DNA of 46,467 nt, filler included, from Sphacelaria rigidula (GCA_964200075.2; 2 parts of 2 records of this genome joined end to end with filler, not necessarily neighbours in it); one strand, 5' to 3'; shown: positions 1 to 46,467, counted from the first letter of the whole stretch. Program-made: numbers and translations. Notes: generated by a model not told the origin, from the letters alone.

Positions 1-445
1 ATGCACCCCTGCATCCTTCGGTCTGTAGAGTAGGCGTTTTGTGTTGTGACAAAGGAATGATTCCGAACCCCAAATGTGGATAGTCTTATCCAGTCTTCCT
101 GCGGGGGGGTGGTTGTCAAAGGGTTAAGACTTGGCAAGCGCTCACTACCCACCGATCCCTAGAATTTTACAGGTAGCTTCTTGTGATCTGCAGACGTTTC
201 TTGACGTTGTATCCAGCGGGAAGGGAAACAAACGAGAATTACACACTCCGGTCCGCAATTTTCTCCTAAAGTTCTAGCGAACAACAACCAAACTTTGTAG
301 ACTAAACTGCTGTAGAACTTCATTCGGAGATCGCAGCACCGCACGAACTCTTTGTTGTTCCCTCTTGGACCCATTTCCCCTCTGCCACATTGTCGCGTCC
401 TGCGCCCTGCTGCGAGCAGGATCCTGCACAGCAGGAGTCCAGGTA

Positions 446-3400
446 ATGAAACGCACGACACCAGGGAGCATGCCTCTTGTTCTCCCCCTTCTTTTTGCCC
501 TTGCTGGCACGCTATCCTCGACGGCAACAAAGTTGACTTCCACCGTCCCTGATCATGAACGTCAGGTATGCATGCGTATGATATTGCTGAACTTGGTCAT
601 CGCATCGGTTTTTGAATAAAAAGACAGTTGAGCGTCAGGAGAGAACGAGCACGTGGAACGCTTGATGATTTGTCATCTCGTCCTGTAGAGGCCAGGGTAT
701 GGGTTCTGCCGAGGAGACATTGTAGACTATACAACATGTTGAACCAGACCCGTAGGATCAGAACCGGCGTCTTCAAGGATCTTCGTCGGAGTTTTTTCCA
801 CTCGTACGTCGTGTGACGAATCTTGGGATTCGGGAAAGTGATCACACCGAGACACGCCCGCTCTCACTCTTGAATCCTGAACTCTCAAGACTTGGAGCCC
901 TCGAAGAAACGTCTCGATCTCCACCTCTCCTTCCTCGTAAGACTGGGTCCACTTGGTCTACGCTTGGCATTCCTTGCCAATCAATAAGAGAGGGATCGGC
1001 CAGCCTTTGGTGGTGGGATAAAACCACCAACCTGTAGATTCACTCACTCTGCCGAGTTAGCTGGCATCTACATAAAGTGGATTAGCTGGCATCTAGATCT
1101 AGCTGGCATCTAGTCTAGATTATTGGCGTCAAGACGAAGAGCATCTTTTGTAAACGTACTGAACAGAACAGTCGGTAGGTTGTCGTCGTTCAGGGGGTAG
1201 ACTCGGCGTAGTGTGGAGGTTAGCGCTGCTGATGACAGCTTGATCAATACCGGATACCGGATACGGCAAGTTGCTGCTGTCCCAAAGAGAGTTGATTCGT
1301 ATTTTTTCACTATCGGTCTGCCAAGGTTCTCACTCCATCACACACCACAAGCTTTATTTTGTCGTACAAGAAATTCAGGCCTTCATGGAAGTTTTGAGGG
1401 GATCGTCGACCCGCTAGGTCCTATCCCCATTGAAACCAAAATCGCAATCAGCCATCCAACAGGTACAAGGCTTCAAATCAAGTGCGTGGCCCCGCTGTCG
1501 GAGAATTGGGTAAGAGGAATGACGATGAACAATGAGTGTGTGTACTTTTTCAACGTGGAACATGTGTGAGAATAACTTTCCTCGTCGAACGCGTGCGCTC
1601 GTGTTTGAGCCATGCCACGATAGGGGTTCACGATATAGGACCAAAAGTGTCTTGGCAGTGTCTGGGAAGGCGTAGGATGTGGCCGAATACAGCATGTTTG
1701 TTCGATTCATGGTGTCATTGGGGCTTACAAAACCAAGGCAGAGTCAAATCTACAGGCCTCAGCGCCTCAGCCGCTCGCAATGGTAGTGTGGACACTGTCA
1801 AGCCCAGACACAAAATTGTGAACCCCTACCGTGGCATGGCTCGTTTGCAGCTTCACAGCATCTCTTCCAAGAGCGAATTCCATCATGGCGAAGGCCACAA
1901 CAGCATTCTTGACGTAGATCTATTTGTTTGTTTGCTTGCGGTGTTGTTCGTGCACGTCATGAGGTGACACCACTACAAAAATGCGAAGGGTATCACTTTG
2001 TCCATGCTTTGCTCGCAGGTGAGTACCCCTCGCGCCGTCGTGGGAGTGATCGACCACCAGGGGCGAAAGCTGCAGGGTGACGGTGAGATTGATAACAAAC
2101 AAGGAAGTGTTCAGCTTTCATCTTGTTTTGATTGGATGCTAGATGCATTCGCGCTTGTTAGAATGTCGAAGCTTTGGTTGTTGACTCTTCACAGATGGTT
2201 TGCAATGAAGGGTCTGCCCTCCGCAACTGCGTCAGGGCGCACCAGAGTAGGGCTCTTCTTGCATCTGCTGTAGTTCTAGCCCGGATCCCCCTTGATCTCG
2301 AATGCAGTCATACGCTCCGTCAGTCCGTGTGTGGTCGTCAGGGGCTAGTGGTAACGCGGTAGAACATATCATCGCAAGCAGGTCTTCGGCAAAGCGCATG
2401 CCCGTGAGAGAATCTCAACACACATATCCTTGCCGCGCGTCATATCTGCCTGAGCGTCAAAAGCGTTTGGGTTTTTCGCTCGATGTTCGGCAATGTATTT
2501 CTCAGCCTTTCCATGAACCACTGTGTGGGTGTCGTGTTTACCCCGGCCCAGCTATACTCGTACTGTGCCTTCGTCGTCTTCTGTGTTTTCAGCTGCTGTA
2601 TGTACTTTGTCGCTGCACCTTTGCTAGTCTTCTAAAGAAAGCGATTCACATGTGCCGGTCTCAACATTCCCTTCCCATCCGGCAATAATCTACTCGGACT
2701 TCATTTGCACGTCTGGCTATAGTATTGCGACGTGTTCCGGCCCGTGCTGACGGTGCCATCGACGTAAATCGGTCTGTAGGTCGCTAACTTGTTTGTCTCG
2801 ATTGGCTTGTTGTCACAGCAGCCAGCGACAGCAGCTACGTTGAGGCCGCAGCCCAGACAGCTGTTTCCGTTTCCGCCACCGCCTACGACGAGCGCCCCGG
2901 GGATGCCCGTGGCTGCGGGGAAGATGGGTGCCTGCCCGCTCTGGCCTACGACGGCGACGGTGACGACGACGGGTCCAGATGGTCGTGTGCCAAGAAACTT
3001 GTACCCGACGGCGGCCAGTGCGAGATCATGTTCAGCTTCGAGACCCCCCAGGACATCGTGGGCCTGAAAGTGTCCTTCTGGAAGGGTGATGAGCGCACCC
3101 GTACGCTGAAGGTTATAATGTGTTGGGTGCAACAAGCAGTTGGGGGCCACATGCAACGCCGCTGTGCACAGCGAAGAGTTCAGCAACATTGATGGCGATG
3201 AACGATTTTGTTTTCTGTCCTCCATTGTGTCGCTCTACGTCCAATTACTGAGAAGATTCGAATCTATACATGGAGGAAATACGTGGAGTTTTCTCTCGAT
3301 TATCACACCTAGATTCGTGGCGTCGCAGTTCCAACTTCTTTCATTTCAATGACGTGCTTCTGCAGGTGACAATGAACGGAGAAAAGATTGGGGAGTTCGA

Positions 3401-6400
3401 ATCTACAGCCGGGGCTACCACAACATCCTACGACATTCAAAGGAACGACGTGCTCACTGTCACCCTCGAGTCCATCGGACTCGACACTACAGGGTGGATC
3501 AGTCTGCTCGAGGTCAGTCGAGGTGTCGACATGCGGTAATATCCCCACAGGTCTATACGGTCGTGGGAATTGTCCTCTTTGCGCCCTGCGCCACCCGGGC
3601 AAAACTGGCGTCCTCCTCCATGCCAATTTCTTCTTCCAGTACTTCCACACTGTCGAACCGGGTGCACCAGACCACGCTTTCCTCTTCGTGCCATCTACGC
3701 CTTGTCATGGTCTGTGATCTTGTCAGGTGAACTTGATGGTTGCACCTGTTGGTGGCTCTGATGATGATTCGACGGACGATGAAGGAATCGACGACGACGA
3801 CTCGGGTGAGCTACGAACAAGCTGTGTAAAATGCCTGATCAGTTGACGTGCTCCTTGAAAAATGGCTTGTTTTAATGCCCTCATTCTACATGTGTCGCTA
3901 TTCACTCCATAGTTTGTAGAGTTGCTTGTGCAGGCGAAATACCAAGCTACGTGGCATTGGATGGCTGAGTAATAAGCGGACGCAATTCTTCAGCGAATTC
4001 TTCTGTCACATCCACTATCAGCACGTGCTGGAACATTCCAAGCTTTTGCGGCCAAAAGCTGGTTAAATCTAAAATTTGTTGCTTGAAGCTCTCGAAGTAT
4101 AGTTTGTCGTGAGGCTAACTTCATTGCCTCCACGCATTAATAGTTGTTTCGGTTAGATGCGAGAGGACAACATGCAGTTCACGCACACGGCTTGTCGTGC
4201 ACGGTAGCAAACCGGGGTGCAAGCGCCTATTGTACTGTACCCCACGATCGTGCGATGCGGGGGCCTAGACCCGGCGCAACAAATGGAAGTTGCCTACGTT
4301 CGCGGGGCAGTGTGTAGATGGTCCATTTATAAGAGATCTCCCGTGACGATGTACTACATGTACTAGTTTCATAACGATAAGGCCCCAACTTGACCCCGAT
4401 TGTGCATTACCCAACCTTCCGCCGTCTTCTGCAATTCAGATATTACCACCACTCCGGCTCCGAACACTCCGGCTCCGAACACTCCGGCTCCGAACACTCC
4501 GACTCCTACCACTCCGGTCCCTTTCACTGCGGCACCCACCCCTTTGACTCCTACCAACTCCTCTTTGGAGTTTGTGAGTGACGTGCGCTTAGAGTTCGGA
4601 GACGATGTCACTATACTGGGGTGTTCGGATTCATGGATTTACGTGGAATCCCCTAGTGCACCTACCGTTCAAGCAGACGAGCTCTTGCTCATTACGAATG
4701 TTCAAGAAGGTGTGTCGTACTCGGACACCCTTGTTGATTCGTGTGAATGTTTCCCGCTGACGAGGAGGATTGTTGGGGTTGAAGCTACGCAGGAACACGA
4801 TGGGATCAGTTGTTCTGGGTCTTCTTGTTGGGTCCTGACCTCAGAACTACTGACCCCACTTGGCACAATCTCTAGTACGGACGTTGAAGACCTCGCTTTG
4901 ACGGATTTCCAAGACATTCCCTGGGAGTCTTTCTTGGGGGACATATGTGCTCCAAGTGAGACTAACGGCCGTAAATTATTGGGAGAGTGTAGGGATTCAT
5001 GGGAAGCGGGGAGTGATGGGGTTTGCCCGTATAACTCTTGTCCAGCCGATAACTGCTACTATTGTTCCAACGACAGCCCCGGTGGCTGTGATAATGGGTG
5101 TGGTCCGGCGAGTTTTCCGGGTGCAGTTACTGAATTTATCGCGGACGTTACACCATTCGGTAACGGGTGCTGTAACCATGACCACTGCTGGGTTGCTACG
5201 GGTGAAAAGGACCTCTGTGACGAAGCGTTCTTGCGGGATAATCTTGAAGGATGTCGGAATACGTTTGGAATTTCCGCCTACATTCTGCAGAGTTTATATG
5301 CCTCTTGTAACCTTGTCGGCGCAGCCTTTTATCTTCTTGTTGCTTCGAGGGGGGACACACCTTTCGCAGAGGCTGTTGCAAAACAGGAAGCGTGGAACCA
5401 AGTCTGCGATTGCCCCGACCCGGAAGCAAGCCTAGCCTCCGGCGAATGCGTAACAGTGAGTGACCTAGCTCATGTGAACACAGTAGCCTTTAGGCGTCGC
5501 GGAGGATCTAGCATAGACATCCAGTACCCGTCCACGAGGACGATTTGAAACGAGGGAAGCATTTAGACCTTTGGCAGTTCTCCTTGATGTTCAACTCATA
5601 GCCGTACTGCTCACTGTTTCCTTCATGACGCCTGCTTTTGGCTTGATCCGCAGCTCGCACCGACCGGGTCCGGACCCACACCCACGTCCCAACCCCAACC
5701 GATAAGTCTTGGCGGACGGCATTTTGTGGTGCTCCGCAATGCGATGTCGACATCTCATGCACGTGTGTTCATACGAATGGTCAATCTTCCAGGCGGCCTC
5801 CTCCAAGACGATGGGCCAACTCTTGCTTAGTCTAACCGTTTTCCCGCGAGTTTACTGGGGGATACATAACCTAAAGAGTCACTGTTTTCACCACGAGGAA
5901 CCGTTGATGCGACGAACCGGGGATCTGGTGAAAGAACTTGTTGCCTTGTTATTCAGATCACTGTTGCGCTATGTTTAGGATGCAACAGCAACATACCACA
6001 CGTATTACGTACTGTTGTTTTCTTCACGTTTGTGAGCTGACCCCATGACCACCCTCCCATCTTTCTCTGCTTCGATCCTTGCATCATTCCTTCTTGGATC
6101 CGCCGGCAGGACGAGCCGAAGCGAGGTAAGGAGAGAGGGAATGAGCAGGACCTGCACTGGATTTCTATCGGAATGACGACGAGACGTTTTTTTATGGACA
6201 TCTTCTTTGACAACCCTGCACGTTTACAGTTCGGGGTTCATTCCTTGTTGTAACCTTTCCTATTTCATTTGTCTCTTGCGAGCACGAGCGGCTCAATGTT
6301 CACCCACAGCACGGAGCAAACACCTTGCGCCTGTCCCTTGGCGTCTGTTCGCTGGTAGCAGCTGGATCACGTTTTGACCTGAAGTTGTTGGATCAAGTAC

Positions 6401-9400
6401 TTCCTGCCGCCGCACGTTCCACCTTGTCTGAACCCCAACATCAGGCGGATCGTCGGACGGCGACCCGCATTTGCGAACCTACGATGGCACCAGATTTGAC
6501 TGCCACGGACAGGGTGAGTTCGTGCTCACCAAGGCGGCCGCCACAGAGACCGAGGTTCAGGCCCGCTTCCAGCAATGGAGCCAAAACCTAAACCCGGCCG
6601 TCACCGTGACCACCGGCATTGCAGCGCGCGAGGGTACCTCCTCCTTGGTTCAGGTGACGACGGCCGCCTCTGGCGGCGTCGAGATCTTGGTTGATGGAGA
6701 GCCGTACGACGAAAGTGCTGATTCTTCAGCTGTCACCGGAGTCACGCTGCAGGTCACATCGTCTCGGGTGGAGATGGCGTTTGTTTCGGGAGTGGACGTG
6801 TTTGTATCCGCCAGCATTAACGGCATGTTGAGGGTCAACGTGTATGCACCAGTTTCTTTGGCCACGACCGGTCTTCTCGGCAACAACAACGGGGAACTGG
6901 GAGACGATTTTGCGGTGAGCGCGTAAGAAGTTTTTGTCTGGACCGTTTTTGTCCCACAACCAACACAATAAACCCTCACTGTCTGGAACTAACAAAAGCC
7001 TCTTATGCTAGACTCCCGTGACGTAACTCGGGAGGTGTTTCGTCGGTGATTCTATGTTCATCTTTCAAGAAAAAACCCTGATGCACAGACGACGCGACGA
7101 TTCTCTCAGTCCCGCAATGCATGCGTGTACGCGTGTGCCCAAACAAGATTGTGCCCCAGCAACACCTTGGTTGGCGTTGCAGTGTCTACTGTACAGAGTT
7201 CAGCAAGCTCTCACCTAAACGGAGGCCGTTGTTTTTTCATCTTGTTACTCGTGCAAGTGTTTGCGCCTCTACACTTACGTTCTTCTTAGAACCCTTATTC
7301 TCCATGTTGACTCAACGAAGTTCATCGAGTAGATAGAGTAGGAAAGGGTGTTGACGCTCCAGACCTCCCTTCATGTGTTGACCGCGACAGACCGCGGACG
7401 GAGAGGCTGTTGGCTTCGCAACCACCTATCCGACAAGAGCAGAAGGAACGAACTACTGCACCACGAACTGGTGTACCATCGAGGGTTCGTCCATCTTCAC
7501 GTACGCCGAGGGGGAGGGCCACAGCACGTTCGATTTGTGCGACGCGGTCTACTCGGCTCCCGTGTTGCCCGATGCCATCCCGGCAGCAATTACCGAGGTA
7601 CACGCGCTTTCGGCCGTATCGCTCTTCCAGGGAGAGATTTAACGGACTTCTCCTCTCCGTCCCTTGAGCATCGGAGTTTGTCGTCTTGCGTTTTGCGTGC
7701 GAGCTTCGTTATTTCGTGTGCAGACTACAACAGTTGACGTTGCTTTGGTTTCTCACCGAAGAATATGGAGCTTATTTCGTGATCGATCGTAGAGTGTCAT
7801 ATGCTGTCGTACTTCTTGTCGTCAAACCTGATCCTCTTCCTCCTCAGCGATGCCATGTTGACCAGCTCGACGCGACCTCCTCACGCCGCCTTCCCTCGAA
7901 AATTCCTGTTTCAGCTGTGCGGCGACAACGCGGAATGCATCTTAGATGCCCTTCTCGCTGGCGAGGAGGTGGGCCAGGCGACGCTCGATGCGCAAGCGGA
8001 GGACCAACTCTACCAGGAAGAAGTCGCGGGTGAGTGTGTTGAAAGAGCGGCGTTAGTGCTGTGTTCGGTTGTAACCCGTTCGTCTTTGCTGCTAAACCTT
8101 CCGAGTTCACGGGGTCGATCAACTCGGAAGCCGTCGGCCTCGTGTTGACGAGTGCACTAGAGACATATTGCTTAGAAGATTATTCAAGAATATTCATGAA
8201 CCTTGAAACTGATACACCAATTGCATGGATTATGCACAACTGCAGCCGGTGGAGGTGAGGGCGAGGAGGCGAGCTATCCCAGAAGTAGCCGCGCGCGTTG
8301 ATAGCACCAACGCTCTGAATCGCTGCAGACTCTGCCTCGTACATCATGCGGAGTCGGCCTCGACAACAGCTTAGCACCACTGGTTGTTCTTGTCTGTCTT
8401 CGCCATACAACCCACAAATAGGCTTGTGCGTCAGCAACTTTTATAGCAGCACCGGCGCGCCACCCTGCACGGCGTGTCCCGACGGAGAGGTTTCCGGCAC
8501 CGGCGCGACCTCGTGCATCCGCCAAGGTGGATCGTTGTAGGCTTTCGTCATGGTGGAGTTCCTCTGGTCGTGCGCTCTAGACTCCGGCACACCATATGGC
8601 ATGGAATACGTAATTTGCTGTGACCGATCAGCGGTCACGAGTTGGAAAGAAAGCCGATGTTGAGGTACACCTGCCGCCGCGCCTGGTACAGAAACGTAGC
8701 TCGCGAACCGGACCGCTGGTAGGGCCTAGATTTGATGAAAACGAGAGGTCCCGCAGTATTGAGAACGTTGGATTTTCTCGCCCCTGGACGACCTTCTTGG
8801 ACGACCTTCTTGGAGCTAGGCTTCGACGGAAGGGTGGAAATGTTTTCCCTTGCACGTCACCTTACGATTCACCTTAATATTTTCGTGCGCCAACGAACCG
8901 TAGCGTACATGAATTCACCTAATGACACGCTTTCGTGTCCGCCGCGGGGTGTTTGCTGACGCCTTGATATCCCTTTTGCTGTTGCCGTGGTTCCTATCTT
9001 GTTCGATCGTGAATGGTATACATCGCTCCTCCGCGGCAGAGCTCGTCGGTCTCAGTGTCCCCGCGAACATCGCCGCTGCCATGGCAGCTGACGTGAGTGT
9101 ACTTTCAAGTAGCTTAAGCACTGGGTGTGTGATCGCGACCCTACGTCTATGGCGGTGCGTATCACGGTTTGCAATGTCCACGTCATCCTGAACTCCACGA
9201 AACGTGGGCTGCCGGCCGCCGTTGATCGCGACGGAGTAGGTTGCCGAAACGTAGTAGTTCTGGCGAGGGAAAGGAGCCTATATCGAAACTCCTCGTGGGG
9301 GGAGCACTACGGTAGAAGTTGGCAGGCCGTCAAACATGACAAAATAGCCATACACAACGCTGAGCTCTGCAATACGACAAGTACAGTGCCGTGGAGAAAC

Positions 9401-10634
9401 ACACCAGGCCCGTCCAGCCGGGTCCAGCCTCCTTCGCCCCTTTGCGGGCAGAGCAAAAACGTCAAGTTCCTTTCGTGTTGGTTGGCACAGACAAAAACAC
9501 TTGCTTGTGACCGATTAGTCTCGAGATGCGCGTGGTGTCGTTACTCTGCGGCTTCACAGCGGTGTCAAGATTTCAAAGCAGGACCCCCCCCCTGCCCATT
9601 GCTCATAAACGTACCAACTGTTTCCTCCGCGCGCAGGCAACGGGCGGCTTTGCCGGTCCAGGATCCCTCACCACAACCCCGGTGGGCACGATCGAGCTCA
9701 CCGAGGAGGATGGTGGATCCGTGGCCGTGTCCGGCACATTCGTCCGCGACGACGGCGCGGCGCTGCCCAGCTCGACAACCGTCTTCCTCTACACCGAGAA
9801 CACCGCCCAACCGGACGACTTCATCCGCGGCCAGGAGGCGCTGGACCTCTCTACCGGAGAGTTCTCGACGGTGGTGACCGACATCCCGGCGGGCAGTAGC
9901 AGACTTTTCCTCAGCTTCGTCGTCGTGGACCCCGCGGAGGCACTTGATCCCGCCGGAGCCGACACGGCGTTCGCGCTCGACGTCACTAACTCTGCCTGCA
10001 CCCCGTCGTTGACAATTACCCTGGAGTGGTCTGCCGAATTCTCAGACGTGGATCTCTACGTGCAAGAACCCGGCGGACGTCTCGTCTACTACAGCAACCG
10101 GGTTGGGGTAAGCGCATCACTGGCCGGGGCATTTGGTCAGAAACTATTATTTTCGGTTTGTTGGCGGGCAGTTGGGGATATTGAGCATGGCTTGGCACGC
10201 ACAGAGTCGACGGTACAGCAGCAGCAGTTTTCAGTCGCGTCAAACGTGGCGGTGAGTGCTCCCCAGATACACATACCTAGTCACGGAAGCTGCTGTAGCA
10301 TTCTTGTCGCTGATTCCCGTCCCTTCGCCCAACCCTGCTGGCGATCGCGTAGGACGTCGGGTTCCTTGACAACGACGACACGTCCGGCTTCGGGCCCGAG
10401 AACTACATCATTGACAGCGGACTCGACCCCGGAACCAGCCAGGTCCTTGGCGAGTACCAGGTGTACGTGGAACTCTACAGAGGCGATGCGGCAACGGAGA
10501 CCTGGCGGCTGACCGCTCGCGTTTCCGGGGAAGTGGCCTGGACGGAGGAGGGCGATTTCACCTCCTCCACCACGAGTGAAACTTTCACGGTGCCTCTAAC
10601 TGACTACGATGCCAGTTGCGGAGGTATTGCGTGA
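446..10634 (+). CDS. Secreted multidomain protein, 14 exons: join(446..565,2019..2076,2819..3111,3366..3512,3727..3805,4440..5455,6110..6125,6445..6914,7391..7597,7915..8029,8422..8526,9040..9092,9637..10107,10353..10634), ~1143 aa. Order: signal peptide, brown-algal beta-sandwich/discoidin-like module, PT linker, sPLA2 group XII-like domain, VWD, Cys-rich module, YfaP/DUF2135-like domain
   Basis: All introns are GT..AG with matching phases, and the exons sum to 3432 nt in one open frame ending at TGA 10632-10634. Hydrophobic N-terminus MKRTTPGSMPLVLPLLFALAGTLSS. Motifs seen: SRWSCAKKLVPDGGQCEIMFSFETPQDIVGLKVSFWKGDERTRTLKV, NGCGP...CCNHDHCW...KDLCDEAF, GDPHLRTYDG...GLLGNNNG, LTITLEWS..SDVDLYVQEPGG...LDNDDTSGFGPENY. 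Confidence 0.8.
4440..5455 (+). CDS. Large exon 6 of the secreted gene: PT-rich linker plus group XII secretory phospholipase A2-like domain
   Basis: Lies within ORF 4400..5548. CDNGCGP...FGNGCCNHDHCW...KDLCDEAFLRD resembles the PLA2G12 pattern NGCG...CCxxHDxCY...KxxCDxxF, with the HD dyad present. Acceptor ttcag at 4435-4439, donor gtgagt at 5456. Confidence 0.7.
4448..4517 (+). repeat. Coding tandem repeat with a 15-nt unit (actccggctccgaac) encoding a TPAPN/TPTPT linker
   Basis: Three exact units followed by degenerate ones; translates TPAPNTPAPNTPAPNTPTPTTP. Confidence 0.9.
6445..6914 (+). CDS. Exon encoding a von Willebrand factor type D (VWD) domain with a GDPH motif
   Basis: GGSSDGDPHLRTYDGTRFDCHGQGEFVL...EVQARFQ...TTGLLGNNNGELGDDF. 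Confidence 0.85.
9637..10634 (+). CDS. Last two exons (9637..10107, 10353..10634): YfaP/DUF2135-like domain
   Basis: SLTITLEWSAEFSDVDLYVQEPGGRLVYYSNRVG|DVGFLDNDDTSGFGPENYII...GEYQVYVELY, with a phase-0 GT..AG intron at 10108-10352. Confidence 0.75.
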
Positions 10635-11986
10635 GATTCTCCCATACAGCCTTCTTTGAGCTAGACGAGACTCTGCTCGTAAGTCGTACACGCGATTCCT
10701 CAATTCATGGCGATCGATTTATATCCCTTGTATACTTTAGATGTAAGAGGGTTGTTCAATTGAGCGGGTACGTTTGCAGTGTTTGCCATTAGGTCCGAAT
10801 ACAGGTAGCTGCGGCTGACACGATCTCACTGCGTGCTGATCGACATGTTCCAGATCTGCTCGCGTTTTCCCGCGAAGCTGATAAGCACCGTTAAAGATTT
10901 GGACACGGCTTATATTTGATAGGGAGATATTTGCCTATTTTCAACTTGCAGCTTTGATGACCGGTCGTGTGCTTCCTGCCGCCGGAAAGACTGTATTATG
11001 CAAAATAATAGATTTGGTGTTCCAGTTTGAACACTACCATGATCATTAGCATGGTTTTTATTTCTTCGTCCCCCCTTTGCTGCAGTCGGGGACTTCTAGA
11101 CATGAAGTAAGGTATGTGGTATGACGTGCATGGACACATTTCCATTAGAACTTACCATATATGCTTTCTGCTCTTTTTTCTCGTGGCCGAGGAGTTGAAA
11201 TTAGCAGGCCTGTACGTGGAGCCGAAGGCTCCAGGTCGGTCGGATGGTAAGGAAAAGCCCGCCGGAAAGCATTTGGGGCACACCATCACCAAATGATGAG
11301 ATGGGAGTTTCGTCCATTTTGATGGTATTTCGGTGGGATGGGAAAGCGGATTGCCACTAGGTGATGGGATGGGGTAGGAAATTATATCGGGTGCTGATGG
11401 GATGGGATGGGAGAGGGTTGAGCCGGGGGCTCTGATGGTATGGGTTTCATAAACGGATTATGGGAACGACGGCTAGCTCCTTGTACGACCGATTTACAGT
11501 CTGGATATGAGATAATAAGTGGTGGCTTCCGATCAATCAAATGGTTTTGAACACCAAGTCCCCTTTCTGTGTTCTTTTCCTTTTTCAACCTCTTGGATAG
11601 GGGCAAAACATTTGTAAGAGAAAGTAAAGGGATCCAAGCAGAGGAACCACAGCGTAGTGGAAATCCCCTTCTCGTCAGGCTGATAGATCAGCGAAACGAC
11701 CCACCGCCAACTCGAGAAGGAGCGCGGTTCGCACGTCGTGGCAGGGCACAAAAAACAAAATAGCTCAAAATGGTTGTTATTGACATTTTGATATCAATTC
11801 CGTCCGCACCGTGTGTTACAACACGGCTTCAACTCCAAACTCGCGAGTTGTTTACTTTGACTCAGAGAGGTAGTAGGTACACGACCCTTGTTACAGCAGT
11901 TGCTCGTGAATGCAGCAGTGCTGCGGGGTAGGTGTCCCATGGCCTTCGGGTCTAGGTATGAGATGCGTGTGCGTCGTAGTGCGGCG

Positions 11987-12360
11987 TGTTAGTAGCACAC
12001 TTTACCACTAGACTATAGTCAGCGCTGACTATGGTCTAGTGGTAAAGTGTGCTACTAACAAAAGTACAACCGGGGGTCCGCTCAGCTGTTAGGCTGGAAT
12101 TGGGCCTCCGGAATTCCCCCAGGGTTGTAATCCCTGTAATCAGCGCTGCCCCCATGCGTCGTGCGGCTTACTGGTGGGGGTAAGTGTCTTCACTTTGAAA
12201 TGACTGGAAATGTGTGCCAAGCGGTGTGCGGCTTACAGGCGTATTTTTATTTCCGTACTTTTTCTCACTCCTTGAGAAAGGGCGGAAAAGCGTCAAAAGT
12301 GGTCACGGAGTGATTTAGTCAGCGCTGACTATAGTCCAGTGGTAAAGTGTGCTACTAACA
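11987..12360. mobile_element. 374-bp non-autonomous TIR element (MITE-like) with TGT...ACA termini and 5-bp TSD CGGCG
   Basis: Left end tgttagtagcacactttaccactagactatagtcagcgctgacta (11987-12031) matches the reverse complement of 12316-12360 with one mismatch. CGGCG occurs at 11982-11986 and 12361-12365. No coding capacity. Confidence 0.85.
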
Positions 12361-13877
12361 CGGCGTACGCTGGTGATGTTGCATCGGTCCTGATGCGGCC
12401 GTTAGGGTATCACATCCGTCCTCAGGTTTGAATATTTTGCGAATTTCGGTGCGCGCCGCGACGAACAGGAAACGCGGCGCATTTCGATCTCGCGGCAGTT
12501 TGGCAGCGGGCAGTTGACCTCGCGTCAATCTAGTTCACGTAGAAGTTTCCCGTAGTTTTACTAGCGTAAACCCTACTATCAGCACCAACCCGTTCCCGAG
12601 CAACCACGCTGCCCCTGGCCGCACCTCTGCCCATGATCCTCGCAGATAAGTTCTGCAATATGTGCCCGCTTCATGCTGTCGTTTCCTTCGCCCACCATTC
12701 GCACTGCTTGTTTCGAGCCCAAACGGAGCAGGTGTCGCCAAGAAACGAGCCGGCACCGGAGATGAGGCCGGTATAACAACTTGATTTTAGTACCAATATA
12801 ATAGCGTACATCGCATTACAGTAGATAAAAAGTTGTATGTATGATTCGTAGCCAAACAACAATCAGGAACGAACGACACACAGACCATACGGGTATTCAA
12901 GTGTTGGGATGATCGCTGTACGAAAAAAAGTGGGGCGAGGTTCCAAATCGGTTAACAATTTTGCGGAGTCTGTATGTTGAAGAGTACGAATTACGAGCGC
13001 TGACGTGAGTCGGCGCACAGGATGCGCGACAATTCAATGACCGGTGATGATCCGCGGATTCCTGGCTCTACTGGGGCGAGTCGAGCGAGGCAGGTAGGCG
13101 GGGCGGTTTCATCATGTGATCATGACATGATGAGCAGGAAAATGAATTGCGCATCATGTACGGGGGCTCCGCAATTGATTCCAACGTTGCATCTACGGAG
13201 CCCCTCCCGCTGCCCTCGTGTGGAACTCACTCGCTCTCGACTATTCGGACTCGCGCAAGAGCTGGCAAGTGATCAGAGAGAAGGCGGAGGGAGGTGAGGG
13301 CATATTGGGACGGATTTCGTTGGCGCATTATGACAGGGTGCCATCTGCACTGTGCTCGGCCGACTCGGGGCAAAATTGATTTTATCCCGCCGCGTTTTGG
13401 GAGCATCATGCCGAGAGGCACGGGACGACACATGGTACCCACGAGACGCTACCAGCCAACAGCTGCTGTGCAGCGTCAGTGCTCAAGTCTACCATTGTTG
13501 GGCTCTGAGTGCGGAAGCGCTGCCCGTCTCTTTCGTGACTTGCATTCTGTGGCAGTAGTCCATGTACGCAGTGCGTGTCCCATCTCTACTGCTGTTTGTC
13601 AGTTGTACAAACGGGCTTCAGCCGTTCGTCTAGAGTCGCCGCATGAATCTCTGTGTGTGCAACGACGAGGAAAGACGATGAGGAAACACGGCACCGAAGG
13701 ACGATTGAACAGGCAGCAGCACCCTCACAAATCACGCAGCACTAACCCTAAGACATGTATGCGTGAAGTGCTACCTTCGTTCGTCAGGTTGATGGAACGC
13801 GGGTGAAGCTGGTGGGGAATCTAAAAAAGCGTTTTCCCACCCACACACCCCCGTTCTCCACCGTGATCAGGTCAAAC

Positions 13878-14541
13878 ATGGATGCACATGGATCATCTAT
13901 CTACGCGCAAAAACGCGACAAGCTGATGGATATTCTCCGTCTGTTAGATTCCAGTGGTGTAAAGGACCGAGCACTAGAAGACAGGTTCCGGTCGATAATC
14001 GCTAACAGCCGCCGCAAAGGCGACGCCAACGATCTCGTTTGGGACGAGATCGTGATGGAGCTGCATAACTGGCAAGCCGGCGAGAGAGCATCAACCAATA
14101 TGTAAGCGATTCCGATCCGCTGTAGCGACGGAGTAATTATAAGACTTGTGTGGCAACACTTGGTCATGTTGTGATGAAACGTGTCTCGCCAACCACTTTG
14201 ATCTCGTAGAGCTTCCATGTACCCTGGTCGAGACCTCCGGGTGTTGCCGCGTAGTTCTTTGAGCTCGAAGCCCAGTGTGTCGAGGTTGGTTGTTCGAACG
14301 CTCACGACGTCCACACACACCCGGGATCAATGACCGTTGTTCGAACACTGGTTCGTTCATCCGCGGGTACTCTCTTCTCTCTCCCCGTAAAATAATTTGT
14401 TCATTTCATTGTTTCTTTTTGCAGAGACGGAAAGGCGCCCGACATCGATTGGTTCGTCAGAAGCTTGCAGGATGCATGTGATAATCTACCGTGGTATCAG
14501 CAGCGCCAGCATCCAGCACCAGCACCAGCAGCAACAGCCAG

Positions 14542-14576
<35 letters not shown>

Positions 14577-15892
14577 GCAGCCAGCAACAGGAGCAGGAGC
14601 AGGGTGGAGCAGCTGGCGCTGAGGACACCACCGCTGGTGCCTCTGCTGAACGTTCGGGCGGTGGGTCGGGAGGCGCGGGCGCTGGCGCTGGCGCTGGTGA
14701 CGACGATACGTCGTACGCGAAGAACGTCAACATTCTATCCCGCTTGACGGAGAGGGGCGGCGAGTTAGAGGCGAGGTTTTTGCGAAAGGGGTCCACGTTC
14801 AAGGAGCGTTACAGTGTCAAGACGCATGAGCTGAAGTATTTCACGACGATGACCCCGGAAACACTCAATGATGCGAACACCTCGCTGCTGGACTTGCCAA
14901 CAAAAAAGGACGGCATGCGCTGGCAGGTGCTGGCGTCAAACAAGCAGCTGCCACGGTTTCTGCACAACTACTCCTTACGGAAGATGTATGTGGTTGATGG
15001 GGATGGTCGCAAGCACATGGCCACAGCCAAGACTCTGGTGCGCGCACTCCAAGGTTTGCGCGTGGAAGAAAAGGAGTGGATGTGGTGCCTCGAACAAGCT
15101 TTGCTCAAAAAGATGGGGAAACCTTCGGCATTGGATTCTCTGCGGGGTACCACGGGGAGTCACGGCGCCGGGTCGGGAGGCGCGGGAAGCAGCAGCTCCG
15201 GCGGCGGTGGAGGTCAGGGACGGGGCGGTGGCGCCGGGTCGGGAGGCGCGGGAAGCAGCAGCTCCGGCGGCGGTGGAGGTCAGGGACGGGGTGACGCCCC
15301 TACGAGTTTGGCGGAGCTGATGAAGACAGCTATGCCGCTGAACACAACGGTCTTTCCTCGTACGACCATGGAAGTCGATGACGATGATACCCCTATCCGG
15401 TATTTGGTACCCGTGTCCTCGAAAATATTGAAGCAACTACGCGATGAACCGAGGTACTACGATTTCCCCTCTTGCTTCGAAGTAACTCGAGAGGTGAAAA
15501 GCTACAACCTCGGCAAGATGTACGCCGTTCGACGGGACGGTAAGATTGTCATGGTTGGCCGACTTCGCATGAAGAAACAACTCGACGCGACTCTTGGGGG
15601 GAAAACGGTGCCAGTGGAGACGTGGATGACGCGTTTGGATGACGCGGTGAAAATAATGGAAACCAAGGCGGTGACGGGACGCAAAATCTTGGCAAGCCGC
15701 AGCACCAAGAAGAGGAAGCGTGCACCAGCGAGCGGTAAAGTCCAGAAGAACAACACCAAAAGGCAGAAAGGTGCGTCAGCGGACGATGGACACGCGGAGA
15801 CGACTGCTCCCGATACAGGGGCCGACGAGGAGGGGGGTGGTGGCGGTGGCGGAGAATTGAAGGTGGTTGTCGCGGCGGGTGTCACCCGCTAA
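13878..15892 (+). CDS. Hypothetical protein, two coding exons join(13878..14101,14425..15892), ~563 aa, with low-complexity S/G/Q tracts, two copies of an unknown domain and a basic NLS-like C-terminus
   Basis: Donor at|gtaagc (14102) and acceptor tttttgcag (14424) join ORF 13803..14105 in frame with ORF 14465..15892 (phase 2: ...STN-I-DGKAPDIDWFVRSLQDAC...). An acceptor-like site at 13870 means an upstream exon is possible. Confidence 0.7.
15164..15291 (+). repeat. Coding tandem duplication with a 66-bp period (GAGSGGAGSSSSGGGGGQGRG x2)
   Basis: ggcgccgggtcgggaggcgcgggaagcagcagctccggcggcggtggaggtcagggacgggg starts at both 15164 and 15230, identical. Confidence 0.95.
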
Positions 15893-16264
15893 AATAGTCA
15901 TAGTTTTTTTGTGGCACAAATGGTCGGATTGCGTTGCGGCAGTTAGTTTATATTTTTTGTTTGACGTACAGTAACGGCCCGCTCGTAAGAAACACTATCG
16001 TAAGAAAATGAAAACTCGGCACTATCCCTGTGAGCACGGGTCCGCACCTCTCCGGGCAAGACGACGTCGATTTTGTTTGTGTTTGTTTGACAGTTTCACC
16101 GGGGCCACGTGAAAATATTTCAACACCACCGAGGGAATATGTCTCCAGGAGGAAAGGGGTAGCTCGGAAGCGTCAGCGTAAAAAGGGGTTCTGATTTCAG
16201 AGAGCAAATCCGTGCATTGCGTGAAAAAAACCGGTAAGCCGACGCGCGGGGAGTGTGGAGAACA

Positions 16265-16278
16265 AGAGAGAGAGAGAA

Positions 16279-16316
<38 letters not shown>
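16265..16316. repeat. (GA)n microsatellite
   Basis: Interrupted agagag... run of about 50 nt. Confidence 0.95.
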
Positions 16317-16318
<2 letters not shown>

Positions 16319-16661
16319 CCGTTGTCTGAGGCGGGGATGGTAAGACAGGCGCATTTAAGAAAATGTGTTTTTTTGCGGAATAAAATAGGAAAGATGCATT
16401 TAAGAATCCAGACTCAACCGGAATTTCAGCTTCTTACGAGCCGTGATACTTAATGTAAATTCTCTACATCACAGAAACACCAGAATCCTCCACCAGCTTC
16501 TCGGGAGATATTTCGCGTTTCCTGGTTTCTGACAATGGTTGTGACAATGGTTGTTAATCTTAAGACAAATCAGTCTTTCTTGTTCAGGACACAGACGCCG
16601 TAATTCCCCAAGATTTTCATACACGATGACCCTTCTGGACACTTTCCATCAGGGTCACACG

Positions 16662-16800
16662 ACAACATACTTGGTCTAGATCATTACTGTAAAGTTAGTA
16701 GAAAATTCTTGAAATGTGCTAAACACATCCGACTCAAGCAGACTTTCGGCAAAGATACGATGGTCGCTCTAATCCTAGGAGTTGTGAAACACCACACACT
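16662..16800 (-). ncRNA. Predicted Fanzor omega-RNA: scaffold covers the ORF 3' end/3' UTR and TIR; guide comes from flanking DNA starting at 16681. The 5' boundary is unknown
   Basis: Inferred from TnpB/Fanzor biology. On the - strand, small hairpins CTTT-GCCG-AAAG (16743-16754) and ATGTG-TTTAG-CACAT (16714-16728) precede the TIR. Confidence 0.5.
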
Positions 16801-19646
16801 CCGATATTGGCCGAACCATTGACATCCCTGTCGATAAAGTCCACAGAGCAAGAAAGGTTCTCGTCCGTCTGGCTTCCACAGCGAAACACCCGAGACCCGT
16901 CCACTTGCTTGAGTGGTATACCGCAACCACAGCAACACTTTGACGTACGAAACTCGTCGACCAAAACGACAGGGCAAAGTATGCCTAAAGCTCTGATCAA
17001 CGCCTTTCTAGGACAAGGCCCCCTGGAACTATGACCGAATTGACCATTGCCGAAAAACACGACTCTCCTCTTTGTCCTAATCTTCTTGAGCAACTCCTTT
17101 TTCCTCGCTGGAGACATTGTCTCGCCCTCCAACTTCGACGTTGCAGCAATCTCTTCCTTGTACGCACCACCAAACGCGATATCCCTCGCCATGCCATCCA
17201 ACGAACGCTGTCTTGCACGAAGCCTCGCGAACCGTTCGCGTCTACGCTCTACCGACAGAAGCTCGCCTATTCTCGCTATTAACGTCGAGTACGTCACCGC
17301 AGAGTATGCAAACGAAGAACCCGGTTGTTTCAATGAGACGGAATCGTATGCTTTTATGGCTTGCCCATACCCGACGTTCTGTTCCCTTCGGTTGATTTCC
17401 GACTTTGCACCGAACCGAGCGAGGGACTGGTGTTTGTACTCCCGAGAGGAGAAGGATGATGGCGATCCCTTGAATGACGCTGGATCGAAGGGGCCAGGTT
17501 TCGTCACGTCTGCTCGAACCGTCGCGTAGATGGAGACTTGTCCGGGATCAAGACCGACCACTTCGATGTGATTTTCGGGAGATGAAAGGCTGGCCCTTGC
17601 CACCTTCGTCAGCTTAGTTGCTTTTTCGAAAACACCCTTGGTATGATTGGAGACGTTGAACGAGGCCGACAGACCCGTGAACCCTTTCTCCACGAGCTCT
17701 TGAACACCTTTCGCAAGAGGATTGACCTTCCCTAGCGTTGTCAGACACACCTTTACCTGCAAACCATCCGTGGTGATTGAGTTGATGAGCCATGGAACCC
17801 CACAGTCGGGATCTTCTCGCTTCGCTTCGTAAACACGGTCGTTGGTAACCCACGGGTCCTTGGAACACAAACCAATCCCCTTGTGGAAGCGGGTTGGTTG
17901 ATGCAGGACCTTCTTCCCTCTACCGCGTTGAGCTGGCTTCCGGGTTTCGGGACGCCTGTGAACCATTCTCTCCGTGTGAAAGTCGAATAAGCCTGTCCAC
18001 CACAACCTCTTCGTCCTTCCAGCATTCTTGACACCCTCGGTCCGCAGGTTAGTCTCGTCTTCATCTACGGAAAGCTCCAAGTTCCGAGCGAGAGTGTCTA
18101 TACTCTCACCGTCATACTTGACGAAAGCTCTGGTAAGAGCAAAGTGTGGCATCAGAGAGAAAGGTTTGGGCGGCTTTTCCGTGCCTGGTTCGCGCATAGC
18201 CTTCCACATTTCCTTTCGGGTGTTGGAGACGTCTCGCACCAGAGTCGCCGAGTCCTTCTTTGTCATCTCGACGCCTTCATCGAACCAAGCCGGTACAGGA
18301 GTCTCGCACAAGAGGTTTCGCTGCTTCAAATAACCCTCTTTGGTCTCGGACCTCTTCATAGCCGGCTGTCTCTCGAAGATCCCGGCCCATATCTCTCCTC
18401 TGATCCTTTGAAGGTCGCAAGCTCGTGTGCGGAATGTCGCCTCTATCCGCAGGACCTCGTTCAGCCTGGCCTTGACGTTGTACAGGAAATCTTCTCGCCC
18501 CGTCATCTTCTTCGCACGAGGCTTTTTGGTGGATGGCTTCGGCGGCACTTTCTCCTCATCTGGACTGTTTGTATCATCTGGGCGGAGTTTCTTTCGAATT
18601 TTCCTACGAGGGGTTTTCCGGACCTTCGTCGAAGTCTTCGATGGGCGCAACGTCGAACGAAGAGGTTCGAATAGGTCCCTGTACTTCGACAGGAGGTCCT
18701 CCAAGACAACTCTCCACTCGGAGGGCAGCACCCTCTTTTCCTTTCCCTTCTCTCGGGCCGCAAAGTCGCGTATGTCTGACAGAGCCCGGTCAGTGTGCTT
18801 CTGCCCAGAGGCCCTGTACAGTTGTGTCGCTGCTGAGGAGATGTCGGTCCAAAAGTACTTGTCGTCTCGGAACGCCCAAAGTCTTTGCTCGATCTCGCAT
18901 GCCAAGTGTTCCGTCGCTCTCGTGTCGAGGTTTCCAGATATGTGCTTCTTGATGGAAGTGATCATTTCGCCACACAACGCGTCTTTACATCGAAGGGGAA
19001 ACGATTGCACCTCCTTGACGGTGTCTTGGTCCAACTTATGTTGCTCGAGATAAGAGTCCAGGCTGGGGTGATGTAGCTTTTTAGCCCGGCTGTGTAGCTC
19101 CTTTTGTGAAATCAGAGAAAAGAGTTGCTGGAGGAACGTACGGTTGACGATTAGCGGGTTTGAAGGGTCCTCTTCTGCGAGAAAGTTCAGACACACCGAA
19201 ACGAGGTGGCGAAGAATGCCGAGAGATTTGGCGTCCCTGTCGATTTCCTCCAGGAGAACGTCCTTGCCGGGGACGTCGTCTCGGACACAGGCGTCCACGG
19301 ACGTCGTGATGCTTCGTACTCTCACTTGTATCGGGTCGTCTATGTCCTTCACGATGCCTCTGGCTAGAGCAAACCGACGTAGTTCCTCCTTTGTTGCGAT
19401 ACTCGCAGAGTCATCGTCTTGGTCACCGACTTCGGAATCCTCGTCTACCGAATTGCATGTCTTTCGTTTCGGAGGTTTGTTGGAACTGGTGTCTTCTTCT
19501 GATTCCATACTGTTTGGCGGTGGTCCGATGAGTTCTAACGAGAAGGGGGGATGGTTTGTCTCCCACTGTTTCCTGTAAATAAGATAACGGTCTTGGTCCA
19601 CCAACGCATACGATTGGCCAGGATTAGAGGCCGCGTGGAACGGCAT
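16734..19646 (-). CDS. Fanzor (Fanzor1-type, TnpB/Cas12-related RNA-guided endonuclease), 970 aa, uninterrupted; possible alternative start at 19508
   Basis: C-terminal split RuvC: VVGLDPG (RuvC-I D), VVFFGNGQF...GPCP...VVLVDEFRTSKCCCGC (Glu next to the Zn finger, as in Fanzor1), VFRCG...SC (second Zn-finger half), DRDVNGSANI (RuvC-III D). SITTDGLQV motif upstream. Stop codon is 52 bp from the transposon end. Confidence 0.93.
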   Translation of the reverse strand: MPFHAASNPGQSYALVDQDRYLIYRKQWETNHPPFSLELIGPPPNSMESEEDTSSNKPPKRKTCNSVDEDSEVGDQDDDSASIATKEELRRFALARGIVKDIDDPIQVRVRSITTSVDACVRDDVPGKDVLLEEIDRDAKSLGILRHLVSVCLNFLAEEDPSNPLIVNRTFLQQLFSLISQKELHSRAKKLHHPSLDSYLEQHKLDQDTVKEVQSFPLRCKDALCGEMITSIKKHISGNLDTRATEHLACEIEQRLWAFRDDKYFWTDISSAATQLYRASGQKHTDRALSDIRDFAAREKGKEKRVLPSEWRVVLEDLLSKYRDLFEPLRSTLRPSKTSTKVRKTPRRKIRKKLRPDDTNSPDEEKVPPKPSTKKPRAKKMTGREDFLYNVKARLNEVLRIEATFRTRACDLQRIRGEIWAGIFERQPAMKRSETKEGYLKQRNLLCETPVPAWFDEGVEMTKKDSATLVRDVSNTRKEMWKAMREPGTEKPPKPFSLMPHFALTRAFVKYDGESIDTLARNLELSVDEDETNLRTEGVKNAGRTKRLWWTGLFDFHTERMVHRRPETRKPAQRGRGKKVLHQPTRFHKGIGLCSKDPWVTNDRVYEAKREDPDCGVPWLINSITTDGLQVKVCLTTLGKVNPLAKGVQELVEKGFTGLSASFNVSNHTKGVFEKATKLTKVARASLSSPENHIEVVGLDPGQVSIYATVRADVTKPGPFDPASFKGSPSSFSSREYKHQSLARFGAKSEINRREQNVGYGQAIKAYDSVSLKQPGSSFAYSAVTYSTLIARIGELLSVERRRERFARLRARQRSLDGMARDIAFGGAYKEEIAATSKLEGETMSPARKKELLKKIRTKRRVVFFGNGQFGHSSRGPCPRKALIRALGILCPVVLVDEFRTSKCCCGCGIPLKQVDGSRVFRCGSQTDENLSCSVDFIDRDVNGSANIGVCGVSQLLGLERPSYLCRKSA

Positions 19647-19680
19647 GATTGGTATACATGAGGGTTAGTCACCGGGACCC

Positions 19681-20778
19681 CTAATCCCGTGCCTCCGAAA
19701 AAAACAGGGTTGGGCAATGCTGATGTTTTGGGGGTGCGTTGAGTAAACGACGCCTCAGTTTCGAGGTAAACACTGATCTAGATACTCTCGTGGTCGTTGC
19801 CGAAACAATTTTGACGTTACGAAGGATGTGTGTCACGTACGTGTCAAGTGTGTAAATGTAAGATGGTTCCTTTATCTTTCTCTGTAACCGCAGCGTGATC
19901 GTGTCGAGCAGAACTCTTGCCTCTTCTTCCTGTATGTAGAGAGCAGGGGTTCTTGCATGGGCTTTTTCAAGCTTGAGGTTTGATTTAAGTCGTTTGAAAC
20001 TCTCCTCCACTCGTCACCTCGTTGCGTACATGGCTTTCACGTCTTTGCGAGACAGCGACGGGTCATTAGTGAGGCAAACATACGTTTTTCCGTTTATGAA
20101 GTACTTCAAGAGACGTGCTTTCACCCCAAGTATAAGGCAGGTCGCTTCTGTTTTCCAAGAGTTGAAGAAAGACCGGGTGCCCCGAAACGCGTTTATCTTC
20201 AGCCTCCACACACCAAATGCTTGTGAATCGTTAACACTGCGTAGTAAAGCTTTGGAGTAGTAGCCCCGGTCAAACACCAATGTGTCACCTTTCCGTACAC
20301 TCCGAAGCATCGACACGGCTGCTCTTCTCTCGTTAAAGTGTTTCGTGAGCTCAAAGTCCACACAAGCTCTACTGTTTACGTCCACCATCGAAGAGAGCAT
20401 GACGAGAGGCCTCTTTGCAGGTCTCGGCACAGGCTTGTCGTTCGTTCTGGTCTTGTAACCAGCGCCGATGAAGGAAGGGTGAACGTGTACCTTCGAACCA
20501 TCCACGGCAAAAACACGTGGTTCATGTGGTCCTCGGTGTAAAAAACGATTCACCTCCTTGAAAGCTCCCTGTGGAAGTTTCTTCCTGGCCAGGTGAACCG
20601 CCTGTGACGAATATTGTCCATCATCCATTCTCAGAATATGATCGACACCTCTCCCTTGAATACAGCACTTGATGGTGTAGAACAGGGAAGACGTGTCTAG
20701 TTTGCGGCGCCTTTGTATCCATTGTTCGTCGCATTTTTTGAAGGCGTCATATATTTCGTGGTGAGTCGAGTAAGTCAT
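19681..20778 (-). pseudogene. IS4-family DDE transposase (~365 codons) with one in-frame TGA at 20014-20016
   Basis: VFAVDGSKV (D1), LVFDRGYYS (D2) and MYATR*RVEESFKRLKS, the IS4 Y-x2-R-W-x2-E signature with W replaced by a stop. ORFs 20014..20778 and 19681..20010 are in the same frame. Confidence 0.92.
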
Positions 20779-21350
20779 ATTCGACGTTTGTGTAGATGAA
20801 TATATTAACTTTCCAAATTGCCTAACTTTACAACAATGGTCTAGATGGTTCTACCCCCGACATTTGCGACTTTGTTGTTTCGTCGTTTCGCGTCTGGGCA
20901 TGGTGGTTTTTTGCGGCAAAGACGGACAGCACGGAAGTGAATCCCGATAGGAAAGTCATCGTGGTGTGTACTGTGTACTTACACAAAAGAAAATAAATCA
21001 TGTTAGTCACTTTCAATGATTCCAGTCTGAAGACAGATTCATCGGGCTCTGGTCTAGACCCCACCAACGTTCTTTTTGGTCATTCCAGGGAAGTGGAGCC
21101 AAAGCTGGTGCATCGGTAAGCAATACATTTGACGGGTGTATCTCTGGTGGAAAGGAAGCTGTCCGTTGTACCATCCTCTCCCCCTTCTCTCTTCTCGTGC
21201 GGCGTAAATACACGGGTTTCCATTGGTCTGTGCGGCGCTACATATGATATATACTGGCTTGTGTTTCAACCAGGGAAACCAGGATTTTAGATTCGGTGGT
21301 ACACGAGAACTGGCAGTTGCGTACTGGTTCAGTACACAGCCCTACTATCG

Positions 21351-22559
21351 ATGAGCCCTCCACCACCCGAGTACACGCGGGGCCGAACCAATGAACTCCA
21401 TGAAGCGATCCGCTCACATGGATTCTGGCGACGCGCGGAAGATCTAATATCATCCGGACTGGTTGACATAAACGAAACCGATTCAACGGGAGCGACCCCT
21501 CTTATATATTCCGCCTGGTACGGGTCAGCACGCCTTATCCGGATGCTTCTGGAGCGCGGGGCAGACCCGGCAGCAGTGGACAACGATGGTTTCAACGCTT
21601 TGCATGCTTCCGCGATACGAGGGGACCGCGAGCTGGCCGTCTTGTTGTTGGACGGCGGGGCGGATGTCCAAACGGTGGAACATGTGAGCGGCACCTCGCC
21701 TCTTCACGTAGCAGCACAGCGTGGACACGGTGAAGTGGTTGACGTGCTGGTGAGGGCAGGTTCTAGTGTCAATCAACGGGCAGTCAACGGAGAAACACCC
21801 TTGTACATGGCGGCTTCTCGCGGCGAAGCTCGTGCCGTCGCCGTGCTCCTCGGTGCGAAAGCGGACCCACTTCTGTCCTGTGCCGGATACACTCCTCTGG
21901 AGATCGCGGTGAAGTTAGAGTTTCCGGACGTGGTGCACGAGATCCTACACCAGGCCGGAATCGGGGCGTGCGGGGGGGATTCCAAGGGCCAGAGTGCTCT
22001 CGTATGCGCCGCTCAGCAAAAAGATCTGCATATACTGAGGTTGCTCTCAGAGGGCGGGGTGGTCGATACCCGGGGACAAGCTCTATGTGCCGCTGTTTCT
22101 GGCGGTCTCGAGCAATCCGTCAAGTTCTTGCTGGAGACACGTGTCCCGCGCCACAAGGTGGTAGTCGACGATCGGGGATATTTGCGTGAACCCGGTGATC
22201 TCGAGGTCTATGTCAACGTCGCTCGTGACAGCAACAATTTTTCGGCCATCCAGTGTTGTTTCAAAGAATGTTCGCTGAGGCCATTTTCCTGTAGAATCAT
22301 GCTCGCGCTCTTTGACGCCGGCGTGGACGTTGGCGTACTTCTCGCGAAAGAGGATGTCGTGTCATTCACAGAGAGTTTCATCGGCGAGATCCAGGGACAA
22401 GCTAAAAGCGACCCCATGTGTGAGAAAACGCTCGGGCTGCGGGGCATTCGTCGCCTGCTGCTGCAAGCGGAAGCGATCGACGCCGAATCATGGAGGTGGT
22501 GTGCTGCTGCTTCTTCCCCTACTGCCTTTGCTCCCATCGCTGCCTCTTCCAAACAGTGA
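21351..22559 (+). CDS. Intronless ankyrin-repeat protein, 402 aa, phaeovirus (EsV-1)-like type
   Basis: Tandem ankyrin motifs GATPLIYSA, GFNALHASA, GTSPLHVAA, GETPLYMAA, GYTPLEIAV, GQSALVCAA. The C-terminal GIRRLLLQAEAIDAESWRW resembles the tail of Ectocarpus/EsV-1 ankyrin proteins (from recall). Confidence 0.9.
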   Translation: MSPPPPEYTRGRTNELHEAIRSHGFWRRAEDLISSGLVDINETDSTGATPLIYSAWYGSARLIRMLLERGADPAAVDNDGFNALHASAIRGDRELAVLLLDGGADVQTVEHVSGTSPLHVAAQRGHGEVVDVLVRAGSSVNQRAVNGETPLYMAASRGEARAVAVLLGAKADPLLSCAGYTPLEIAVKLEFPDVVHEILHQAGIGACGGDSKGQSALVCAAQQKDLHILRLLSEGGVVDTRGQALCAAVSGGLEQSVKFLLETRVPRHKVVVDDRGYLREPGDLEVYVNVARDSNNFSAIQCCFKECSLRPFSCRIMLALFDAGVDVGVLLAKEDVVSFTESFIGEIQGQAKSDPMCEKTLGLRGIRRLLLQAEAIDAESWRWCAAASSPTAFAPIAASSKQ

Positions 22560-23188
22560 AGGAGGATGCAGCCTATTCTGATGCAAAGGGCGAGCATGCC
22601 GAGGATACTCTTGGCGGCTCTTTTCAGGTACAAACAACCATTAATCCCCTTGTAAGAAAGTGTTGGCGCGCGCTTTTAAAACCCAGGCTGACGTGCCACT
22701 GTATGCTTCTCGCCGCCACCTGTACCCTATACCAACAGGCAAAGCCACAAGCTCGATGGACCCTTCCTGGGATACGATTCGGAGGCCCGAGAGGAAAATG
22801 CGAGCGAGGCGCTCAAGTAGAAGAGACACGGTGGTGTAGATGAACGCGTTTTAGTCAACGAGCGAGGGGCTCAAGTAGAAGATTTAAACTGCGTTGCGTA
22901 GATAGGGGGGGGGGGTCAAGACCGACAACCCTCTATTCACCACAGCTAGCGCTGACTCGTGTAAGAAAGTGAGCTATACACCTTGGTCGTGAAATGGTTC
23001 GAACCAGAGTTCTGGTGGTTATGAAAGTTTTCCTTATTTTGAGGAATCGACATGTCCGAAATTAGTTGGTGTATTTCTAGACCAAGAACCTGTGTAAATG
23101 CCAAATTCCGAGAGAAATCAGCAAGCAACAACAAATTATGCGAATTGAGGTTTAACTTCGAGATGAGGCTCAAGCCCAAAACAGTGCT

Positions 23189-23288
23189 NNNNNNNNNNNN
23201 NNNNNNNNNNNNNNNNNNNNNNNNNNNNNNNNTTAATTAATTAANNNNNNNNNNNNNNNNNNNNNNNNNNNNNNNNNNNNNNNNNNNN
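23189..23288. other. Assembly gap with an artificial all-frame-stop linker TTAATTAATTAA (23233-23244)
   Basis: 44 N + TTAATTAATTAA + 44 N = 100 nt. Confidence 0.97.
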
Positions 23289-26200
23289 AGACGCCAGACA
23301 CGTCATTCCTGACCAGCCTCTTGGTCGTTCTGGAGGCGCGGTCCCAAAAGGATTAACATCGATACCTGTTGGCATCGATAACCAGAGGAGGCCTGCCGCC
23401 GAATCCCGGGAAGTTGCAGCCGTTTCCAGATCCAGAGAACTTGTCGATGCGGGGGTGGCATGTGACACGCCGCTGCTCATCTTTCCAGAACTTGACGTAG
23501 TCGTAACTGATATTCACGGGAGCGATCAGGAAAGTAAGTCGTGTTGAAGCACAACGAAAGAAAGTGCCACCGCTTCATTGGATGGAGGTGTGAAAGCTAT
23601 ACATGGCATCACAACGATTTTCGTCATCAATAGGTCAACGTTGGAATGCTGGACATGCGCGAGGCATTCTGGCGCATGAGTTTGCAAACTAATTTACCCC
23701 GAAAAAGGTAGCATCAACAATTGTGGGCACGACGCCGATTCAAGTATGGTATGGGCACGAGAGTTAACTTGTCGCTGGTGAAACAAACTACCTGGGCAAA
23801 ATGTCAGTAAAACCCGTCTTTTTGTTTTCGCTTGGGGGGGGGGGAGGTACTCGTTCGTTGCTTGCCTTACTCGTATGACCATTGACCACGCATTTCTTTC
23901 GAGACGGAGCACCGTTCCTACTCTTAATGGACACCTCCAACATTTGGGCGTTAATTACGTTTCTTCCATGCATGACGCAGGAACCTTTCACGTATCTTAT
24001 CCCCGTCCTGTTTCGCCGTCTGTGGCCACCGTCTCCTGGTATAGCCATCGTTTTCCCGCTAACATACTGTCCGATGTATCAAATGTTTTCATGCCATCTT
24101 CGTTTACTTCCCACATTTGCCACTCTAACACGTCCCGTTCCTCCTTGTACACTTAACATTTTCCCACTGTATGAGTTGTACTCTCTATTGCTTCGCCACA
24201 TGGGCAGTTCTGTGCATCTGAGTCTTACTGGTATACCGCTTCTCTCTGGCAGGTCCAGGTTCCCCACCCGAAATCGCCGTTTTAATTTTCAACGAAGTCC
24301 CTTGGGCCATGCAGATATGTTTGCATCCCCATCTCTTCTCTCAACCTCTTGTATATCTTCAAGTGCTCTTCCTCGTCCACTTTCCATCTTGGCGCATTTC
24401 CTCCCCCCCTTATTTCGATCATATTTCTCACTCTTGTCTTGCACCCCATGCATTCACCTATGGACATTACCTCGTCTTGGTTTCCTCCTATGTCCTTCCT
24501 TACTTTCTCGACTACGCTATCCGACATTATTCCAGCTTGCCCTGTCGTCATTTTCTTTAATGCAACCTTATGAACTATGGCTGGCAATATTTTTGTTGGC
24601 ACCGCGGCGCGGGGGGGGAGCTATTATCCGCATTTGGTCCAAAAACACGTTGTTTCGTCTGAAGCGCAATGCAAAGCAAAGTATGAAAGGAAGCAAACCA
24701 GTGGGTTGTTCACCATCAGCATCGGAATTGCTGCACACATTCAATGACCCGACCACCGGTTCGCCAGTAGATCGGTCACAGCTGATTCTAAATCGATTTG
24801 GGGGGGGGGGTCGAACGTTCACCAGGATCATTCTTGGCGGACGTAAAAGTTGAGAGAATTGTTTTCAATCTACACAGAAGCATTCGAAGGTGTCCTAGTT
24901 TACTCACTTGCACGTCATGCCGACGTGTTAAATTAGCATTTGCACTTGATTTGATGCTACTGTGTTGACAAGAAACCCCGTGCTGAACAATTGGCTCACT
25001 TATCCTCTGTGCTGGTCCTGGGATCGAAGGTAATTGTCATTCGACTCGCCCCGGGAATGCTGAGCTCATGGAGCTCGTTCGTGTTGGGCTCGTAGCGATG
25101 CTTGCTCTCCATCATCTAGCACCGCAGATGTCAGACAACCATGGAACGCGGCAAAGGGAACGGTTGAGGACGACGCATCAAGTATTTTGTTGGGCCAAAA
25201 CGCGCATATCGACATCGTCTTTGCTTTACACGAGAGAATTCTTGCACTGCAACATCTTGCTGGGGACAAGCCACGGACAAGCAGTATAGTCGACGAATGA
25301 GGCGAAGTAGTGTGCTCGCACGCGTCTCGCTACTTCGTCCGAACGTCACGTAAAAGATGAAGCTATACGCGAACACCGTCCCAGCCCCGCCCTCCCTTAT
25401 TTCGGCGTTTTTCACGTCTCAGCCTGAACCATATCCATGACGATATACTTGTGTATAAAAAATACCATTTTTAGCATGTTGCAAAACTGGCTCTCCGTCA
25501 CCATCCAGTATCACGACAACACGTGGATTGCTCGGATGGGTTACTCTGACAGCAGTAAGAGCTGCATTTTTTTTAACCGGTACATGACTCGGCATCCGCG
25601 CGCAAGAGGTGCTCAACGGTCGACACTCCATCAATACTTGTCGACACGATACTGGTGGGTGACGCAATTAGCTCCGCACCGAGTGTTTGTGTACTTTATT
25701 TACATACATGAACAATGCCATAGGCGCGAATTCAGTTCGAGATGTTTTCGTGTGGTCGCACATGAACTTATTCCCGAGAGATCCATTCGTGGTCGCAACA
25801 TAGACATCCCCCAGGTAACCAACATGAACAACTGGCTAAATAATAAAAAAGAGAGGAAAAGCAAGATAAAACAAAAGAATTGACTGGAAGACAAAAACAA
25901 GAACAAACCATGCGGCGGAAGAAAAGGAAGGGAACGCAAAAACTTGAAAACATGGATAAGAAAAAACGGTCCCGATGTCAAAACAAGGAAATAAACTAGA
26001 AATGGACTTACCCTGCAACATGGCTTCAGGTGAAACAGGCCGTGCGCATAAAGCTTACGCACCCATACATACTGAGGTACCCAGAGACCAAATTTGAAGG
26101 CAGGAATCTCCACCATTGAACAACAGATGGGTGTGATGCCCGTTAACTGTACCGTGCTTGCCAGCCAAACTCTCACCACTGTCTTGGTGACCGTTCCAAC

Positions 26201-29200
26201 GCTGCGAGAACCGCCTGTCGCCTCTAATTGTCGCTCCGAAGGTACCCTTTCCAGTACCCCAGACTCTGCCTTCATCACTCCAATCAATTCGCCCGCCAGG
26301 CCACTTAGACGGCTCTGCAGATCAGCACATTGTGGAATTCGCCGTTTGTGCGGGATACGCACGGTATCAGGATAACGTTAATACTATGAATACGAAGGTC
26401 ACGCGAGCGCGGACGCGTCGAGGATGAGTTTTCGATGGACGCCTGTCGCCAGTTTTTGCTACCAAATAACGTGAGAGATGCCAGTAAGTCTCGAGATGGA
26501 AGACGGCATCACATCCTAAACGATTCTTGATACGAAAACTGAACCCCACCAGTTTCACCGCGATATCTCGTGCAGTAAGCTTTTGTCCGTACAGCACTCT
26601 CTGTACACTAGCGCTGCTCACCTGAATTTTGCTTCCATGTTTGTCGACGAGAAGTGTGATAGAAGCAGCAAGAGTAGGGAGAAGTGCACCCAGCGGCGAA
26701 TCCTGTGGAATGACATGAGCAGACAGTCCCGTTGCATTCTTCGTTCATGAGGTGCAACGACTGGAAGTAACGCTGATAATTTCCGTGGACTATAGTACAC
26801 CGATCGCACACAAGGCTACAGCGACAACAGGTACCATGGGCGGGGACAATGGGCGCGTGACAGAAATGGAGGCGCAGGAAAAGCGCTCCGAAACAAACAA
26901 GATATTTCTTGGAACGGTGCAGAAAACTTCTCATGGGCATGCCGAACAGCGGTTGAGAGAGAGAGCAGCATCACGCCCACCTTGAAACTGCGACTGGGTG
27001 AATCAGCACTGGGCGATGGTATCCACAGTCTGGATCCACGTCGCGTTATCGACTTGAGGCGTTTCACGTAAAAAACCAAGCTGATCGACTACGGATATGT
27101 ATGACAAGGAGGAATATAATTCACGTCGAGCGAAAAATCACCGCGTTCTGTTCGCCAGTGAAACCACTTCTTACGGCAACGAGAATTTTTTGGCTTCAGG
27201 AGCGCCTCTTTTTGGGCGTAAGGCAACGCCCATCTCGCGAAACGATGCCCCCTTGAACGACGCCACCTCGGAAAATGACTTGCCCTGTTATGCACAACGC
27301 TCCAGCATGTGTGTAACGATTATTCGCCCAGGAAATTTGACGTGGTTCGAAATAGGAATTGGTGAAAATCTTTGAGATTCGAAACAGAGAAATCGAGTGC
27401 AGCCGTGTCTCCATTGTTCTTCTCCAACGGATCCCAGCTTTACTAACGGCCATTTTGCACTCAGGTTTGTCGGTGAATTTCAGATAGGGTGAGATACCGA
27501 CAGGTCTTACATACTGTGTAACTCCGGAACACTACCCTGAGTCGAATAAAACGCCATACTCTCCGCGGTTACCTGCAGGAGTTGATCGACTTCTGGGGTT
27601 ACGACGCCGATCCCACCCTGCGTGATATCATTTGCAACCACCCTGTCCGCCACTTCTACCGCTTTGATGGCCAAAGCAGCGCACGACCTGAAACAGCACG
27701 CGGAGATAATATATAACGATTGGAGAGCAAACAGGAGGTATGGCGGTATGGCGCCGCCCGGAGTGAACAACCTGTGGTCGGGATCATACTGGAGCATCCT
27801 AAGGGAAAACAAACCATCGGCATGAACATCCCACGAGGACAACGAATGCGTCCCCCAACAACTTTGGTGACGGCAATGACGTAGAGATGGCCCAAAAAGC
27901 GAGAAAAACCTTGGATCACCTGCACACAATCGTCACCAGAAACACCAGTTTCGTAACCGCAGACATGTCCTTCGGGAGGCGGCCCTGCCCGCCTCCAATC
28001 TCCGGCGCCGCCGTATTGGCGACAACACCGTCGACATGTGGGCACGTAACAGCATCAACAATGGCTTCCATTGCGGGTGTATCAGCGAAACGGGTAGGTG
28101 ATGGGGGAAATGGCGGTAAGCCTGCTCTTGCGAGTACGACGTCCACGTCTTGCGAATCGAGCTCACTGTCGAATGCCTCTAGGTCGGACTCCATGATGAT
28201 GCACGCAGCACTGGGGAAAAGCGCAATCGGCCATATCAGCGACGCGCATACGGATCACGCGGGAACAAAGATTGAACCGGAGGTCAGACAAAAGTAGGCA
28301 GCATATGACGAAGTATTGCGATGCGCCAGCAGAAGAAATGGCACCTCACTACGCGGAAGTCTGCTTCCGAGGCACATCGAAACGTCGAAACAAGTTCAGC
28401 TAAATGTTCTCGAGCCCCCAGATCGGCTTGCTGGGCCTTGGTGTAGTACACAGATGAACGAATCAACAGAGAATATCGAGAGCAGCATCCAAGACATATT
28501 GCCAACTAATCACAAACACCGCGAAGACTTTTTGTGACGGAAGGTGGGCAACACGTAGCCCTAACCTGCTAACGAGTTGGTTGGTGAGCCGCCCGAGCAT
28601 CTCCACCGCCGCCTCGCCGACCCCGCCAGACAAATTACCCCCCCTTTTCACTTCCCCGCCGATACCCTCCAACTCACCCCCCCTCCCTCCGCCGCCAACT
28701 CCCGAGCTAGCCTGATTCCCCCAAGCATCTATCTTCATAATAGTCTCCGCCGTTGCCACGTTGAGCAAGAGGGACTGAAGCTCCATCGGCGAAGGCGGGG
28801 GTAAATCGGGACCCGCGAGTGTTGAAGGAAGCGAAGTGAGGGCAATATTACCCCCCTCCGGCGAGTCCATTGTGTTCGCCGGCGGTTTCAGCACTCCCAG
28901 TCGTGCACCCGAAAGTCCCGAAGATGCTACGGGTGTAGGGTCCGTCCCACTGTCGAAACTAGCGCGGTTTCTGCTGCTGGGCCAAGTCTCAGATGGGATG
29001 ACAAACGGGTTGACGGCGGCATCATGGGCTGCCGGGAGGCCGTTAAGGGATGTTGACGGTGATGATCCCGAGGCCATTAGCTCTACCAGCTGGCCAGGGT
29101 CCGACATCCGGCGTAGCAGTAGCTGTAGGACTGTCTGCCTGGTGGAGCTGAGTCCGTCGCTGGCGGAAGGGAGGGCATGGAATGGTATAGTGGGGCGGGT

Positions 29201-32200
29201 GAGACCCATACGTTTGTGGTGCGCCAAACACGGCAACGTGTTTGCCACGGTCATGGGCTGAACAGGTGAGCATGCGTACGGCGATGAAGGTTACGGGGGG
29301 GTCAGTCTACAGCAACTGGCCTGGTCTGTTACGATGGTTTAAAATAATGAGATTATCCATTCGAAGGAGAATCACGATCGCCGAGCTGTATGGGGTAACC
29401 TATTCCATTGTTGACCTGTGAGACAATGTATCAACCTTGACATATCCTCGCTTCGAAGGAGGTGGGTGTATATACACAGTGGTATGGTCTCCCATGTTGC
29501 GCAGATAAAGTAGCGTACCTGAGATATTTGGTGAGATACCGGGAAAGCAGGCTACACCTCTCCCCGCAAGTTGGATAGAACAAATCCATTCCCGTCACGA
29601 ACAATCGCAGGCACGCATTCTGCAACAAGTTGTTCCCCTCTTCCTTTGCCCGGCCTTCAAAGCCCCTCGCTTGGCCGCCCGAATCCCCGTGTCCATCACT
29701 CATTGCTCCATTCACAACAAGCGTGCCCTCGCACGAGACTACGCGGACCTTGCTGCCTACAGCAGCAATAGCTTCCTTTAGATTCGTGGCTTTGTCGGAT
29801 GGTGGAGGCGGGCGAGGCGGCTTCAAGTCCAGTACCCCGGTACCCCGGGTAGTACAGTTTGGTGGTGGGGGTGGCGAAAGTCCGTTTTGCGGCGATTGTT
29901 CCGCCATGATATTTGGCTGCTGTGTTTGTTGTTGATGATGTAGTTTCATCTTCTTCTGCTTGAAAGGGACAGATTGGTCTCGATCGATGACAGCCAGAAG
30001 GAGCGTCAGCAAGCGAGCGCGATGATCCGAGGAGAAAACCTCGACAGCCTAGAGGAATGAGAGAGAGCACCGAATCCACGTGTTTACTTCATGCAACTAT
30101 TCCCTGCGCCTTGGGCCGGTCGATGACCGCCCATCCCTTTTGGGGGTCAAAATACTACCTAAACTGTGGGCATTTGAAAGGTATTGTAAGCGCTGCGGAA
30201 AGAGTGTACGGACGGGTGACACCGTCAAGCATGGATATTCACTGTTGGTGCGAACCTGAGCAGGCGTAGCACCCCGTAAAAGCTGGAACAGCTGGTTGGT
30301 TAGGATGTTTAGTGCAGAGAGCACCACAGCTTCGGCTATCTCTTGCACCTCCAGCGCCCCATGCCCATCATGGCCATTGCTGCCCTTCGAAGAGGGGGCT
30401 GTTGACAATGGGTCAAGGGTGAGAGAATCTGGCCGAAGCAGGACGAATTCATGCTGCAAAATTAGAGTCACGAGACTGTCGATAGCGCCTTGAGAAACGT
30501 CCACACACATGGGCACCTGGATTGAATGGGCAAGCGGGAAGCGTGGAAGAAGGCAACAAAGCACAACAGATACTATGAGTTGAAAAGAAAACATGTATAT
30601 GTAGGTCTCTTGGTTAACTATGCTCGTCGCCATATGAAAGCATTTCCTTCCAAGCTTTCAGTTGCCATTTTCCTCCTACATGGGGAGGATCCCTGGGGTT
30701 GCAATACTCCATTTCCCCCCGACTACACCCCGCTCTGACCCCCGAGCCATTCTCTCTCGCCAAGAGCCCTGCGACAACAGTTTCTGCCGTGATATCGGTT
30801 CTTCCTTCAGAATATCTCTCGCCCCCTTGCCCATTTCTCGCGTCAGTATCACGTGAAATCAAAGATATGTCGCCCTTTCCCGGAGGAGAGGGTGGTATCG
30901 GAGGTGTTCCACAACTCAATATCTCTCCGTATATCTCTAGCGAGTGTTCCACTATAGGTCGGCTTGATCACACACAGACGTGCACAGAATGTTTGAGGGG
31001 AAATCGAACGATGATGCGGACCACACATGATTCGAGACTGAAAGCTAGCCTTATCATCATCCATGTATCGCAGCGAATCGGCTCACGCTCAAGTCTCCAA
31101 CACACTACTTATGCTCGAGGGCGGGGTTGTCGGCTATCCGCTCGCTTCGGAACGCTTTTGCGGTGAGGCTTGCAATACAGTTGCTCGTTCTCCAAGGTAT
31201 GGGGTTTTTGATTATCCCCTCGGATTATAGCCGCTTGTGTGTAGAGATGGGTTGGTTTCTTCATACCACGGACTCGTCCCGAGAAAGGGAAGGGGTTAGA
31301 ATTGAGACAAGGGAAAAAATAGTAATGAAATTGTGCTGGTAGACGAGGTTGCTGAATCCCCGCTTGCTTTCAAGTAGCTTCTCTGTTTTGGTTCTTGCCT
31401 TGACAGGTTTGAGTCTCATGCCACATCCAACGTCTGTTTTCATTGGACATTGTATTTTCAGCATCTGTTTTGCACCATTATACACTTTTTCATTGATTGT
31501 CCACGTTCTACTGGGTTTCTACAATAGTGTCTGATCGTACTCGGGCTTCGTTATTCAACTGTCGTGCGTTTTTCTACTGAATTGTTCGTGGTGTTGGACA
31601 AGTTGTCTCCTCGCTGCCAGTCATCTTGTAAAGCATGATTCAATATTCCACTGTGCACTATCGTTGTACTATACATGATCTTGTGGTTATAAGCACAACT
31701 CTACCTCGGCGTTGCAATGAAATCGCCCATCAATTCACTGCCAACGCTGCGACCGGTGTCCATGGCTCCCGCCGCGTAAGCCTTGCACATGAGAGGAAGC
31801 TCAACCTATCTCTACTTTAGGTTACTTGTGGCACCGATCACCTCTTGAGAACGAACAGCAATTGCATCGGTTAACATTTTCACTCGGTCCTATCCACCCT
31901 AGTTCCACACCACGATCCAAAAATGAGTGCCACAAAATTAGTAGGCCGTCCAAGGCAATATCGATCCTGACATCGGTGGCGACAAGTCGACCATCTAAGG
32001 CGAAGCTGAACTTTCTCTCAGCTGATAGTGCGCATACATAGAATGTTTTGGTGAAGCGTGAGGTTCTATAGCTGTGTTTACCTTGGGCGGAGGAAGGCGC
32101 TGCCGGATGGTGGCACACCCCTTCCTCGTCATTCGTAGGACCTGGTGGAATTTGCCATACATGGGGAATTGAGAGGGGAAAGACGAACAACGAAATGAGG

Positions 32201-35200
32201 GGGCAGAATTTCAGATAAAATACTGAACCTGTGCAACATCATATATCGAAATATCACAGATTCAAGTGTCATTTTTCACCGTCAACCCGCGAATACCCAT
32301 GGGATAAAGCGGGTGTTCTCGTCTAATACTTTACATGACAACAATCTCAACCACACGGCCTTCACAATATATGCGGCAACTTGAATATTCTATAGATGCG
32401 GCAATGAAATCGCCACACCAACAGGGACCACATCCAGCGCGATGTCGCTCGAACAAACACCTGAGGTACAGATCCCGGTGCAGCTCCTTTCCGACCAATC
32501 AGCGCGAATGAAGCCTGCTTGTGCATGCCAAGGGCTGCAACTTCGTCGCGCCCCGCTCCCAAGGATAGCAGCGCACGTTTGGCGGAGTTGGTGAGGTATC
32601 CAGCGGCGTCATCTTGCACAGCGATCATCACCTAAAGGGTGCAACAAACAATAGGTGCTCAGCACTACCTCCTCCAGATGGTTCTCTGAAGTTGTCAAGC
32701 GGTTGCATGGTGACGACATGGTGTCGATCAAAATGTTCCTTGTGCTGGCAGCTCCTCATCTCGGGGAGAAAAAATATACCACTATTACTGTTGATAACGT
32801 GAATTATCGGAAGGACTCCAGTATGCTTCGGAGAAAATGAGGTAGCGCCCGCAAAACATGCCCATAAGCGATGCTGATCGAAGCTTTTGCAACCTGGCAC
32901 TGTTCGCAATACGGACAGGACAGGATTGCACGCCCACTACATATCAGAAAAAAAAAATCCGCGTCCGTCTCCGCCCAACAACAATATTCCAGAGTACACG
33001 TCAGTCGTACCGTGCGACCCGTCGGAACATCGTTGAGGTAATCTGCTAGTCGGTTTGCCGCGTGTGGAGACTCCTGCAACGCGAATCCCTTGGAAATTTC
33101 GCCGGCTGAATCGAGATCCTCTGACAGCACCAGGACATTCATCCCGGCTTCCTTGCAACTCCAGTCCTCTCCTCGCACCAATAACCTGCACAAGTGTGAC
33201 GTGAGTACGTAGCATGCCCAACGCACAAGCGGCAGGTGCGAGTGAGAGAAGATGAACGAGCGACGTTTCGGGTAGGACTTGTGGATGCATAAAGTTTGAT
33301 CCATTCCGGTCACTCAAAGGACTATTTATATGAGTATTGAAGCGCGCTCGAGTATTTTCCTTTCACAAGTCGCAGTACACGAACTCAGTAAGGAGAGCAA
33401 GGGACAAAAAGAGCACACGACGACCGCTCATACAGTCTTTCAATGGCTGAAACACACACGCCCACTACGTTTCCAGATACCTTGAGAAATTCCCGTCTTC
33501 GCGGCCACCTGACGCTGCCTCCAGTTCGCACTGCGCTCTGGCCTCTGCTGCAGGCTCCTGAGAGATAAACGCGATAGAGTAAAGAGAGAGTGACATCACC
33601 TGTCAATGATCATACCAGATGCAACCCAATGATGTCCCGTATAAGCAAGGGTAGATCTCGCAGCCGTTCAAGGAGGCAAAGTAAAGGGGCGCTTTCGACA
33701 AAGCCACTCATTTTCCCCACGGGCCAGCTGTGGAAAGCAAAACAGGAAACAGCTTATCACACCCGTTCAAGGCAAGTCAACAGTCACTCCCACCGCTGTT
33801 GCGTCATGGCAGCCGCTGTCAACGTATGTGGCATGGGCTCCAATGTTCTTGGTGTAGGAGGAGAGACGTCTGCATCCAGCGACAAATGAAACGTTCTCCA
33901 GTCCATTTGCTGACTTAGCGTGCGCTGTGTCGTGATATCATTGTTTCATCAATCGCTCTTCGACTGCCGGCCTCAAACTAATAGTAACAACGTGCGTGCT
34001 TTTCTCCCTGTCATGCTTCCAGTCCCCTCGATCCTCGGGTAAGTTCGTGCTCTATTGGTGTAATGGTCTACTGGTCCCACAGGATACACGCTTCACGTGT
34101 TGTTGTCGCGGATTGGACCAGCTCTTCCGCACCGCGTCGACTTCTTCAGAGTTCGGTTGCTACTCAAGTCCTGACGTGTTCAACTTTAAAAATCAGATAC
34201 TTCTCAGAAACACCCTCTGAACCCGCATCCGCCTCGATTTGAACCAGCAATGATCCGCGTCGACTGGTTTCAGTCGTACAAGTTACACCACCAGGGCGTG
34301 TCGGTGTATGCGTGTCAACACCATAATCACCTCCGGTGGGCCGTACGGCTCTCCGAGCCTCTCCAGGTATCCCAGCAGCAACGCTGCTTCTCTTTTGGGA
34401 CTTGCCGTTAAACCCTCAGATGAAGAAGGATCGTCGACACTCCCACAGCATCTTCCTGCCTCCTCTAGACCTTCCACACGGTGTACAGGTGAACTGCACG
34501 CCAGCAAAGTCCGGATCCACGTATAGCGCGAATTATTCGCAGTGGGTACTGTGCGACGTGCTTGTTCGTTCTCTCCCCTGCCTCCGACATTCGTGCCGCT
34601 TTGTCTGGCTGTCGCTTGCACTGATTGCGGGACAGTGCCGGCGAGGGCGGCGAAATCAGGACCGAGTTGTTCAGAGGAAGGCTGCGTTGGTCGAGGAGGC
34701 GTGAAGATTGGAGGGAGCCCGTCATTTCGCCACCGGCAAAGCTAGTTGGTCCAACGTCGGTTGCAGGCAAGGAAGCGACAGAAAGGAGGGGGGGCAGGTG
34801 ATGGGAAAGAGAGAGGACGTACGATTAGGTCTGGATGTAACATTGACGAAACCTGACGTATCCCCAAAATTTTGCTTCGTCAAATCTCTCACGATTTTGT
34901 CGCACTTCGATGGTCAAACTGGTGGAGTATATCCAAGGATCGGCGGCTGCTTTGGGCGGATTTCGTGGGCCCGAACCAAGCCGTAGGGACGTGAGCAAGC
35001 AAGTTTCATGGGACTACAATCTACGGGGTTACTGGAGTGTAGATCCAACCCCAAAAAATAATTGTCGGGCAAGGATTGGGGGCATATGGGTCGATCCTTT
35101 GAGACTACGGACTCATCCTACGGAAGGGGTGAGCTTAAAGGATGGCGGAAGAGGGATACTTCCACATGGGTTTGTGACGTTGATTCAATCTGGACCCGCT

Positions 35201-38200
35201 TCACGTGCCAGGTACATACCTTTTTCAGCACAGGATCCCATCCCCAGATCATGTTGTTACGCCTGTCATATCCTAGGCCATGCGGAGCGAGACTTCCCGT
35301 CGACCTAAGCAAGCAGCATTTCGAAATAAGGCGTGCAATTTGAACGAAATAACTGAAAGCATTTCTTGTGCCATCCACTGCAACTCACAAACCACCGAAA
35401 AAAATCGCTGGGACCGGTCGCGGTAGTTCGTGCAAGTCCCACCTTCTTCACGCTACCCCAAGCATACAAATTGGGCCACTGGTCATTTTTTTACCTCATC
35501 GACTGTCCCTGGATTCGATCGATTTCACCCTGCAACGTCACGACCGGGTACATGTATCAGTAGTAAGCGGATAACACGTATTTGCGCACCTGACATCAAA
35601 GTCCATATCCTCCTGTTGCTGGGGCATTTGTTTGCTTCCATGGTCCTCCGCTTGAGCCACCGATTCTTCCAACGGTGCACAGGTGCACCGCAGGCTCACA
35701 ATCGCTGTCTCTGAAAAGCAACACCAACCACGAGGGTCATCAGGTCCCGCTACTAAGTCCCGAATCAAAAATTAAGCACAAGACGACCACAGTCCTCGTA
35801 CGCTGAAATAGTTGCGAAAACATGGCGCTGGTATCTGATCTTCGCCAATTCTACTGTTTCATCCAGCTGAACGATAGCTCGTGCAAAGTATCACCGACAA
35901 AAAGGAGCGTGCACAACCTCTAGAAACTGTTCCCAGAACCACGTGGAATTCTCGTATTATCTCGCGACAAGGCACATTCGACAAATATGCACCGCATCAC
36001 CTGGTGACCTTTCCACAGTTCCTTCCTTTTGTGGCCCCAGGATGACCAACCTGTCTCCATCACACAGCAAGCCTTGTCTATGAAGCAGTGTCTCCGGTAC
36101 GTATAGCTTGACGCTTGCTGTCTTCACCAATCGGTACCCATCCTCGGGGTCAAGGAAGAATAGCTTCAACCTTCAACGTGATATTCGATGAAAGTGTAGA
36201 CAAGACGTTGAGGTTTGATGGGTGGATTTGGGGAGGGGGGGAGTAAGGTATAGTAGCTGTCAAGAGGCCTTGTCGTAGCAAATGATCGATGTGGAACAGC
36301 ACGAAACATTAATATCACACACAGCATCGTGGACACCAAGGGCACGTTCACATCTTTAAATATTTCCCACCAAGCTCAGTTTCGGCACCAACTGGCTTCC
36401 GCTGGCATACATCTCTATTGGCTGATATCACGGCGTCGACACACACACCCAGCTGGGTTAAGCTCACCTACCACCTTGATCCCCATGCCCCAGTTCATCT
36501 TCGCCGCTCTGTGATCCCCTTCGAGTCTCTTGTTCGCCCTCGGCGTGCACAAGAATAATATGCCTCGAGTCGGTGATCATGACCGGAAAAGGCAAAGTTT
36601 TTGCATCTCTGTCTCCGCACGTAAAACCGCTCGGAGCCCCCCTAGACACACCCCGCACTGTCAAGCACCTCAACAGACACGGAGGTGGGACGTCGGTAGG
36701 TCGAGTTCCACGAGGTAGCGCCAAGCTATATCGGACGAACCTATTATTGTTAGGACCAGTGAGACGGAGTGAGGTGAAGGGGTTTGCCGGTCACAGCGAC
36801 TACTCAACTTTTTTTGTCGGGTGTGCTGGCTGAACATCAACGACTGCCACTCATCCCAACAGCATTACAGCACCGACCTTGTTGACGTCGCCGACGGGAA
36901 AAACAGCAAATAAAGGGCCCTTCAAAAAATGGACTTGGAACACGTGAAAAAATAATCCAAGGGTATAACCTTAGTTCCTTTTCAACACGTACCTGGCCAG
37001 CTTGTCAGATTCGTCGCCACTGGTGACTCGTACGGAGCAAGTCGTTTCTCCGCCCTCGCGTTCCGCTTCTTCTCCTGCCCCGACTCCCTCGCGCTGTTCC
37101 GGGGCGCCCCATCGCCCCACAGCAGTCCATGAGTGCCCGCTGACAGACACTTCCACCACCATGCTATTGTTGTGTGTTTGATGGTGGGGTAGGAGATTCA
37201 TGCACATGGCACGAGAGGCAACGGAGATGGGTGGTGGTGTCGGTGGAGGTTGTATGATATTCGAGTAACTTTAATGCTGTCTTTGGCGATGAGGCTCTAG
37301 TAGTGTCGGTTTGCTCTCGCCCACCGCTGTACGGATGTCACGTATACGCGCTCATCATGGGTTGAGACCACTTGGTAATATTGAATTGTGGAATTTTGAT
37401 GAACAGCAGTCTGCCTCAACTTTGTTTAAACGGGCAGAACTCAATACAGCATGAAACATGAATAAACCCAGTTTCGTCTGTACAACCCACTCGATGATTA
37501 GCCGCATCACCCCGATCCACGACTAAGTTCCCCCGCACATAACCCACTCACCTACCAACGGCGTCAGCGAACGCCGCCTCGGATCCCAACGCTAACTCAA
37601 TGCCGACCTCCCGGATGTTCCGAGGGCGGCCTAAATCCACCTCGATAATGCGATCACTATCAGTAGGAGCGAAAGAAAAGGCCACATCAGACGCTGAGGA
37701 AGGACCAGAGGAGTTCCGTGGGGGGAAGCATTGCCGTTGTGAAGGGTCCTGTACAAGAAGATTGTGCTGCAATCGAATTCAATTTGCGGGGGGCGGGGGT
37801 GGGGTTGTGTATAAACGGCGCGGATAACCTGTGTGCTTGTGAGCTGAAGGCCATTCACTGCAACCGGGCTGCTTCCACGAGGTCGGCATCCAAGACGGAC
37901 AACGAGTGCAGTGAGAACCTTCAAGGGATTTTCTTTTCCAATATCTTGGGGCGAGAATGGGGGTACTGTGCCGCGCTTGGCCCGCGCGTTGGCTTGACCA
38001 GCAACCTACCCCTTCCGAGCGAGTCGTGAAGGAAGGAATTCTCCAGGTCAAACTCGAGATACGCCAAGCTGGTCCGAATTCAGCACCGTCGAATGGTTAC
38101 AATTCATGATCGTCGCATATCAACATCAATTGAGCGGTATGAATCCCGCCGTGGTCACAATGTAGACGTATTTAAGGTGAAACAACCGAAACACTCGCTG

Positions 38201-41200
38201 AAGGCGACTTGAAGAATGGGAAGATGAAAAAGAAAGGGAAAAGCAGAGTGGGCTGGGGAAAATTATGAGGGGGAAAAGAAACGCAGAAGGAGAGGGAGAA
38301 AAGATGAGAGAGGCTCAAGGCCAAATCATATCTAGTACATTTAGTACCAGTCCCGAGAAAGAAAAAAAACGACAGGCCCCTGCTGGACGTCAACGCTTGA
38401 ATTGAAACTTGAAGATCCAGGGAAAATACGGCAAACGTGAAACGCGTGTACTGCTCGCGCACCTGCAAAATGCCGCCCGAAGTGTCTGAGTTGGATGAAC
38501 ACCTGGTTACGACGGCTCCAACCGCTGCATCTGCAAACTCTAGCAGCTCGTCTTCCCCCTGTCCATCCACCAACCTAGAATTGGAGCTGTCTATGATACC
38601 ACCGGCATTGAATTGCCCCGCTTCATCCGCAGTGGCATCCTCATACCCGACCTTGGCCGAGCCTTCCGACCAAGTATGAAACCCGGGGATGGGGAGATCC
38701 GTCAGGCTAATGACACTCTCCAAAGAGAGGTCGGAGAGTCTGAATACCGCTACCTCGTGCGCTGAAAGCGCACCGGATGCCTGACAATGGAACGACGACG
38801 GTAGAAAGCTATAATTTTGCCATATTCTCGGCAAAGGGATGGTGCTGATTCCTGGGATTTCGATCTGCGGTTGTTTCACCTTCATGAGCCACAACATGAC
38901 ATCGGGTGCACATTAGAGTGGACACGAGACTGGACTTTGTCAAGGAGAGGTCCGGTCGTTTGCTTGCGGGGTCTCACGTCATAAATTGCTCATGATCTGG
39001 AACAAATTTCCTTTTACACGAGTGGCCAAACGCGATGTTTGTCGCCGATTTCACTGCACTCGTTTACAACACCTTTTGGAACATGAAAATATTGACCACT
39101 GGTTGCTGATCTAGCGTGTTGTTCTAAAAACAGCCTGGACATGTTATCGCAAAGAAGTGATGAAAAAGGTCGCCGCGGCCCAGTGACGTGCGTAATTCGT
39201 GCACGAGTGATGCCGCGAAAGCCCTCCCCCCTCGAAAGCAGTCCCACGTTGTCACGAGAGGAATGACCGTAGTATCATATGAGTGACTTTAGCTGAAATG
39301 ATGCCAAGCGTGGGAGTTCAGAGCTACTCGGTGTGCTGGGGGGGGGGGGGAATATCGCGGGATCACTCACACCACTGGCCAGCTTGGGCGCAAGGTTGCG
39401 AGTTCAGATTCAGATAGACACCGTAGCTTTTCAGCAGAGTGTGCTTTTTGTTGTTGAAATCGCCGGGACAGGGCGCGAGAGGCAACTGAACTTCAGTGAG
39501 AGCTGACGCGGTGTGGAACTGCTGACTCAATTCTCGATAACTATACATCAGGACGGTCACGGGGAGAGACCGGTTGATCCCACGAGACAAGCAATTCGTC
39601 CCGAAGAAGGGCAGGGGTTGCGGGCATGACGACGAAACAAAAACAATAATAGGGGGTCGAGTTGTAGCGAATTTCAAGGGGGTGTGCCATCATTGCGGCA
39701 AGGTAGTCCTCTCGAAAGCCATGCCGCTTGGAATCTCGTCACGGAGACCACGTCAGAAACTTGCAACATGCACTTAAACAACACCTCAACTCTCCAAATT
39801 AAACGCCAACAAGATTGCGCTGCGTTGCAAGCGTTATGTGCGTACAAACCATCCTCCTCACGACCGCAACCCGACGTACCTTCTCGCGAAGAAATAACTT
39901 TCCCCCCGCCAACGCTAGCCACACCGGGCGAATTGCTGTCTTCCCTTCCCGCCCTGTGGAAACAGCGGAAGGGCTCTCATTCCTCTCTAAGTGAACGCTA
40001 GATCGCCTGCCGTCGGCATGTCCTCCTGTCTCGTTATCTCCATTCCAGGTGGGGGGGACTCTGGCTCGCGTCTGTTGCCATGATTATCGTCAAGTTTTCA
40101 ACGCGCATGAAAATTGAGAGTACTCGAAAATGGGCGTCAAGTAAAACCGACGAGTGCTTAACATGGGCATGGTATCGAAGAACTATACTTCACGAAGTAA
40201 GTTTTTTGTCCATTGCAACTGTTGACCATATATTGTCCGATACGTGAAAAATTACACAACAAAAAAAAACGGTATCGGCACTACCCACGCTCAGCAATCG
40301 ACATTTTTCAAAGTAACACGCGACGTTTCGACAGCAACATATTTATCTCGCGTACTTCACGCAGTGCATTTTTTGTTCATTGCAAGTGTTGACCATATAT
40401 TGTCCAAGGTGTGAAATGTTACACAACTAAAAACAAATTCGGTATCGGCACTACCCACGCTGAGCAATCGACATTTTTCAAAATTATCACGTGACGTTTC
40501 GACGGCAACATATTCATCTCGCGTTCTTCCTCATCCACAGCAATGTCATTCCCGAGGTAAATGATGCGTGGTGATCATGATAGTCACGGCTTTCCTCGAA
40601 ATTGACAAGCCTTGTCGGTCTGAGAGCCTTTTTCTGCACGATTTAAGCGGCAAACAAGTCATGTCGTATCACCACCAAATCATTCCAGGGGTCCGGCTGT
40701 GGCCAGCTGCTGAAGTGAAGCGGCATGACCTCAAGAGTTTCTCATCGCCGTATTCTCACCGATTCAGGGGCTATGGCGTCCCCCGTGACAGGATCGAGAA
40801 TCGTGATAACTTCATCCTCTCCCCCCAATTCAGCTCTTTCCTCGCTGTCCATGCTCCCCATCTCGGAATCCTCCAGCTCATATGTAAACATCGGCAACCA
40901 GCCCACAGGATTCGTCGGCCATGGCTGAGGGTCGCATCGACAGATCAGGGCACATGATCAGGCGATCAGGGAGAACTCGGGTGGAAAATGGATAGTAATG
41001 TAGTCATACGCCATGCCATGGTACATGAACTTCACACAGCGTTGTGCCCCGGCAAACCACAACAGTCGGTCACATATCCCGTCATTTTGAAGATTTTGAA
41101 AACTGTGGGACATCAAATCACCAGCTAACAGCGAAAAACCGCCCCAAATCTGATCAGCACGGACTTGTTGTAACCCTTGGAGCGCTCGAAGATGGATGTC

Positions 41201-44200
41201 CTCGTCGGACAACCAGTTGATGAGTGAATACGATGCCTACTCGAGAGATTGAACTACTTGAACCGTCAAGGTCTTTGGAACAAGTACGCAAAAATCAAGC
41301 TTGGACCAGAATCAACGCGTGAAAAAATAGGCACATGAAATATTTCAAGTACGTGATGCACAGGGCGGCTTCAAGCAGGATATTGGAGTATTGTCATTAT
41401 TCGGTCATAAGCGACGGTCTTGTATACGTGGCTCGTCCTTTGTAATGCGATCTTCGGGGTGCATGCTCAACTTGTGTGCGGCGTGTAAACTACATACTAC
41501 GAGCACACCACCAGCGAGCACGCGGCAGAATTGTGCATTCAAATATTTCAACTCATGAAACCCTCTACACCTCGACAGCCCTCTACTGTACACACTGCCT
41601 GTAGCCCATCAAGGCCGCAGCACTGAGCAGGAGCCCACGTGGCGGTCTTCCTACAAGCTGAGCAATCTTTGCAACACTCCATTGGTATTGATCTGTTGAG
41701 TTTTCGTGAACGGAGCATTGGCCGACAAAAACTGAGTTGCCTCGCCCCGGCTAGCTAGTCAAACGCAGTTGTTTCAACTGTAGACAAGCTCTACGGATTC
41801 AGGTGGCTGTGGGCATGTAATGTGCTCAAAACCAGCGACATGGCTAGGCTCGGTCATGGAAGTACTAGCCAAGAAAAAAAACAAAAACCACGCTGTTCGG
41901 CATGGCTTCCTTGGTTTTCAATGAGTATATGATGGGAGAACCTCCAGGTAAGGGACGCAACTGTCCACCCACCCACTCACACTCACCTCGTCAAGATTCG
42001 ATCGTCGTAGAATGCGGACCCTGTACCAGCGGTAGCCATGAACAACCTTGTGGCACCAAATTTCGCCCTCATCACCCACGTCGATCGAACCCATATTGGC
42101 AGAAAAGTCATCTTGAAGGGCGAAGTCATCAGGATGCCCGGATTCCGGAACCTGTGACGTGGACAAAAACACAAAGTCACGTCGAAGCAAACAGCCGGTT
42201 GTAGGATGGGGTAGTGCGAACACGCCTCTCACCTCAATCACTACATCGTACGCTGTTCGGCTATCGCCTTTAACACAAAATTCACGAGAGACAGCGAATC
42301 GCCCGACTCCGATAGCTTTGCAGGATACTGCAATTGAACGTAAACAGACACATGCATGGTGTGCGCATCGCACACGCCACCAGACCAATCCACGCCAAAC
42401 AAGATAAGCAGAGCGGTGTAGAGCGCCGTATTATGAAACAGCACAGCACACACAGCACACACGTGCAAGCATGCTTCTTAACCTGAGAAAGCAACTGCCA
42501 GTCTTCGATGGCCCTGAACCTAAGCAGCCCCGGTCTACCCGCCGCAACATCTTCTGGGCGATCTCTCTCCCCACCAACTTCCCCCGTATTCATCAATCGG
42601 GCCGCATCTCTCCTCTCGGTGAGCCGTGAATCCATGCCGCCCAGAATACTGTCCAGCGTTCTGTGGTCACACGACATGCATATCTTAGTCGGGTATTCTA
42701 TTTCATGTAGTACATTAGGGGCAACGAACATCGGCAGCTTGGTCATACTCGGCGTGCCATGCACTCGATGCAAGTGCAGTAGGTGAGAGCGAAACAGTGA
42801 GACAAAACAGAGAGTGAGCAGGGGTTAAGCTGAGTCAGCTGTTTTTTGTCATTTTGCCAGTCGTGATTACCTCAAGGGGGAACTACCCCTCGACAGGGAC
42901 AGCGTCCCATGAGAGTCCTGCCTTCCACGGTCCCCGTTGCTCTCTCCTCCAGAAGTCTCGGGCAGTCGTTCAGCGGCTGCTAGGGCCACTCCAAAAGAGG
43001 CCGATCTTGGTGTGGTCAGGACCGGGACGCGATGCAGCCGTGCACCAGATGGAGAGCGCCTGCCAGGCGATGGGGTGTTCTCACGACTAGAATTAGCGAT
43101 ACCATCAGCGTCCATGATATCGTTCCCATCTTGATCTCCTACAACAGTAGCATCTTGGCTCTGTTCAGGGCTTCGGTTGCCAAGTGCAGCTGAGCTTTGC
43201 TCTAGACGTTCCGCTGCCATCAAGGCTGTACCAGGCTGTCGGAGTTGATGCGGCGCGTCGGGTCTCCGAAAATTGCTGGATTTCACCAGCGTGTTGTTTT
43301 GGTGGGGCGAGTAGTTGAACGAACATGTAATGAAAGCACTATATCAGTCAAGTTTGGTGAACGAGCACGACTTTAAATTCATGATCAATTCAGTAAGTAC
43401 TCCATCATGGAGAAAAAAAATGTTCAATAAAACCCAGACGAGCTGAGGGGGGGCTTGACAGCGTAACGCACAAAATTCAGCCACTCGCAAGAGAGGCACT
43501 GTGATCAACGACAAGAACGATTGAACGACGGACCGCCGCAGCACCGGTAGCACTGTGCAAAGCCTGCCAGGTGGAGCGTTACGTCAACATCCAAAGAGAG
43601 CGTAAACCTGCGAATGATATGTTTTCAACACAACGCAGTAGTACGGTAAAGTCGAGGGTGTAATCAAGCCGAAGCATCTACTTCTACTGAGCAATTGGAT
43701 ACCATGCAAGAACGTGCTAGGATTGACGTCGTTACGACGAATAGCATGACTTACCTGGAGTCTCCACCAGGGTCTCTGTAGTCGTTCTTCACAGAGGCAA
43801 AGCGGACGACATCGCGTGCAAACAACAAAAGGGCCACAACAAGAATGAGTGACGTTAGCAACAAGCCAAGCATTCACGCAGACTGTCCACGAGCTGTTTC
43901 CGAGCATACAGCACGTAGCAAGCGGAAGGCAGAGGAAGCAGGTTGTTCTGTGCTAGTATGTGCCTCTGCATGGAACATCATTGTTTGTGAGGGGACAGAC
44001 AACCAACTAAAGGCACCAGGACTGTTGCCATCAATCATCAACCACTGGTGATCGCGAGGGATCAACGTCGACGCGTTTGGATTTTAGCGGCTCCAACTCA
44101 CGACATAACTGCTGTTGCCATCGGTATTGAGCCGTTCGCTTCAACGCAATTTGGCACCAAGAGGAGTTGATCAGCACCCAGAGGAGTTGATCAGAACATC

Positions 44201-45615
44201 TAACAGCATTTGCTTACATGACATACCTATCCTCCGCACCCAAAAGGCCTCATGACATGATCGACAACGCATACATTACAGTCAATACCAGCAACAAGGG
44301 ACATGTGCGAGTCACGGAGACTGAGCTTACAGGCAAGCAAACACCAGTGATGTGAAAGGCACACCCCTGGCATTCAACAGCCGGAACAACCCCCGATAAC
44401 GTACCAGAGGCGCCCACATGATGGGATCCGCACTGCCGTCGGTGATGAAAGAGCCCGTGTCACCTTCGCTATCTTCACTCAATTCTGCCCCTCCACCGAT
44501 GTTCAAGCCCGTGCCCATCAGTGACCTCCGTCTTGCTGCAGCTGCCTCGGACAAAACCACGCCTCCCGATTGCAAGGGAAGCTCCGCTCCTACGATTCGC
44601 TGGTGCCGTGAAACGTGTTGCAACGACGCGAGGAGGGAGTTGTCGCGACACGGAGGATTCTCAAGTCGAGCGACAGAGCTTGCTGCGGTTCCACCCTAAC
44701 GGCAATGAGATCATGAGCATCAATGGTGCTGGGGGGTCGGAATCACATGTCAACTTTGTCGCACAAGAATGGCTGCAGGATAGCGTACGGTACCTGAACG
44801 CATATACACATGACTCAGCCCCAATAGTATTTTTTTTTAAATAACAAACGCCCCTCGGCAAACGCATGCTTGAGGTCGCACGCCCCCGACAGCAATACTC
44901 TGGACGCCCGACGACGATGCACAATCGAGTCCTGGGGTACGAATTTAGTTTGAAACGTCTAACTGCGCACCCCCAGTAGGCCTTTCCGCACCTCCTCTCT
45001 GGGGCCATCATCTTCATCGTCATCGTCATCATCATCATCACCGTCCTCGTCGTCCTCGTCATTCTCCTCTCGGACAACTTCCATGCCCTTGTACGCCCTG
45101 ACTTCGTCCAAAACCGCCTTGCGGGAACGGTACACGTTTCCGCTCAGCGTGCCATGAAAGCCGGTCCCCACCTTTTCCCCACAGTGTATGGAATATCCGA
45201 TCCAAGTGGTGCAACCACGGCGAAATAAAGGGAAATGGGTCAACATTAGCGGTATACAAGTGAAGCATCTACAACAACCACATATGAAACGCGCTAGGAA
45301 AACGTTGTTAAAGACCAGCATCCAATGTAAAGCTGGAGTCGTCACGCTTGACGAGGAAAATCGGAAACCACCAAAATGCTTCATGACCCCGTGTTCGCGC
45401 GTGTTTCAGTGCGCACTGAGTCCTCCATAACTGACCTTGTGTAAAGCCCTGGACGCCGGCTCCCAGACGTACAAATACACCCCGTCGGTCGCTGGGTTAC
45501 AAGCGGCCGCAACGGCTACCGAGGCTTTCTTGCGGCCCTGACTACCCGTGTCCCTGCCGTCGTCAAGGCGTGCTGAAAAGGAAGCTGTCCACGTGTCCGG
45601 CCTGGGCATGAATGT
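23289..45615 (-). CDS. Partial, very large multi-exon gene (about 20 or more exons; full model not resolved; likely extends beyond these limits). Giant HECTD4/MYCBP2-like protein with discoidin-like and ILEI-like domains
   Basis: Series of - strand exon-like segments with splice signals (approx. 45436-45615, 44992-45171, 42868-43286, 42483-42780, 38462-38780, 37551-37750, 36991-37160, 36001-36165, 33011-33185, 32461-32631, 30256-30490, 29516-30050, 28530-29260, 27919-28210, 26011-26360). ATDGVYLYVW...LHK|VGTGFHGTLSGNVY resembles the HECTD4/MYCBP2 N-terminal motif. No HECT or RING domain is visible in the window. Confidence 0.55.
23950..24600 (-). mobile_element. Degenerate non-LTR retrotransposon (LINE) 3' fragment in an intron (boundaries approximate)
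   Basis: Broken frames give EEHLKIYKRLREEMGMQTYLHGP, RFRVGNLDLPER and QNCPCGEAIESTTHTVGKC*VYKEERDVLE (a CCHC-like C-terminal knuckle of LINE ORF2), with stops and frameshifts. Confidence 0.7.
32461..33185 (-). CDS. Two exons (33011..33185, 32461..32631) encoding an ILEI/PANDER (GG-type) domain
   Basis: AGMNVLVLS...FALQESPHAANRLADYLNDVPTGRT|VMIAVQDDAAGYLTNSAKRALLSLGA...QASFALIGRKG, joined by a phase-0 GT..AG intron. Confidence 0.75.
36991..37750 (-). CDS. Two exons encoding a discoidin/F5-8 type C-like domain (boundaries approximate)
   Basis: IIEVDLGRPRNIREVGI ... VVEVSVSGHSWTAVG ... LARYV pattern. Confidence 0.5.
40187..40529. repeat. Diverged tandem duplication, two copies with a ~167-170 bp period
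   Basis: cattgcaa.tgttgaccatatattgtcc...cggtatcggcactacccacgct.agcaatcgacatttttcaaa...gacgtttcgac.gcaacatatt.atctcgcgt occurs from ~40187 and from ~40354. Confidence 0.9.
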
Positions 45616-46076
45616 CTGCAGACCGGAAATCATCCACAATAAACAGGTCACATCTCATGATATTTCACATTTTTTGTACACAATGTTTGTCACAACACTT
45701 GCTGGTTTTACTTCAGTGATTCGATGCATGATGTCGACAATGCAGGGTGCCGTTGCGCGACATCACTAGGCGGACATAGTCACCGCCGCCGCAGCCCCTT
45801 GACCAGAGAACGCGCTCATTGCCTGATACGGACACCGAAACATGTCGACAGGGAGTAGGGAATGACAAAGTAACACTCTCACGGAAACCCATGTTGCACT
45901 TCAAGTGGCTTCACGAATATAAACAAGAATCCGTCACAAATTTTCGCCTCCTTACATTTTGGAGCTATGTCGTCAAAAAGTACATGACTATTGGTATGAC
46001 AGTTGCTGAATCTATTTTTATTTTTACCCCCGGGTTCGAGATATTCTGGAGTCAAGTTGTTTCATACATGGCCGCC

Positions 46077-46256
46077 GCGCCCCCGGCGGTGTGAATTAAA
46101 ATAGTTCTACTTTCACCATAAGGGTGGAGGAGAGAACGTGGCTTCGACGCCCGATGCGGTGAATTCTTTCTTTTGCACCCCGGTGGTGTAATGGTCCGAC
46201 TGTTGCCATTAGGGTGGAGAGAACGGGGTTTCGATTCCCGATGCGTTAGGTTTTTT
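46077..46256 (+). pseudogene. Two tandem degenerate tRNA-like sequences (tRNA pseudogenes or tRNA-derived SINE heads)
   Basis: 46175-46246 has A-box-like tggtgtaatgg and B-box/T-arm-like gggtttcgattccc, followed by a T-run at 46251. 46077-46160 shares ccat.agggtggag..agaacg.gg.ttcga..cccgatgcg. No clean cloverleaf found. Confidence 0.4.
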
Positions 46257-46467
46257 CTTCGTAATGTATGATTTCCACCATGGAAAGCGTGAGAACGTGA
46301 GTAAACAAAAAGTAGTCGACTAGGTTTGTGTGACGAGAGTTAACGCGGTGCAGGAGTGCTGATCCAATCCGCGAGATCAAAATGAAAGGCACGTACCGGG
46401 GGGGGGAAGGTTGGGATCGGAAGGGCGACGGGCTGGGACAGAGGGTGGGACTCGGTGGTCGGCGTGA

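Follow-up and report, generated by a model that had tools for sequence, protein, structure and literature searches.

The window considered here, that is, the whole stretch of 46,467 nt from Sphacelaria rigidula (GCA_964200075.2) that was analyzed, made of parts of two records joined end to end with filler, carries on its minus strand an IS4-type transposon of 4,157 bp (16682-20838). [quoted passage not shown] The features that define the element are the following:

16682-16698, plus strand: right terminal inverted repeat, CATTACTGTAAAGTTAG; read on the minus strand, the element and the proposed scaffold both end with these 17 nt
20822-20838, minus strand: left terminal inverted repeat, CATTGTTGTAAAGTTAG; a loose contig end of run X4 lies behind 20838
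16674-16681, read on the minus strand: right copy of the 8-bp duplication, ATCTAGAC
20839-20846, read on the minus strand: left copy of the 8-bp duplication, ATCTAGAC
19681-20778, minus strand: IS4-type gene for a DDE transposase, with an in-frame stop at 20014-20016 that interrupts it
16734-19646, minus strand: Fanzor1 gene of 970 codons, ending in the stop TGA at 16734-16736; its catalytic and zinc-finger residues are intact

Boundaries and Copies of the Element

The two 17-nt repeats agree at 15 of 17 positions and form the top-scoring inverted pair within 16000-21500. The pattern CATTNNTGTAAAGTTAG has two matches in the window against 0.08 expected, a number that was reached in none of 100 shuffles. 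Read on the minus strand, the left junction consists of GTAGAACC, the duplication ATCTAGAC and the element start CATTG..., and the right junction consists of the element end ...GTAATG, the second copy of ATCTAGAC and CAAGTATG. The DDE_Tnp_1 transposase, the short terminal inverted repeats and the 8-bp duplication together place the element in the IS4 family, and the published text on IS4-type Fanzor elements reports an 8-nt TSD (PMC3627910; PMC13236599).

The ends of the element can also be read from its copies. Contigs of four runs were placed on 16000-21500 at 80% likeness. Those of run X4 are 95-99% like the element and have loose ends at 16681 (two contigs) and 20838. In run X5, which represents a second organism, a contig of 4,504 letters matches 16680-20627 from its letter 501 onward, the preceding 500 letters being unlike the flank, and the match of another contig ends at 20839, while contigs of run X3 cover the element and both flanks. 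A marine metagenome contig of 1,201 nt (L003), the protein of which is 76% identical over residues 735-970, aligns with the window along the tail at the right end up to a common ...GTAATG tip and is unrelated beyond it; the MAFFT alignment sets the two tips out of register, and the shared tip was read from the sequences themselves. Two further metagenome loci (L001 and L002) are copies of a distant element whose Fanzor is 33% identical. They are identical to each other up to ...GCGGTAATG and unrelated beyond, and L002 also carries the transposase and the left repeat, while the transposase part is absent from L001.

In every copy seen, similarity stops at the repeat tips. At the right tip this holds for X4, X5, L003 and L001/L002 alike, which bears out the sharp drop in conservation at 16682 that the sequence-only reading had named as its own test. 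Because the copies lose similarity at 16682/16681, the proposed guide is true flank. A different boundary, in which the repeat starts from the palindrome TCTAGA and the duplication is a 3-bp CCA, was ruled out by the copy ends at 16681/16680 and 20838/20839 and by the 8-nt duplication reported for the family in the published passages compared.

The three loci L001-L003 were found in a single metagenome scan, and protein-seeded scans of viral_contigs returned no relatives. The sole locus matching the L001-type repeat (L004) lies within an ORF on a phage-like contig, the sequence upstream shows no similarity, and the locus was set aside as a chance match. Similarity between L001 and L002 begins about 240 nt before the Fanzor start (L001 1-1250 region). 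The next gene downstream in L001 (4640-5677) encodes a ResT/TelK telomere-resolvase catalytic domain (E 1.3e-20), a neighbor that suggests a linear viral or plasmid-like replicon. Run X5 also holds another, more diverged copy of the Fanzor element that matches the window in blocks, skipping 82-887 nt relative to it, and that has a hairpin of its own after the ORF.

The Transposase and the State of This Copy

The transposase gene matches PF01609 (DDE_Tnp_1) with an E-value of 6.2e-10, which improves to 8.9e-20 when the in-frame stop is read through. This stop (20014-20016) occupies a conserved Trp position ahead of the Y..R...E region. It is absent from the X4 and X5 copies and from about half of the X3 depth, and the possibility that TGA is read as Trp was rejected on these grounds in favor of a mutation. 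The window copy does not possess the intact transposase of an autonomous element, and it cannot move by itself because the transposase gene has an in-frame stop. There are intact copies, some of them probably within the same organism.

The Fanzor1 ORF of the window ends five codons before the stop of its closest homologue (P0003). The next stop, TAG at 16719-16721, is the position where a P0003-like ORF would end, and it falls in the loop of a small hairpin described below (hairpin C). With a stop in the transposase gene and an early stop in the Fanzor1 gene, the window copy is partly decayed.

The Fanzor1 Protein

Sequence, alignment and structure comparisons agree that the gene at 16734-19646 is a Fanzor1, for which RNA-guided cleavage is predicted. 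The TNB family (PF07282, a Cas12f1-like zinc ribbon) is matched at residues 892-948 with E 1.3e-6 and 28.9 bits against a cut-off of 26.3. The protein follows the Fanzor1 motif of Bao and Jurka (2013; PMC3627910), as given in the part of that paper compared, D-X(125,275)-[TS]-[TS]-X-X-C4 zinc finger-X(5,50)-RD, through D700, T901 and S902, C905, C908, C923 and C933, and R940 and D941. Among 13 aligned relatives, D700, E898, R940-D941 and the four cysteines C905/C908/C923/C933 are invariant in all 13, as is S902, and T901 is nearly so.

The AlphaFold model is mediocre (mean pLDDT 59.8), and the TM-scores obtained with Foldseek are low (0.17-0.30). The top four Foldseek matches are nonetheless all SpuFz chains (E 4.7e-5 to 5.4e-4, probability 0.99-1.00), led by 9cey_P (E 4.7e-5) and 8gkh_P (E 1.2e-4), and are followed by PpFz, ApmFz2, GtFz and Cas12j/f; a sequence-profile search against the PDB gave no match. 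At E-values up to 0.001 the protein has 17 relatives, the named ones being from stramenopile algae. The best is a Logan protein with 76% identity, and the closest named relative is that of Ectocarpus siliculosus, at 68% identity over the C-terminal 411 residues; other named relatives are from Chrysoparadoxa and Tribonema. Residues ~127-330 and 383-500 form a long N-terminal helical region with pLDDT mostly of 85-95 and no Pfam family. A K/R-rich linker of low confidence at residues 334-381 is found only in the window and P0003.

The 52-nt Tail

From the stop TGA at 16734-16736 and the repeat start at 16682, the distance between the end of the Fanzor1 gene and the end of the element is confirmed as 52 nt (16682-16733). 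Three small features lie in this tail:

16714-16728, minus strand: hairpin C, just past the stop codon; recurs in L003 and in the diverged X5 copy (X5 loose end at 16743)
16698-16708, minus strand: non-coding block GAAUUUUCUAC, unchanged between the window and L003; L001/L002 also have its core UCUAC
16685-16700, minus strand: terminal 4-bp hairpin UACU/AGUA, which uses the tip of the right repeat; part of the minimum-energy fold and weak

The sequence-only reading had pointed to two small minus-strand hairpins around the stop codon and expected them to covary across copies. Both exist, one with 5 bp at 16714-16728 (AUGUG/UUUAG/CACAU) and one with 4 bp at 16743-16754 (CUUU/GCCG/AAAG), but neither exceeds chance stability and only the former recurs in relatives. 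The 139-nt interval that contains them folds with a z of +0.70, 150 of 200 shuffles being as stable, and the 52-nt tail by itself with a z of -0.90. For the tails of the three lineages, shuffles as stable or better numbered 36, 44 and 143 of 200, the first count being that of the window. Hairpin C has the counterparts GUGUGU/UUAG/ACACAC in L003 and GUGUGU/CUAG/ACACAC in X5, so that the outer A-U pair of the window is replaced by a compensating G-C; L001/L002 have no clear counterpart. The other hairpin does not recur: L003 does not have the complementary 3′ half, and 16743-16754 was accordingly rejected as a conserved local hairpin and assigned to the 3′ arm of a longer helix (helix B, see below).

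Toward the element end, the minimum-energy tail folds of the window and L003 both pair the repeat tip with the GAAUUUUCUAC block. The terminal hairpin reads UACC/GGUA in L003, and the tip of L001 pairs otherwise (ACCG/CGGU). The GAAUUUUCUAC block and the small stem that follows it may resemble the repeat handle of Cas12a guide RNAs, in which a U-rich run is followed by a UCUAC stem directly before the guide.

Conserved RNA Structure at the End of the Reading Frame

More extensive structure is found upstream of the stop codon, in the last codons of the Fanzor1 gene:

16857-16897, minus strand: hairpin A, with 14 pairs, of which 11 do not vary among four sequences; it lies in the codons for S-R-V-F-R-C-x-S-Q-T-D-E
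16746-16834, minus strand: helix B, a long helix that has further helices inside it and pairs the IDRD codons with those for YLCR; its 3′ arm includes the hairpin at 16743-16754

Hairpin A and helix B appear in each of the folds made of about 300 nt of the window, of L003 and of L001, with moderate z values of -1.88, -3.64 and -1.69, and RNAalifold retains both when given four sequences from three lineages. This sample comprises two near-identical rows and a single sequence for the closest relative. In the consensus structure, 94.9% of 156 cells are paired against 36.5-42.9% with slid partners, and pairs changed on both sides number 7 against 0-3, contrasts that are inflated by the consensus having been derived from the same four rows on which it was counted. 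Six of the seven two-sided changes fall in helices 2-5, which make up helix B. The covariation score was reached by one of 500 shuffles. Hairpin A (helix 1) has 98.2% of its cells paired and is near-invariant, and so is hardly informative as to covariation; a very conserved peptide together with codon preference could be part of the reason for its conservation.

Comparison of independently obtained folds does not depend on a shared consensus. The null for these folds was generated by shuffling codons among identical residues, which keeps the protein unchanged. The minimum-energy folds of L003 and L001 have 28 pairs in common, where the null has a mean of 1.2 and a maximum of 13 (none of 150 reaching 28), those of the window and L001 have 9 (none of 150), and those of the window and L003 have 21 (4 of 150). 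The native fold energy was reached by 5, 5 and 7 of 150 synonymous shuffles in the three lineages, and in another shuffle run the shuffles that folded as well numbered 25 of 300 (window) and 9 of 300 (L001).

The same stretch also has fewer synonymous changes. In codons 895-945, the window and L003 use different codons at 8 of the 41 positions where the residue is the same; outside this range the figure is 74 of 150 (Fisher p 6e-4, for a codon window picked post hoc). Between the window and L001, identical codons make up 16 of 33 in codons 895-945 and 83 of 272 elsewhere (p 0.048). The interval 16746-16897 thus holds the kind of conserved, covarying structure that marks an omega-RNA, as judged from three lineages and a self-derived consensus. 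The pattern of invariant hairpin-A columns has no match in viral_contigs or genome_contigs. Rfam gave no match at gathering score, with only hits of E > 1 within 16600-17100, and no tRNA was found.

The sequence-only reading had left two possibilities for the scaffold, that it is very compact or that it overlaps the last codons of the gene. The structure shared by three lineages at 16746-16897 favors the overlap. Since this structure comes with co-varying pairs and fewer synonymous changes, the scaffold probably overlaps the gene end, and we hold with moderate confidence that it takes in about 55 codons, or about 165 nt of the ORF, beyond the 52 nt of the tail.

Proposed Guide, Candidate TAM and the Insertion Site

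If transcription continues past the right tip, the flank would supply the guide, and the corresponding features are:

16662-16681, minus strand: proposed guide ATCTAGACCAAGTATGTTGT, the flank read through from the element end, by analogy with mapped omega-RNAs (PMC10432273, as far as the text compared describes them)
20847-20851, minus strand: candidate TAM region GAACC, which on the unoccupied site precedes the duplication on its 5′ side

The guide proposed in the sequence-only reading is indeed the reverse complement of 16662-16681 and occurs once in the window at up to three mismatches, and the junction sequences given there for the empty site are likewise right, GAACC being found at 20851-20847. 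By analogy with other systems, a guide made of the flank from 16681 downwards and starting with ATCTAGAC is plausible. That GAACC contains the TAM is a guess, and depends on the target being a site that was never occupied. No contig of the four runs joins 16681 to 20847, and the empty site was not seen among these contigs, which drop rare forms.

Both ends show a hint of sequence preference. All seven available junctions have A as the first base beyond the right end; four of them were read directly (window 16681, L003 1081, L001 4344 and L002 4102) and three come from contigs whose match runs through 16681 (two of X4 and one of X5). No mirror T precedes the left repeat, where the base is C in the window, G in X4 and G in L002. 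The duplication is directly preceded by CC in both left flanks that could be read, GAACC before ATCTAGAC in the window and CTTCC before ACTGCCTG in X4 (reverse complement of the loose end at 20838). The bases AGG of the L002 left flank differ from the end of its right-flank octamer, and a duplication is not confirmed for L002. The CC and A signals are strand-asymmetric and small in number, and they would be consistent with a TAM ending in CC. A duplication that is 8 bp long and variable raises the question of how a TnpB-like nuclease could have a fixed TAM when a DDE transposase picks the site.

A different register for guide and TAM has to be weighed here. The element might include the A at 16681, with the guide starting from 16680, as the presence of A in all seven junctions would suggest; the window nevertheless has an 8-bp duplication that includes this A, 8 nt is also the length reported for the family in the passages compared (PMC3627910; PMC13236599), and the left end has no matching T outside the repeat. 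Alternatively, the target could be an excision footprint, in which case the last bases of the duplication, and not GAACC, would form the recognized motif. What speaks for such a target is that both copies of the duplication normally stay behind after cut-and-paste excision, but the motif would then vary with each insertion and there would be no fixed TAM. Taken together, these shifted registers appear rather doubtful, and the guide is read below as starting at 16681.

A Proposed Omega-RNA and Competing Explanations

Position and structure, considered by analogy with known systems, make it fairly probable that the minus strand of 16662-16897 is the omega-RNA gene of the Fanzor1 in this IS4-type transposon. 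The interval lies where an omega-RNA would be sought, running from the 3′ end of the nuclease gene to the right transposon end, where conservation stops and a varying flank begins. The RNA, if produced and bound by Fanzor1 as its counterparts are, would have its 5′ end in the last ~55 Fanzor codons, with hairpin A followed by helix B. The scaffold would then continue through the 52-nt tail, with hairpin C, the GAAUUUUCUAC block and the small terminal hairpin, and end at the tip at 16682. Transcription would run on into the flank, the next ~15-20 nt of which would become the guide. The RNA-protein complex would cut the uninterrupted sequence beside the TAM, which is the site without the transposon, for example on a sister copy of the genome, and repair from the copy that holds the element would then restore or spread it, giving the nuclease a role in homing. 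In run X20, guessed to be RNA, the five contig pieces fall on 16000-16252 and on three parts of the transposase gene (20057-20758), and none falls on the Fanzor1 gene or its 3′ end, which is no evidence either way.

The scaffold could instead consist of the ~52-nt tail alone, with hairpin C binding the protein, the 4-bp hairpin at the tip and then the guide, and with the conservation in the ORF unrelated to it. Hairpin C and the GAAUUUUCUAC block are kept between the window and L003, hairpin C recurs in the X5 copy as well, and the tails of the window and L003 both fold into two hairpins, with UACU/AGUA at the tip of one and UACC/GGUA at the tip of the other. Known Fanzor1 scaffolds can also be tiny, as described in the literature passages compared, PpFz1 being the smallest known, with a 4-bp SL2, and SpuFz1 having 75 nt (PMC10432273 for SpuFz1). 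Against this, the tails are no more stable than their shuffles (36, 44 and 143 of 200 as stable), L001/L002 have no clear hairpin C, and both the three-lineage structure and the synonymous dip in codons 895-945 would be left unexplained, so that a scaffold of this size seems unlikely.

It is less likely still that there is no guide RNA at all, the Fanzor being inert and the features being an mRNA 3′-end or stability signal, subterminal DNA bound by the transposase, or the outcome of protein and codon constraint. Giant viruses use a hairpin after the stop codon for 3′-end formation, and in the window, in L003 and in the X5 copy hairpin C directly adjoins the stop codon; hairpin A, for its part, falls within the peptide of highest conservation (S918-C923, without variation in 13 of 13 sequences). 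The locus moreover has a broken transposase and flanks that are not obviously viral or expressed. The catalytic residues are nonetheless intact, helix B has pairs that changed on both sides, and the folds beat synonymous shuffles in which the protein is kept. Binding by the transposase is hard to reconcile with the location of these features, since IS4-type transposases bind the terminal repeats and not internal sequence 70-215 nt in. Furthermore, every Fanzor or TnpB tested so far in the literature searched, as far as its text was compared, takes its RNA from exactly such a position.

The omega-RNA that overlaps the gene end is therefore retained as the working model, and it allows a more speculative extension. 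The nuclease might recognize only the unoccupied site on a sister copy, in which case the CC and A signals would be the imprint of the TAM and not of the transposase, and the element would act as a homing drive between co-resident copies of phaeoviruses or endogenous viruses. On the present evidence and by analogy this is an improbable reading; if true, it would explain the polymorphic insertions that have been reported in Ectocarpus.

Flanking DNA and Significance

Long ORFs are few: the 46 kb of the window hold 10 that reach 180 aa. An ankyrin-repeat ORF of 402 aa (21351-22559, plus strand; Ank_2 E 8.8e-40) lies about 500 nt outside the left end, and a GA-rich microsatellite with GAGA/GAAA runs (16258-16315) lies about 370 nt outside the right end. 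The flank ORF at 14849-15892 has five protein matches, which carry no informative context. Published IS4-type Fanzor elements are said, in the passages compared, to be restricted to viral DNA. The window differs in that its flanks show no clear viral gene.

The practical value of the locus is modest and concerns the scaffold and TAM of Fanzor1, and its biology extends a known principle. Together with its relatives it provides a concrete construct for testing, and it suggests that the scaffold may need about 165 nt of coding sequence.

Comparison With Known Systems

The element belongs to a family known from published work on brown algae and their phaeoviruses; the structure at the ORF end is new here. 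ESvi-1B and ESv-2 (ISvEsV1_1), from Ectocarpus siliculosus and EsV-1, are IS4-type elements that carry Fanzor1 and are reported to have 18-bp repeats and an 8-bp duplication (PMC3627910). An IS4-family Fanzor transposon with an 8-nt duplication is further reported to be polymorphic at seven sites in endogenous phaeoviruses of Ectocarpus (PMC13236599; 2026). The window element is like ESvi-1B and ESv-2, as these are described in the text compared, in having an IS4-type DDE transposase and then Fanzor1, inverted repeats of about 18 bp and an 8-bp duplication, but a best protein identity of 76% (68% to Ectocarpus) makes it a different member. Neither a guide RNA nor a guide or TAM is mentioned in the compared text passages of PMC3627910 and PMC13236599. 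According to the passages compared, mapped guide RNAs of Fanzors come from mariner-, Helitron-, IS607- and Spu-type elements; none was found for IS4-type elements of brown algae or phaeoviruses in the main texts searched, and supplements such as that of Saito et al. (20 loci, ten organisms) may hold some.

The best structural match is SpuFz1 (PDB 8GKH), the omega-RNA of which is described as a 75-nt scaffold across the 3′ repeat followed by a variable guide of 14-15 nt (PMC10432273). The proposed RNA would resemble it in running from the 3′ side of the gene through the right repeat into a variable flank that serves as guide. The two differ in that the SpuFz1 scaffold lies wholly downstream of the stop (75 nt), whereas the window has only 52 nt there and its conserved structure lies in the ORF; the protein of the window is also longer (970 aa against ~640 in SpuFz1), and the transposon type is different.

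For an overlap with the coding sequence, the nearest precedents are GtFz1, the omega-RNA of which overlaps the last 17 codons, and ISDra2 TnpB, in which the overlap is larger, both as given in the text compared (PMC10432273). ISDra2 differs in its mode of transposition, moving as single-stranded DNA with no duplication and with a TAM that is the target of its transposase, while the window element has a DDE transposase and an 8-bp duplication that would enter the guide. What GtFz1, ISDra2 TnpB and the proposed omega-RNA would have in common is a scaffold that overlaps the 3′ end of the nuclease ORF, by ~55 codons or more in the window.
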